Source of the DNA: a virus | Lineage: Duplodnaviria; Caudoviricetes | Strand: one strand, 5' to 3' | Length of the DNA: 64,000 bases | IMG/VR virus record: IMGVR_UViG_3300029288_000001 | Coordinates: 64,001-128,000 of that record | In this document: one piece after another, positions 1 to 64,000 of the stretch | Layout of the letters: each line of letters opens with the position of its first letter | Position numbering within the stretch: the stretch's first letter is position 1 | The notes under the pieces: model-generated | Told to the model about the DNA's origin: nothing | Database searches by the model: none | The model's input: only the letters and a program-made list of their open reading frames with translations | Position numbers and translations under genes: made by a program

Positions 1-249
1 AAACAAGATCGGGCGATGGGACTCAAGATTCTGCTCGCATTCCCCACTAACTACGCGAATCGTTCCTTCTTTAGTCTTACCTAGAAATATACGAATCTTA
101 GTCGGTTTTACGTTAAAAAAAGAGTTTATCTTCATGTGCCCCTTCTCGTGGATATAGACGATTCTCATCTTATCGTGGAGCTTTTTTATTATGCTTAGAG
201 GTATTTTTACCTTTAACGGATTATTTATTTTATAGCTTTCTATTGTCAT
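1..249 (-). CDS. hypothetical protein, truncated by window edge
   Basis: ATG at 249 after an AT-rich promoter-like gap; frame stays open to position 1. Confidence 0.5.
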   Translation of the reverse strand, partial: MTIESYKINNPLKVKIPLSIIKKLHDKMRIVYIHEKGHMKINSFFNVKPTKIRIFLGKTKEGTIRVVSGECEQNLESHRPILF

Positions 250-304
250 GTTTAATCCTCTTACAGTATAATTTAAAAATATTAAAAAAAATAAGGTTTA
301 AAGG

Positions 305-496
305 TTATTTTTTATAGTTGGGAGTTACTTTACAGTGGATTATGTCGAATTCAAAACCGCAGTTATCGCACTTAACCCATTCTCTTACCGTAGCGTTACA
401 GATCTTAGACATGTCCGCTTGTATGTGCGGAACTTCTGCGCCACATTTTGGACACTCTACGCCACATTCTGGACCAGTCTCGATATCTGAGGTCAT
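305..496 (-). CDS. small zinc-ribbon protein
   Basis: CPKC...CDNC pairs; abuts the radA stop. Confidence 0.6.
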   Translation of the reverse strand: MTSDIETGPECGVECPKCGAEVPHIQADMSKICNATVREWVKCDNCGFEFDIIHCKVTPNYKK

Positions 497-1894
497 TTAT
501 TCTCCCCCGATTCCGTCTTCCGTCACGGTAAAGATCGCTTCTCCTTCTGGGAGACACGGCGAGTCTACGATCTTGGCGATCCTCTGCTCTCCTTTTCCTT
601 TCCTCAGATACACGCGCATAGTCGTGCCGTGGGCGACGATGTTCCCCCCTGCCGCTTGAATTGGATTTCCGTAGAATGTATCGGGCTTCGATTGAACCTG
701 ATTCGTAACGATGATCGCTAAGTCGGGATAAATGTCGCACAGTCTCAACAGATCGTGGATGTGGCTATTAAGGGTTTGTTGCCGATTCGCTAAGGTCCCT
801 CTCCCAACATACTCGCTTCTAAAGTGTCCTACGAGAGAATCTACGATCACGAGTTTTATGTTCCTCTCTTTCACAAAATTTTGGTTTAATAATTGTTTCG
901 CGAGGAGGATTTGGTGATCGCAGTTATACACGCGTCCATAAAGGATATTCTTTAACGCCTTATCGGGATCGATTCCTTTAGCTTTCGCCATGCTGATAAT
1001 ACGCTCGGGTCGAAAAGTTCCTTCTGTATCTAGATAAACGGCAGTGCCTCCTAGTCCACCGCTTTCCTTGGGTAGCTGGACGTTCACGCAGAGCTGATGG
1101 GCGATCTGTGTCTTTCCGGTTCTATATTCCCCAAAGAACTCGGTCATGCTTCCCGTTTCTATACCCCCTCCCAACAACTCGTCTAACTCGTGGGAGCTCG
1201 TGGTTATTCGCGCCATGTTCCTTCTATGTTCCCAGACTTCTGTTCCAGATTTGAAACATACGTTAGCTTTTTCCATCGCGTCTTTTATAATCTTCTCGGC
1301 GGTCTTTTCTCCCAGCCCGCTCTCTTCTTGGATGATCTTGGGAGGAGTCATGGCAATAGATTCGAAACTACTAAAACCTGCCTTCACGAGCTTCGTCGCG
1401 GTCGCTTTTCCTACGCCTTCGATTGTCATTATTAACGCTACGGCGTCCGCATCTGCGCCACTCATGTCTATCTTCTCGTCGTCGTCAGTATCCTTGTCCT
1501 TGTCTTTACTCTTGGATTTCGCCTTCGCCTTCTTGGTCTTAGTCTTAGTCTTGGGTTCTGCATCCTCGTTCTCGTCCTTACCTGCGAGATCGAACTCTTC
1601 TTCTTCTATTTCTTCTAAGAAATTAACATCTTCCTCAATAGGGGCGGGCTTCTCTTTCACCTCTTCTTCGAGACCGACCTTCTTGGGAGGATCCTCCTCG
1701 ACTACGAGTTCCATCTCTTCTACTACTATTTCTTTCTTCTCTTCTTCGTTGGTTTTTACTTCCATATTTTTATTCACTTCCGCGCCACCGACCCCTTCTG
1801 GGACTTCCTCCTTCGCGAACTTCAAATGCTCTTCGTAGATCTTTCCCTTCTGGTGGTTGTGGTGGCATTCCGTACAATAATATTCCTTTTCCAT
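497..1894 (-). CDS. radA: RadA/Rad51-family recombinase with long acidic N-terminal extension
   Basis: HhH (IEGVGKATA), LDELLGGGIETG, Walker A GEYRTGKT, YLDTEGTFRPER, Walker B VIVDS, EYVGRGTLANRQ, TNQV, DSPCLPEGEA. Confidence 0.95.
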   Translation of the reverse strand: MEKEYYCTECHHNHQKGKIYEEHLKFAKEEVPEGVGGAEVNKNMEVKTNEEEKKEIVVEEMELVVEEDPPKKVGLEEEVKEKPAPIEEDVNFLEEIEEEEFDLAGKDENEDAEPKTKTKTKKAKAKSKSKDKDKDTDDDEKIDMSGADADAVALIMTIEGVGKATATKLVKAGFSSFESIAMTPPKIIQEESGLGEKTAEKIIKDAMEKANVCFKSGTEVWEHRRNMARITTSSHELDELLGGGIETGSMTEFFGEYRTGKTQIAHQLCVNVQLPKESGGLGGTAVYLDTEGTFRPERIISMAKAKGIDPDKALKNILYGRVYNCDHQILLAKQLLNQNFVKERNIKLVIVDSLVGHFRSEYVGRGTLANRQQTLNSHIHDLLRLCDIYPDLAIIVTNQVQSKPDTFYGNPIQAAGGNIVAHGTTMRVYLRKGKGEQRIAKIVDSPCLPEGEAIFTVTEDGIGGE

Positions 1895-1984
1895 GGGTTA
1901 AATCTTCTTTTAAGTATAGTAACTATAATTTTTTTATATTTAAATAATTACTCTCTTGAAAAAAAATAAATTAATGATCGTTTT

Positions 1985-4442
1985 TTATTCTTCTTTTAAA
2001 TATTTTGGTGTCTTATACTCCGCGTATTTATCTAACCCTTTCTTGGGTATGAATTTATCTACGATCGGATAATGCTTGTGCTCTAAGATGTCTTTTACAT
2101 CGAAGTAATGAATAGTAATCTCGTTCTCGCGTTTTAACCGCGCTACCTCCGCTCTAAAATCCGCCGAGAATTCCGTCGCGATGAAGATCCCTTCCGTCTG
2201 CTTCTCTCTTAATAGAGTCCCGCTAAACGCGTCTAGATGAGCGCGCCCCGCCTTGAATTTCTTTACTTGGATAAGGCACTCCCCCAGATTGCCGTCTATG
2301 CCGCCGTCGGCGCCTCTATTGCCCGAGAAGCCTCCAAACTCGCGTATGACGAAGTTCTGGAACTCGTAGCCGTCAAGCTGGGCGATCTCCTCGGGGGTGA
2401 TGGGTAGTCCTTCTATGATATCGAACCTTACTTTAAGGCGCTTGGCGATCAACCTACACGCAGTAGGAGATACATCTATTCCGATCCATTGCCTGTTGAG
2501 TTTCTTCGCTACGGCGATCGTTGTGCCACAGTTCCCATTCAATATTACTTTTCCTTCTCTTCTTATAATGATTATATGGGAAGGAACTGTTACACAATAT
2601 ACATAGTCGTTCCAATCAATAATTTCTGCGTGTTTTAATGTAGACTCGGTTCGTTTAATCGTTCCGCTGATGCAATAACATATACTCTTCGACCAGAATA
2701 ATCGACCATCCTTTGACATTTTTTTCTCCGTTCGTGGTAGTCGTTTTGAAATCGTAACACATATACCAAGCTTAACCATTATTTCTGCTATGTTATCAAT
2801 TAATTGTTTTGAAATGCTATAGATCCGTATTCCATCTTCCCTTGTCATTCCATCTGATAAGATTAAGCCTTCTAATACATCTTGTAAGTATGGTTTATCG
2901 TAGTTTAGAACTTCTCTTGGTATCGTGCGTGTTGGTTGTTTGTGGCATTGTTTAAGATAAGTAAAGATCTCTTCGTTGTTAAAGGTATATCGTCCTTCAG
3001 TTTTCTTCCAAACTATGTTCATTTTGTTTAAGAAGTTTTTAATGTAACTATCGTTGTCTTTTATTTGGCGTATTCCTACACGATACCCCGTTGATGTTTT
3101 TCCTTCGTCAATATATCCATCACCTAGCCAGAATCCAAGGAACTTACACCATGCGTGTGGGTCTATGTTATTTGGTGGTTTCGGTATATTTCCAGAGCTA
3201 ATTCCATTGCAGTTTCTTTTAATTTTCGCTAGCCATTTTATGTCCTTAGCTTTGATAAAATCATAATCTGTATAATGAAATGTTGGGGCGGTCTTTCTCT
3301 CAGCCGCATACATGTTATGATCGGGCGTGACTAAAATGTCATACATTGTGGATTTCCAGTGATACATCTTTCCATTATGGATATATTTCTGTTTCGTTAT
3401 AGCATCTACATATTCAATGGTATTACCTTCTACTTGGGCGATCCTTTCGTTTTCTAGGTTCTTAAATTTTACCCATCCGTTCTCTGTTAATAACTCCGTT
3501 TCTCCATCGTAACATCCACAAAACGCGTCAAGGACGACATCGTTCTCGTTGGAACTGGTTTTGATTATACGTTCTAAGAGCGCTTCTGGCTTCTGTGTTG
3601 GATAACCAAGTCGTTCTTTTGATGACGGATGTAAATACATTCCATCCCATACATCTGAGCATGGTATATTAGCATCGAGATATTTTTTATAATTAGGTAA
3701 TCCTCCACTCGACCATTCGAACTCTCCACCATTCCTTACGAATTCGTCTATCTTATTTTGAGTCCATACCCAACCGTGTTTATTATCTAATTGAACTGTT
3801 TTGTCTTCCGTTGGGAAGTATCTACTTTGACCTTTTGAGACATCTACATAACTATTAGCTTTTATGATAGTTATACTTCTATAATATCCTTTGTTATCTT
3901 TTTTCTTGTATTGACCAGATAGATCTTTGGACTTTTCTTTTTGAATGTTAAATATATAATCGTCTGATTTGGTATAAATCAATATTACATCGTGGATTAC
4001 TCCAAATTTATTAGTGCCAGTTCCTTTAGCGTTCGTTCTCAACCAGCATATACGATTTAAAGGATCTCTATCGAATATTTGATCGCATAGAACTCTTAAA
4101 TACGCGTCCGCGTGCCAGTCGCAATGGAGATAGAAGCTTCCCGTTTTTTTAAGAACCCGATATATTTCCTTAATTCTCGGTTCCATCCACTCCAGATACA
4201 CGTTGATATCCTTCTTCGCCCGTCCGCTCCCGTTCTTGTTCTCGGTAATCCAACGGTCTCCAAACTGCCGTATTTCCGCGCCGTCGCCCCAAATGACCTC
4301 GTAGTTCTTGATCGCGAAGGATTAGTAAAATCTAATCGGTTTTCGTGAAGAACGGAGGGTCTATGTAGACGAGATCGACGGACTCGGATTCCAAGGTCTT
4401 GAGGACTTCTAAATTATCTCCACATATTATTCTTTCTATCAT
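1985..4442 (-). CDS. beta-class N6/N4 DNA methyltransferase fused to Mrr-like endonuclease domain; two exons (4442-4342 and 4310-1985) plus an intein
   Basis: Exon 1 reads MIERIICGDNLEVLK...VDLVYIDPPFF (motif IV). Exon 2 has KNYEVIWGD, GSFYLHCDWHA, YPTQKPEALLERII, motif I DAFCG/CGTT, WIGIDVS and C-terminal ADGGIDG...IQVK. Confidence 0.88.
2531..3514 (-). mobile_element. intein (328 aa) with LAGLIDADG homing endonuclease, inserted in methyltransferase motif I
   Basis: Starts CYDGETELLTENGW; block B VTPDHNMY; LAGLIDADG-like FLGFWLGDG and LEGLILSDG; ends VYCVTVPSH...LNGN followed by Cys+1; removal restores DAFCGCGTT. Confidence 0.93.
4311..4341 (-). other. 31-nt bulge-helix-bulge (archaeal tRNA-type) intron in the methyltransferase mRNA
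   Basis: Minus strand GTTCTT-CACG-AA^A-ACCGATTAG-ATTTTA-CTAATCCTT-CGCG-AT^C-AAGAAC; cleavage at the canonical bulge positions joins the frames to give DPPFFTNKNYEVIWGD. Confidence 0.78.
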
Positions 4443-5860
4443 TTTAATAACCTCTCTAAATATTCTGGATGATCCCTTTTCCATATTACGCCTTCTATTG
4501 AATATGGACTAATTCCTCTTTTTATAAGATCATCGTCTAATTTCTGAAAGATATTTTGTTTTCTTTTTCTTTTCTTCATTTCCTTAAACCTCTTTCTTGT
4601 TTTATGATCGTTTTAAACTATTTAAATAAAATTATTAATTAGAACTTACTTAGCGAAGGAGCAGATTCGTTAAATACTCCCATTCCTGTTTCTCTTCTTC
4701 CGTTACCTCTTCTTTCTTTAATACCAGCTTGGTGCGTAGGTAAATCCAACGATACGCGCGTTTCTTATCTATCCTTTTCGCGAGAATTTCTAACGCTTCT
4801 TCGCTTGGAAGACCTTTCTTTAACTTTTCAAAGTCTTCTAACGCTTCCATGAATTCTTTCACGGATTATCTCCTTCCAATTTCAAGAAATAAATACCTTC
4901 CTTCCCAATGTCATACCCCCGTATCCGATATTTCCGCTCGGGGTGGTTCTTGGTCGCGCGTTCAAGGCACGACTCGCAGAGCGCGATCACTTTAGAACCG
5001 CACCGCCAGCGCATTAATTCGCCTTTCGCGTCGTAGATGTCCACCGGGAGACCATCCTTGATACAGTCTTTTCCGCAGCACTTTACCACGTTATTTCTTC
5101 TCCAACTCCTTTTTATCGATTCCGCTTGCCAATTTATTAAAACACGCCCTACAAATTCGTTTCCCTTCGAACATAAACACTTGCCGTCGCTTCAATTTGG
5201 CAACGCACAACCCACAATACTTTTGTTTGGGTTCTCTTTTATAATCCGTTACTATTGGGCTCATGGTTCCTTTCTACCTCTCGGTCTCTTTTTTAATCCT
5301 CGTCGTCTTCTTCTTCTTCGTCGTCCTCGTCCTCGGTTATGGTGTCCATCGCCATTTCCCGTTCGTCTCTCGGAAGCTCGGATATCATGGACGCTCCCAG
5401 CATTCCAAACCACTCGCTATCGAGGACTACGGTGAGCTCGTTGTCTCCTTCCTTAATGCGGAAGTAATACTCACCTTCGTCGTTGTGACCTACAAGGTAA
5501 CGGATCTTCTTTCCTATATAATTTCTTTCTTCTTTCGTACCCTCCTTTTCGTAGCAGTCCCCGCACATTCCATGTTGTGTTATGGACTTTTTAATATCGC
5601 TAAAAAAAGACGAAGACACCACAATGGGAAGGATGGTTTCTCCTTCTTGAAAAGATATTGGCTCATTCATAGTATCAGACCATTTTCTTTTACATATTGG
5701 ACATTCTATATTCATATTTTTACACCTTTTTTATTCCGTAGTTCCCCGACTCGATCTGAGTCTAGGTTTAAAATAGGAAAAAAATGATTTGGTTTGGGTT
5801 TATATGTGTTTCGATTGAGGTAAAATTGTTCGTTTTCGTTCGTGATCGTCATAGAGCGGG

Positions 5861-6653
5861 CGCGGATCTTCTATGGTTTTCGGATTTAGATTGGCTCGCG
5901 TTAACAATCTGGTTTTCGAGCATTAAGTGGCTCGCGATTATATGATGGTTCTCGGACCCGTAGTGGCTCGCGCTTCGTTCATGGGTTACGGTTGTAAAGC
6001 GGCTTCGCGTATATAGAGTGGTTCTCGAACCTCTGGTGGCTCGCGTCCAAGTTTTGGTTTTCGATTAGAAAATGGCTCGCGTTTTGTTCTTGGGTTTCGA
6101 TCGTCTAATGGCTCGCGGTTTATCGGTGGGTTTCGAATGCTCTGTGGCTCGCGGTGCTAATATGGTTCTCGATTTTAGATTGACTCGCGGAAATATTGTG
6201 GTTTTCGGGGATATCATGACTCGCGGGCACATTGTGGGTTCCGAGATAGCTATGGCTCGCGTATATCCAATGGGTTTCGAGGTTTCTGAGGCTCGCGGGG
6301 TTCATATGGTTTTCGATTTTGTTGTGGCTCGCGTCTGCATTTTGGGTTGCGAAACGACCTTGGCTCGCGTAGTTAATGTGGGTTTCGAGGGTATCGTGAC
6401 TCGCGTTCTTATCTTGGCTCTCGAACTTTCTGTGGCTCGCGAAGGCGAGTTGGGTTTCGAATACCTTATGGCTCGCGTTCTTTATATAGGTTTCGAAAAG
6501 AAATTGGCTCGCGGTTATTGAATGGTTTCCGAATTTTATATGGCTCGCGACAAGGCACTGGGTCTCGAATTCTCATTGGCTCGCGTTATTGATGTGGGTT
6601 TCGAGAATATCATGGCTCGCGGTGATTTAATGGGTTTCGATCCAGTCTTGGCT
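5861..6653 (-). repeat. TIGR-type guide RNA array 1 (orphan), 22 units of 36 nt
   Basis: Plus strand TGGCTCGCG-N9-TGG(T/G)TTTCG-N9 repeated 22 times; minus-strand unit AGCCA-N9-CGAAA(A/C)CCA-N9-CGCG; variable 9-mers. Confidence 0.92.
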
Positions 6654-6948
6654 ATATAAACACCATTTCCTCCAGTCTCTCGTCCATCGACGGCGTGGTT
6701 CTCTCTACGACCTGGAGCGACATCGCTACGTAGCCTTCCGCTAAGAAAGCTTTATTGTCGAGAAGGTAGGTCACTTTACAGAGGAGCTCTCGCCCCATAT
6801 ACTTCTCGGTCGTAGGATTATAGTCCTTCAACCGCAGGTAGTCTCCCACTTTATAGTTACGATCGTTCTTTCTTATTTCGAACAACTTAACGCCGTTCCA
6901 CACGGGATTGAAATATTCTGTCCAGCACTTTAGATCGTGCGTAGTCAT
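6652..6948 (-). CDS. ASCH/PUA-like (DUF3850-type) protein
   Basis: HDLKCWTEYF...GVKLFEIRKNDRNYKVGDYLRLKDY signature. Confidence 0.8.
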   Translation of the reverse strand: MTTHDLKCWTEYFNPVWNGVKLFEIRKNDRNYKVGDYLRLKDYNPTTEKYMGRELLCKVTYLLDNKAFLAEGYVAMSLQVVERTTPSMDERLEEMVFI

Positions 6949-9900
6949 ATTTTATACTTCCTCCAATATACTTAATTCTTTTTCTATAGGAAGGTCGGGT
7001 AATTCCCCTTCCGTGATCTTAATTAACTCGGGATATAAAGACATCAACCGCATGAGCTCGTCTTCCGCGGCGTCTATGTCGCTCCAAGATTTGAGGCTCT
7101 TTAATCTTTCTTGCACGCGCCACCGAATTAACCCGAGAATTATCCAATGAAACACGCTCGCGCGTCGGACGAGCCGTATCCATAATTTCGTCTGATAATC
7201 CCAGCTATATTTAATAGCATACCATTTATTAGAAACTTTCGTTCTACGAGCGTCGTACCACGTAAATAGCGTTAAATACCGAGCTTGGAGCTTGTTATGA
7301 AGTCTATTTCGCCACAGATAGTATCTTTGTTTTATAGGACGCTTGATCGCCCGTTCGTAACACTTCTCGCACAGGAGCCTATCCCATTGATCGCCCGCAG
7401 TAAAACCTACTCTCGCGCGAAGGTCGGTAAGCGGTCTAGCGCATCGTCCACAATATTCCGTGCGATATACGCTTTCTTCTTTTTTCTTAACTTCAAAAAT
7501 AGGCGAAAACAGCCCTCCATCTTGAGGTATTTTATCAGCCAAGATTAGAGGTTTATCTTCTTCTTTTATAGCCTCTTCCTTGAATAATCTAGGATTCATG
7601 ATATAGGTTTGATCGTGTTTCCATTCAGCAGGATCGAACGGTTTGATGCTATTTAACGGTAATTCAACGAACTCAGAATCCTGTTTTTCTGTAGTAGTTA
7701 TTGGTATTCCACTGCCCGACACAACACCATAAGTGTATCCTTCGAACTCGTACACGACCTCTCCTTCGTGATAATCGCGGTCTAACCAATCGCATTCTTT
7801 CCGCGTAACTTCTCTCTTCACGATTAGTTTTCTTGGCATGTGTTTATTTCTCTCCTTATTTTGTTTTCTTCGTCATAAAATACGCTTCCGCAGTTTTTAT
7901 AAATGCGTCGAGCTGGGCGCTTATCCGATCTTTTAATTGGTCTACGAACTCCACTGCTTCCGCGTATGAATCGAAATCGTCGGGGGAAACATTGTTTTGA
8001 CAACAGCCGCAGCCGTCGTCGGAGACTTTAACCGAACCGTCGTAATCTATGCGCGGAAAAAACGTTCTTCCTTGACTTATCATCTTAGTTAGATAGCTCT
8101 TCATTTACTTTCCTCCAGAAATATTTTTTCTTGGATTAGATCGTCCAGAGCTTCGAACAGATTCTTAGCCTTTCTAAACCGTTCGATCGTGCCGTCCGTT
8201 AAGAAACAATGATCGTATTCGAGTGGGCGGACTCGTTCTTCTTCGTTCTCGTTTATCGTGATCTCGTCAGTGACATATAACTCCTCTTCGTTTCTATGCA
8301 CTAATCGTCTCGGCATTTACTTTCCTCCTTTTAATAGGTCCACGAGCGGAAATGTATCGAAGACCTTTAACCGATCTTGGTCCACGCGCACGCACATACT
8401 TCCTACATTGAAATAGAAGCGAAAACACTTCGAGGTCGCGTAGTACACTACTATGATCTTGCGGTGGAAATTGTTTAAAATATTACCGATCTTCTTCCGT
8501 TTGTTGCACGCTTTATACTTACGAACCTCGTAGGCTTGGCACGAGCTTCTCGCCTGCATATATTTTCCGATCGATATAGGGAATATGTAATATCTATATC
8601 TTGGTTCTTTTGATTTATACCAAGCTGGATGGAGATCGTACCACATCTTATCAACCACGTTGTCCGACAAATATATAGACAGAGCGTATTTCGCCTCTGT
8701 AAACATATCGAACAACGGATCTTGGCGAAGTCTTAATTGCCTCTCGTAACTAAGCTTAATATACTCCTTCCGTTCCTTTAACTTCTCCGCCCGTTTACTT
8801 ACCACCAACGCGGCGGCGTCCTTTTTCTTTTTTATTATTTCCTCGATTTCCTCTTTCGTTTTCATTTATTCCTCTTCCTCCTCTTCGTCTTCTTCGTTGC
8901 CTACGATCATGGTTAGAGCCATTAAGAACGTGTCGAGCTCGCCATCTCCCCCAAGTCCTTTATCGTCGCATTTGGAGCAGATCCCTCCGTCTATGTCTTC
9001 GTCCTCGTCCCCTAGATCGCCACAAAAAAGACACGCACCTTCGTCGGCGCGATTTATTAACTCTTTTATTTTATCTATTTTTTCGGTATCATTACTACTC
9101 ATTTTTTCTTCTCCTCCCACCAGTATCGACAGGTCTCGCACTGGTAAGTAGTCTTTTTCTGATCGTCTCGTAACTTTCTTATTCTTACGCTGAAACATTT
9201 ATGGCAGTTCCCTTTCAAAAACAACGCACCATCGTCAAGTCCACTACACTTCCATTCCACATACGCATAGAAACACCGTATCGCGTGGTATATAAACCAT
9301 ACTAAGGCACCTACGCATATAACGATTATTATACATAACATAATCCGTAGTTGTATCTAAAACTCTCGTTGTTTTTTAAAAAAAAATACAATTTAATTAA
9401 GTTTTTTTTCTATTTAAGCATTTTTATTCGTTTTAACAATCACTGTTATCGAACGAGAACTCTTTTCCACATTCTGGGCAGAAATGAAGCTCGTCCCAGT
9501 CCGTTACGGTGTATTCCATAGTAGCATAAGTTCTCGCGTTTTCGTATCTTGGATAGATCTTCATTCCTTTATAGTATAACCTTAAACCATTACTACCGTC
9601 TCGATGTGGGATAAAACCGTGCTTCCACGAGCTTATTAACGCGAACTTCGCGCCTTTAACCACGCTACATTCTTTCTTGTTTAAGAATAGTAATATCCTC
9701 AGCAGTTTTAACGAGCGCCTTTTAACCGCGATGTAAGGATACTCGGGACAGTAGAGCCCGTCGTAGTTCTTACAATGAGGACATCTATATTCCATATCTA
9801 CCATAGATTCCTTCTTTTCCAATCCTTCGTTAAACGGGTTATTTTCTGGGTTAAACTCGCAGGTCTTACACTCCTCGCATTGGTCGAAGGTATCTAAACA

Positions 9901-10424
9901 TATTATGTCGTTTCTATAAACACAATCGGTCATTTCCGCACCCCCGCCTCTTTTCTGCATTCCTCCATTGGGAATTTACACGAACCTTCGTAAGTACAAT
10001 GAGGTGTCCACATATTTCTTAGTTCGGGACACTCTAAATTGATTAGAATATTATCATAACCGTCTTCGTTGTTCGGATGGCTCACGGTGCGCCCACCTCC
10101 TCTTTAATCTCTTCTATTTCTGCCGTTACGGTTATTCTATATCGCTTATTATCTTCCATGAAATCCTCTAACTCAAACTTCCAGTAGTCAAGTTTCGAAG
10201 GAAAGGTTCGTGCGTGGTGTCTTCCGTATTTTTCCCTATTAAAAGTTCCTTCTACGGTCTTAGTATATTTCATTTCTTCTCGTCCCCGAGCTTCTTTAAT
10301 TTCAATAAAACATCGTCTAATTTCTCGTGAAGCTTCTTAATCTCCGCGTTCAGGTTAATGCTCACTAAATTAACCAAATCGTCCAATGCCGCTAATTTCT
10401 GCAAGATTACCTCATAGGTATCCA

Positions 10425-11735
10425 TTATGTACCGCCCCCGAGCTTCTCTTGTAAGTTCCTCAAATGCGTGATGATTCCCGCGTATAACTGAATACCGTTG
10501 ATTCCCATGTCGTCTCCTAATCCTTGTTTTGTTTGATCAATCCACGCGAAGATTGCGTTAATGTCCTTAGCGACCTCCGCCTTCTCGACCCATTTCTTTC
10601 TGCGAGAACATCTCTTTTTTCTATCCTCTGGTCTATACGAACAATAACCGTTGCAATTGAGGTCTTCGCATTCATAACATAAATCAAAAGGATGAGAGGG
10701 TTCCGCCGCCGCGCCCTTCTCTATTGGTTTAAAATAATCACATATTCCCCATGTATCTACATTCAAGCAATCCTCAGACATATATTGCGAGCAGAATTCC
10801 TTACAAGTTGGTTCGTCGTAAGGTTCGCCCTTCGGTTCAAAACTACTATATTCTTCGTCGCATTCATCGCATTCGGGAGAAGGATCTTTAAACATACATT
10901 CTTCGCATTTCTGAAACATTTTAGAGGGTTTCGATTTCGAGTCGGTCTCTTTCTCTAATTCCGTTTGTCGTAGGTTATAGCCTTGCCAGAACTCGTTTGA
11001 TTTCTCGATCTCGGTCTTGTCTTCCTTCGATTTAAAGATCGGTAATCCACACATGTTTCCGTGCGAGTCTCGAGCACAGTTAGAAGTGTCGATGGTATAA
11101 TCCTTCGGCTTCGAGTCGGTTGAGGGGACTTGAACCCCTATTCCTCCCGTAAGAGAGTCTTTCCCCAGCTCGCGAGCCTGTTCCGCTTGTCTCGGAATTA
11201 GACTGACAACCGATTTCTCGCCCGAAGGCTCCTTCTCTTTCTCTCGTTCTTTGCTACAACTACTTGCGTGATTTACGGGTAGTCCTCCACATTCGGGGCA
11301 TCTAATCGAAGACTCCTTCACTTCGTGTAATTTCTGAGAGAGTTTTCTAAATAAATCAGACGCAATAGAATCAGAAGGTATTCTGCCTTCCGTAACATCC
11401 TTTAGTATGGATTCGATAAGAAAGAGCGCCCCGCGCAGAGCTTCGTTCTCTTTTCGAATATTTACTAATGTTATATTAGTTTTCGTGATCTCTCCCATTT
11501 CAGCTCCAATTCGTTCTTTAATATGCTCTCCTAATTGGTTGAACTGGGCTTCCAGCTTCTCAATCTTAGGCTCTATGAAGTTCTCTTGTCCAATACCACC
11601 TAATATCATCGCCTTCTCGGAGATCCAAGCGTTAATTCGTTTTAGAACTTCAGAATGGTTGTTGTCGAGGCTCGCGACCTTCTCTTTTAGATCGTTAAAT
11701 TCCTTTCGTTCTATATAGTCCATTTCTTTCACCAA
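10425..11735 (-). CDS. mosaic coiled-coil/Cys-rich hypothetical protein (paralog of 16532-17857)
   Basis: Coiled-coil N-terminus, several CxxC modules, shared linkers PxGEKS, TDSK, GAxAEP, EKAxVA. Confidence 0.65.
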   Translation of the reverse strand: MVKEMDYIERKEFNDLKEKVASLDNNHSEVLKRINAWISEKAMILGGIGQENFIEPKIEKLEAQFNQLGEHIKERIGAEMGEITKTNITLVNIRKENEALRGALFLIESILKDVTEGRIPSDSIASDLFRKLSQKLHEVKESSIRCPECGGLPVNHASSCSKEREKEKEPSGEKSVVSLIPRQAEQARELGKDSLTGGIGVQVPSTDSKPKDYTIDTSNCARDSHGNMCGLPIFKSKEDKTEIEKSNEFWQGYNLRQTELEKETDSKSKPSKMFQKCEECMFKDPSPECDECDEEYSSFEPKGEPYDEPTCKEFCSQYMSEDCLNVDTWGICDYFKPIEKGAAAEPSHPFDLCYECEDLNCNGYCSYRPEDRKKRCSRRKKWVEKAEVAKDINAIFAWIDQTKQGLGDDMGINGIQLYAGIITHLRNLQEKLGGGT

Positions 11736-12595
11736 TCCATAAAATATACTATTTCGCGATAAACCGCGATGTGTCTATTCTCGGCTTCTTTCAACGCGTT
11801 ATCCAATAAGTCTCCGTATATATCTTCGCCAATGTAGTCTTTGATATATCCATGGACTTCCCAGTAATCGGCAGAATCGGAATACGAAGTGTTCGTCCTG
11901 CGCTGATACGCACTTATTAAATTTATTATATCGTCCATTTCCAACTCTTCTTTCTCGTAGAAGTTTTTTTCTCTACACCCGTCGCATTCCTCGGGTTCTT
12001 TGTCCTTAAACACGCTTCCACATTCTGTGCATATATAAAACATTATTTTACCAACTCCTCCATGTGCTGATCCATTGCCGCCGTTAAGAAACCTATAAAA
12101 CCTAGTCGATCTTCCTCGTTAAGGAGGTTAATCCTCTTGTTTCCATCGCGGTGTGTTAGAGCGTAACCCCAACCTTTTTGGAACTCGTCCACCAGTTTCT
12201 GTGCTAGGTTCCACGACAACTTCTTCCACTTTTCTAACTCTATTATTTTAGCTTCCATTCGTAACACCTCTTATCCTCTATATTAAGGCAATTATTCGTG
12301 ATATCTTCAAAAAATACAGCAGTTTCGTAGACGGTCACTTCGCCTAGACGTTTTTCGTAGACGAGGATCTTAACCTTACCGTTCTTAAATAACACGATCT
12401 TTCTAAGATCTTTAAATAAACTGTAATACTCCGTTATAATCTTCATAATTCATCCATCCATCAAATTAAAAACTAATCTATTAGAATGAAAACATTTTTT
12501 ACAGATTCTCTTTCCACGACCCCATAATGTTTGGGAGAGGGCTTCGTAGATTTTAATAATTCGTATTTTCTTGCAACTAACGCATCTACCGATCA

Positions 12596-13354
12596 TTACA
12601 ACGCCTCGGGAATGTGTTTTAATTTAACTTTGGTAAACTTTTTTAATGCTTCGATTAATTCCCCTGTCTTATATATCATAGGTTCTGGTAAGACACATCT
12701 GTCGCGGTGGCTATTATATCCTACATAAACGCGTTCTGGTTTAAGTTCCATTAACATGGGAACGAATTCTTCTAAGTCGAACTCTAAGATCGGTTCCACC
12801 GTGACCATGATCGGATTATCGGGCTCCTTTTCTTTAATGTAGGTTAAGAACTCCGCCCATCGTAGTTTTGGCGTAGGAGCGTTCGAGATCGTGCCATATG
12901 CCCGATTGGTTTCGAGGGTTATTGCGAGCATGCAATTGGGAGGGAAGAGCCGATCTATCTTGTAGAAAGTAGCTACATTCTTCGTTTGGAATAAGAACTT
13001 TCGATCGTTCCACTTCTCCGCTAAGACTACTAACTTTTCGATCATCTCCTTCGTAGCGAACGCGAGATCGCCAAACCGCGAGAGCCATATAAATTGATCT
13101 CCGGTAGTCGTAGGCATTCGTTTTTTCGTAGTAAGGTATTTTTGATACCGATCTTCGTGCCAATGAGGCTCGTAGTCGTAGCATTTCTGGCATCCGTTGA
13201 TTTGTTTTCCTTGATCGTCGAAATGTGGCATACGACGCTTCATTTGGGCTTTAAAACTTGGTTTACAATAACTACAAGTATACCCGCAGCCAATAAACAC
13301 ATTACCAAACGGTAACTTGACCGCGTCCTCGTACATATTATCCTTTTCTTCCAT
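12596..13354 (-). CDS. radical-SAM-like phage protein (DUF5131/Gp37Gp68-like)
   Basis: GCGYTCSYC (CxxxCxxC), FQTKN, ITLETN, VTVEPIL. Confidence 0.7.
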   Translation of the reverse strand: MEEKDNMYEDAVKLPFGNVFIGCGYTCSYCKPSFKAQMKRRMPHFDDQGKQINGCQKCYDYEPHWHEDRYQKYLTTKKRMPTTTGDQFIWLSRFGDLAFATKEMIEKLVVLAEKWNDRKFLFQTKNVATFYKIDRLFPPNCMLAITLETNRAYGTISNAPTPKLRWAEFLTYIKEKEPDNPIMVTVEPILEFDLEEFVPMLMELKPERVYVGYNSHRDRCVLPEPMIYKTGELIEALKKFTKVKLKHIPEAL

Positions 13355-14510
13355 ATTTTCTTACTCCTTAAAATCTATTATTAATTTTTGTTTTTGAGAT
13401 TGATCGTCATATATTTTATTTTTAATCAATTCCGAGAGTTCATACATCTCGTATAACATCTCGTCGGTGACTTGGTTCTTACCATGCTTTTCGTTATGGT
13501 CCATAAAATCGTCTAACTCTCCACTACACATAATCATGCTTTTAGAATCCTCCTTGTTCTCGTAGAACGAAAACGCGTTAAGCGGTTCTTCTTCCGTATT
13601 AAAGACCACGATCGAGTTCTCGTTCCATTTAATATCTGGGGGTTCGTGCTCTTCGTACATAAGACCACCAAACTTTTTATTTCTTTTCGCTCCCTCGCTC
13701 GATCGACACGCATATTCCATATCCTACAATTAACATGGCGTGAACTAAGAAAAACGCGAAGAAATAAATGCTCGGGTCGAGTTTCTGTAGGTAGTTCGCG
13801 AGCTGCATAGCGATTGCCATGGCTATAGTTAATATTACTATAACTGAGCTTCCTTTTCCCATTTTTAATATCCCTCTCCTATTTCTTTTACTATTTCGCT
13901 TATCTTATTTATTTTCTTAAATAATTCGCGTATTTCTTCGATCTTGTAATCAAGGTTTTCGCGCCACTTTACTTTTTCTTCTAAAGTCTTGAATTGTTGT
14001 TCTAAACTATATTTTAATTGCCACACATCTTTCCAATCGTGGTCTTTCGCCTCCGCTCGCACCAACGCGACGCGATACGCCTCTTTCGCTTCCTCGAACT
14101 TTTGGTTTAACCCTACCATCGTGGTGCGCAGTAACGCGACCTCGTTCCTTACATCCAATAGTTCCTTTCTAAGATCTTCGCTCATTCTTTCTTTTCCTCG
14201 TCGGTTATCTTAATATGACTTTCGCCCTTTAACTTCGCTTCGCGTATCTTCAGGATGAGACCGTGCATACGATTTTTATGGATTATCTGCACTCGGGCAA
14301 AGGTCTCCTCGCATTTTTTAATAAGCTCTATGGGCTCGGAGGTTTCTACTTTATGACCTATATAGTCGTTGGTAGGGTTTCCACAGATAACGCAATTACA
14401 TCCGTTTTCCCGAACGGGATCATCGTCCTTGTTCGCGAGTTCGAGAAGCTCGGTTAAATACTCCTTCCTACACAATTCGCACATTACTTCCGATATATGC
14501 ATTCTAACTC

Positions 14511-14753
14511 TCATTTTTCTTCTTTTCCTCCTTCTTTTTTATTGGTTCTCTGGCTTCGTAACCACTCCATCTTTAACCATAACGGTATTTTCCCTTCTCC
14601 TTTACATAGATCGCAGTCGTAGGGAACGCCTTCTTCGTGTAAGTTGTAGCCGTATTCTCTATACCCTCCTTCGCCGTGGCATTCTGGACACGTCACGATC
14701 TTATATTTATTACTGGGAGAACTATTACCTGGTCTTTTATGAATCATTCTCAT
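14511..14753 (-). CDS. DnaJ-type zinc-finger protein
   Basis: CPECHGEG...CDLCKGEG. Confidence 0.6.
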   Translation of the reverse strand: MRMIHKRPGNSSPSNKYKIVTCPECHGEGGYREYGYNLHEEGVPYDCDLCKGEGKIPLWLKMEWLRSQRTNKKEGGKEEK

Positions 14754-15098
14754 TTTATTAGATCACCTTTTTATAATTTACCATATCTTGATACGCGCAC
14801 CGCGACTTGTTGTGCTTGGGACATAGATTCCATTTTTTATAGAAACGGCATTTGAGCTTGCACTCGATGTCCTCGATCTCTTTTTCGATCTTATAGAGCT
14901 TAACCTCGTAGTGTCCTATCTTTTCTACCACCTCGTGGTAACGCTTTAACATCTTCGCGTCCTCGTCGGGTTCCTTTTCTTCGTCCTCTTCCTCCTCGTC
15001 CCAGTCGTCTGTCTCTATTTCGAGTTGGCGGTAAAGCCAATCTCTTTCTTCCTCTAAACCCTTTATTGTTTTCTTCGCGTCTTTTAGATCTTCAAGTA

Positions 15099-15491
15099 TT
15101 ATCCAACCATCGGGTTCCATACTTCCCCTCTCGCTTCTACTTCTTTCTTAATTTTTAGTAACTTAATTAATATCTGCCCATGACACTTCAATGGCGTTAG
15201 AGTGCGCGTCGTTGCACACCAACATCCAAGTCTTAACCCCTCGAGCTCGTTCAGGTTAAACATCTTCGGATCTAACGAGATTCGTTTCCGTATGTAGTTC
15301 TCGTATAACTCCAACGCTTTCGCGCCGTATTTCTCGATCGAAAACGGGTTCGCCCATTTCGAGTCCTTGGGAAACTCCTCGTGGAGCGCGTGCGTTCTCA
15401 TCTGAGCGCGACCTATGTAGAGGTCGTAGTGGGGACGCACTCCTTTTACCTTGTGGATGTCGATAACCATGCTCATTACAACCACCCCCAA
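15099..15491 (-). CDS. DUF4326-family protein
   Basis: YIGR...SKWANPF...LGCWC...CHG.IL. Confidence 0.8.
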   Translation of the reverse strand: MGVVVMSMVIDIHKVKGVRPHYDLYIGRAQMRTHALHEEFPKDSKWANPFSIEKYGAKALELYENYIRKRISLDPKMFNLNELEGLRLGCWCATTRTLTPLKCHGQILIKLLKIKKEVEARGEVWNPMVG

Positions 15492-16531
15492 TATAGAATG
15501 TCAAGGTCGCGTTCGTCTTGTAGTTTGGATACCTTTATCCATTTCTCCGTTAGTCTATTTATAAAATTCAATAATTGTTGAGGCGTGAGCACTTGGAATT
15601 GAGAACAATCCTTTAATTCTCGCGGTAATTTCTCCCACCCCTCCTGTAATTGGAGGTGTTTAAAATTCATTATTTTATCCATTATTTTACAGTTGGTTTT
15701 ATGATCGCAGATATCGCATATTGGAATCGTTTTAATTGCCTCCTTTCGTTTCTAAATAACATCCTTCTTTTCGATCTTAATGTCATACGCGTTCATCTTA
15801 GTTAGTAACGCTTCTCGGATTATTCTAACTACGAACTCGTTCAACGCCACTTTCTTGTCTCTATAAGAATCTGGTAGCACTATTTCCGCCTCGTCCATAA
15901 ACCCATATACGTAATCCTTCACCAATTTCTTACCGTGATTCTCCATATATTCTTTAATGTATTTCGCTACGAATTTATGCACTTCGAACTTCTCTAACTC
16001 CTCGTGCAAGACTTGATACGCGATTCCGCGAATGTCCTTTTCCAACTCGCTAATATTGACTCGTATTTTACAGTCTTTCTTGTCTTCGGTCATTTCCGCG
16101 CCCCCGCCTCTTTCAGTTTTTTAATAATATTATTTAATATAAAAGTATCGTTAATATTTCTATCCCACTTCCGTTGTTCTATGGTTAGAATTGATTGTAA
16201 TTCAGAATCAGATAAAAGCGACATTTTTAAATGTTTTATTAATCGTATTAAATGATTTAAATGCGTTCTATTCTCCGCGTGACATACCACATTCACATAA
16301 TTAATCTGTCGCGTGGCATCTATTTTATCTATTAATAAACGCGTTATTTCCTTTAGGCTCATGGAGCGCCCGCCTCCTTCGTTTTATGTTCTTCTATAAA
16401 ATAGTCTATAATAAAATTAACTAAAGATTCAACGGCATAATAAGCGTGAGGATTATGAATAACATCAATAATAGGACCTCCAAGAGCTTTTGTTTTTTCG
16501 CGGAGTTCGTCTATAAAAGCTTTCTCGTCCA

Positions 16532-17857
16532 TTACTTTTCTCCCCCGATCTCCTTTCTTAGTTTTTCAATATATACGGAAATTATTCCTTTTAGCGTTTT
16601 ATGATCGATACACGCGTCAACATATTTCTGTAATTGATCGGCGACTACTGCCTTTTCGATCACATCGATGTGTTCCATTACCGATTCTTCGTTGTTTTTC
16701 GTGCGATCTATAACGATTATTTTTTCAAGAGGGAGACAATTTGGATAAAACCAATTTCCTTTGAGATCCTTACATTTTAGTCCGCATTCGTCTATTCCTT
16801 CACCACCTATCGCGAAAGGACAACGATCGCATTGACCAGGGACTGGTTCCGCCGTCGCGCCTCTCATTTTATTGAACTCGTCTTGAACTTCCTTTTCCGT
16901 AATATCAGGGATCTTTAGATGAGACGCCGCCTCTTTCTCGTCTTCTTCCTTAATCCTCTTACAATAATCTATTTCCGATTCGCCGTCGATCTCAGAAACT
17001 ACGGTGTAAGGAGCGGTAGAGAGAACCGTTCCCACAGGAGGGTCCACTCTTTTATAACATTCACAATCGCATTTATTACAGTCTCTATCATAATGGTCGG
17101 CGAATGTATGTCCACACTTACAAAGGGGATGATCCTTCGCTTTCGAGTCGGTCTTTTCCTTCTCTCTTTTTTCGATTAACGCTTTTCTTTCTTGTTTATA
17201 TTTGATCTCGTCGTACACGCTACATCCTACCGTTCTATTGTTTTTTTCTTTACAATCAATAGATTTGGGACACTTCTCGCATACAATAATCGATTTCTCG
17301 CCTGGAGGATCTGTCGCTTCTTTCATTATTTTTTTTAATCTCTCTTCTTCTTTTTTAAACTCGAACGCTTCCTTTATAGAAGGATCGCCAATTCTTATAT
17401 CTCGTAGTCCTCTTGATTGGTAAGCGTCTTGGATTGAATGAGAAGGTGGTATTCCTTCCTTCTTTCCTTCGAGCGCGTCTAACCTCTTTAATACGCTCTG
17501 TTCCTCTTTCCACTCTTCTTGAGACGAGTTCACGCACGCACGCATCCAAGTTTCGAGATCGTTTAACCGCAGTAACATTTCCTCCCGTCCTTCGATCTCT
17601 TTCGTCATTACTACCATCCTCTCTTCGATCTTACATTCGAGCGTTTCTATTCTATCTCGGAAGTCTATAAGCACCTCTCCCGTCTGCGTGAGCTCTCGGT
17701 CGGCGAAGGTTGTAAGGTCTTTTACCTTGTCCTCTATTTCGTGAAACCTTTGTCGTATTCCATCTATAACGCTCAGTTGATCGTTCCTATGTCTCGCGAG
17801 GATGTCTTCGAGCTTGTCCAACCGTTCTTTTAATTGGATGCTTTCGTAGTCGGTCAT
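16532..17857 (-). CDS. mosaic coiled-coil/Cys-rich hypothetical protein (paralog of 10425-11735)
   Basis: Same architecture and linker motifs as 10425-11735. Confidence 0.65.
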   Translation of the reverse strand: MTDYESIQLKERLDKLEDILARHRNDQLSVIDGIRQRFHEIEDKVKDLTTFADRELTQTGEVLIDFRDRIETLECKIEERMVVMTKEIEGREEMLLRLNDLETWMRACVNSSQEEWKEEQSVLKRLDALEGKKEGIPPSHSIQDAYQSRGLRDIRIGDPSIKEAFEFKKEEERLKKIMKEATDPPGEKSIIVCEKCPKSIDCKEKNNRTVGCSVYDEIKYKQERKALIEKREKEKTDSKAKDHPLCKCGHTFADHYDRDCNKCDCECYKRVDPPVGTVLSTAPYTVVSEIDGESEIDYCKRIKEEDEKEAASHLKIPDITEKEVQDEFNKMRGATAEPVPGQCDRCPFAIGGEGIDECGLKCKDLKGNWFYPNCLPLEKIIVIDRTKNNEESVMEHIDVIEKAVVADQLQKYVDACIDHKTLKGIISVYIEKLRKEIGGEK

Positions 17858-18779
17858 TTCTTGTTAATTACCTCCATTACTTTCTTTTTCCCCTCCTCTG
17901 ATAGATCGTCCATAGTTCTCTGCGACGGAGGGTGCTCGCAGCCGTATTCTGAGCACGACACAAGACCCGTTAATGCACCGTGGGTGAGGATCACGCCGTC
18001 TGGCTCATTAAGGTAATAGTTAGCTAAAAGACACGCTACTCCAAAACTATTTCCAGAATGTTCGTCGCTCGTAACTCCTTTCTGTAGATCGTCGTTATCG
18101 TGGAACTCCTTAACCGTTTTATTGTTCTTCTTACAGTAGTCTGCTATTTTCACGGCTTCTTCGCAGCACATTAACTCGTAGCCTCCGAACGCGTGGTTAA
18201 AATTAGAACAACTCCTTCGAAACCGATCGATTCTTTTCTGGAATATGGGTGGTAGCGCATTGTACTGCGCGTCTTGTTTCTTCTGGTCGTATAAACGATA
18301 GAAGAAGCACTCTCCGTTATCGGTGAGGCTTTCCGTCTTACAGTCGGTAGTGTCTTCTTTATAATACACGCATTCTTTACATTTTTCGTTCATGATCGTT
18401 CTCTTTTTCTTTATTTTGATTAGTATATTATAAATATAAAAAAATAATTATTTCTTAATTAATAGATCGCTTAATTCGCACAGTTTCAACAATCGTTCTA
18501 GGACTTTTTCGTAGTCTTCTTTCTTATAGTCACAAACGCGCGTATCAAAGATGATCTTCTTCTTCTTTTTTAATTGTTTATCCGTTTTTCTTCGCGCTTT
18601 ATAACTATCAATCCTAGTATCTATTACTAAATTAGAATATATCTTCGTCTCGGTGATATTAATGTGTCGTTCGGACTCTCGATTCTTGATGTGATGGTAT
18701 GCCACTAATTCCACTTGAGGCATGCACGGGTTCGTGTAAAAAATTAATTTAAAGTAAAATCTAGGATCCATTTCTTTCC

Positions 18780-19655
18780 TTACCCCTTTATTTTATCGTT
18801 TAAATAATTGAAGAACTCTTTCCTTGCCTTCTCTCCGATCGCTTTCTTGACTGCGTCCGTGATCACGGTCTCTCCTTTCGATTCTTTTTCCACATCCGCG
18901 ATCATTGCCTTGATCACATCTCCGGTATCTTTTTTATCAGGATCCGCAGGGAGACCATATTTCGTAGGGTTACTCATTAAATGACTAAGCCGCCCAGCAG
19001 TGACCCATTCTTCCGCGATCGCTTTCGCTTCTGTTAAGACCTTCAACTTCGCGGGATCGTCTATAGCTCGGGGAGTTTTAACTTCGTCGTATTCTGGGTT
19101 TCTATATTTCGCGATCACTCTAGAACCGTTGTTGGATGTAAACTCTTCTAATGGATGGAGCACTAACCCTTCGCGTAGATGCTCACCCATCTCTTTCTTT
19201 GCGGCTATCGTAGAAGGTAATCTCGCAACTCGCATTACTTCTTCTGGCGTAGCGTCTATGATCACAGAATCTACCACTTGTAACCCTAGTTGTCCTCCCA
19301 GTGCGATCGTTTTATCGAACGAAAGCCACATATCCTCTACTCGGATGTCGAACAAGATGAAATCTGAGTTCTTTCCATACATATGGCTCATTTTATTGAT
19401 CTTTCCTCCGTAGAACTCGCCATGGAGCTTCACTTTCTTAGTTCCAAACTTTTCGCGCATAAGAGCTAATAACTTCTCGTGGTTGAATAGCGCCTTAAAT
19501 ACATCTGCGGAACCTCCTCCTGAATGATAGAAAAGATTATCGTCCTTATAGGTAATCCACGCGCTCGTGCCGTGAATCTTCTCGGTCGCCCAGATCTTCT
19601 TAAACAACAATATTTGTTGGTTTTTATACAAATTCTCGATTTCTAAATAACCCAT
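18780..19655 (-). CDS. ATP-dependent RNA ligase, Rnl2-like
   Basis: Motif I TEKIHGTS, motif III LHGEFYG, IIIa ILFDI, IV REGLVL, V IAKYRN. Confidence 0.8.
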   Translation of the reverse strand: MGYLEIENLYKNQQILLFKKIWATEKIHGTSAWITYKDDNLFYHSGGGSADVFKALFNHEKLLALMREKFGTKKVKLHGEFYGGKINKMSHMYGKNSDFILFDIRVEDMWLSFDKTIALGGQLGLQVVDSVIIDATPEEVMRVARLPSTIAAKKEMGEHLREGLVLHPLEEFTSNNGSRVIAKYRNPEYDEVKTPRAIDDPAKLKVLTEAKAIAEEWVTAGRLSHLMSNPTKYGLPADPDKKDTGDVIKAMIADVEKESKGETVITDAVKKAIGEKARKEFFNYLNDKIKG

Positions 19656-20207
19656 ATTTTTTCACTTTTTTTTATTAATATAAATTTCTTCGCATTCCTT
19701 ACAGAACGCCGTTAATCTTCTTGGTATCGACCAATGCGATTCTACCCAGTATAGTTCCACGGAAGGAACGATCTTCTCGCACCAGTCGCACTTCACGCCT
19801 TTATTTTCCTTAATGAAATCTAGCCAATATTCTGCGCTCATTTCTTAATTGCACTCCATTTACTATTGTTAAAACATCCTACTGTTTGGCAGAGATCGCC
19901 GTGCGTGTCTTTACCGTATTCACAGTTTCCACAGGTTAGTTTACAATGATTCACACACCAAAAATGGTGATACTTGGGATTTAAACCGTCGTCGTCTATG
20001 TGGTATTCGTTATAGACCTTGCCTCCGCATTCGGGGCATTTCATGGTAGTCAAGCTCATTTTTAATCACCATTTATGCTATCGAATCAAATACGGTCTTA
20101 CCACATTTATAACATTCTAAAGAAAACGATCCTTTTTCGTAGTGTAATTTAGTGTTACACGAGGGACATCGTATCTTCTTGGTTCTATTTTTAATTCTCG
20201 TTTTCAA

Positions 20208-20450
20208 TCACCATTTATAATCCTTATCGTTTTCCTCGTGGTATTTCTTATTAAGCTCGCCGCAGATCTTGGGCGCAGTGCTTACTGGCGCTTTAAATAT
20301 GTGTTTAAACGCGCTTTCAAAATCGATCATCGTGCCGCACAGAGCGCACCTTCTTTTCTTAATACGCTTCGTCGCGTAGGTGTATTGCTTACACCGTGGA
20401 CATTGGAAACAGAATATTTCCGCGTCCGTTGATTTCTTAGAGTCTTCCAT
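20208..20450 (-). CDS. archaeal zinc-ribbon protein (DUF1922-like)
   Basis: FQCPRCKQYTY...KRRCALCG. Confidence 0.55.
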   Translation of the reverse strand: MEDSKKSTDAEIFCFQCPRCKQYTYATKRIKKRRCALCGTMIDFESAFKHIFKAPVSTAPKICGELNKKYHEENDKDYKW

Positions 20451-21278
20451 CTTCTATTCTCCACCTTACTTCCCATTTTATAAAACTTTTGAATTCTTGT
20501 AATAACATATCGATCTTAAACATAAGCTCTCCTATAGTCGGTTTTACTTGTTGCCATTGCATTATGCAAGTTATTTTGCGACTTCCCCCGTGCGTGAATA
20601 CTTCCTCGTGGTTGCCATTATGATGCTTCCGTAATTGACAATAGAAGGTACAACTGTTGTCGCCAAAATCGTCTCCTATGGACAACTTCGCCTTACATTG
20701 TCCTTTTTCTCGATGTCTCATATTAATCGTGGTTTACTTGTTCGTAGTCGATTATACAGATCAAGCGAAGCGACTGTTGCACGAGCTTCCAAGTCATCGT
20801 ATACGCGCATGTTTCGCACGCTTTTTCTTTCATGAAGTCGTTAATCCTTTTCTCAAAACTGGATAACTCTTCCGTGCCAATCGTTTCCTTATAGCCATTA
20901 ACGATCGCACCTTGGACAAATATTTTAATCGTCATTTTTCTTAACCTCGTATTCTTTTATTATTTTCTTAATTCTTTCCCGCTCGTCGTCAAAACTAGCG
21001 TAGATTTCAACCAATTTGTAGAAGAACTCGTCCGACTGCTCGTTGGTGAGCTTAGACCAGACTTCCTCGATGTCCATTTCAACATTCGTATTTATTTTTA
21101 TTCTCGTCATCCTTATCCAACTTCCGCAATTTTAGATCGTATAACATGCAAGTTACATTACGGCACGCGTACCAGTCATCTCTTCCCTCGAATGGGTCGT
21201 CCTTGAAGAGGAGCTTCCCACACGATAAACAAGAGGGTCGTTCGTCTGACATTTTGATTTTTTCTCTTTTTTAATAAA

Positions 21279-21926
21279 TTATATTATTTTTATTTGTTTA
21301 TAAATCTTTTTATCGTTACTCTTAACATATTTCTTGTAATCGAACGACACTAATTCGCGATCGAAGTGAATTCCTATGTTGTTAACCCATAGCACCACGA
21401 TCGAAGGGAAGTTCGACACGCTCATTACTTTCTTTAATAAAGGTTTTCCCGTTTTCGGATCGATGACTTTCAGACCCGTTTTCTTGTCCACGACCTCCTT
21501 GTAGTAGAATGGCTTCCCGTCCACGAGGAAGTTAATGCGTCCTTTACAGAGAAGGAAATACTGGGCGTGGTAACAATAATCGTGGAAATATTTAGTCTCC
21601 GTCCTCGCGGGTATGAGCAAGGCGATCAGGCATCTACGATTATGGAGAACGGCTTCGTCGTGCTCGAAGGAACATTTCATAGACCATTCCTTTACATGCG
21701 AGTAAGGAGGGTTCACGAACACGAGTTCCTCTTTCCACGATTGTAAGAGACCGTTGGTCTCCTTCGTGAATACTTTGGGAGCTTTCTTGTTCTTCTCCGT
21801 GCCACACGCGTCCAGAGTAAATTCTACATCTAGAAACGATTCTAGCGCTTTTACGACTTCTGGAGGAGTTTCCCAGTCATCGGAGCTCGTTTCCTTGGGA
21901 GCGCGGCTAAAACCTTCTTTATTCAT
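21279..21926 (-). CDS. phage-type DNA N6-adenine methyltransferase (Dam-like)
   Basis: DDWETPP, FTLDAC, VFVNPPYS, LLIPARTET.YF, GRINF. Confidence 0.88.
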   Translation of the reverse strand: MNKEGFSRAPKETSSDDWETPPEVVKALESFLDVEFTLDACGTEKNKKAPKVFTKETNGLLQSWKEELVFVNPPYSHVKEWSMKCSFEHDEAVLHNRRCLIALLIPARTETKYFHDYCYHAQYFLLCKGRINFLVDGKPFYYKEVVDKKTGLKVIDPKTGKPLLKKVMSVSNFPSIVVLWVNNIGIHFDRELVSFDYKKYVKSNDKKIYKQIKII

Positions 21927-44920: not shown

Positions 44921-46888
44921 TTACGCTACTACCGAGTTATGTTTAAGTAGGTTTATGATCGTATCTTTTTCTAGCTTTTCCAACGATAAGTCTATGTCGC
45001 ACCCTTCGCTAGTATCCACGAGAATGGCACCTGCGTTCTGTAATACTTCTGCTAAAGTTATTTGGTTCTCGCACGAGTGGATAAGAGATTTCGTCGCGTT
45101 TTTAACATATTCCGTGTTTTTCAAGGCTCTCGCGTTTCCCATTTCAAACGAGGTTATATAAAATCTACAGCGATCCTCTTCTTGAACTATTAATCCAAGA
45201 ATCTTTTGTTTTACATTTATGCTACACCCGATCTCCGCGATCATATTGTTGGGATTTACTACGAAGTTTCTGCTTTCTTCTAGAACCTTCTGTTTCGACA
45301 CGAACAGTTTAAACGGAACTTCTATTTTGTTATAATCGCTAAAATTGAAGTAGTTTAATCCGAGCGCGAAGCTACACGGAGAACCAGACTTGATAAAAAA
45401 CGCTTCTGAAGCCCCGTTCTTTCCAGAAGCGTCGGTCATGTCACCAGAGAATAATACTTTCCTATCGGAACTTCTATAGAAGGCGTTCCATCCTATTTTA
45501 ACGCCGTCAAGGGACTGTAACGATAAATCGAGGTCAATTCTGTTTCTGCTTACATTGTTCCAATTAACTCCTACTGTTATACCTGTGGGAGCTTCTACAT
45601 ACGACATCGAAGGTAGGTTTCCGACCATCTGTTTCTCGGTAGCGGGAACCGTATATACGATATTATTTGGAATATAGATCTTCTTACCGTTCACATTCGT
45701 TTTAATGTCCGAAGCTATGGAATCTAACACCATTTTGAGAGCGCTGTCGTATGCCGCAGAAACGAAAAAAGCGAAGTTCTTCGCGTAATCGGTCGCGTAA
45801 GCTTTACCGTTTCTTATCTTGTAGAGCATAGAAGTTGGTTTCATTAGTCTATATCGTAACGCTTGAGCTAATCTAACTTTTCTAAACACATTCGCCGTGG
45901 GTAGAGCGCGTTCTAGGACTGCCTGCCATGGTTTACCGTTTTTTACGAGGCTTGTTATAGTATCTAATGGAGATATGGGAGCGTTAACATTGTGGAGTTT
46001 CGCGAGTTTTCTAAGTCTATTTATGAGATGCCTGATTCTAGGGTCGGGATTTGTCTTAAACGCTAAGAAAAGCGGTTTAAATCGGTAGAAAATAGACGAG
46101 AGCACTATGAGTCTTTGTTTTCTAAGAGTATATTCTTGTTGTATATACTTACACATTAAAGGATAAAGGTCTACGGGAGAAATCTTTAACGCTTCTATCG
46201 TTTCCTTGTCTTTGATCAAGAGCGTTTTTCCAATTCGTTTATACACGCACATTCTAAGAAACTCTACGGGATCGGAAGGAACTAATCCAAGCTGATCGCT
46301 TACGATGATTTTAACTTCTCTGTTCTTTATGGATTCCACATTTTCTTTGGTTAACACGCCAAAAGTATTAGAAACCGTAATCACATCGTCAATGGTCTGT
46401 TTACTGAGCGCGATTCCCGAGGCTAATAACTCGAGCATCTTCTTCGCGATCTCGTCTTTCGTGTATCCCTTTATTAAGGTTAAACTGATCTCCTTTACAT
46501 CTACCTTTGGTATGTCTAACGCTTCTACGGGAATGTAAACATTGTTCTGATCGTATATTCCGAGCGACTCGTAACCGTAAGTGGTGATATAATGAAATAT
46601 TTGTTCTACCACCAATTGAAACAAGCTCGCCGTTGCCACCTTATTCCACGACTTGTGGAAGGTCGCGTTCATCTGTTCTTTAGTTAATCCTAGGGTGCTA
46701 GACACATCTTTTATTATAGAGCGCAGTTCTCCGATTGTATAATTACCATACACATCAGGAGAGAATACGAAACCGCGTTCTATGGTTTCTTCTAAAATCT
46801 CCTCGTTGATACTTGCCTTCTTTCCATCGATGTGTTTATCGATCGGAACTGCTTTAAACAATCTAATTAACGATTCCATATTCATCAC
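44921..46888 (-). CDS. large helical protein with C-terminal TerD-like domain
   Basis: NATFHKSW...QIFHYITTYG N-terminal motif; C-terminal RIDLDLSL...GWN...LFSGDMTDA...GASEAF resembles TerD folds. Confidence 0.55.
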   Translation of the reverse strand: MMNMESLIRLFKAVPIDKHIDGKKASINEEILEETIERGFVFSPDVYGNYTIGELRSIIKDVSSTLGLTKEQMNATFHKSWNKVATASLFQLVVEQIFHYITTYGYESLGIYDQNNVYIPVEALDIPKVDVKEISLTLIKGYTKDEIAKKMLELLASGIALSKQTIDDVITVSNTFGVLTKENVESIKNREVKIIVSDQLGLVPSDPVEFLRMCVYKRIGKTLLIKDKETIEALKISPVDLYPLMCKYIQQEYTLRKQRLIVLSSIFYRFKPLFLAFKTNPDPRIRHLINRLRKLAKLHNVNAPISPLDTITSLVKNGKPWQAVLERALPTANVFRKVRLAQALRYRLMKPTSMLYKIRNGKAYATDYAKNFAFFVSAAYDSALKMVLDSIASDIKTNVNGKKIYIPNNIVYTVPATEKQMVGNLPSMSYVEAPTGITVGVNWNNVSRNRIDLDLSLQSLDGVKIGWNAFYRSSDRKVLFSGDMTDASGKNGASEAFFIKSGSPCSFALGLNYFNFSDYNKIEVPFKLFVSKQKVLEESRNFVVNPNNMIAEIGCSINVKQKILGLIVQEEDRCRFYITSFEMGNARALKNTEYVKNATKSLIHSCENQITLAEVLQNAGAILVDTSEGCDIDLSLEKLEKDTIINLLKHNSVVA

Positions 46889-46900
46889 ATTAAATTAAGA

Positions 46901-47010
46901 GGGCGGGAAGTAGGTTTTTGATTTGTCAGTCAAGTGTTAGGAACTTCCTATGCCCATTTGTGGCGGAGAGTAGATTCTCGTCTTGGGATTGGTAGGAACT
47001 CTCTTTGCCA
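46901..47010 (-). ncRNA. two covarying stem-loop units with variable loops
   Basis: TGGCAAAGAGAGTTCCTA-N19-CTACTCTCCGCCA and GGGCATAGGAAGTTCCTA-N24-CTACTTCCCGCCC. Confidence 0.6.
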
Positions 47011-47014
47011 CTAT

Positions 47015-47060
47015 ACTTATTCGAGGATTCGAACCCCTACATCCCAATGAAAAAATAAGT
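47015..47060 (-). ncRNA. truncated tRNA-like element (acceptor stem + T-arm, no D or anticodon arms)
   Basis: ACTTATT-N15-AGGGG-TTCGAAT-CCTCG-AATAAGT. Confidence 0.55.
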
Positions 47061-47088
47061 GGTTTACACATTATAATTTACTCCTTTT

Positions 47089-47262
47089 TTATTTAAATAA
47101 CTTTTTCTTCAAAAACAAAATTTTTATGCCTTCTACAGGGCAACTCTCTTTGGAACATTTGGCTTTTGGATTGCCTCTATGATTGCATGTTCCGCTGAAC
47201 AAATTATGGTACGGACAATCCGCTATTTCTAACCCAAAGTATTCCGTTTTTTCCTTAACCAT
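47089..47262 (-). CDS. 57-aa Cys/His-rich protein, copy 1 (below ORF-track cutoff)
   Basis: MVKEKTEYFGLEIADCPYHNLFSGTCNHRGNPKAKCSKESCPVEG...; near-identical paralog at 54329-54502. Confidence 0.7.
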   Translation of the reverse strand: MVKEKTEYFGLEIADCPYHNLFSGTCNHRGNPKAKCSKESCPVEGIKILFLKKKLFK

Positions 47263-47682
47263 GATCTATTCCTTCTTTTCTCTCTTTTAATATGCTTTTC
47301 TTATTGTTTTTATCTTTAATAATATTTTAATTCATTCGTGCTATATAAATATTTTTTATTTTTACATTAATAGACTATTTGTCGTTATCTCTTGTCATTT
47401 TGGCTACGATCTCATCAAACCGCACTCCAGAGAGATACCCTTCTATATAATCGTCGGTAAAATTCGAGAATTCCGTCCATAGCATATCTCCTATACGCTC
47501 TAACAAATCCTCGTATTCTTCGATCGATAACGCTCTTATCTTCTTCTTTAAATCTTCGCTTTTTTCATCGATCATTTCAATTAATTCGTCTTTTTCAATC
47601 GTTATTTTTATACTCGTATTAAATTACCTCAAAATGATTATATTATCGTAAAAAATTTAAAAAAAATAGTTTTATTATATAT

Positions 47683-48000
47683 TTACTCCTCTTCTTTTTT
47701 ATTTATTATCTTAACGCAGTTCAATAACATATCCGTGAACTTCTTTCCGATCTTACTGATCTCAAGATATAGGTATTGGTTGTTAAGCTCGTTCTCGGAA
47801 TAGGAAGTGTAGACCATTCCATAATGCAATAATTCCGTAAGGTAGATCTCTAACTCAGTTTGTCTATATTTAAACTGATTCATTATCTCGTAAAACGATT
47901 TCTTTCCTTCCTTCAATAGATATAATAGAATGTGTTGGTTCTCTTCGGAATCTAACGATTTTAACATTAATCTTACTATCAACGGGAATTCGTAGCTCAT
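47683..48000 (-). CDS. winged-HTH (ArsR-like) protein
   Basis: ILLYLLKEGKKSFYEI...LTELLHYGMV...LEISKIGKKF. Confidence 0.65.
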   Translation of the reverse strand: MSYEFPLIVRLMLKSLDSEENQHILLYLLKEGKKSFYEIMNQFKYRQTELEIYLTELLHYGMVYTSYSENELNNQYLYLEISKIGKKFTDMLLNCVKIINKKEEE

Positions 48001-50504
48001 TTCCGATCGTCCTCTTTCTTCTTTTCCTTTTCCTCGTCAGGCGCGCGTATTATTATCGTCCTTTTCTTGGATGGAATTAAGTCCATGATCTCCTGTAGAG
48101 TTGGTTTTGGTTTCTTTCCTAAATATTCTTTGATCAATGCATTCCAGTGCGCGAACTCGTGCGTCCATACGGGTCTTCCGAGCACCTTTTCCACGGCTTC
48201 GTGGAAGTCTCCAAAGTCCATACATAACCTCTTTTGAAACAGTTGGAATTTCACGATCTCCTCGGCAGTTTTTGATTTCCACCATTCCGTTTTCGCGAGT
48301 GCGATCGCTTCTTCTTCCGTCAATTGTTTTAGATCGTTCATAATTTATCCTCCTTCTTGGGTTCAATATCTTTAATTCTAAAATGTATAAATTTATTTCT
48401 TTTAGCAATTTCTATCCATTCTCGCGCCTCGGGATGATTCATGGTTCGAGCGTGCATGATTCTTTCTTCGCCATCTACTTCGCAGTATATTTCCATGTAT
48501 TTAGTGGGATCTCCATAAGGAATATCTTCATATTTTTCCTGTTTTAATTCGAAAAACTTCTCGAACTCTTTTATATCGGTGTCGTTATCGTTCAAAGGAT
48601 TCTCGTCCTCCCACTCGCCTATTTCCTCCTCTTGAGCTTGAATGCGGAAGAAATGAAGATATTTAGAACATTGATCAAGTAGTGTTTTGGTCTCTTCTGC
48701 GCCTGCATCGTCGAAATCTACGAGATACGCGGTAATTTTGATTAATTTAACCATAATTTATCCTCCTTTCTCTCTCTTTGGACATCGTTCTCCTACGATA
48801 TCCTTGTAATTTATGTTCTCCTTACACGATAGATCGTAATCCATGTTCATAATATAGTTCTTACACCCTTCGCAGTCGGGGTGCCAGTCTATACCATCAT
48901 CCTCGTAGTAAGGGTATTGGGCTAATCTTAATAACTCTTGGTTCTTTTGTAATTCTGGATATTTTACGAGAAGACCGTGTAAACAATTTCTACACGAATT
49001 AAAGCCTTCTAAGAATTGTTCGGTTCTCACGGTTTATTCTCCTCCTTGATCTCGTATTTTTTAAGTTGTTCTCGCACCATACCGATGTCTTGTCTAATGG
49101 ACTCATCCCAATCGTAGAAGTCTCCTACGGTTTCTAAGCGTAGTTCTTTACACGATAGGCTACCGTTATATATGTTCATAGCGTTATAAAGAGACTTAAC
49201 TGCTTCCTCGATGGCTATCAGCGATTGTCTTGCCTCGGTAGCTAACTGCCCGTGGAGTTGATCCAACGCTTCTTTAAGTTTAGGATCGGTCATTTCTATT
49301 CGTCCTCCTTTTCTTTTAACTTCGCTTCTAACTTCTCGAATAGATCGTAGAGTTCTAATATATCGTGTCCATCAATTTGGTGAATAGCGTTCACGGCGAT
49401 CTGGGGTATACCGTTATAGGTAATGCTCATTAAACAAATACTATCTAATTTCTTCTTGAACTTTACTAATTCGTCCGCGTATAAAACTTCCTTCTTTTCT
49501 TCCTTGGAATGGTTTTCTAATTGTTCTATCAGCCTCTTTATGGTTTTAATATCTTTGGGTTTATCGTAGATCTCTTGGAGAGTGCGGTAGAAGAACTCGT
49601 CGCATTCCTTTCGCGTGGACCGATTCCACACGTCGTCTAAGCTTACATCTTCTTCGAATTCGAATTTGGGCATTTTACATTCCCTCCTTGTCTAAGCCAT
49701 ATTTCTTCACGGTAGCTACGAATAGGTTTAACCCTTCTTGACTGTCGATGTGATAACTATGAATATATAACTCGCCTTTAAGTTTTCCGCTTTTTATTGC
49801 TTCGCGTATATCTATCATGTTAATAAAAGGAAGGTTGTTCTCTTTTATATATTTTCTAATAAGCTCCTTGTCGGGGGTTGCCCATTCTTCTGGAGGAGGA
49901 CATCCACAATGCCCTACTACTCTTACATCGCATTGTCCTATGGGATCGGCGTAGAGTTCCTTCGCGATCGCTAGCGGTATACGACAATCAACCATCCAAT
50001 AATACCACGCGCGTTCGAAGTTCATCTTACCTAGACATCCTTTTGTATTATATGGCACTTCTCCGCTCCCTCTCTCGTAGACGATCGGTATTCCTGCCTC
50101 GGTAAGTTCCTTCTCTATGTATTGATCACAATACTTTCTCCCTGCCATGTTGGGAAAGTTCGTTTTCTTCATTAAATTACTTGGAAACATGTTTTACCTC
50201 CTTTATTGTATTATTCTCTACTTTTATTGGAACTTCTCTTCGATGTTCGTAGCACCACATTAATGCATTGATAGATCCTCGTAGGAATCGTAGCAACTCC
50301 GCCAGACTCTCCGATTGTTTTGGATCGATAAAGAACCCATCGTTGTCGCTCGTCTGTTTAAGCGCAGTAAGTATAGCCTCTCCTACAGATTTTGAAGTTT
50401 TCACGAATGTTTCCACAAAATTAATCATCTGATCTTTAGTAATGTTGGTGACGATCTCGTTATAATCCATATTATACTTTTCCTCTTTTTGTTTTTTTAT
50501 ATAC

Positions 50505-50537
50505 GCCTCCCGCTGGTTAACACCAACAATAGGGGGC
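50505..50537 (-). ncRNA. tRNA top-half-like mini-helix 2
   Basis: GCCCCCT-ATT-GTTGG-TGTTAA-CCAGC-GGGAGGC. Confidence 0.6.
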
Positions 50538-50782
50538 ACGGTTTATTATTAAAAAATTAAAAAAAATTATTTAGTTAGTTTTTCTTTTAAATCGTTAGCT
50601 CAATGTCTTTTCCAAGATCGGCGTTGGTTAGATCCTTAAACGGAGAGTCTTTAAACTCGGATTTGTTGAAAATTTTATACCCTGCGATTTCAAAACTAAC
50701 GCGCCTCGTTCTCTTTCCGTCGCTATATATATCGTCGCGTATGCTGGTAAGTTTTCCTTTCATTATCTACACCTTTTTCCTT

Positions 50783-51103
50783 TTAAGCTTTCGTGTTTCT
50801 TATACCGTCTATAAGGCGAGAAACATCGTAGGATTGGAGTTTTTGTTCTAAGATCGTTATGCTTTTCTTCATAACATTTAATTGGGTTAGAAATAAAGAA
50901 ACATCGATCGCACCCGCGTTATCGTTAATATTTCCTATGTGCGAAAAGATCGCTTCTCGTAGGAATTCCGACATCTTCGCGTTACCTTTTATTGTCTCGA
51001 TCATCTTCTTCTCCTCTGCGGTTAATCTTACTCCAACCTGTACTTCTTTATTCGTTCTCACCTTATCGCCTCCGTTAGTAATCCAGACGTCGCATGATAC
51101 CAA
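50783..51103 (-). CDS. ribbon-helix-helix-like DNA-binding protein
   Basis: VGVRLTAEEKKMIE...MSEFLREAI. Confidence 0.65.
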   Translation of the reverse strand: MVSCDVWITNGGDKVRTNKEVQVGVRLTAEEKKMIETIKGNAKMSEFLREAIFSHIGNINDNAGAIDVSLFLTQLNVMKKSITILEQKLQSYDVSRLIDGIRNTKA

Positions 51104-51105
51104 TA

Positions 51106-51708
51106 TTAATCTATCGTTCGTGATATTTTATTTTCCAGATCATATTTTCGATGGCAAGAACGATGTGCCCATTGGAAGTCATTAATATCGTCTTTATACT
51201 CGCCCGATATATTTGATAGTTCTAATTCAGTCTTTCCATAAAAATCTTTAATATCGTTACATATTTCGCATCTCTGTGGCTTGGGCTTATTTATCGTCAT
51301 TCTATAATGCAGTCCTCCATATTTCACATTAGGCTTCCAATTTGGGTTTGACTCTCCTTTTCGTTTGCCTTTGCCTGATTTACTAAGGTTCTTTTTATGT
51401 TCCTCTGAAAATACTATCCCTTTTCTTCCTTCGCTTATGTTTTTCCTAGCTTGTTCAGATCGCTTCTTTCCAGTGTTTGATCGTCTCATTTTTTCAATTG
51501 TTTCGATTGGTATTTTCTTTCCTAGATTAATTTGCCTTAATTTCTCTTTTGTTTCTTCCGTGTGTTTCTTTCCAGTTGCATTGTTCCTTGCTTTTGTTCG
51601 ATGGTTCTCTTGAAATTCTTTATACTCTGGTAAATCGTGCCATCTACGATGGGCACACATTGCTCTTCTGGAATCAAATTCCTTATTACAAATATCACAG
51701 ACTACCAT
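51106..51708 (-). CDS. free-standing homing-endonuclease-like protein (C2H2 finger, NUMOD3 repeats, HNH-like C-terminus)
   Basis: CDICNKEF..HRRWH; GKKHTEETKEKLR-type repeats; CEIC...HRSCHRKYD. Confidence 0.7.
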   Translation of the reverse strand: MVVCDICNKEFDSRRAMCAHRRWHDLPEYKEFQENHRTKARNNATGKKHTEETKEKLRQINLGKKIPIETIEKMRRSNTGKKRSEQARKNISEGRKGIVFSEEHKKNLSKSGKGKRKGESNPNWKPNVKYGGLHYRMTINKPKPQRCEICNDIKDFYGKTELELSNISGEYKDDINDFQWAHRSCHRKYDLENKISRTID

Positions 51709-51709
51709 A

Positions 51710-52006
51710 TTAATACTCTAGTTTTCGGATTATACGATAAGTTTTAAACTCTCTTACTGGCTCGTCGTTCTCGTCTAAATGCTCGATGGGAATCTTGATC
51801 ATATTCTTGTCTTCTTCCTCTTCCTTCTGTCCTTGATCGGTGGATGGCTTCTTCATGTGTTTGATCATTTTAAGTTCCTTGATCAAATACTCCCTCGTTG
51901 CGGCGCGGATTAACTCGCTTCGCGAAGGATATAAACCGTTCTCGCCGATCAATTTCTCGATTGCTTCGATATAGCTTTCTGGCACATTCACAGTCACGAT
52001 CTTCAT
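51710..52006 (-). CDS. CopG/RHH transcription regulator
   Basis: MKIVTVNVPESYIEAIEKL...YPSRSELIRAA. Confidence 0.85.
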   Translation of the reverse strand: MKIVTVNVPESYIEAIEKLIGENGLYPSRSELIRAATREYLIKELKMIKHMKKPSTDQGQKEEEEDKNMIKIPIEHLDENDEPVREFKTYRIIRKLEY

Positions 52007-52007
52007 T

Positions 52008-52379
52008 CTACAATCCTCCTTTTGGAATTGGTGGTTTAATCTGGGACTTCGTGGTCACGGGTTTCTGCTTCGTAGTCGTAGTACTTTTCTCTTTGGGCAC
52101 GAAATTGATTCCTCCTTCCTTTACAGCGTTCTTATCGTCTCTCTTAATATCCACGATCTTTTTTGGTATCCAAGGGTCTTTCATCGCGTTCGCGTTCGAT
52201 CTTACGTAGAGCTTGAACTTTTCTTCGTCCAAGTCTTGATACATCTTCAATTCGTTGGATAGAAAATCCCTTAACGCTAACCGTATTGCCTCGGATCTCG
52301 ACGGAATAATATCGTAATCTCCCAGAATCTTGATCGCATCGAGGTATTTTTCAGGTAAATTAATAGTTATTATTTTCAT
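52008..52379 (-). CDS. CopG/RHH transcription regulator
   Basis: MKIITINLPEKYLDAIKIL...PSRSEAIRLALRDFL. Confidence 0.85.
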   Translation of the reverse strand: MKIITINLPEKYLDAIKILGDYDIIPSRSEAIRLALRDFLSNELKMYQDLDEEKFKLYVRSNANAMKDPWIPKKIVDIKRDDKNAVKEGGINFVPKEKSTTTTKQKPVTTKSQIKPPIPKGGL

Positions 52380-54241
52380 TAGTGTTTTTCCCTCCTTATT
52401 TCTTCCTTAATTTCCCGTTCTTCTTTCTTCTTCGCGAGGTATTCCACGAAACAGTTCACGCTACAGAAATCGCTATCTCCGTCTAGAAGTACATCAATAG
52501 GATAAGAACGATCGCTCTTTCTTCGTCCCATTGTGAGAATAATTTTACCTTCGGCGTGAAGCCAGCCTATCTCGGAGTAGTAGTCTTCCGTTTCTTTTCC
52601 ACAATTCTCGCATTTATACCGTTCTATTTTCATGGTTTCTGTCTCTCCTGTGCCTCTTTTATGGTTTTTTCTCGTTCTATGGTTAAGTTTTCGATGATGT
52701 GGACATCGAAGTTCATCTGACCAGATTCGTCTCTCAACATAAGATACGCTTTCTCTATAGCTTCGTCTTCGTTGTCGGCTTCAACTTCCTCTTCCGCTAC
52801 AAATCGTATTAAATAATCGGTCATTATTTCTCTCCCTCTTGGGTTATTTTTTCGAATTGGCATAAAAACGCTTTTCTCAACCGCTTTAAGTTCTTAACCT
52901 TCTTAGTCAACCTTCGTTCTAGCGAGTCTTTCACCAAATAAAGAGCATCAATACCTCGTTTCGCTTCGTTCTCGATCCATTCTACGCTTTCTTTTAAAGT
53001 AAAGTATTCTTGTCCCGAATGGAGCGTATCCGCCCATAAAATATCATAGAGGTTAGATATATCGAATTTTTCTCTTATATTCTCTACTGTACCAATGAAG
53101 TCCTTTATCTTGGCTGGATATTCTAAACACGCCCATTTTCCGATCTCGTTCAGTCCTTTCGCGTCAGGTTCTCCAATAACGAAATACCTCACGATCGAAA
53201 TCTCGTAGGGTATGTTACGATAGGTTCGCGACTCTCGGTACACTTCTATGTTTCCATCCCGTCCATTGTAATTCTCTTTCCCCCGTTTTACTCGCGCCTC
53301 TTCTATTTTCGCTAAGAACTCTCCTTCGCTCATTTCTCCTTTAACTTTATTGTCGTCTACGAATTCCATTACTTCAACGCCTCTTGTTCTTCTTGGTGTG
53401 CTTTAAGAGCCATTTTATTTGAAATGGTCACTTTAAAATCGATTAGATCGGGCTGGTGGGTTAGGATCGCTCTCGCCTTCTTATGGGCTTCTACATCGTC
53501 CTCCGCGTCTACTTCTTCGTAGGCTAAGTATTCTACTACAAATCTGGGCATTATTTCAACCTCTCTTTGTTCTCTGAGCATTCTCCACACGTATCCTCGT
53601 CTGGTATTACTCCGTGCGTTTTACAAAAAACCTCGCCACAACGAGGGCATTCTATAAGATGGTAATCCTTGCAATTGGGTTGATATTCGTTCGCCATATT
53701 ACTTCAGCACCTTCAAATCTTTCTTTAGCTCGTAAAGAACGGTTTTTTGAAAACTATCGATCACGCCCAATTTCGTTTGTAGATCGATTTTAGAATCAAA
53801 AACCACGCTTAAGGTCGCTTTCCACATTTTTTTATAGTCTTTTTTCTTCATTAGTCGTTCCACGCTCGCTCTATTCTTTCTTCTTCTGGCGTCCTTCTCG
53901 TTATGGCGTCGGTTAGATCGCTCTCGGCTCTTTTATACACTTCTTTAAGTGCGCTAACTTCGTTCTGGTCTTCTGAAAAGTTTTTACTATCTTCGTAGTC
54001 AATCCTACTATCGATATAGTTCTTTATTACCTTAGCCAAGTTCCGTAGCTCTTCCACGAGATCGTTCTTGTTTATGGTGTCGTCTTCTTCGTTCATTTTT
54101 AATCGTCTCTCTTTTGTTTTTCTTTGTTAATTTTTCAATAAATAATAAGTTAATAATAATAAAAACTTAATAATATAAAAAGCTTTTCTTACAGCTCTAT
54201 ACAGAGACATTCTATTAACCGTCTCGCGGTATCCGCAGGTA

Positions 54242-54317
54242 TGGTCAAGGAGGAGAGGGTCGAACTCTCACCTAGGGCTCCACAAACCCCAATGCTTGCC
54301 AACTACACTACTCCTTG
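54242..54317 (-). tRNA. tRNA with GTG (His) anticodon, CCA encoded
   Basis: CAAGGAG/CTCCTTG acceptor, D-arm GTGT-AGTTGGCAA-GCAT, anticodon arm GGGGT-TTGTGGA-GCCCT, T-arm GAGAG-TTCGACC-CTCTC, A-CCA end; 76 nt. Confidence 0.9.
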
Positions 54318-54328
54318 GATTCTAATTA

Positions 54329-54502
54329 TTATTTAAATAATTTTCTTTTCAAAAACAAATTTTTTATACCTTCTACTGGGCAATTCTCTTTGGAACATCC
54401 GTTTGGATTGCCTTTATGATTGCATGTTCCACTGAACAAATTATGGTATGGACAATCCGCTATCTCTAACCCAAAATATTCCGTTTTTTCTTTTTTCGCC
54501 AT
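54329..54502 (-). CDS. 57-aa Cys/His-rich protein, copy 2
   Basis: MAKKEKTEYFGLEIADCPYHNLFSGTCNHKGNPNGCSKENCPVEG... Confidence 0.7.
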   Translation of the reverse strand: MAKKEKTEYFGLEIADCPYHNLFSGTCNHKGNPNGCSKENCPVEGIKNLFLKRKLFK

Positions 54503-54984
54503 TTTATTTATTCTCCTTTAGTTCTAATCGTAGTCCAATTCGGAAATCCCTAGTTTCTTCAGCTCTTCGTAGACCTCTTCGTACCATTCTCGTCTTTCCC
54601 GTAGCTCTTCAATTTCTTTTTTGTTTGTTTCTATGAATTTGTCCATAGTTATAATATTAGACTGGGCTTGTTTTAAATTACCCATCCAGATAATATTCAG
54701 CGCGTTACCTAGTCCGCCATTTTCAAACTGTTTTTTAAGTTGGTCTGGCGCGTTCGAATATAGCTTCACATTATCTACCGTGCCTCGTCTTATCCTATTA
54801 TAATCGGTATTATCTTTTAGATCCTTCTCTATTTGTTCCGTAGCGGATTCTATGCCGTTTTTATAATACCACATTAACTCTCGCACATATCGTTCGTGTT
54901 CGATCGTAACAATACGCTTTACGAACTCTTCCGCTGATTCTTCTATTTCTTCCATTTTAACTTACCTCCTTTATTCTTTAAGGT

Positions 54985-55017
54985 GCTTCCTGCGGGACTT
55001 AAACCCACATAGAAAGC
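54985..55017 (-). ncRNA. tRNA top-half-like mini-helix 3
   Basis: GCTTTCT-AT-GTGGG-TTTAAGT-CCCGC-AGGAAGC followed by ACCT. Confidence 0.65.
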
Positions 55018-57472
55018 ATGATAGATTAAATATAATAATAAAAAACAATTATTTAGTTTTTAGTTTTTGTTCGCGATACCATTTACCCGCCATTTCGCTA
55101 AAATGGTTCGCTTTCTTCGCGTTCTCGCAGTTTTCTTCCTTGTTTTCTATAAACCCTTCGAAATTATGCCTCTTACATAGCCAACAAAACATCGTTTTTG
55201 GTAGATAAAAGTCCTCGTAATAAATACAGTCCATACATTTTGGTGAACATTTTATGGTCGGATGCTTACCGCACTCACACGAAAGCGTGAATTCTGGTGC
55301 TTCTTCCACATAAATATGTCCACATACTTCGCAAACCTTATATTCGTGCGATCCAAAAAGCTTTATATTCTCTTTACAACATTCCTTCGTTTTATTTTTC
55401 ACCTTCTTTATTAAACCTCTTTTCTAATATAACGCCTAGCTCGTCTTCCAATCTATCGGCGATCTCTTTTAGTTTAACCTTTACTTGCTCGAACGGAACC
55501 TTTACCCGTATCTTATACATTTCCTCGGTGTATATATAGTTATGAAATTCTCGGAAACCATATTTTAGTTTCTTGTCTTTTCTCTTCTTAGTTTTTTTAT
55601 GGGTTCTCCCAATCGTAAGAACGGTGTGAATCTTCGTGGTCTGGTCGTCTATCTTCTTAATATCGATCATTTTTTCGTAATTAAAAGAAGGATTTATATT
55701 CATCTTACCGATCGTTAATCTGGTTTCGTCCAAACTACGGTCGTCCGTTCCCAATCTTCCCATTCCAGCGTCAAAATATTTTCTCATTGTATAAAACTCC
55801 TTTTTTATTTATCGTTCGATATTAGAATAATTGGTGGTTTTTTGGTATCGGTGAGTTTCCGTCTCATCGGTGGGAGAATGAGATCCTCCCCACACCACCT
55901 AAGTTTTGACTCGAAGCCGTCTCAAAACTAGGAAAAAGACGATATTAGAAAAAAATAAAATAAAAAAAAATTAAGATTTGTCGATAATCCACGTATATTC
56001 TAAGTCCTTGCCTTCTAATAGAACTTGCGGTTTATAGCCCAGCTCATAGAGGATCTCCTTAGAAACCTTCTCTCCTGCCATGTGCGAGGTGGGAACATCT
56101 ATCAATTTCACTACGATCACCGTGCCTTTAAAACTATACCCTGCTAGGTATTTTATGTTACTCATTGCCATAGGTTATTCCTCTAACACATCTAATATTT
56201 CTTTCAATTTAGTTAATACATCGCCTTGATCTAGGTCTTTCGTGCCTATCTTCCCGTAGAGGTCGTTTACCAGTTCGGTAGCCTTTTGTTTCTTCTTCTC
56301 GTTCTCGTTGTAGCACTTCTCACAATACACCGAATCGTCCGTAGTCCACGCGCCGTTCACGAAGCATTTCACTATAAAATAATCGTCTCCATCCGTGATA
56401 GGATCGCCACAGATGTCGCAATCGAATAATTGGGTCATTACAACATCCCTCCGATCGTTTTGACTAGCTGGTCTTCGGAGACCTTTCCGAGAATGAAGTC
56501 GTTCAAGCTCTGGTATAACATCAGATCGTCTTCGGGCAACATTTCTATAATCCGCGCGTAGTCTACCGTTTCGATATACTTTTTCTTAGCTATTTCTTCC
56601 ATTTCCTCTTTCATTTCTACTACTCGATCGAAAATATCCATAGTTCTATTCCTCCAACGGTGGTAATTCCACCTCAATTGATTTTAAATAATTCCTTAGT
56701 TTCATAACCCTACCTATCCTCTCCCTCTTCTCCTGCTTATCGTTACGGAAGCCGTAACGAGTAGACGCAAAGAACGTCCATATCCTGAAATCGTTGATCG
56801 CATAGGATGTTAGAATAGCATTACAAAAACAACAAATCACATCTTTTCCTTCTTTTATACCGAAGAAGCCACAGATAGGACAGGTTCCTTCGTCGTCATC
56901 ATCCCAGTCGTCCTCGTCCTCGTCCTCATCGTCGAAATCATCATCATCGTCAAATCCATGCTTGTCGTCCTCGTCCCAGTCGTCATCCTCGTCCTCTTCG
57001 ATAGGTTCTTCTTTCTTTTCTTCTACCATTCTTATACCTCCTTATACTCGCTACATAAATATCCAATTAAATTCCAGAAAGCGTTAAACTTACGATCGCT
57101 TTCGCATTGAAAAATCGTAACGGATAACGCTAAAGAATCCCATACTTTATTGAAAGCCTCGCGATACTTACAGATCTTAAAATATCCGCAAGTAAAACAC
57201 GATCTATCTTTTACTTTTTCCATTTTTATTCCTCCTTTTTAAGTTCTTGAACAGGAAATTTTATGGATACTTCTATTTTATCTATTAATTTGTCTGAGGA
57301 CATACAGGTTACGGAAATGTCTTTAATTGTTCCTTCTCGTATCTTCTTCATAATTACATCGTTCACGATCTTTTCGATGTTTTCCTTTGTTTTATACGCT
57401 AATAACTCTAATTTGTTTTGTTTTTGTTTTGTCATCTTTTCCATTTTTATTACCTTTTTTATTTTTTATATT

Positions 57473-57506
57473 GCCTCCCGTCGGACTTAAACCAACAATA
57501 GGGGGC
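57473..57506 (-). ncRNA. tRNA top-half-like mini-helix 4
   Basis: GCCCCCT-ATT-GTTGG-TTTAAGT-CCGAC-GGGAGGC. Confidence 0.65.
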
Positions 57507-59130
57507 TTGTTAGTTAGATTAAATAAAAAAATGATTTAGAGTTAAGATTATCACCAGCTATCGTGGATGACCACATCGCACTTGGGACAAGCGTAGAGCT
57601 TCATGTCTTCCGAGATCTTCTTGAACTCTTCTTCGTGTTCGTATTCTAAAGTCATTTTTTCGCCGTTCCATTCTCTAGATTTATGACCGCACACGGGACA
57701 TTTCATTTCTTTTTCGCCACCTTCTTTCTAGTGCATTTACTAACATCGATCAACTCAAAAGATACTTGATACCCTTTACAATACCTTCCTTTCAATTGGT
57801 GCATACAATCCTTACATTTTTCGTTCATAGTTATAGATTCCTCCTGAAATATTCTAAATCTTCTACTGGAATCGCGATCCGCCCGTGATCAGGACATCTT
57901 CCCGAATGAGGGCACACCGCGTTGGTTTCTTCGCATACTTCGTGGTGGTGCGGTTCCGTATGAAACGACTCTAGAACTCTTCCACACCAGCATTTTGGTT
58001 TCTGTCTCTCCATATTTATTCTACATCCCCGCGTTGTTTAATGGTAAGGGCTATTTGTTTGATTTGTTCGGGATCGTATTGTTCGAACCATTCGCCTTCA
58101 TCGTTCTGCGATTCGCCTCTATCCTCTAAATTATCGAGGAAAGCATCCTTAGAGCCACAGATGTCCTTCTCAATAAGACAGAACGGAGCGCACGGATCGC
58201 CACTGACAGATACGGGTAATGTAGAGTATCCTGGACATTTGTTAGGTAGCATATGAACCTCCATTTTCTTGTAGCGTAAATTAGCGTCTCGACAAAAAAC
58301 ACACTTTCCCATCGCATCAAAGGACATATTTTCGTAGTCTTTCCACTTAGTTTCCCACGATTTCTGGTATAGTTCGCGTCTTCTCTTTACATAACATTCT
58401 GGACATAATTCCATGTTCTCTACGGAGTGGTTCTTACCACATTCATCGCATATTCTATGCGTATCCACGAAGAACAGCTCTCCTTTGTATTCCTTGTTCA
58501 TTATCATTTATTTTACCTCCAATGTGTAATAATACGGTTCTCGGCAGTGGTATTCAACCGCCTTGTTAAGAGCCGCTTGCAACGCTTGTCTATACTTATC
58601 TACATAATCTGGTAACGAGTCCAACACTTCCTCCGCAGAGGCGTCCGCCATCGTGCCGAGGTTCCAGACCGTAAACTTCTTGACCTCTCCGTTAGTACCG
58701 TTTATAGAATAGCTATATATAACGACTGTAAAATCCTGACGGTGGTGGTCTACTACGATCTCGATAATAGGTTTCGAAGTCGCGAATACAGCGTGGACTC
58801 CTTGCGAAAGAGAGCCTCTCCTCGGAGTCCTATACGGTTTCAATGGTTCTCCGTTATCTCCACATATAATCGTAGCGGAACCGGTGTTAGTCGCGCCCCC
58901 GCCTCGTTCTTCCGCGAGAAGACGGAAATAATACTCGAATCCTTCGAGACAATCCACTTCTACCTTGATCGTGGACTCGTCAATCTCAAATGGCGCACTT
59001 ACACAATGCCCTTTGAGCGTCTGCCAAAACCTATCGGTTCTACCGACTGGGAAAGGGGGCATTTTTTCCCCTTTTACGACAATTTGTTTTGTTACCACAA
59101 TATCAACCTCGTTTTCTTATTTTTTATGAA

Positions 59131-59163
59131 GCCTCCTACTAGGGTAAGCTAGTATAAGGGGGC
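59131..59163 (-). ncRNA. tRNA top-half-like mini-helix 5
   Basis: GCCCCCT-TAT-ACTAG-CTTACC-CTAGT-AGGAGGC. Confidence 0.6.
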
Positions 59164-60044
59164 ATGGTTTTTTAAATAAATAAAGGAAAAAACAAGAGTT
59201 AAGATTTCTTTTCTGGTTCTTCCACTATCAATGCTCTTTCAAAACATTTCGCACATACTAAGAATCTTTCGTCCTTTCTAATCTCCTCTTCTAAATGCTT
59301 GGGAACTTCGCGTTCGAAACAGCCTCTTAAACATCTTACTTTCATATTTTACCTCGTTAGTTTATTAAAACATAAAAAAAATTAATTAATTCTTTCTGGT
59401 TTCCTTTTATACTTCTCTTCCACGATCTTAAAACATCCTTCTAGCGAATTGGCTGTGTCCATGTCTCCTTTATACCATAGCGGATACGAAATGACTTCGA
59501 CCATCCGTTTATTATTTAATTTATTTATTATATAATACTGAGCGTCTACCGTCCATAGTCTCATTCCGTGATGAAAGCTTATTTCCAACACATAAACCTT
59601 TCCTTCGCATTCGAACTCTTCCGATACTAATCGTGGATACTCTGCCTTCTCCCACGCTCTGTTTTCGATCTTCAATATTTCCGTTATAATCGCCTTCAAT
59701 TTTGGTATAATACTTTCTTACTATGGAATACCTCGTGATCGATGTCGTAGATGAAATCCTTCTCGAACTCGTAATACTCGTCTTCTTTCATTAAATATAC
59801 CGTGTCGTAGAAACAATCGTCTCGGATAACATTATACCCTCCCGAGAACACTTGTTCCCCGCTATGTCCTGCGGTGATAAACCATCTTCCTTCGCTGTCC
59901 TTTTTAATCATACCGTATTTCTCGATGCCCCTTATCTTTTCGAAGTCCATTCCCGAATCGAACATGAACTTAAAGGAAACGGAACTATCTCTAGAATAGA
60001 TGTCCGTAGCCGTTATAATAACCACTCGTTTCTTATTTTCCATT

Positions 60045-60656
60045 TTAGATCACCTTTTTATCTTCCTCTATACCATTGTAATTGGAGCTAACATCCTTTA
60101 CCACAACCCCACCTTCAACCTTATATGTCCCTTTGAAGCCCATTCCAGCTTCGTAGTATTTCATTTTGAATTTCAATATTGGAAACTTATTGGACATTTC
60201 CAATATTATCTCGCAGGGAGGACTCCACGCGCTAAGGAAATTGAAATACAGCTCGTCTCCGTGATCCTCGAACTCAACCTCGTCTCCGATGTTCCATTTC
60301 GTTCCCCAATTAGAAAAACACCAATCGTAGCCTCCTAGATTGAATCCGTCCATTGCGTAGCGATACCTAGGTTCTTTCCTTTTCGTATCGTACATCGGTA
60401 GACCGTAAGGAAACAAAAACTCGGTCATTTCTTGGTGTCTAAGAGCTTCAAACCGCCTCTTCTTTGCGGGTCGTTGCCAGAACTTGTCAAACGCCTCGTT
60501 CCATTTCTTCGATCTCTCATCTAAGTCATTGTATATTTGTGGATAAGGTTTGTATTTGTTAAAGTCTATTTCGTCTTGTCCGTTGTAGTTTAAAAAAGCC
60601 TCTAAGTCTTGGCGTTCTCCTACCACACTTAGATTACACTCGCACCAATTTGGCGT
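60045..60656 (-). CDS. DUF1281/YubB ferredoxin-like protein; apparent ACG start
   Basis: Family N-terminus (M)PNWCECNLSV.G begins at ACG 60656; GYDWCFSNWGTKW, FLSAWSPP, YYEAGMGFKG. Confidence 0.8.
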   Translation of the reverse strand, partial: TPNWCECNLSVVGERQDLEAFLNYNGQDEIDFNKYKPYPQIYNDLDERSKKWNEAFDKFWQRPAKKRRFEALRHQEMTEFLFPYGLPMYDTKRKEPRYRYAMDGFNLGGYDWCFSNWGTKWNIGDEVEFEDHGDELYFNFLSAWSPPCEIILEMSNKFPILKFKMKYYEAGMGFKGTYKVEGGVVVKDVSSNYNGIEEDKKVI

Positions 60657-61730
60657 TTTATTTCTCCTCCTTATCTTTTATTACTGTCCATCTCTTAAAA
60701 TCGAACTTCCCCTTCGAAGCACAGCTCTGGTGGGCGTAGTAGGAATTCGCTAACTCGTTCCCAGCCCATTCGTGTATTTGGATAAAATCGTCTTCGTCCT
60801 CTTCTATTTCCGCTTCACACACTTCGCATATTCGATCTCCCATTTAGAACACCCCACCTAATCTCTTTTCTTTCAATATTTCGTATAACTCCGCGATCAA
60901 CTGATCCGCGTGATCGTGTTCTTCTTGGCTTCTAAACCCTTTCTTAATTCCTTCGGCTATTGGTCTTAACCAATCTAATATCTTGTCGTGCTGTTCGTTA
61001 GTGTCCATGTATTCGTTGCATATTCCCGCGAGATATATAACATCCACATGTCCTATGTGCTTAGACATATCAGAAAACATCTTACACACATCTTTATGGA
61101 TACATTGACTACAAAGACATCTCTTTTCCACCATTTTACACGCCACCTTCCTCGAAATATATCTTCTTTAGATTGGCAATATCATCTGGTAGAGGTGTAT
61201 CACTATAATCATTACTACTATCGTGGGTTTCCAAATTACAGATAACTTTCCATAACTTATCTAAATTCTCTGGTCTCATTCCCATTTTTATTACCTCTTT
61301 ATTTTTGAACGGTGTTTTTGATTTAAACAAGGTTTAACCTAGACGCAACACCAAACCTTGAGAACTAATATTAGAAAAAAATTAAAAGTCCAAGATATGA
61401 GCTAATCGTTTCTTCATTTCCTCTTCCGACATATACGAACAATCGTCTTCTGGTCGATCTAAGAGAGTATCCACGAACAAGAACGCGCGGTGTGGCGATA
61501 CTTTTATTACTTGTTTTATCTTTTCGTGATCGGTGTCCACGATCTCGCAGTAGAGCCAATTACTTCGGAAGCGAATGTAGAGCTTATACCATATAACGAT
61601 ACCGTTAGAGAACTCTTCCTTAGCCTCCGCATCCCACTGGGACGGATACGATACGCCTTTATTTTCCAGCTTCGTTATTTTTAATTTATAATTAATCATT
61701 TTATCTTTACCATTTTTATTTTAATTGATC

Positions 61731-61765
61731 GCTCCCAGCAGGACTTAAACCCGCGTGAAAGGAGC
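61731..61765 (-). ncRNA. tRNA top-half-like mini-helix 6
   Basis: GCTCCTT-TCAC-GCGGG-TTTAAGT-CCTGC-TGGGAGC. Confidence 0.6.
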
Positions 61766-61830
61766 ATACTAGTAAGTAAAATAAAAAAAAAAAGAATTAG
61801 ATTTTACGGTTGAAACCGCTAAATATCTTC

Positions 61831-63093
61831 CTATAATTGTTCTAAATCCCCTATGGGAACGACTTTCCGTTTGCTCGGACTCGAACTCCTCTCTGTTTTT
61901 GAGCGAGCGACTTCAATGAAATCCTCAGGGTTCTCCTTGGGTTGGATCGATTGCTCGAACTGTTCTGGCTTGTCGATGATTCTCTGGGCGATCTCGTTGT
62001 AGGCTTCCCTCTCCACTAATGTTTGCGCCTCTTTAGAGGCTTTCATATTCGCGCACGCGATTCCAAAGACATTTTTGGGATACCCTTGCGTCTCTATGAT
62101 CTCGATTAGCTTATCCGTCTTTTCTTGGCTGATGTTAAGAGAAGCCCGTAAGTCGTATTGTTCAAAATCCTTAAGCTCTAACCACTGTTCGGTCGCTAAT
62201 CGTTGGAATCGAGCGTCAAACTCCTTCGTCTTTCCCAGCACCTGATTGATTACATATTTGATCTTGCGATCGAGAGAGGCTTTCCCTCCTATGTGGGGGA
62301 TGTTCGCCATCGTTTGTCGCGTGGTTCCGATCACGCCAATCTTCAAGCTCGGAATGTAGATCACCGAACCAATTCGAAGCGAACTAAATTTGAACTCGGA
62401 GTTAATAAGATATACTCCGCACACGGTAAGATCGGACTCTGAATTAATGTCCTTCCTGCGGACATAATCGATCTCTGAGTGGAGCGCGTCAGCGTGGGCT
62501 TCTAAGAAATCAAGCTCGATTTTAAGCTCCTCGAAAGACTTCTTCACATCAGTAAAGGCTTCGAAGTCGCTAATATGGGTAAAGAACTCCGTTGTGAACG
62601 CGCGAAAAGAACCTTCTTTAGTAAAGCTGTCATAAACCTCGTGGGCTATGATTGGCTTTGTTCTGGTATTTTCCGTCCTTCTAAATCGCCACACATCCTT
62701 CACGATTTGATTATATCGTTCTATATTGTCGTGTCGGTCTACCTTCACTTTTACTTCTTTACCATCAACCACCTGAACCGCGTATGGGTTCAAGAGTTGA
62801 TCGATCGCAACGGAAGATTGGATCAGTTTGGTAGTGTCGCCTATCCCTAAGAAACTATTAAGATGGGACACAGCGAAGTATGGTGCGGGTTTGGTGCGTT
62901 TCGATTCGTTTTCCAGCTCAACGGTTAAAGGATACACGTCAAGACTGGCATCGTAGCTAAAGTACGGAGGTTTAAGACATTTCTTCCTCAGCACTATTCT
63001 ATCCTCGAGGTCTTTTAAAATATCAGCCTCCGAAGGATAGTGGTTGGTGCGCTCCATTAAAGGAGCGACTTGGGCAAATATATTATTAGCCAT
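61831..63093 (-). CDS. DUF932-like mobile-element protein
   Basis: FRAFTTEFF.HISD and GVYLINSEFKFSSL motifs; carries NPEDFIEV near the C-terminus. Confidence 0.5.
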   Translation of the reverse strand: MANNIFAQVAPLMERTNHYPSEADILKDLEDRIVLRKKCLKPPYFSYDASLDVYPLTVELENESKRTKPAPYFAVSHLNSFLGIGDTTKLIQSSVAIDQLLNPYAVQVVDGKEVKVKVDRHDNIERYNQIVKDVWRFRRTENTRTKPIIAHEVYDSFTKEGSFRAFTTEFFTHISDFEAFTDVKKSFEELKIELDFLEAHADALHSEIDYVRRKDINSESDLTVCGVYLINSEFKFSSLRIGSVIYIPSLKIGVIGTTRQTMANIPHIGGKASLDRKIKYVINQVLGKTKEFDARFQRLATEQWLELKDFEQYDLRASLNISQEKTDKLIEIIETQGYPKNVFGIACANMKASKEAQTLVEREAYNEIAQRIIDKPEQFEQSIQPKENPEDFIEVARSKTERSSSPSKRKVVPIGDLEQL

Positions 63094-63181
63094 AACTTTT
63101 ATCCTCTTTTGTTTTCATTATTTTTTTTAACTATTAGTAATAGATTATTAATTTCTATATAAATATATCTTTTATTGTAAT

Positions 63182-63199
63182 TTGTCGTTAATTGTCGTT
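63182..63199 (-). promoter_or_regulatory. tandem AACGACAA boxes upstream of a TATA box
   Basis: Minus strand AACGACAATTAACGACAA followed by TTTATATA. Confidence 0.55.
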
Positions 63200-64000
63200 T
63201 TAAACGATAAAATATAAAAAAAAGAGTTTTTAATATTTCTTTTCATCTATTATTTCAATGGTTATTTTAAAAGGTTTCGCGCTTTCCTTGTTGTGATCTT
63301 CCACGAAATCGATCACCTTGTCGGCTTTGTCTTCTTCGTTGTGTTCTATTTCAACGACTCGAAGCGGGGGAAATTCTCCTAAATAATCTGGTAATTTATA
63401 GTCCTTATACCCAGTAATAATTCCTTTAAATGTAATCTTTTTGGTTCCACTCATATTCTTGCCTTCATTCTTTTAACGGTTCTAAGTCCGAAGCGTCAGC
63501 GTGGATCTCTTTCTTCACGGTGCGAATCTGGATGTCTTTCAAGAACGATGTCCACTCGCCTATCTTCTTGTTCGCTAGCGTATCCATCTTGTTTATGTTC
63601 TCGAACACATCGCCTTCCGCCAGCTTCTCTAACATAGGTAGAACATCGCGGTAATTATCCTTCCGTAAGGAAATGTATAATACGGGCTTCTCGTTTTCGT
63701 CTCGTATTTCGATACCCATTTCGAAGTCTTGGGGGGCGATTGATATTATAGGATATGCCGCTCGCACGAAGTCTTTAAGTTGAGGGGCGGTTTCCCGCGT
63801 GAATATTCCTACGAGCATATTACTTGCACACCCCGTTAAATCCGCATACGCCCTTGTGGGCATCCCCTAGCTTACTCATTAACTCCTCTAACTCGGGTGC
63901 TTCGCCTTCTGAAAATAACACGACCTTGTCCCCGTCTTCGCTAATCCAAAACTCGATCTCTTCCATATCGATTATCTACCTCTTTATCGCGTTGTTTTGC

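What the first reader, a model, noticed from the sequence alone, without database searches (positions are those of the whole stretch)
4301..4352. Bulge-helix-bulge intron inside a protein-coding DNA methyltransferase gene
Seen: the MTase N-terminus (ATG 4442, ...YIDPPFFT) is out of frame with the rest of the gene and hits TAG after 36 codons. The junction folds as GTTCTT/AAGAAC exon helix, 3-nt bulge ATC, 4-bp helix CACG/CGCG (one A-C mismatch), 3-nt bulge AAA, and an inner GATTAG/CTAATC hairpin. Known: archaeal splicing endonuclease EndA cuts after the second nucleotide of each bulge, and mRNA BHB introns are rare (the cbf5 intron is the classic case). Applying that rule removes exactly 31 nt (4341-4311) and gives in-frame DPPFFTNKNYEVIWGD, a normal MTase sequence. 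Inference: the element makes MTase expression depend on host tRNA splicing, and ORF callers miss the catalytic exon.
Basis: partly seen in the sequence, partly recalled or inferred. Interest (0 to 1): 0.85.

Follow-up and report, generated by a model that had tools for sequence, protein, structure and literature searches.

The report
tRNA-type intron splitting viral methylase gene
A 31-base insert breaks the only DNA methyltransferase gene of this type in a 225-kb virus of Asgard-type archaea, and it sits and folds so that the host's tRNA-splicing enzyme would cut it out and restore the normal protein; this kind of mRNA splicing is confirmed in print for one archaeal coding sequence.

Summary
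On the minus strand a DNA methyltransferase gene starts at ATG 4442, runs 33 codons plus 2 nt, and hits TAG 4334-4332. The rest of the gene (4310-1985) is in another frame. Uninterrupted relatives, up to about 90% identical at the N-terminus, show a gap of exactly 31 nt (4341-4311). That gap lies where the bulge-helix-bulge (BHB) cleavage rule predicts, and removing it gives IDPPFFTNKNYEVIW, identical to a 78%-identical homolog.

The fold is a relaxed BHB, not a canonical one. It has a 6-bp exon helix, bulges AA|A and AT|C, a central helix with one A.C mismatch, and a weak inner helix. The canonical shape is 4-5.5 kcal/mol less stable than a slid minimum-energy fold. The virus's own tRNA-Leu intron has the same grade.

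The virus is archaeal (MCM, RadA closest to Promethearchaeota). It encodes neither EndA nor RtcB; the candidate host genomes searched encode EndA, and two of three RtcB.

No relative carries the insert, so there is no covariation, and no transcript data were available. My best reading is a host-spliced mRNA intron (about 0.7); the main rival is an unspliced inactivating insertion. This scan has already reported similar introns in protein genes on other DNA.

The parts
4342..4442 (-). Exon 1 of the DNA methyltransferase: ATG 4442, then 33 codons plus the first two bases (AA) of the Asn codon. It encodes MIERIICGDN...YIDPPFFT, which contains catalytic motif IV (DPPF).
   Evidence: Translation. 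The start matches that of the uninterrupted relative L026/L059, which begins MIERIICGDN. Against L026 the codons are 18 identical, 10 synonymous changes and 5 non-synonymous changes. The ATG overlaps the TGA of the upstream 46-aa ORF (ATGA).
4311..4341 (-). The 31-nt insert, read as a BHB-type intron. It holds the in-frame TAG of exon 1's frame (4334-4332), the TAA that closes exon 2's frame upstream (4324-4322), a 6-bp hairpin (4337-4332 with 4325-4320), and CGCG (4316-4313), which pairs with exonic CACG.
   Evidence: Exact 31-nt gap against L023 and L024. BHB grade: outer 6, central 3 of 4, inner 1. No other copy in the genome or in IMG/VR.
4304..4353 (-). Full relaxed BHB motif. Exon helix GTTCTT (4353-4348) with AAGAAC (4309-4304). 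Central helix CACG (4347-4344) with CGCG (4316-4313), containing one A.C mismatch. 5' bulge AA|A (4343-4341). 3' bulge AT|C (4312-4310).
   Evidence: Among excisions that keep the methyltransferase frame and all conserved residues, this one has the best BHB grade.
1985..4310 (-). Exon 2. It supplies the third base (C) of the Asn codon and then 774 codons plus the stop. It holds the rest of the N6_N4_Mtase domain, an intein and a C-terminal Mrr-like domain.
   Evidence: Translation. Pfam PF01555 at 1.3e-38 starts at profile position 20 of 221, so the N-terminal part of the domain is missing from this frame; PF04471 Mrr_cat also hits. After removing intron and intein the 480-aa product aligns end to end with P0004 (484 aa) at 75.7% identity.
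2531..3514 (-). 328-aa LAGLIDADG intein that splits motif I (DAFCG|C...GN|CGTT) of the same gene.
   Evidence: Pfam LAGLIDADG_3 at 8e-09 and Hom_end at 9.3e-06. Boundaries come from comparison with the intein-less homologs P0004 and L026, which read FCGCGTT.
4439..4579 (-). Upstream 46-aa ORF whose TGA overlaps the methyltransferase ATG (ATGA). This suggests translational coupling into exon 1.
   Evidence: The coupling itself is inferred.

Best explanation
The 31 nt at 4341-4311 (minus strand) are an archaeal splicing-endonuclease (BHB-type) intron inside the coding sequence of the virus's only PF01555 (N6/N4) DNA methyltransferase, just after catalytic motif IV.

Proposed mechanism (inferred):
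1. In the pre-mRNA the exonic GUUCUU and AAGAAC pair.
2. Exonic CACG pairs with intronic CGCG, leaving AA|A and AU|C as two 3-nt bulges four base pairs apart.
3. The host EndA cuts after the second nucleotide of each bulge.
4. The host RtcB joins ...ACGAA to CAAGAAC..., creating an AAC (Asn) codon and the frame that reads DPPFFTNKNYEVIW.
5. The intron is released, probably as a circle.

The 808-aa precursor then needs protein splicing of a 328-aa intein to give a 480-aa methyltransferase-Mrr fusion. Unspliced mRNA would yield only a 36-aa peptide, so methylase output depends on host tRNA-splicing capacity.

The insert is most likely a recently gained, tolerated selfish or neutral element, perhaps the remnant of a larger mobile intron, rather than an evolved regulator.

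Shown here: the exact insertion, the geometry, the intact exons, the archaeal (Promethearchaeota-like) affinities of the virus, the absence of EndA and RtcB from the virus, and the presence of EndA in all three candidate host genomes searched and of RtcB in two of them.

Inferred: cleavage, ligation and any regulatory effect.
For: 1. The DNA alignment with two 78%-identical uninterrupted genes has one gap of exactly 31 nt at AA|[31]|C. The spliced peptide IDPPFFTNKNYEVIW is identical to P0004 and to L026/L059.
2. Of the three possible placements of a 31-nt deletion, the BHB rule picks the one that gives Asn. This fits the FF[ST]N[KR]xYE pattern of most homologs.
3. Geometry: 6-bp exon helix, 3-nt bulges, 3 of 4 central pairs, 6-bp hairpin. 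The rough probability under a random-insertion null is 7e-6.
4. The virus's own tRNA-Leu(UAA) intron at position 37/38 must be removed for the tRNA to work and has no group I or II signature. It has the same grade: outer 6, central 3 of 4, inner 1.
5. The gene is otherwise intact. The 480-aa mature product aligns end to end with homologs. Both exons show mostly synonymous differences from L026. Exon 1 keeps its start codon and an ATGA overlap with the upstream ORF.
6. A single ribosomal frameshift cannot join the frames. Exon 1's frame stops at 4334-4332, before exon 2's frame opens at 4321.
7. Archaeal context: MCM, RadA and an Orc1-like ATPase. RadA matches best over its full length in Promethearchaeota MAGs, at 56-65% identity.
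8. Those MAGs encode EndA-domain proteins, two paralogs in G001 and three matches in G002. In G001, where the two were compared, one lacks the catalytic His, and the catalytic one is closest to the catalytic subunits in two Aeropyrum pernix EndA structures (3p1z_B, 3ajv_B). Two of the three MAGs also encode RtcB. The virus has neither.
9. An independently assembled ENA contig carries the identical sequence.
Against: - There is no RNA evidence.
- The insert is a singleton. None of about 100 homologous loci carries it and no copy exists elsewhere. So there is no conservation or covariation, and a very recent inactivating insertion cannot be excluded.
- The motif is relaxed: an A.C mismatch in the central helix, and only one A-U pair before a 2x2 loop on the inner side.
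- The canonical BHB is 4-5.5 kcal/mol less stable than the slid minimum-energy fold, in which the 5' bulge is paired.
- BHB-like motifs that join ORFs are not enriched in this genome over decoys.
- The exon end CTTCACGAA and the intron end CTTCGCGAT form a 7-of-9 direct repeat. This could be a target-site-duplication-like footprint of a DNA-level insertion.
- Host identity and the substrate range of its EndA are inferred, not shown.
Confidence: 0.7

Rival explanations
1. Unspliced insertion, that is, a pseudogene. A small hairpin-forming DNA segment was inserted recently, possibly with an 8-9-bp target-site-like duplication. It inactivated the methyltransferase, and the BHB resemblance is coincidental or a by-product of inserting a palindrome between two naturally complementary codon runs (TTYTTY for Phe-Phe and AARAAY for Lys-Asn).
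For: - The insert is unique to this genome.
- There is an imperfect direct repeat, CTTCACGAA and CTTCGCGAT, at the boundaries.
- The exon helix is largely dictated by the coding sequence and also exists, more weakly, in intron-less relatives.
- The minimum-energy fold is not the BHB.
- Loose BHB motifs are common.
- Other metagenomic homologs do carry plain frameshifts in the same T-rich motif: L063 and L073.
Against: - The joint chance of landing in one of 6 suitable sites out of 2387 with an insert that supplies the central helix and a hairpin is about 7e-6.
- The cut sites given by the rule restore the frame and the consensus Asn exactly.
- No other lesion occurs in 808 codons, and the intein ORF is intact.
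- A 23-31-nt element with no other copy is not a known transposon type.
Confidence: 0.17
2. Translational bypass (hopping), as in phage T4 gene 60 or the yeast mitochondrial byp elements. The ribosome takes off at TTC 4347-4345 (or AAA 4343-4341), skips the hairpin, and lands at TTC 4318-4316 (or AAG 4309-4307).
For: - Matching take-off and landing codons exist because of the direct repeat.
- The TTC-to-TTC hop would give DPPFF-AI-KNYEV, the same length as homologs.
- A stop codon and a hairpin lie in the skipped stretch.
Against: - The stop is not adjacent to the take-off codon.
- The product would replace the Thr-Asn found in the closest relatives with Ala-Ile. The AAA-to-AAG hop would be one residue short of the constant FF-4 residues-Y spacing in the homologs examined.
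- From my own knowledge, bypassing has not been described in archaea and needs a nascent-peptide signal that cannot be assessed here.
- The 3-nt, 4-bp, 3-nt geometry has no role in bypassing.
Confidence: 0.03
3. Assembly or sequencing artefact: the 31 nt are not present in the real viral genome.
For: The insert is a singleton in a metagenome-derived genome, and hairpin sequences can arise from chimeric reads.
Against: The IMG/VR record (224,826 bp) and an ENA MEGAHIT contig (223,295 bp) carry an identical sequence over the 3.2-kb stretch compared (window 1485-4700). An artefact would not be expected to fit the BHB rule. Whether the two assemblies used the same reads is unknown.
Confidence: 0.03

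Closest known systems
BHB intron in the cbf5 pre-mRNA of Desulfurococcales and Sulfolobales (Watanabe 2002; Yoshinari 2006; Yokobori 2009, PMC2738675)
   Same: - A short, ORF-less insert inside a coding sequence, at a catalytic motif.
- It disrupts the frame.
- The BHB is mostly unconventional (relaxed), with predicted cuts between the 2nd and 3rd bulge nucleotides.
- Splicing is attributed to a hetero-oligomeric EndA.
   Different: - Here the gene belongs to a virus, not a cell, and the inferred host is an Asgard (Promethearchaeota) archaeon, not a crenarchaeon.
- The cbf5 intron is conserved across two orders and its splicing was shown by cDNA and in vitro cleavage. This insert is a singleton with no RNA evidence.
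BHB intron in the 5' UTR of Haloferax volcanii HVO_1309 mRNA (PMC7714728)
   Same: An mRNA substrate of the archaeal splicing endonuclease outside tRNA and rRNA.
   Different: That intron is in an untranslated leader of a cellular gene and is experimentally confirmed. This one interrupts codons of a viral gene and is only predicted.
Archaeal tRNA introns at position 37/38, including this virus's own tRNA-Leu(UAA) intron (genome 144918-145502, locus L124)
   Same: - Same arrangement: exon helix, 4-bp helix between exon and intron, and two 3-nt bulges.
- The viral tRNA-Leu intron has the identical grade: outer 6, central 3 of 4, inner 1.
   Different: - A tRNA body helps EndA recognition, whereas an mRNA context offers only the motif.
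- The tRNA-Leu intron is 499 nt and carries an endonuclease VII ORF. The methylase intron is 31 nt and has no ORF.
Putative 12-bp introns in protein genes of rudivirus SIRV1 variants (Peng et al. 2004, as cited in PMC2738675)
   Same: A proposal that short inserts in protein-coding genes of an archaeal virus are spliced. Splicing was not demonstrated there either.
   Different: The SIRV1 inserts are 12 bp and in frame, and PMC2738675 says their insertion mechanism is unknown. The insert here breaks the frame and has explicit BHB geometry that matches the homology-defined junction.
Unconventional HAC1/XBP1 mRNA splicing in eukaryotes (Ire1 cleavage followed by ligation by tRNA ligase or RtcB)
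   Same: It works alike: a protein endonuclease cuts two stem-loop sites in an mRNA, an RNA ligase of the tRNA-splicing pathway joins the exons, and the reading frame changes. This comparison rests on general knowledge plus the RtcB/HAC1 reference listed in PMC6379350.
   Different: The endonuclease (Ire1) and the recognition motif are different, and HAC1/XBP1 splicing is a regulated stress response. This is an analogy, not family membership.

Membership tests
Archaeal BHB (EndA/RtcB-spliced) intron | Two 3-nt bulges on opposite strands separated by a 4-bp helix | tested here: met
   Bulges AAA (4343-4341) and AUC (4312-4310) flank CACG paired with CGCG. The spacing is exactly 4 positions.
Archaeal BHB (EndA/RtcB-spliced) intron | Strict hBHBh' form: all four central pairs standard, and flanking helices h and h' of at least 2 bp | tested here: not met
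   The central helix has an A.C mismatch (3 of 4 pairs). The outer helix h is 6 bp. The inner helix h' is a single A-U pair followed by a 2x2 loop before the 6-bp hairpin. The motif is therefore relaxed, of the kind that PMC2738675, PMC5829648 and PMC12397907 describe as accepted by (alpha-beta)2 and epsilon2 EndAs.
Archaeal BHB (EndA/RtcB-spliced) intron | Cutting after the 2nd nucleotide of each bulge yields a functional mature RNA | tested here: met
   Removing 4341-4311 gives an in-frame product identical to homologs across the junction, and a 480-aa mature protein that aligns end to end.
Archaeal BHB (EndA/RtcB-spliced) intron | The BHB is the preferred fold of the RNA | tested here: not met
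   The minimum-energy fold at -17.4 kcal/mol is a slid pairing. The BHB evaluates at -11.9 to -13.4 kcal/mol, or -15.2 with only the six bulge nucleotides forced to be unpaired. This is supportive evidence rather than a strict defining feature.
Archaeal BHB (EndA/RtcB-spliced) intron | The host supplies EndA and RtcB | tested here: inconclusive
   The virus has neither enzyme. All three Promethearchaeota MAGs with the closest RadA have EndA, and two of them have RtcB. In G001 one of the two EndA paralogs lacks the catalytic His, which suggests a hetero-oligomeric enzyme. The actual host is inferred, and its EndA's substrate range was not tested.
Archaeal BHB (EndA/RtcB-spliced) intron | Spliced RNA or circular intron observed; cleavage demonstrated | not testable with these tools
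   No transcriptome or biochemical data were available.
Archaeal BHB (EndA/RtcB-spliced) intron | The intron recurs in relatives, with structure kept by compensatory changes | tested here: not met
   None of 22 viral loci or the 78 of 80 metagenomic loci that reach the site has an insert there; two loci are cut off before it. No copies of the insert were found. Only the window's exon helix is fully Watson-Crick: AAGAAC against AAAAAT, AAGAAT and AAACAT in relatives. That is weak support.
Group I or group II self-splicing intron | A ribozyme core detectable by covariance models, and a length of hundreds of nt | tested here: not met
   No Rfam match at E-value up to 1 in 3900-4700. The insert is 31 nt.
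Programmed ribosomal frameshift | A stretch where the old and new frames are both open, with a slippery site | tested here: not met
   Exon 1's frame ends at TAG 4334-4332, and exon 2's frame opens only after TAA 4324-4322. There is no overlap.
Translational bypass (T4 gene 60 type) | Matched take-off and landing codons, a stop codon directly after take-off, a take-off hairpin and a nascent-peptide signal | tested here: inconclusive
   A matched TTC/TTC pair and a hairpin exist, but the stop is four codons beyond the TTC take-off codon (two beyond AAA), and the product would differ from the sequence of the closest relatives. The peptide signal cannot be tested.

The most novel reading that the evidence does not exclude
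The insert is really spliced in infected cells. Viruses of Asgard (Promethearchaeota) archaea then carry protein-coding genes that need the host's tRNA-splicing endonuclease and RtcB, here together with an intein in the same gene. Such mRNA introns would form a wider, unannotated population in these viruses and their hosts. That would place enzyme-catalysed mRNA splicing in the closest prokaryotic relatives of eukaryotes and cause systematic gene-calling errors.
Probability: 0.35. Interest if true: 0.8.

Novelty: new member of a known kind. Interest (0 to 1): 0.6.

Why it matters
In the papers I could search, confirmed splicing-endonuclease introns in archaeal mRNA comprise one coding sequence (cbf5) and one 5' UTR (PMC2738675, PMC7714728). 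No paper I found describes one in a viral protein gene with explicit BHB geometry.

If this insert is spliced, several things follow:
- Host tRNA-splicing machinery would be shown to process viral mRNA in an Asgard-type system.
- It would be a rare case of one gene needing both RNA splicing and protein splicing.
- Methylase expression would depend on a host enzyme.
- It is a concrete example of why gene callers miss catalytic exons in archaeal viruses: an independent annotation splits this gene into 50-aa and 738-aa ORFs.

The candidate is also easy to test, because a 66-nt substrate and two predicted cut sites are defined. Novelty is tempered by earlier follow-ups in this same scan, which already reported similar introns in protein genes on other DNA, including two on viral or virus-like DNA.

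Tried and rejected
- Genome-wide scan of all 224,826 bp for BHB geometry that also joins two open frames. One search timed out; searches ran. With both stops required to lie inside the intron, the true geometry gave 260 (+ strand) and 433 (- strand) hits. Decoys with the 3' partner slid by 1-3 nt gave 240-266 and 417-480. There is no enrichment, so the method cannot find or exclude further mRNA introns here.
- Search for other copies of the insert: in the window with up to 3 mismatches, in the whole genome with blastn-short, and in IMG/VR by exact core. Only the insert itself was found.
- Search for intron-bearing or intron-less near-identical alleles in IMG/VR with degenerate patterns. Nothing was found.
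- Search for short proteins resembling the exon-1 ORF. The hits were frameshifted or truncated fragments at other positions. One, P0126 in L127, diverges right after DPPF into hairpin-rich sequence, but its 832-bp contig ends before any exon 2. This is inconclusive.
- Start-less long open frames as possible 3' exons. Sixty-nine frames qualified. The two largest (718 and 547 codons) have no Pfam match, so the lead was dropped.
- tRNA-Ser(GGA). Aragorn's 55-nt intron does not fit any BHB register giving the predicted product: the canonical register has only 2 of 4 central pairs by inspection, and no such register passed the scan. I left it unexplained.
- Group I or II intron reading: no Rfam hits.
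- Single ribosomal frameshift: excluded because the two frames do not overlap.
Full report
**What is there.** The window is bases 64001-128000 of a 224,826-bp virus record with direct terminal repeats. On the minus strand an ORF starts at ATG 4442 and encodes MIERIICGDN...YIDPPFFT. It continues as Lys-Thr-Asp and stops at TAG 4334-4332. A second frame opens after TAA 4324-4322 and runs 778 codons to the stop at 1985. In that frame Pfam finds N6_N4_Mtase (PF01555, 1.3e-38), but the match begins at profile position 20. It also finds a LAGLIDADG homing-endonuclease region and a C-terminal Mrr-like domain.

**Homologs define the insertion.**
- The two nearest full-length proteins, P0004 and P0005, are 78% identical over the methyltransferase core, 484 aa long and uninterrupted.
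- Aligning their DNA (L023, L024) with the window gives one gap of exactly 31 nt, with AA on its 5' side and C (T in the homologs) on its 3' side.
- Removing 4341-4311 gives IDPPFFTNKNYEVIW. This string is identical in P0004 and in L026/L059, whose first 110 residues are about 90% identical to the window's and which share the start MIERIICGDN.
- All 21 IMG/VR loci that reach the site are uninterrupted.
- Of 80 metagenomic loci, 76 read straight through the site, two are cut off before it, and two carry only 1-nt frameshifts in the T-run of the DPPFF codons.
- After removing the 31 nt and the 328-aa intein (3514-2531), the 480-aa product aligns end to end with P0004 at 75.7% identity with one gap.
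- Against L026, exon 1 has 18 identical, 10 synonymous and 5 non-synonymous codons. Codons 34-110 have 30, 44 and 3. Both exons have therefore evolved as coding sequence.
- An independently assembled ENA contig (223,295 bp) is identical across the 3.2-kb stretch compared (window 1485-4700), and its gene calls split the gene into 50-aa and 738-aa ORFs.

**The structure.** In RNA terms:
- GUUCUU (4353-4348) pairs with AAGAAC (4309-4304).
- CACG (4347-4344) pairs with CGCG (4316-4313), with one A.C mismatch.
- AAA (4343-4341) and AUC (4312-4310) are left as 3-nt bulges four pairs apart.
- GAUUAG and CUAAUC form a 6-bp hairpin.

This is the arrangement of an archaeal pre-tRNA: the 5' strand of the central helix is exonic and the 3' strand is intronic. 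The rule of cutting after the second bulge nucleotide gives exactly the 31-nt excision that homology demands. Of the three 31-nt deletions possible at this spot (giving Ile, Asn or Lys), it selects Asn, the residue most homologs have.

Two caveats apply.
- The motif is relaxed. Beyond the A.C mismatch, the inner side has only one A-U pair before a 2x2 loop, so the 5' cut site lies in an internal loop.
- RNAfold prefers a slid pairing (-17.4 kcal/mol, z = -4.3), in which two bulge A residues pair with UU and the 3' bulge becomes UCA. The canonical BHB scores -11.9 to -13.4 kcal/mol. The slid register would not restore the frame.

**Is it more than chance?** A loose BHB pattern is common. Genome-wide scans combining BHB geometry with ORF joining gave no excess over slid decoys. 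The argument rests on coincidence with the homology-defined junction.
- Only 6 of 2387 positions in the spliced gene have a 6-bp or longer exon-exon helix in register.
- Only 0.3% of shuffled inserts at the true site supply at least 3 of 4 central pairs plus a 6-bp hairpin.
- The joint figure is about 7e-6.
- Among alternative excisions that keep the methyltransferase frame and all conserved residues, this one has the best grade.

The exon helix partly comes free with the coding sequence, because Phe-Phe TTYTTY is complementary to Lys-Asn AARAAY. Even so, only the window's version is fully Watson-Crick.

**Context.**
- The virus encodes MCM, a RadA with a helix-hairpin-helix (HhH) domain, an Orc1-like ATPase and an RNA ligase.
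- Its RadA, including the N-terminal extension, matches best in Promethearchaeia and Promethearchaeota MAGs at 56-65% identity. Thermoproteota match only the core, at 50-53%.
- The nearest named cellular methylase is from a Lokiarchaeota MAG.
- The virus has no EndA or RtcB.
- All three Promethearchaeota MAGs have EndA and two have RtcB.
- Two of the MAGs carry more than one EndA-domain gene. In G001, where I compared the two paralogs, they are 32% identical. One keeps the catalytic His and is closest to the catalytic subunits in two Aeropyrum pernix EndA structures (3p1z_B, 3ajv_B). The other has Ser at that position.
- This suggests a hetero-oligomeric EndA. PMC2738675 and PMC5829648 associate that type with relaxed motifs and with the cbf5 mRNA intron. 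The link to this host is an inference.

**An internal comparator.** The virus's tRNA-Leu(UAA) carries a 499-nt intron at position 37/38 with an endonuclease VII ORF (Pfam 9.6e-22) and no group I or II signature. Its BHB has the same grade as the methylase insert: outer 6, central 3 of 4, inner 1. If the host splices that tRNA, it accepts motifs of this quality, at least within a tRNA body.

**Alternatives.**
- A single ribosomal frameshift is excluded, because the two frames are never open together.
- A self-splicing intron is excluded by size and by the absence of Rfam matches.
- Translational bypass is conceivable. A TTC-to-TTC hop would give a product of the right length, but it would replace the Thr-Asn of the closest relatives, and the stop is not adjacent to the take-off codon.
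- The serious rival is a recent, unspliced insertion. The insert is a singleton with no other copy. Its boundaries show a 7-of-9 direct repeat (CTTCACGAA and CTTCGCGAT). I cannot tell whether that repeat is a target-duplication footprint or a by-product of the palindromic CGCG needed for the central helix.
- The rest of the gene is intact, and this is the virus's only PF01555 methylase. Together with the exact fit to the cleavage rule, this makes me prefer splicing at about 0.7.

**Comparison with what is known.** PMC7714728 (2020) states that cbf5 is the only other reported BHB intron in an mRNA besides its own 5' UTR case. PMC2738675 notes that introns in other protein genes were only predicted. 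It cites 12-bp inserts in SIRV1 genes as unproven viral candidates. My searches found no paper describing a BHB intron in a viral protein-coding gene or in Asgard viruses. Like the cbf5 intron, this insert sits at a catalytic motif and uses a relaxed motif. Unlike it, this insert is not conserved and has no experimental support.

Earlier follow-ups in this scan reported comparable introns on other DNA: a viral DUF932 gene, a viral Sak4-like ATPase, and the cellular EF-2, mtnA, TBP and uppS genes. I did not test those. They mean this is not the scan's first such case.

**Verdict.** I class it as a new member of a known kind, in a new setting: a large virus of Asgard-type archaea, with the intron and an intein in the same gene.

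Noticed in passing
window 2531-3514 (-): A 328-aa LAGLIDADG intein splits motif I (FCG|CGTT) of the same methyltransferase. It ends in Gly-Asn rather than the usual His-Asn. The gene therefore needs both RNA splicing and protein splicing.
   Followed up: partly
L124:519-1103 (-) = genome 144918-145502, outside the window: tRNA-Leu(UAA) carries a 499-nt intron at position 37/38. It encodes a 148-aa endonuclease VII-family protein (PF02945, 9.6e-22) and has no group I or II Rfam hit. Its BHB has 3 of 4 central pairs, with a U.U mismatch, and the ORF's TAG lies in the central helix.
   Followed up: partly
L124:281-421 (-) = genome 144680-144820: Aragorn calls tRNA-Ser(GGA) with a 55-nt intron, but no BHB register fits it. 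The 'intron' contains a second perfect anticodon arm, CGAGA-UUGCUAU-UCUCG, with anticodon GCU, which is also Ser. This could be a gene with two alternative anticodon arms, or a mis-call.
   Followed up: partly
window 4311-4350 (-): There is an imperfect 9-nt direct repeat: the end of exon 1 (CTTCACGAA) and the end of the intron (CTTCGCGAT) match at 7 of 9 positions. It may be a footprint of how the insert was gained, or a side effect of the palindromic CGCG.
   Followed up: no
window 497-1894 (-), 26276-28480 (-), 28500-29693 (-), 18780-19655 (-): The window encodes RadA/Rad51 with an N-terminal extension and HhH domain, a full MCM, an Orc1-like AAA ATPase and a PF09414 RNA ligase. RadA is closest to Promethearchaeota MAGs. 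At 225 kb the genome exceeds the 3-188 kb range given in the abstract of an archaeal virus database paper (PMC13465236).
   Followed up: partly
L026 (metagenome contig Ga0129299_1007092), whole gene from locus position 1399: This 455-aa uninterrupted homolog shares a near-identical N-terminus (about 110 aa) and a closely similar C-terminal methylase-Mrr part with the window's protein, but its central segment differs. This suggests mosaic exchange of the target-recognition region.
   Followed up: no
L063 and L073 (metagenome loci), about 100 nt upstream of the match start: Two homologous methylase genes carry 1-nt frameshifts inside the T-run of the DPPFF codons. These are either homopolymer sequencing errors or real inactivations.
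   Followed up: no
L127:585-832 (+): A short ORF from an 832-bp contig matches the methylase N-terminus up to DPPF(Y). It then runs into GC-rich hairpins and a terminator-like element before the contig ends. This may be a larger insertion at the same site in another genome.
   Followed up: partly
genome 151881-154037 (-) and 162893-164536 (-), loci L125 and L126: Two long open frames (718 and 547 codons) have their first ATG, GTG or TTG only 97 and 145 codons after the frame opens. Neither has a Pfam match. They could use non-canonical starts or lack a 5' exon.
   Followed up: partly

Follow-up and report, generated by a model that had tools for sequence, protein, structure and literature searches.

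The question raised by this locus is whether a TIGR array that stands far from any tas gene, in what is probably the tail of an unrelated operon, can still serve a Tas protein, and which one. The window (the whole stretch of 64,000 nucleotides that was analysed) comes from a virus record of 224,826 bp with direct terminal repeats, rated complete (100%). A search of the complete genome finds one tas gene and three TIGR arrays with 59 guides in total. The virus encodes MCM, a probable Cdc6-like AAA ATPase and RadA. Because the top named-lineage matches of RadA are Promethearchaeota, at 65% identity, an Asgard host is probable. The only run with the virus, and probably its source, is a landfill metagenome of 2019. 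The window also holds a DNA methylase gene (1985-4484), split near 4300, which has a LAGLIDADG-like insertion inside it and an Mrr-like domain at the C terminus.

The locus in question has the following features.

5861..6653, minus strand: array 1, a remote dual-repeat TIGR array of 22 units with both terminal edges truncated
6000..6009, minus strand: a 10-nt edge variant (+1 A), the only longer edge in array 1

The stretch of array 1 is found unchanged, letter for letter, in one contig of a second assembly, which comes from the same probable source run and is non-independent data.

Units of array 1 run in the order AGCCA, spacer A (9 nt), loop, spacer B (9 nt) and CGCG, with loops that are mostly CGAAACCCA or CGAAAACCA. 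Spacer A, loop and spacer B are each 9 nt long in 22 of 22 units, and the array measures 793 nt, which is 22 × 36 + 1. Array 1 thus has what defines a dual-repeat TIGR array, namely alternating edge and loop repeats of 8-12 nt, 9-nt spacers and a 36-nt period. A 5′-truncated first edge (AGCCA), a 3′-truncated last edge (CGCG) and a predicted terminator on the 3′ side are all present. Both edge and loop contain the box D and box C motifs as CG...CCA, with CG in place of the usual UG in both repeats. An Rfam search gave no match.

The preliminary description had placed a 22-unit array at 5861-6654 with repeats matching those of the arrays that flank tasA, and pattern fit and matrix scores both bear this out. 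A strict unit pattern fits all 22 units, and outside the three arrays it fits nothing in this genome or in 20 shuffled genomes. A weight matrix for which only arrays 2 and 3 served as training set gives the units of array 1 scores of 27-35 bits, against a maximum of 16.4 bits outside the arrays. The rare +1 edge was also correctly assigned to array 2, where it lies at 30430-30421 with a last base different from that of the array 1 copy. This pattern occurs twice in this genome and once among the other arrays examined, which is a modest sign of shared ancestry of arrays 1 and 2.

The possible partner protein and the two arrays linked to it are encoded as follows.

30696..31916, minus strand: tasA (406 aa), the sole Tas gene of the genome, with a Nop/Tas fold and without RuvC or HNH
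30176..30714, minus strand: array 2, 15 units, beginning within the 3′ end of tasA
31992..32785, minus strand: array 3, with 22 units, which occupies the 3′ tail of the ParB-like gene; a T8 tract at 31966 stands between it and tasA
32799..33674, minus strand: ParB-like gene (TasParB type), upstream of tasA and conserved there in related elements

From tasA to array 1 the distance is 24.0 kb, and the earlier statement that no Tas gene adjoins array 1 holds for the complete genome. The top sequence and fold matches of TasA are to TasR (9mty) and TasH structures. Its predicted model starts at the coiled coil, with no nuclease domain (RuvC/HNH) before it. Residues Y362 and H369 align with Y289 and H296 of SpTasH and are conserved; in SpTasH this Tyr/His dyad cuts precursor arrays. 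Residues ~108-129 and 181-214 form a beta-hairpin insertion with CxxC, common to the closest relatives, and a second insertion found in few. The ParB-like gene has atlas matches to ParB_N clusters at 0.93 and matches none in Pfam; its counterpart ahead of tas in a related locus (L100) is 41% identical, and it occurs also in G010, a complete related virus. A small gene upstream of it (window 33653-33928) is kept next to tas in G010 and in the related locus L095, and judging from this sequence context it is possibly a regulator of the tas operon.

If array 1 had lost its function, it could be a silent relic, left by a rearrangement that moved tas or the array, and its repeats would be drifting. 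It has no guide in common with array 2 or array 3 (6 or more of 18 positions mismatched), and none of its neighbour genes is TIGR-related, as a relic might have it. However, array 1 is the most regular of the three, with 9-nt spacers in 22 of 22 units, whereas arrays 2 and 3 contain 8-nt spacers and 10-nt loops. The G-C box pair is retained in 42 of 43 of its repeats, a conservation equal to that in the tas-linked arrays (28 of 29 and 41 of 43), and an extra edge pair in 21 of 21. Moreover, array 1 is in the sense orientation, with a stop codon before it and a terminator-like tract behind it. We therefore consider a relic improbable. Intact repeats would also be expected after a very recent translocation, which counts against function in trans.

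Where the repeats of array 1 vary, they do so at the tolerant loop positions that vary in the tas-linked arrays too, and the positional bias of its spacers correlates with that of arrays 2 and 3 (r 0.44, p 0.007). Box D is CG in all three arrays, against TG, TA or AG in the arrays of the closest Tas relatives. Because a genome-wide drift from TG to CG may explain the CG box, it speaks only for long or common residence and not for selection by TasA; observed/expected ratios in this genome are 1.43 for CG and 0.75 for TG. Separately, spacer position 5 is A in 54-61% of guides, where the overall share is 38%; this holds for both spacers and all arrays.

The surroundings of array 1 bear on how it could be transcribed.

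6652..6948, minus strand: DUF3850/ASCH-family gene (98 aa), domain complete at residues 1-80, its TAG overlapping the first truncated edge
6952..9198, minus strand: five tightly packed genes, function not assigned, upstream of the ASCH gene and after a T9 tract at 9386
5778..5790, minus strand: T7 tract with an AAATCA lead-in (AAATCATTTTTTT), a predicted archaeal-type terminator 71 nt past the end of array 1
5712..5860, minus strand: tail of array 1, stop-free over 49 codons in the ASCH frame if the array is removed, with intergenic-like codon usage

The reading frame at 6948-6652 matches DUF3850 with an E value of 5e-25, the ASCH match being weak. From their spacing and order, the five genes and the ASCH gene probably form an operon with array 1 in its tail, and the T7 tract is probably its archaeal-type terminator. 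A candidate promoter of array 1 itself, TTTATATA, overlaps the stop codon and occurs 58 times genome-wide. The first AGCCA (6653-6649) and the TAG of the ASCH gene (6654-6652) have two bases in common, as was initially reported.

Stop overlap is found at 11 of 36 hand-curated array starts, 5 of them at tas genes. Among such motifs near gene ends the background is 9.5%, and array starts lie above it (p 0.0004). Stop overlap is therefore a general TIGR trait, which fits co-transcription with the upstream gene. The preliminary description was right that a motif similar to the T7 tract follows array 3. A third copy, however, lies at 57537 behind an ordinary gene with no array, and this rules out the terminator match as a special mark of a cassette. 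Both features are thus general and do not mark a mobile cassette.

When the array is removed in silico, the ASCH frame is joined to the 49-codon tail, which ends in an ATGA overlap, as if the gene had once continued at an empty site. The log-odds of this tail is -5.7, and just 2.5% of gene ends are lower. The T7 tract lies within it, and no such tract occurs in long genes. No homologue of the tail was found among 150 ASCH relatives. It behaves as intergenic DNA and is probably not a gene; that it is a fragment of a longer ASCH frame seems rather unlikely. The synteny comparison proposed earlier, to look behind the ASCH gene for an empty site, found none: searches gave no relative that carries the genes flanking array 1, G010 is without the region, and hence no empty site is visible. 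The further claim that arrays move or seed independently does not follow, as a translocation, either of an older array or of tas, explains the layout equally well.

The main role of array 1 could also be in cis, with cutting by TasA trimming or destabilising the mRNA of the ASCH operon, or with its RNAs acting as a decoy for TasA. The first box lies on the stop codon, so that processing would put the mRNA 3′ end ~30 nt past the stop, and the enrichment of stop overlap among arrays points the same way. On the other hand, one or two repeats would be enough for such a role, and stop overlap occurs at tas genes too. The 22 distinct spacer pairs, with the length and bias of the tas-linked ones, indicate guides, making a main role in cis very unlikely.

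That the guides serve another effector is equally hard to credit, whether this be a Tas encoded by the host, a Tas of a co-infecting element or the ASCH protein next to the array: one of 400 Asgard genomes does carry tas with a similar array, and ASCH domains are annotated as RNA-binding, but that array and those of other relatives differ in box D whereas array 1 matches the virus's own, remote arrays elsewhere sit after other genes, and the family of the ASCH protein, in which it does not stand out, has more than 12,000 clusters.

We thus prefer, with a probability of about 0.8, the reading that array 1 is transcribed as the operon tail and is then cut and loaded in trans by the single TasA of the virus. 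Here we infer transcription, processing and targeting from the observed architecture, repeat identity, single tas gene, Tas fold and dyad. Array 1 would be read as the untranslated tail of the operon that ends with the ASCH gene, and the transcript would stop at the T7 tract. TasA dimers, made 24 kb off, would bind the CG/CCA boxes, and the Tyr/His dyad would cut each full edge repeat to give ~20 internal 36-nt guides. A guide would lead the nuclease-free TasA to a DNA site of ~17-18 bp, where spacers A and B would lie on opposite strands. Bound TasA may then block transcription at the target, as for another TasA; repression of transcription by TasA is on record (bioRxiv 10.64898/2026.09.09.750476).

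Guides from separate cassettes function in cells (PMC12045711; bioRxiv 10.64898/2026.07.30.739390). Array 3 likewise stands in another gene's tail, with a T8 tract ahead of tasA, which we count in favour of function in trans. The original proposal that an unrelated operon carries, in its 3′ tail, a reservoir of guides acting in trans is upheld by the one tas gene, the identical and undecayed repeats and the same layout in other phages. Its corollary, that guide sets are expressed at different times, finds no support, as array 1 and the tas operon are in the same minus-strand block of ~100 kb, which also contains replication genes, located between the two loci.

Remote arrays occur in other genomes as well. 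In G001, a phage with one tas gene, they are found on both strands and as far as 85 kb away; G005 has ~30 units 22 kb from tas; and G009 has arrays 4 and 9 kb from tas on the opposite strand. Within each of the three genomes, the repeats of the remote arrays are those of the tas-linked ones, with the same box D. Remote TIGR arrays appear common. These genomes are incomplete (76, 82 and 49%) and were found by the array pattern, which favours multi-array genomes, and for these reasons they give no frequency of remote arrays. G010, which was found via tas, has a single array adjoining tas.

Two side observations concern the same genomes. G001 (IMGVR_UViG_3300021560_000014) has ~13 TIGR arrays across 106 kb with its one tas, and several of them are flanked, in one orientation or the other, by a conserved 21-nt motif ending GGGGCCGC that might serve as promoter or recombination site. 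At 72.8 kb in G001 and 19.8 kb in G009, array flanks rejoined by eye restore a stop codon (TAA and TGA), as if a block had entered between stop-codon bases 1 and 2.

The spacers themselves show a regularity. In 30 of 57 units of this genome, base 9 of spacer A is complementary to base 9 of spacer B, where 22.0 units are expected (p 0.003); array 1 alone has 11 such units of 22 against 8.4 expected. Having been noticed in this genome, the pairing was then tested on ten independent loci of the closest TasA clade (L095, L098, L100, L119, L122, L123, L125-L127 and G010), where 60 of 103 pairs are complementary against 39.5 expected (z 5.2). There the spacer-end pair ranks first of 81 position pairs, the runner-up having a z of 2.0. 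Duplication of units by descent could inflate these counts. In G010 the pairing has reversed polarity (19 of 28). Among more distant Tas proteins, the arrays mostly show a purine in each of the two positions, and pairing is weak at best. The complementarity suggests either a target overlap of one base pair or an RNA pair at the guide centre.

A bolder reading is that TIGR arrays are seeded at gene ends genome-wide, independently of tas, as whole blocks shaped like mature guides, and that the spacers of this clade share a central base pair (a 17-bp target). This reading is doubtful. If true, the shared central base pair would be a trace of guide acquisition, and searches for natural targets would have to change.

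Some loci related to this virus are organised in other ways. The array before the closest tasA relative (L095:3238-3890) is split by repeated AT-rich linkers and has duplicated guides. The array of G010 (3523-4690) has 30 units with AG as box D, and recombined units pair an old spacer A or B with new partners. In an Asgard genome bin (G157:C506, locus L119), tas with an eight-unit array is followed by homologues of two virus genes (window 51710-52379).

Target searches in the virus's own genome, G010 and ~1 Mb of related loci gave none above chance, and cross-targeting with G010 was not found; that no guide has a target in these searches counts against function in trans. An excess of self-matches with 2-3 mismatches (56 against 32.5, p 0.0025) was rejected as self-targeting: it is largely due to one low-complexity guide (10 matches), has no codon-position-3 bias and is gone when counted per unit (p 0.1-0.8). 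Among ~535 guides compared with 0.95 Mb, there was no perfect match in the expected geometry. With the overlap geometry, 23 near-matches against 14 expected were found in the clade loci, a hint only, as the centre base is mostly wrong. Two guides scanned in IMG/VR had 1 and 19 matches, about the chance level, one match being an exact 18-mer; the sole gene that the matching loci have in common with the virus is a RadA-like gene in L146. Because the virus, G010 and the related loci yielded no targets, host genes or competing mobile elements remain, by exclusion, the most likely ones.

A guide array apart from its effector gene is familiar from orphan CRISPR arrays and viral CRISPR mini-arrays acting in trans, and viral mini-arrays usually borrow Cas proteins of the host. 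Array 1 differs from them in belonging to another RNA and protein family and in having its effector on the same genome.

The nearest known systems are the TIGR-TasA systems with TasParB of Faure et al. 2025 (PMC12045711). Alike are the 36-nt units of edge, spacer A, loop and spacer B, the truncated first and last edges, the terminator after the array, the solo Nop-domain TasA, the ParB-like gene upstream, and arrays before, between or after these genes. Different are a third array of full size that lies 24 kb from tas in an unrelated operon tail, box D as CG rather than UG, the CxxC hairpin insertion of this TasA, and the covariation of the final bases of the two spacers, where the paper reports no obvious covariation.

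The TIGRFinder survey of Xu et al. 2026 (bioRxiv 10.64898/2026.09.09.750476) likewise has arrays upstream, downstream or within tas, a Tyr/His dyad in dual-repeat systems and nuclease-free Tas as repressor. It covers arrays surrounding tas loci, with a stated context of up to 10 kb, against 24.0 kb here. Both descriptions have arrays near tas only, and the word "orphan" is absent from them. Adjacency to tas, a feature of TIGR-TasA systems, is found for arrays 2 and 3, and array 1 is the variant in this respect. Array 1 is an intact standard member of a known family in a position outside these descriptions. Guide counts based on the proximity of tas, as in published surveys, would here miss 22 of 59 guides (37%). 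Remote arrays could also explain some of the tas genes reported as arrayless, which Xu et al. pose as an open question. The two stated open questions of TIGR-Tas are natural targets and guide acquisition, and testable handles on both come from three non-redundant arrays in one complete genome together with a clade-wide spacer-end rule.
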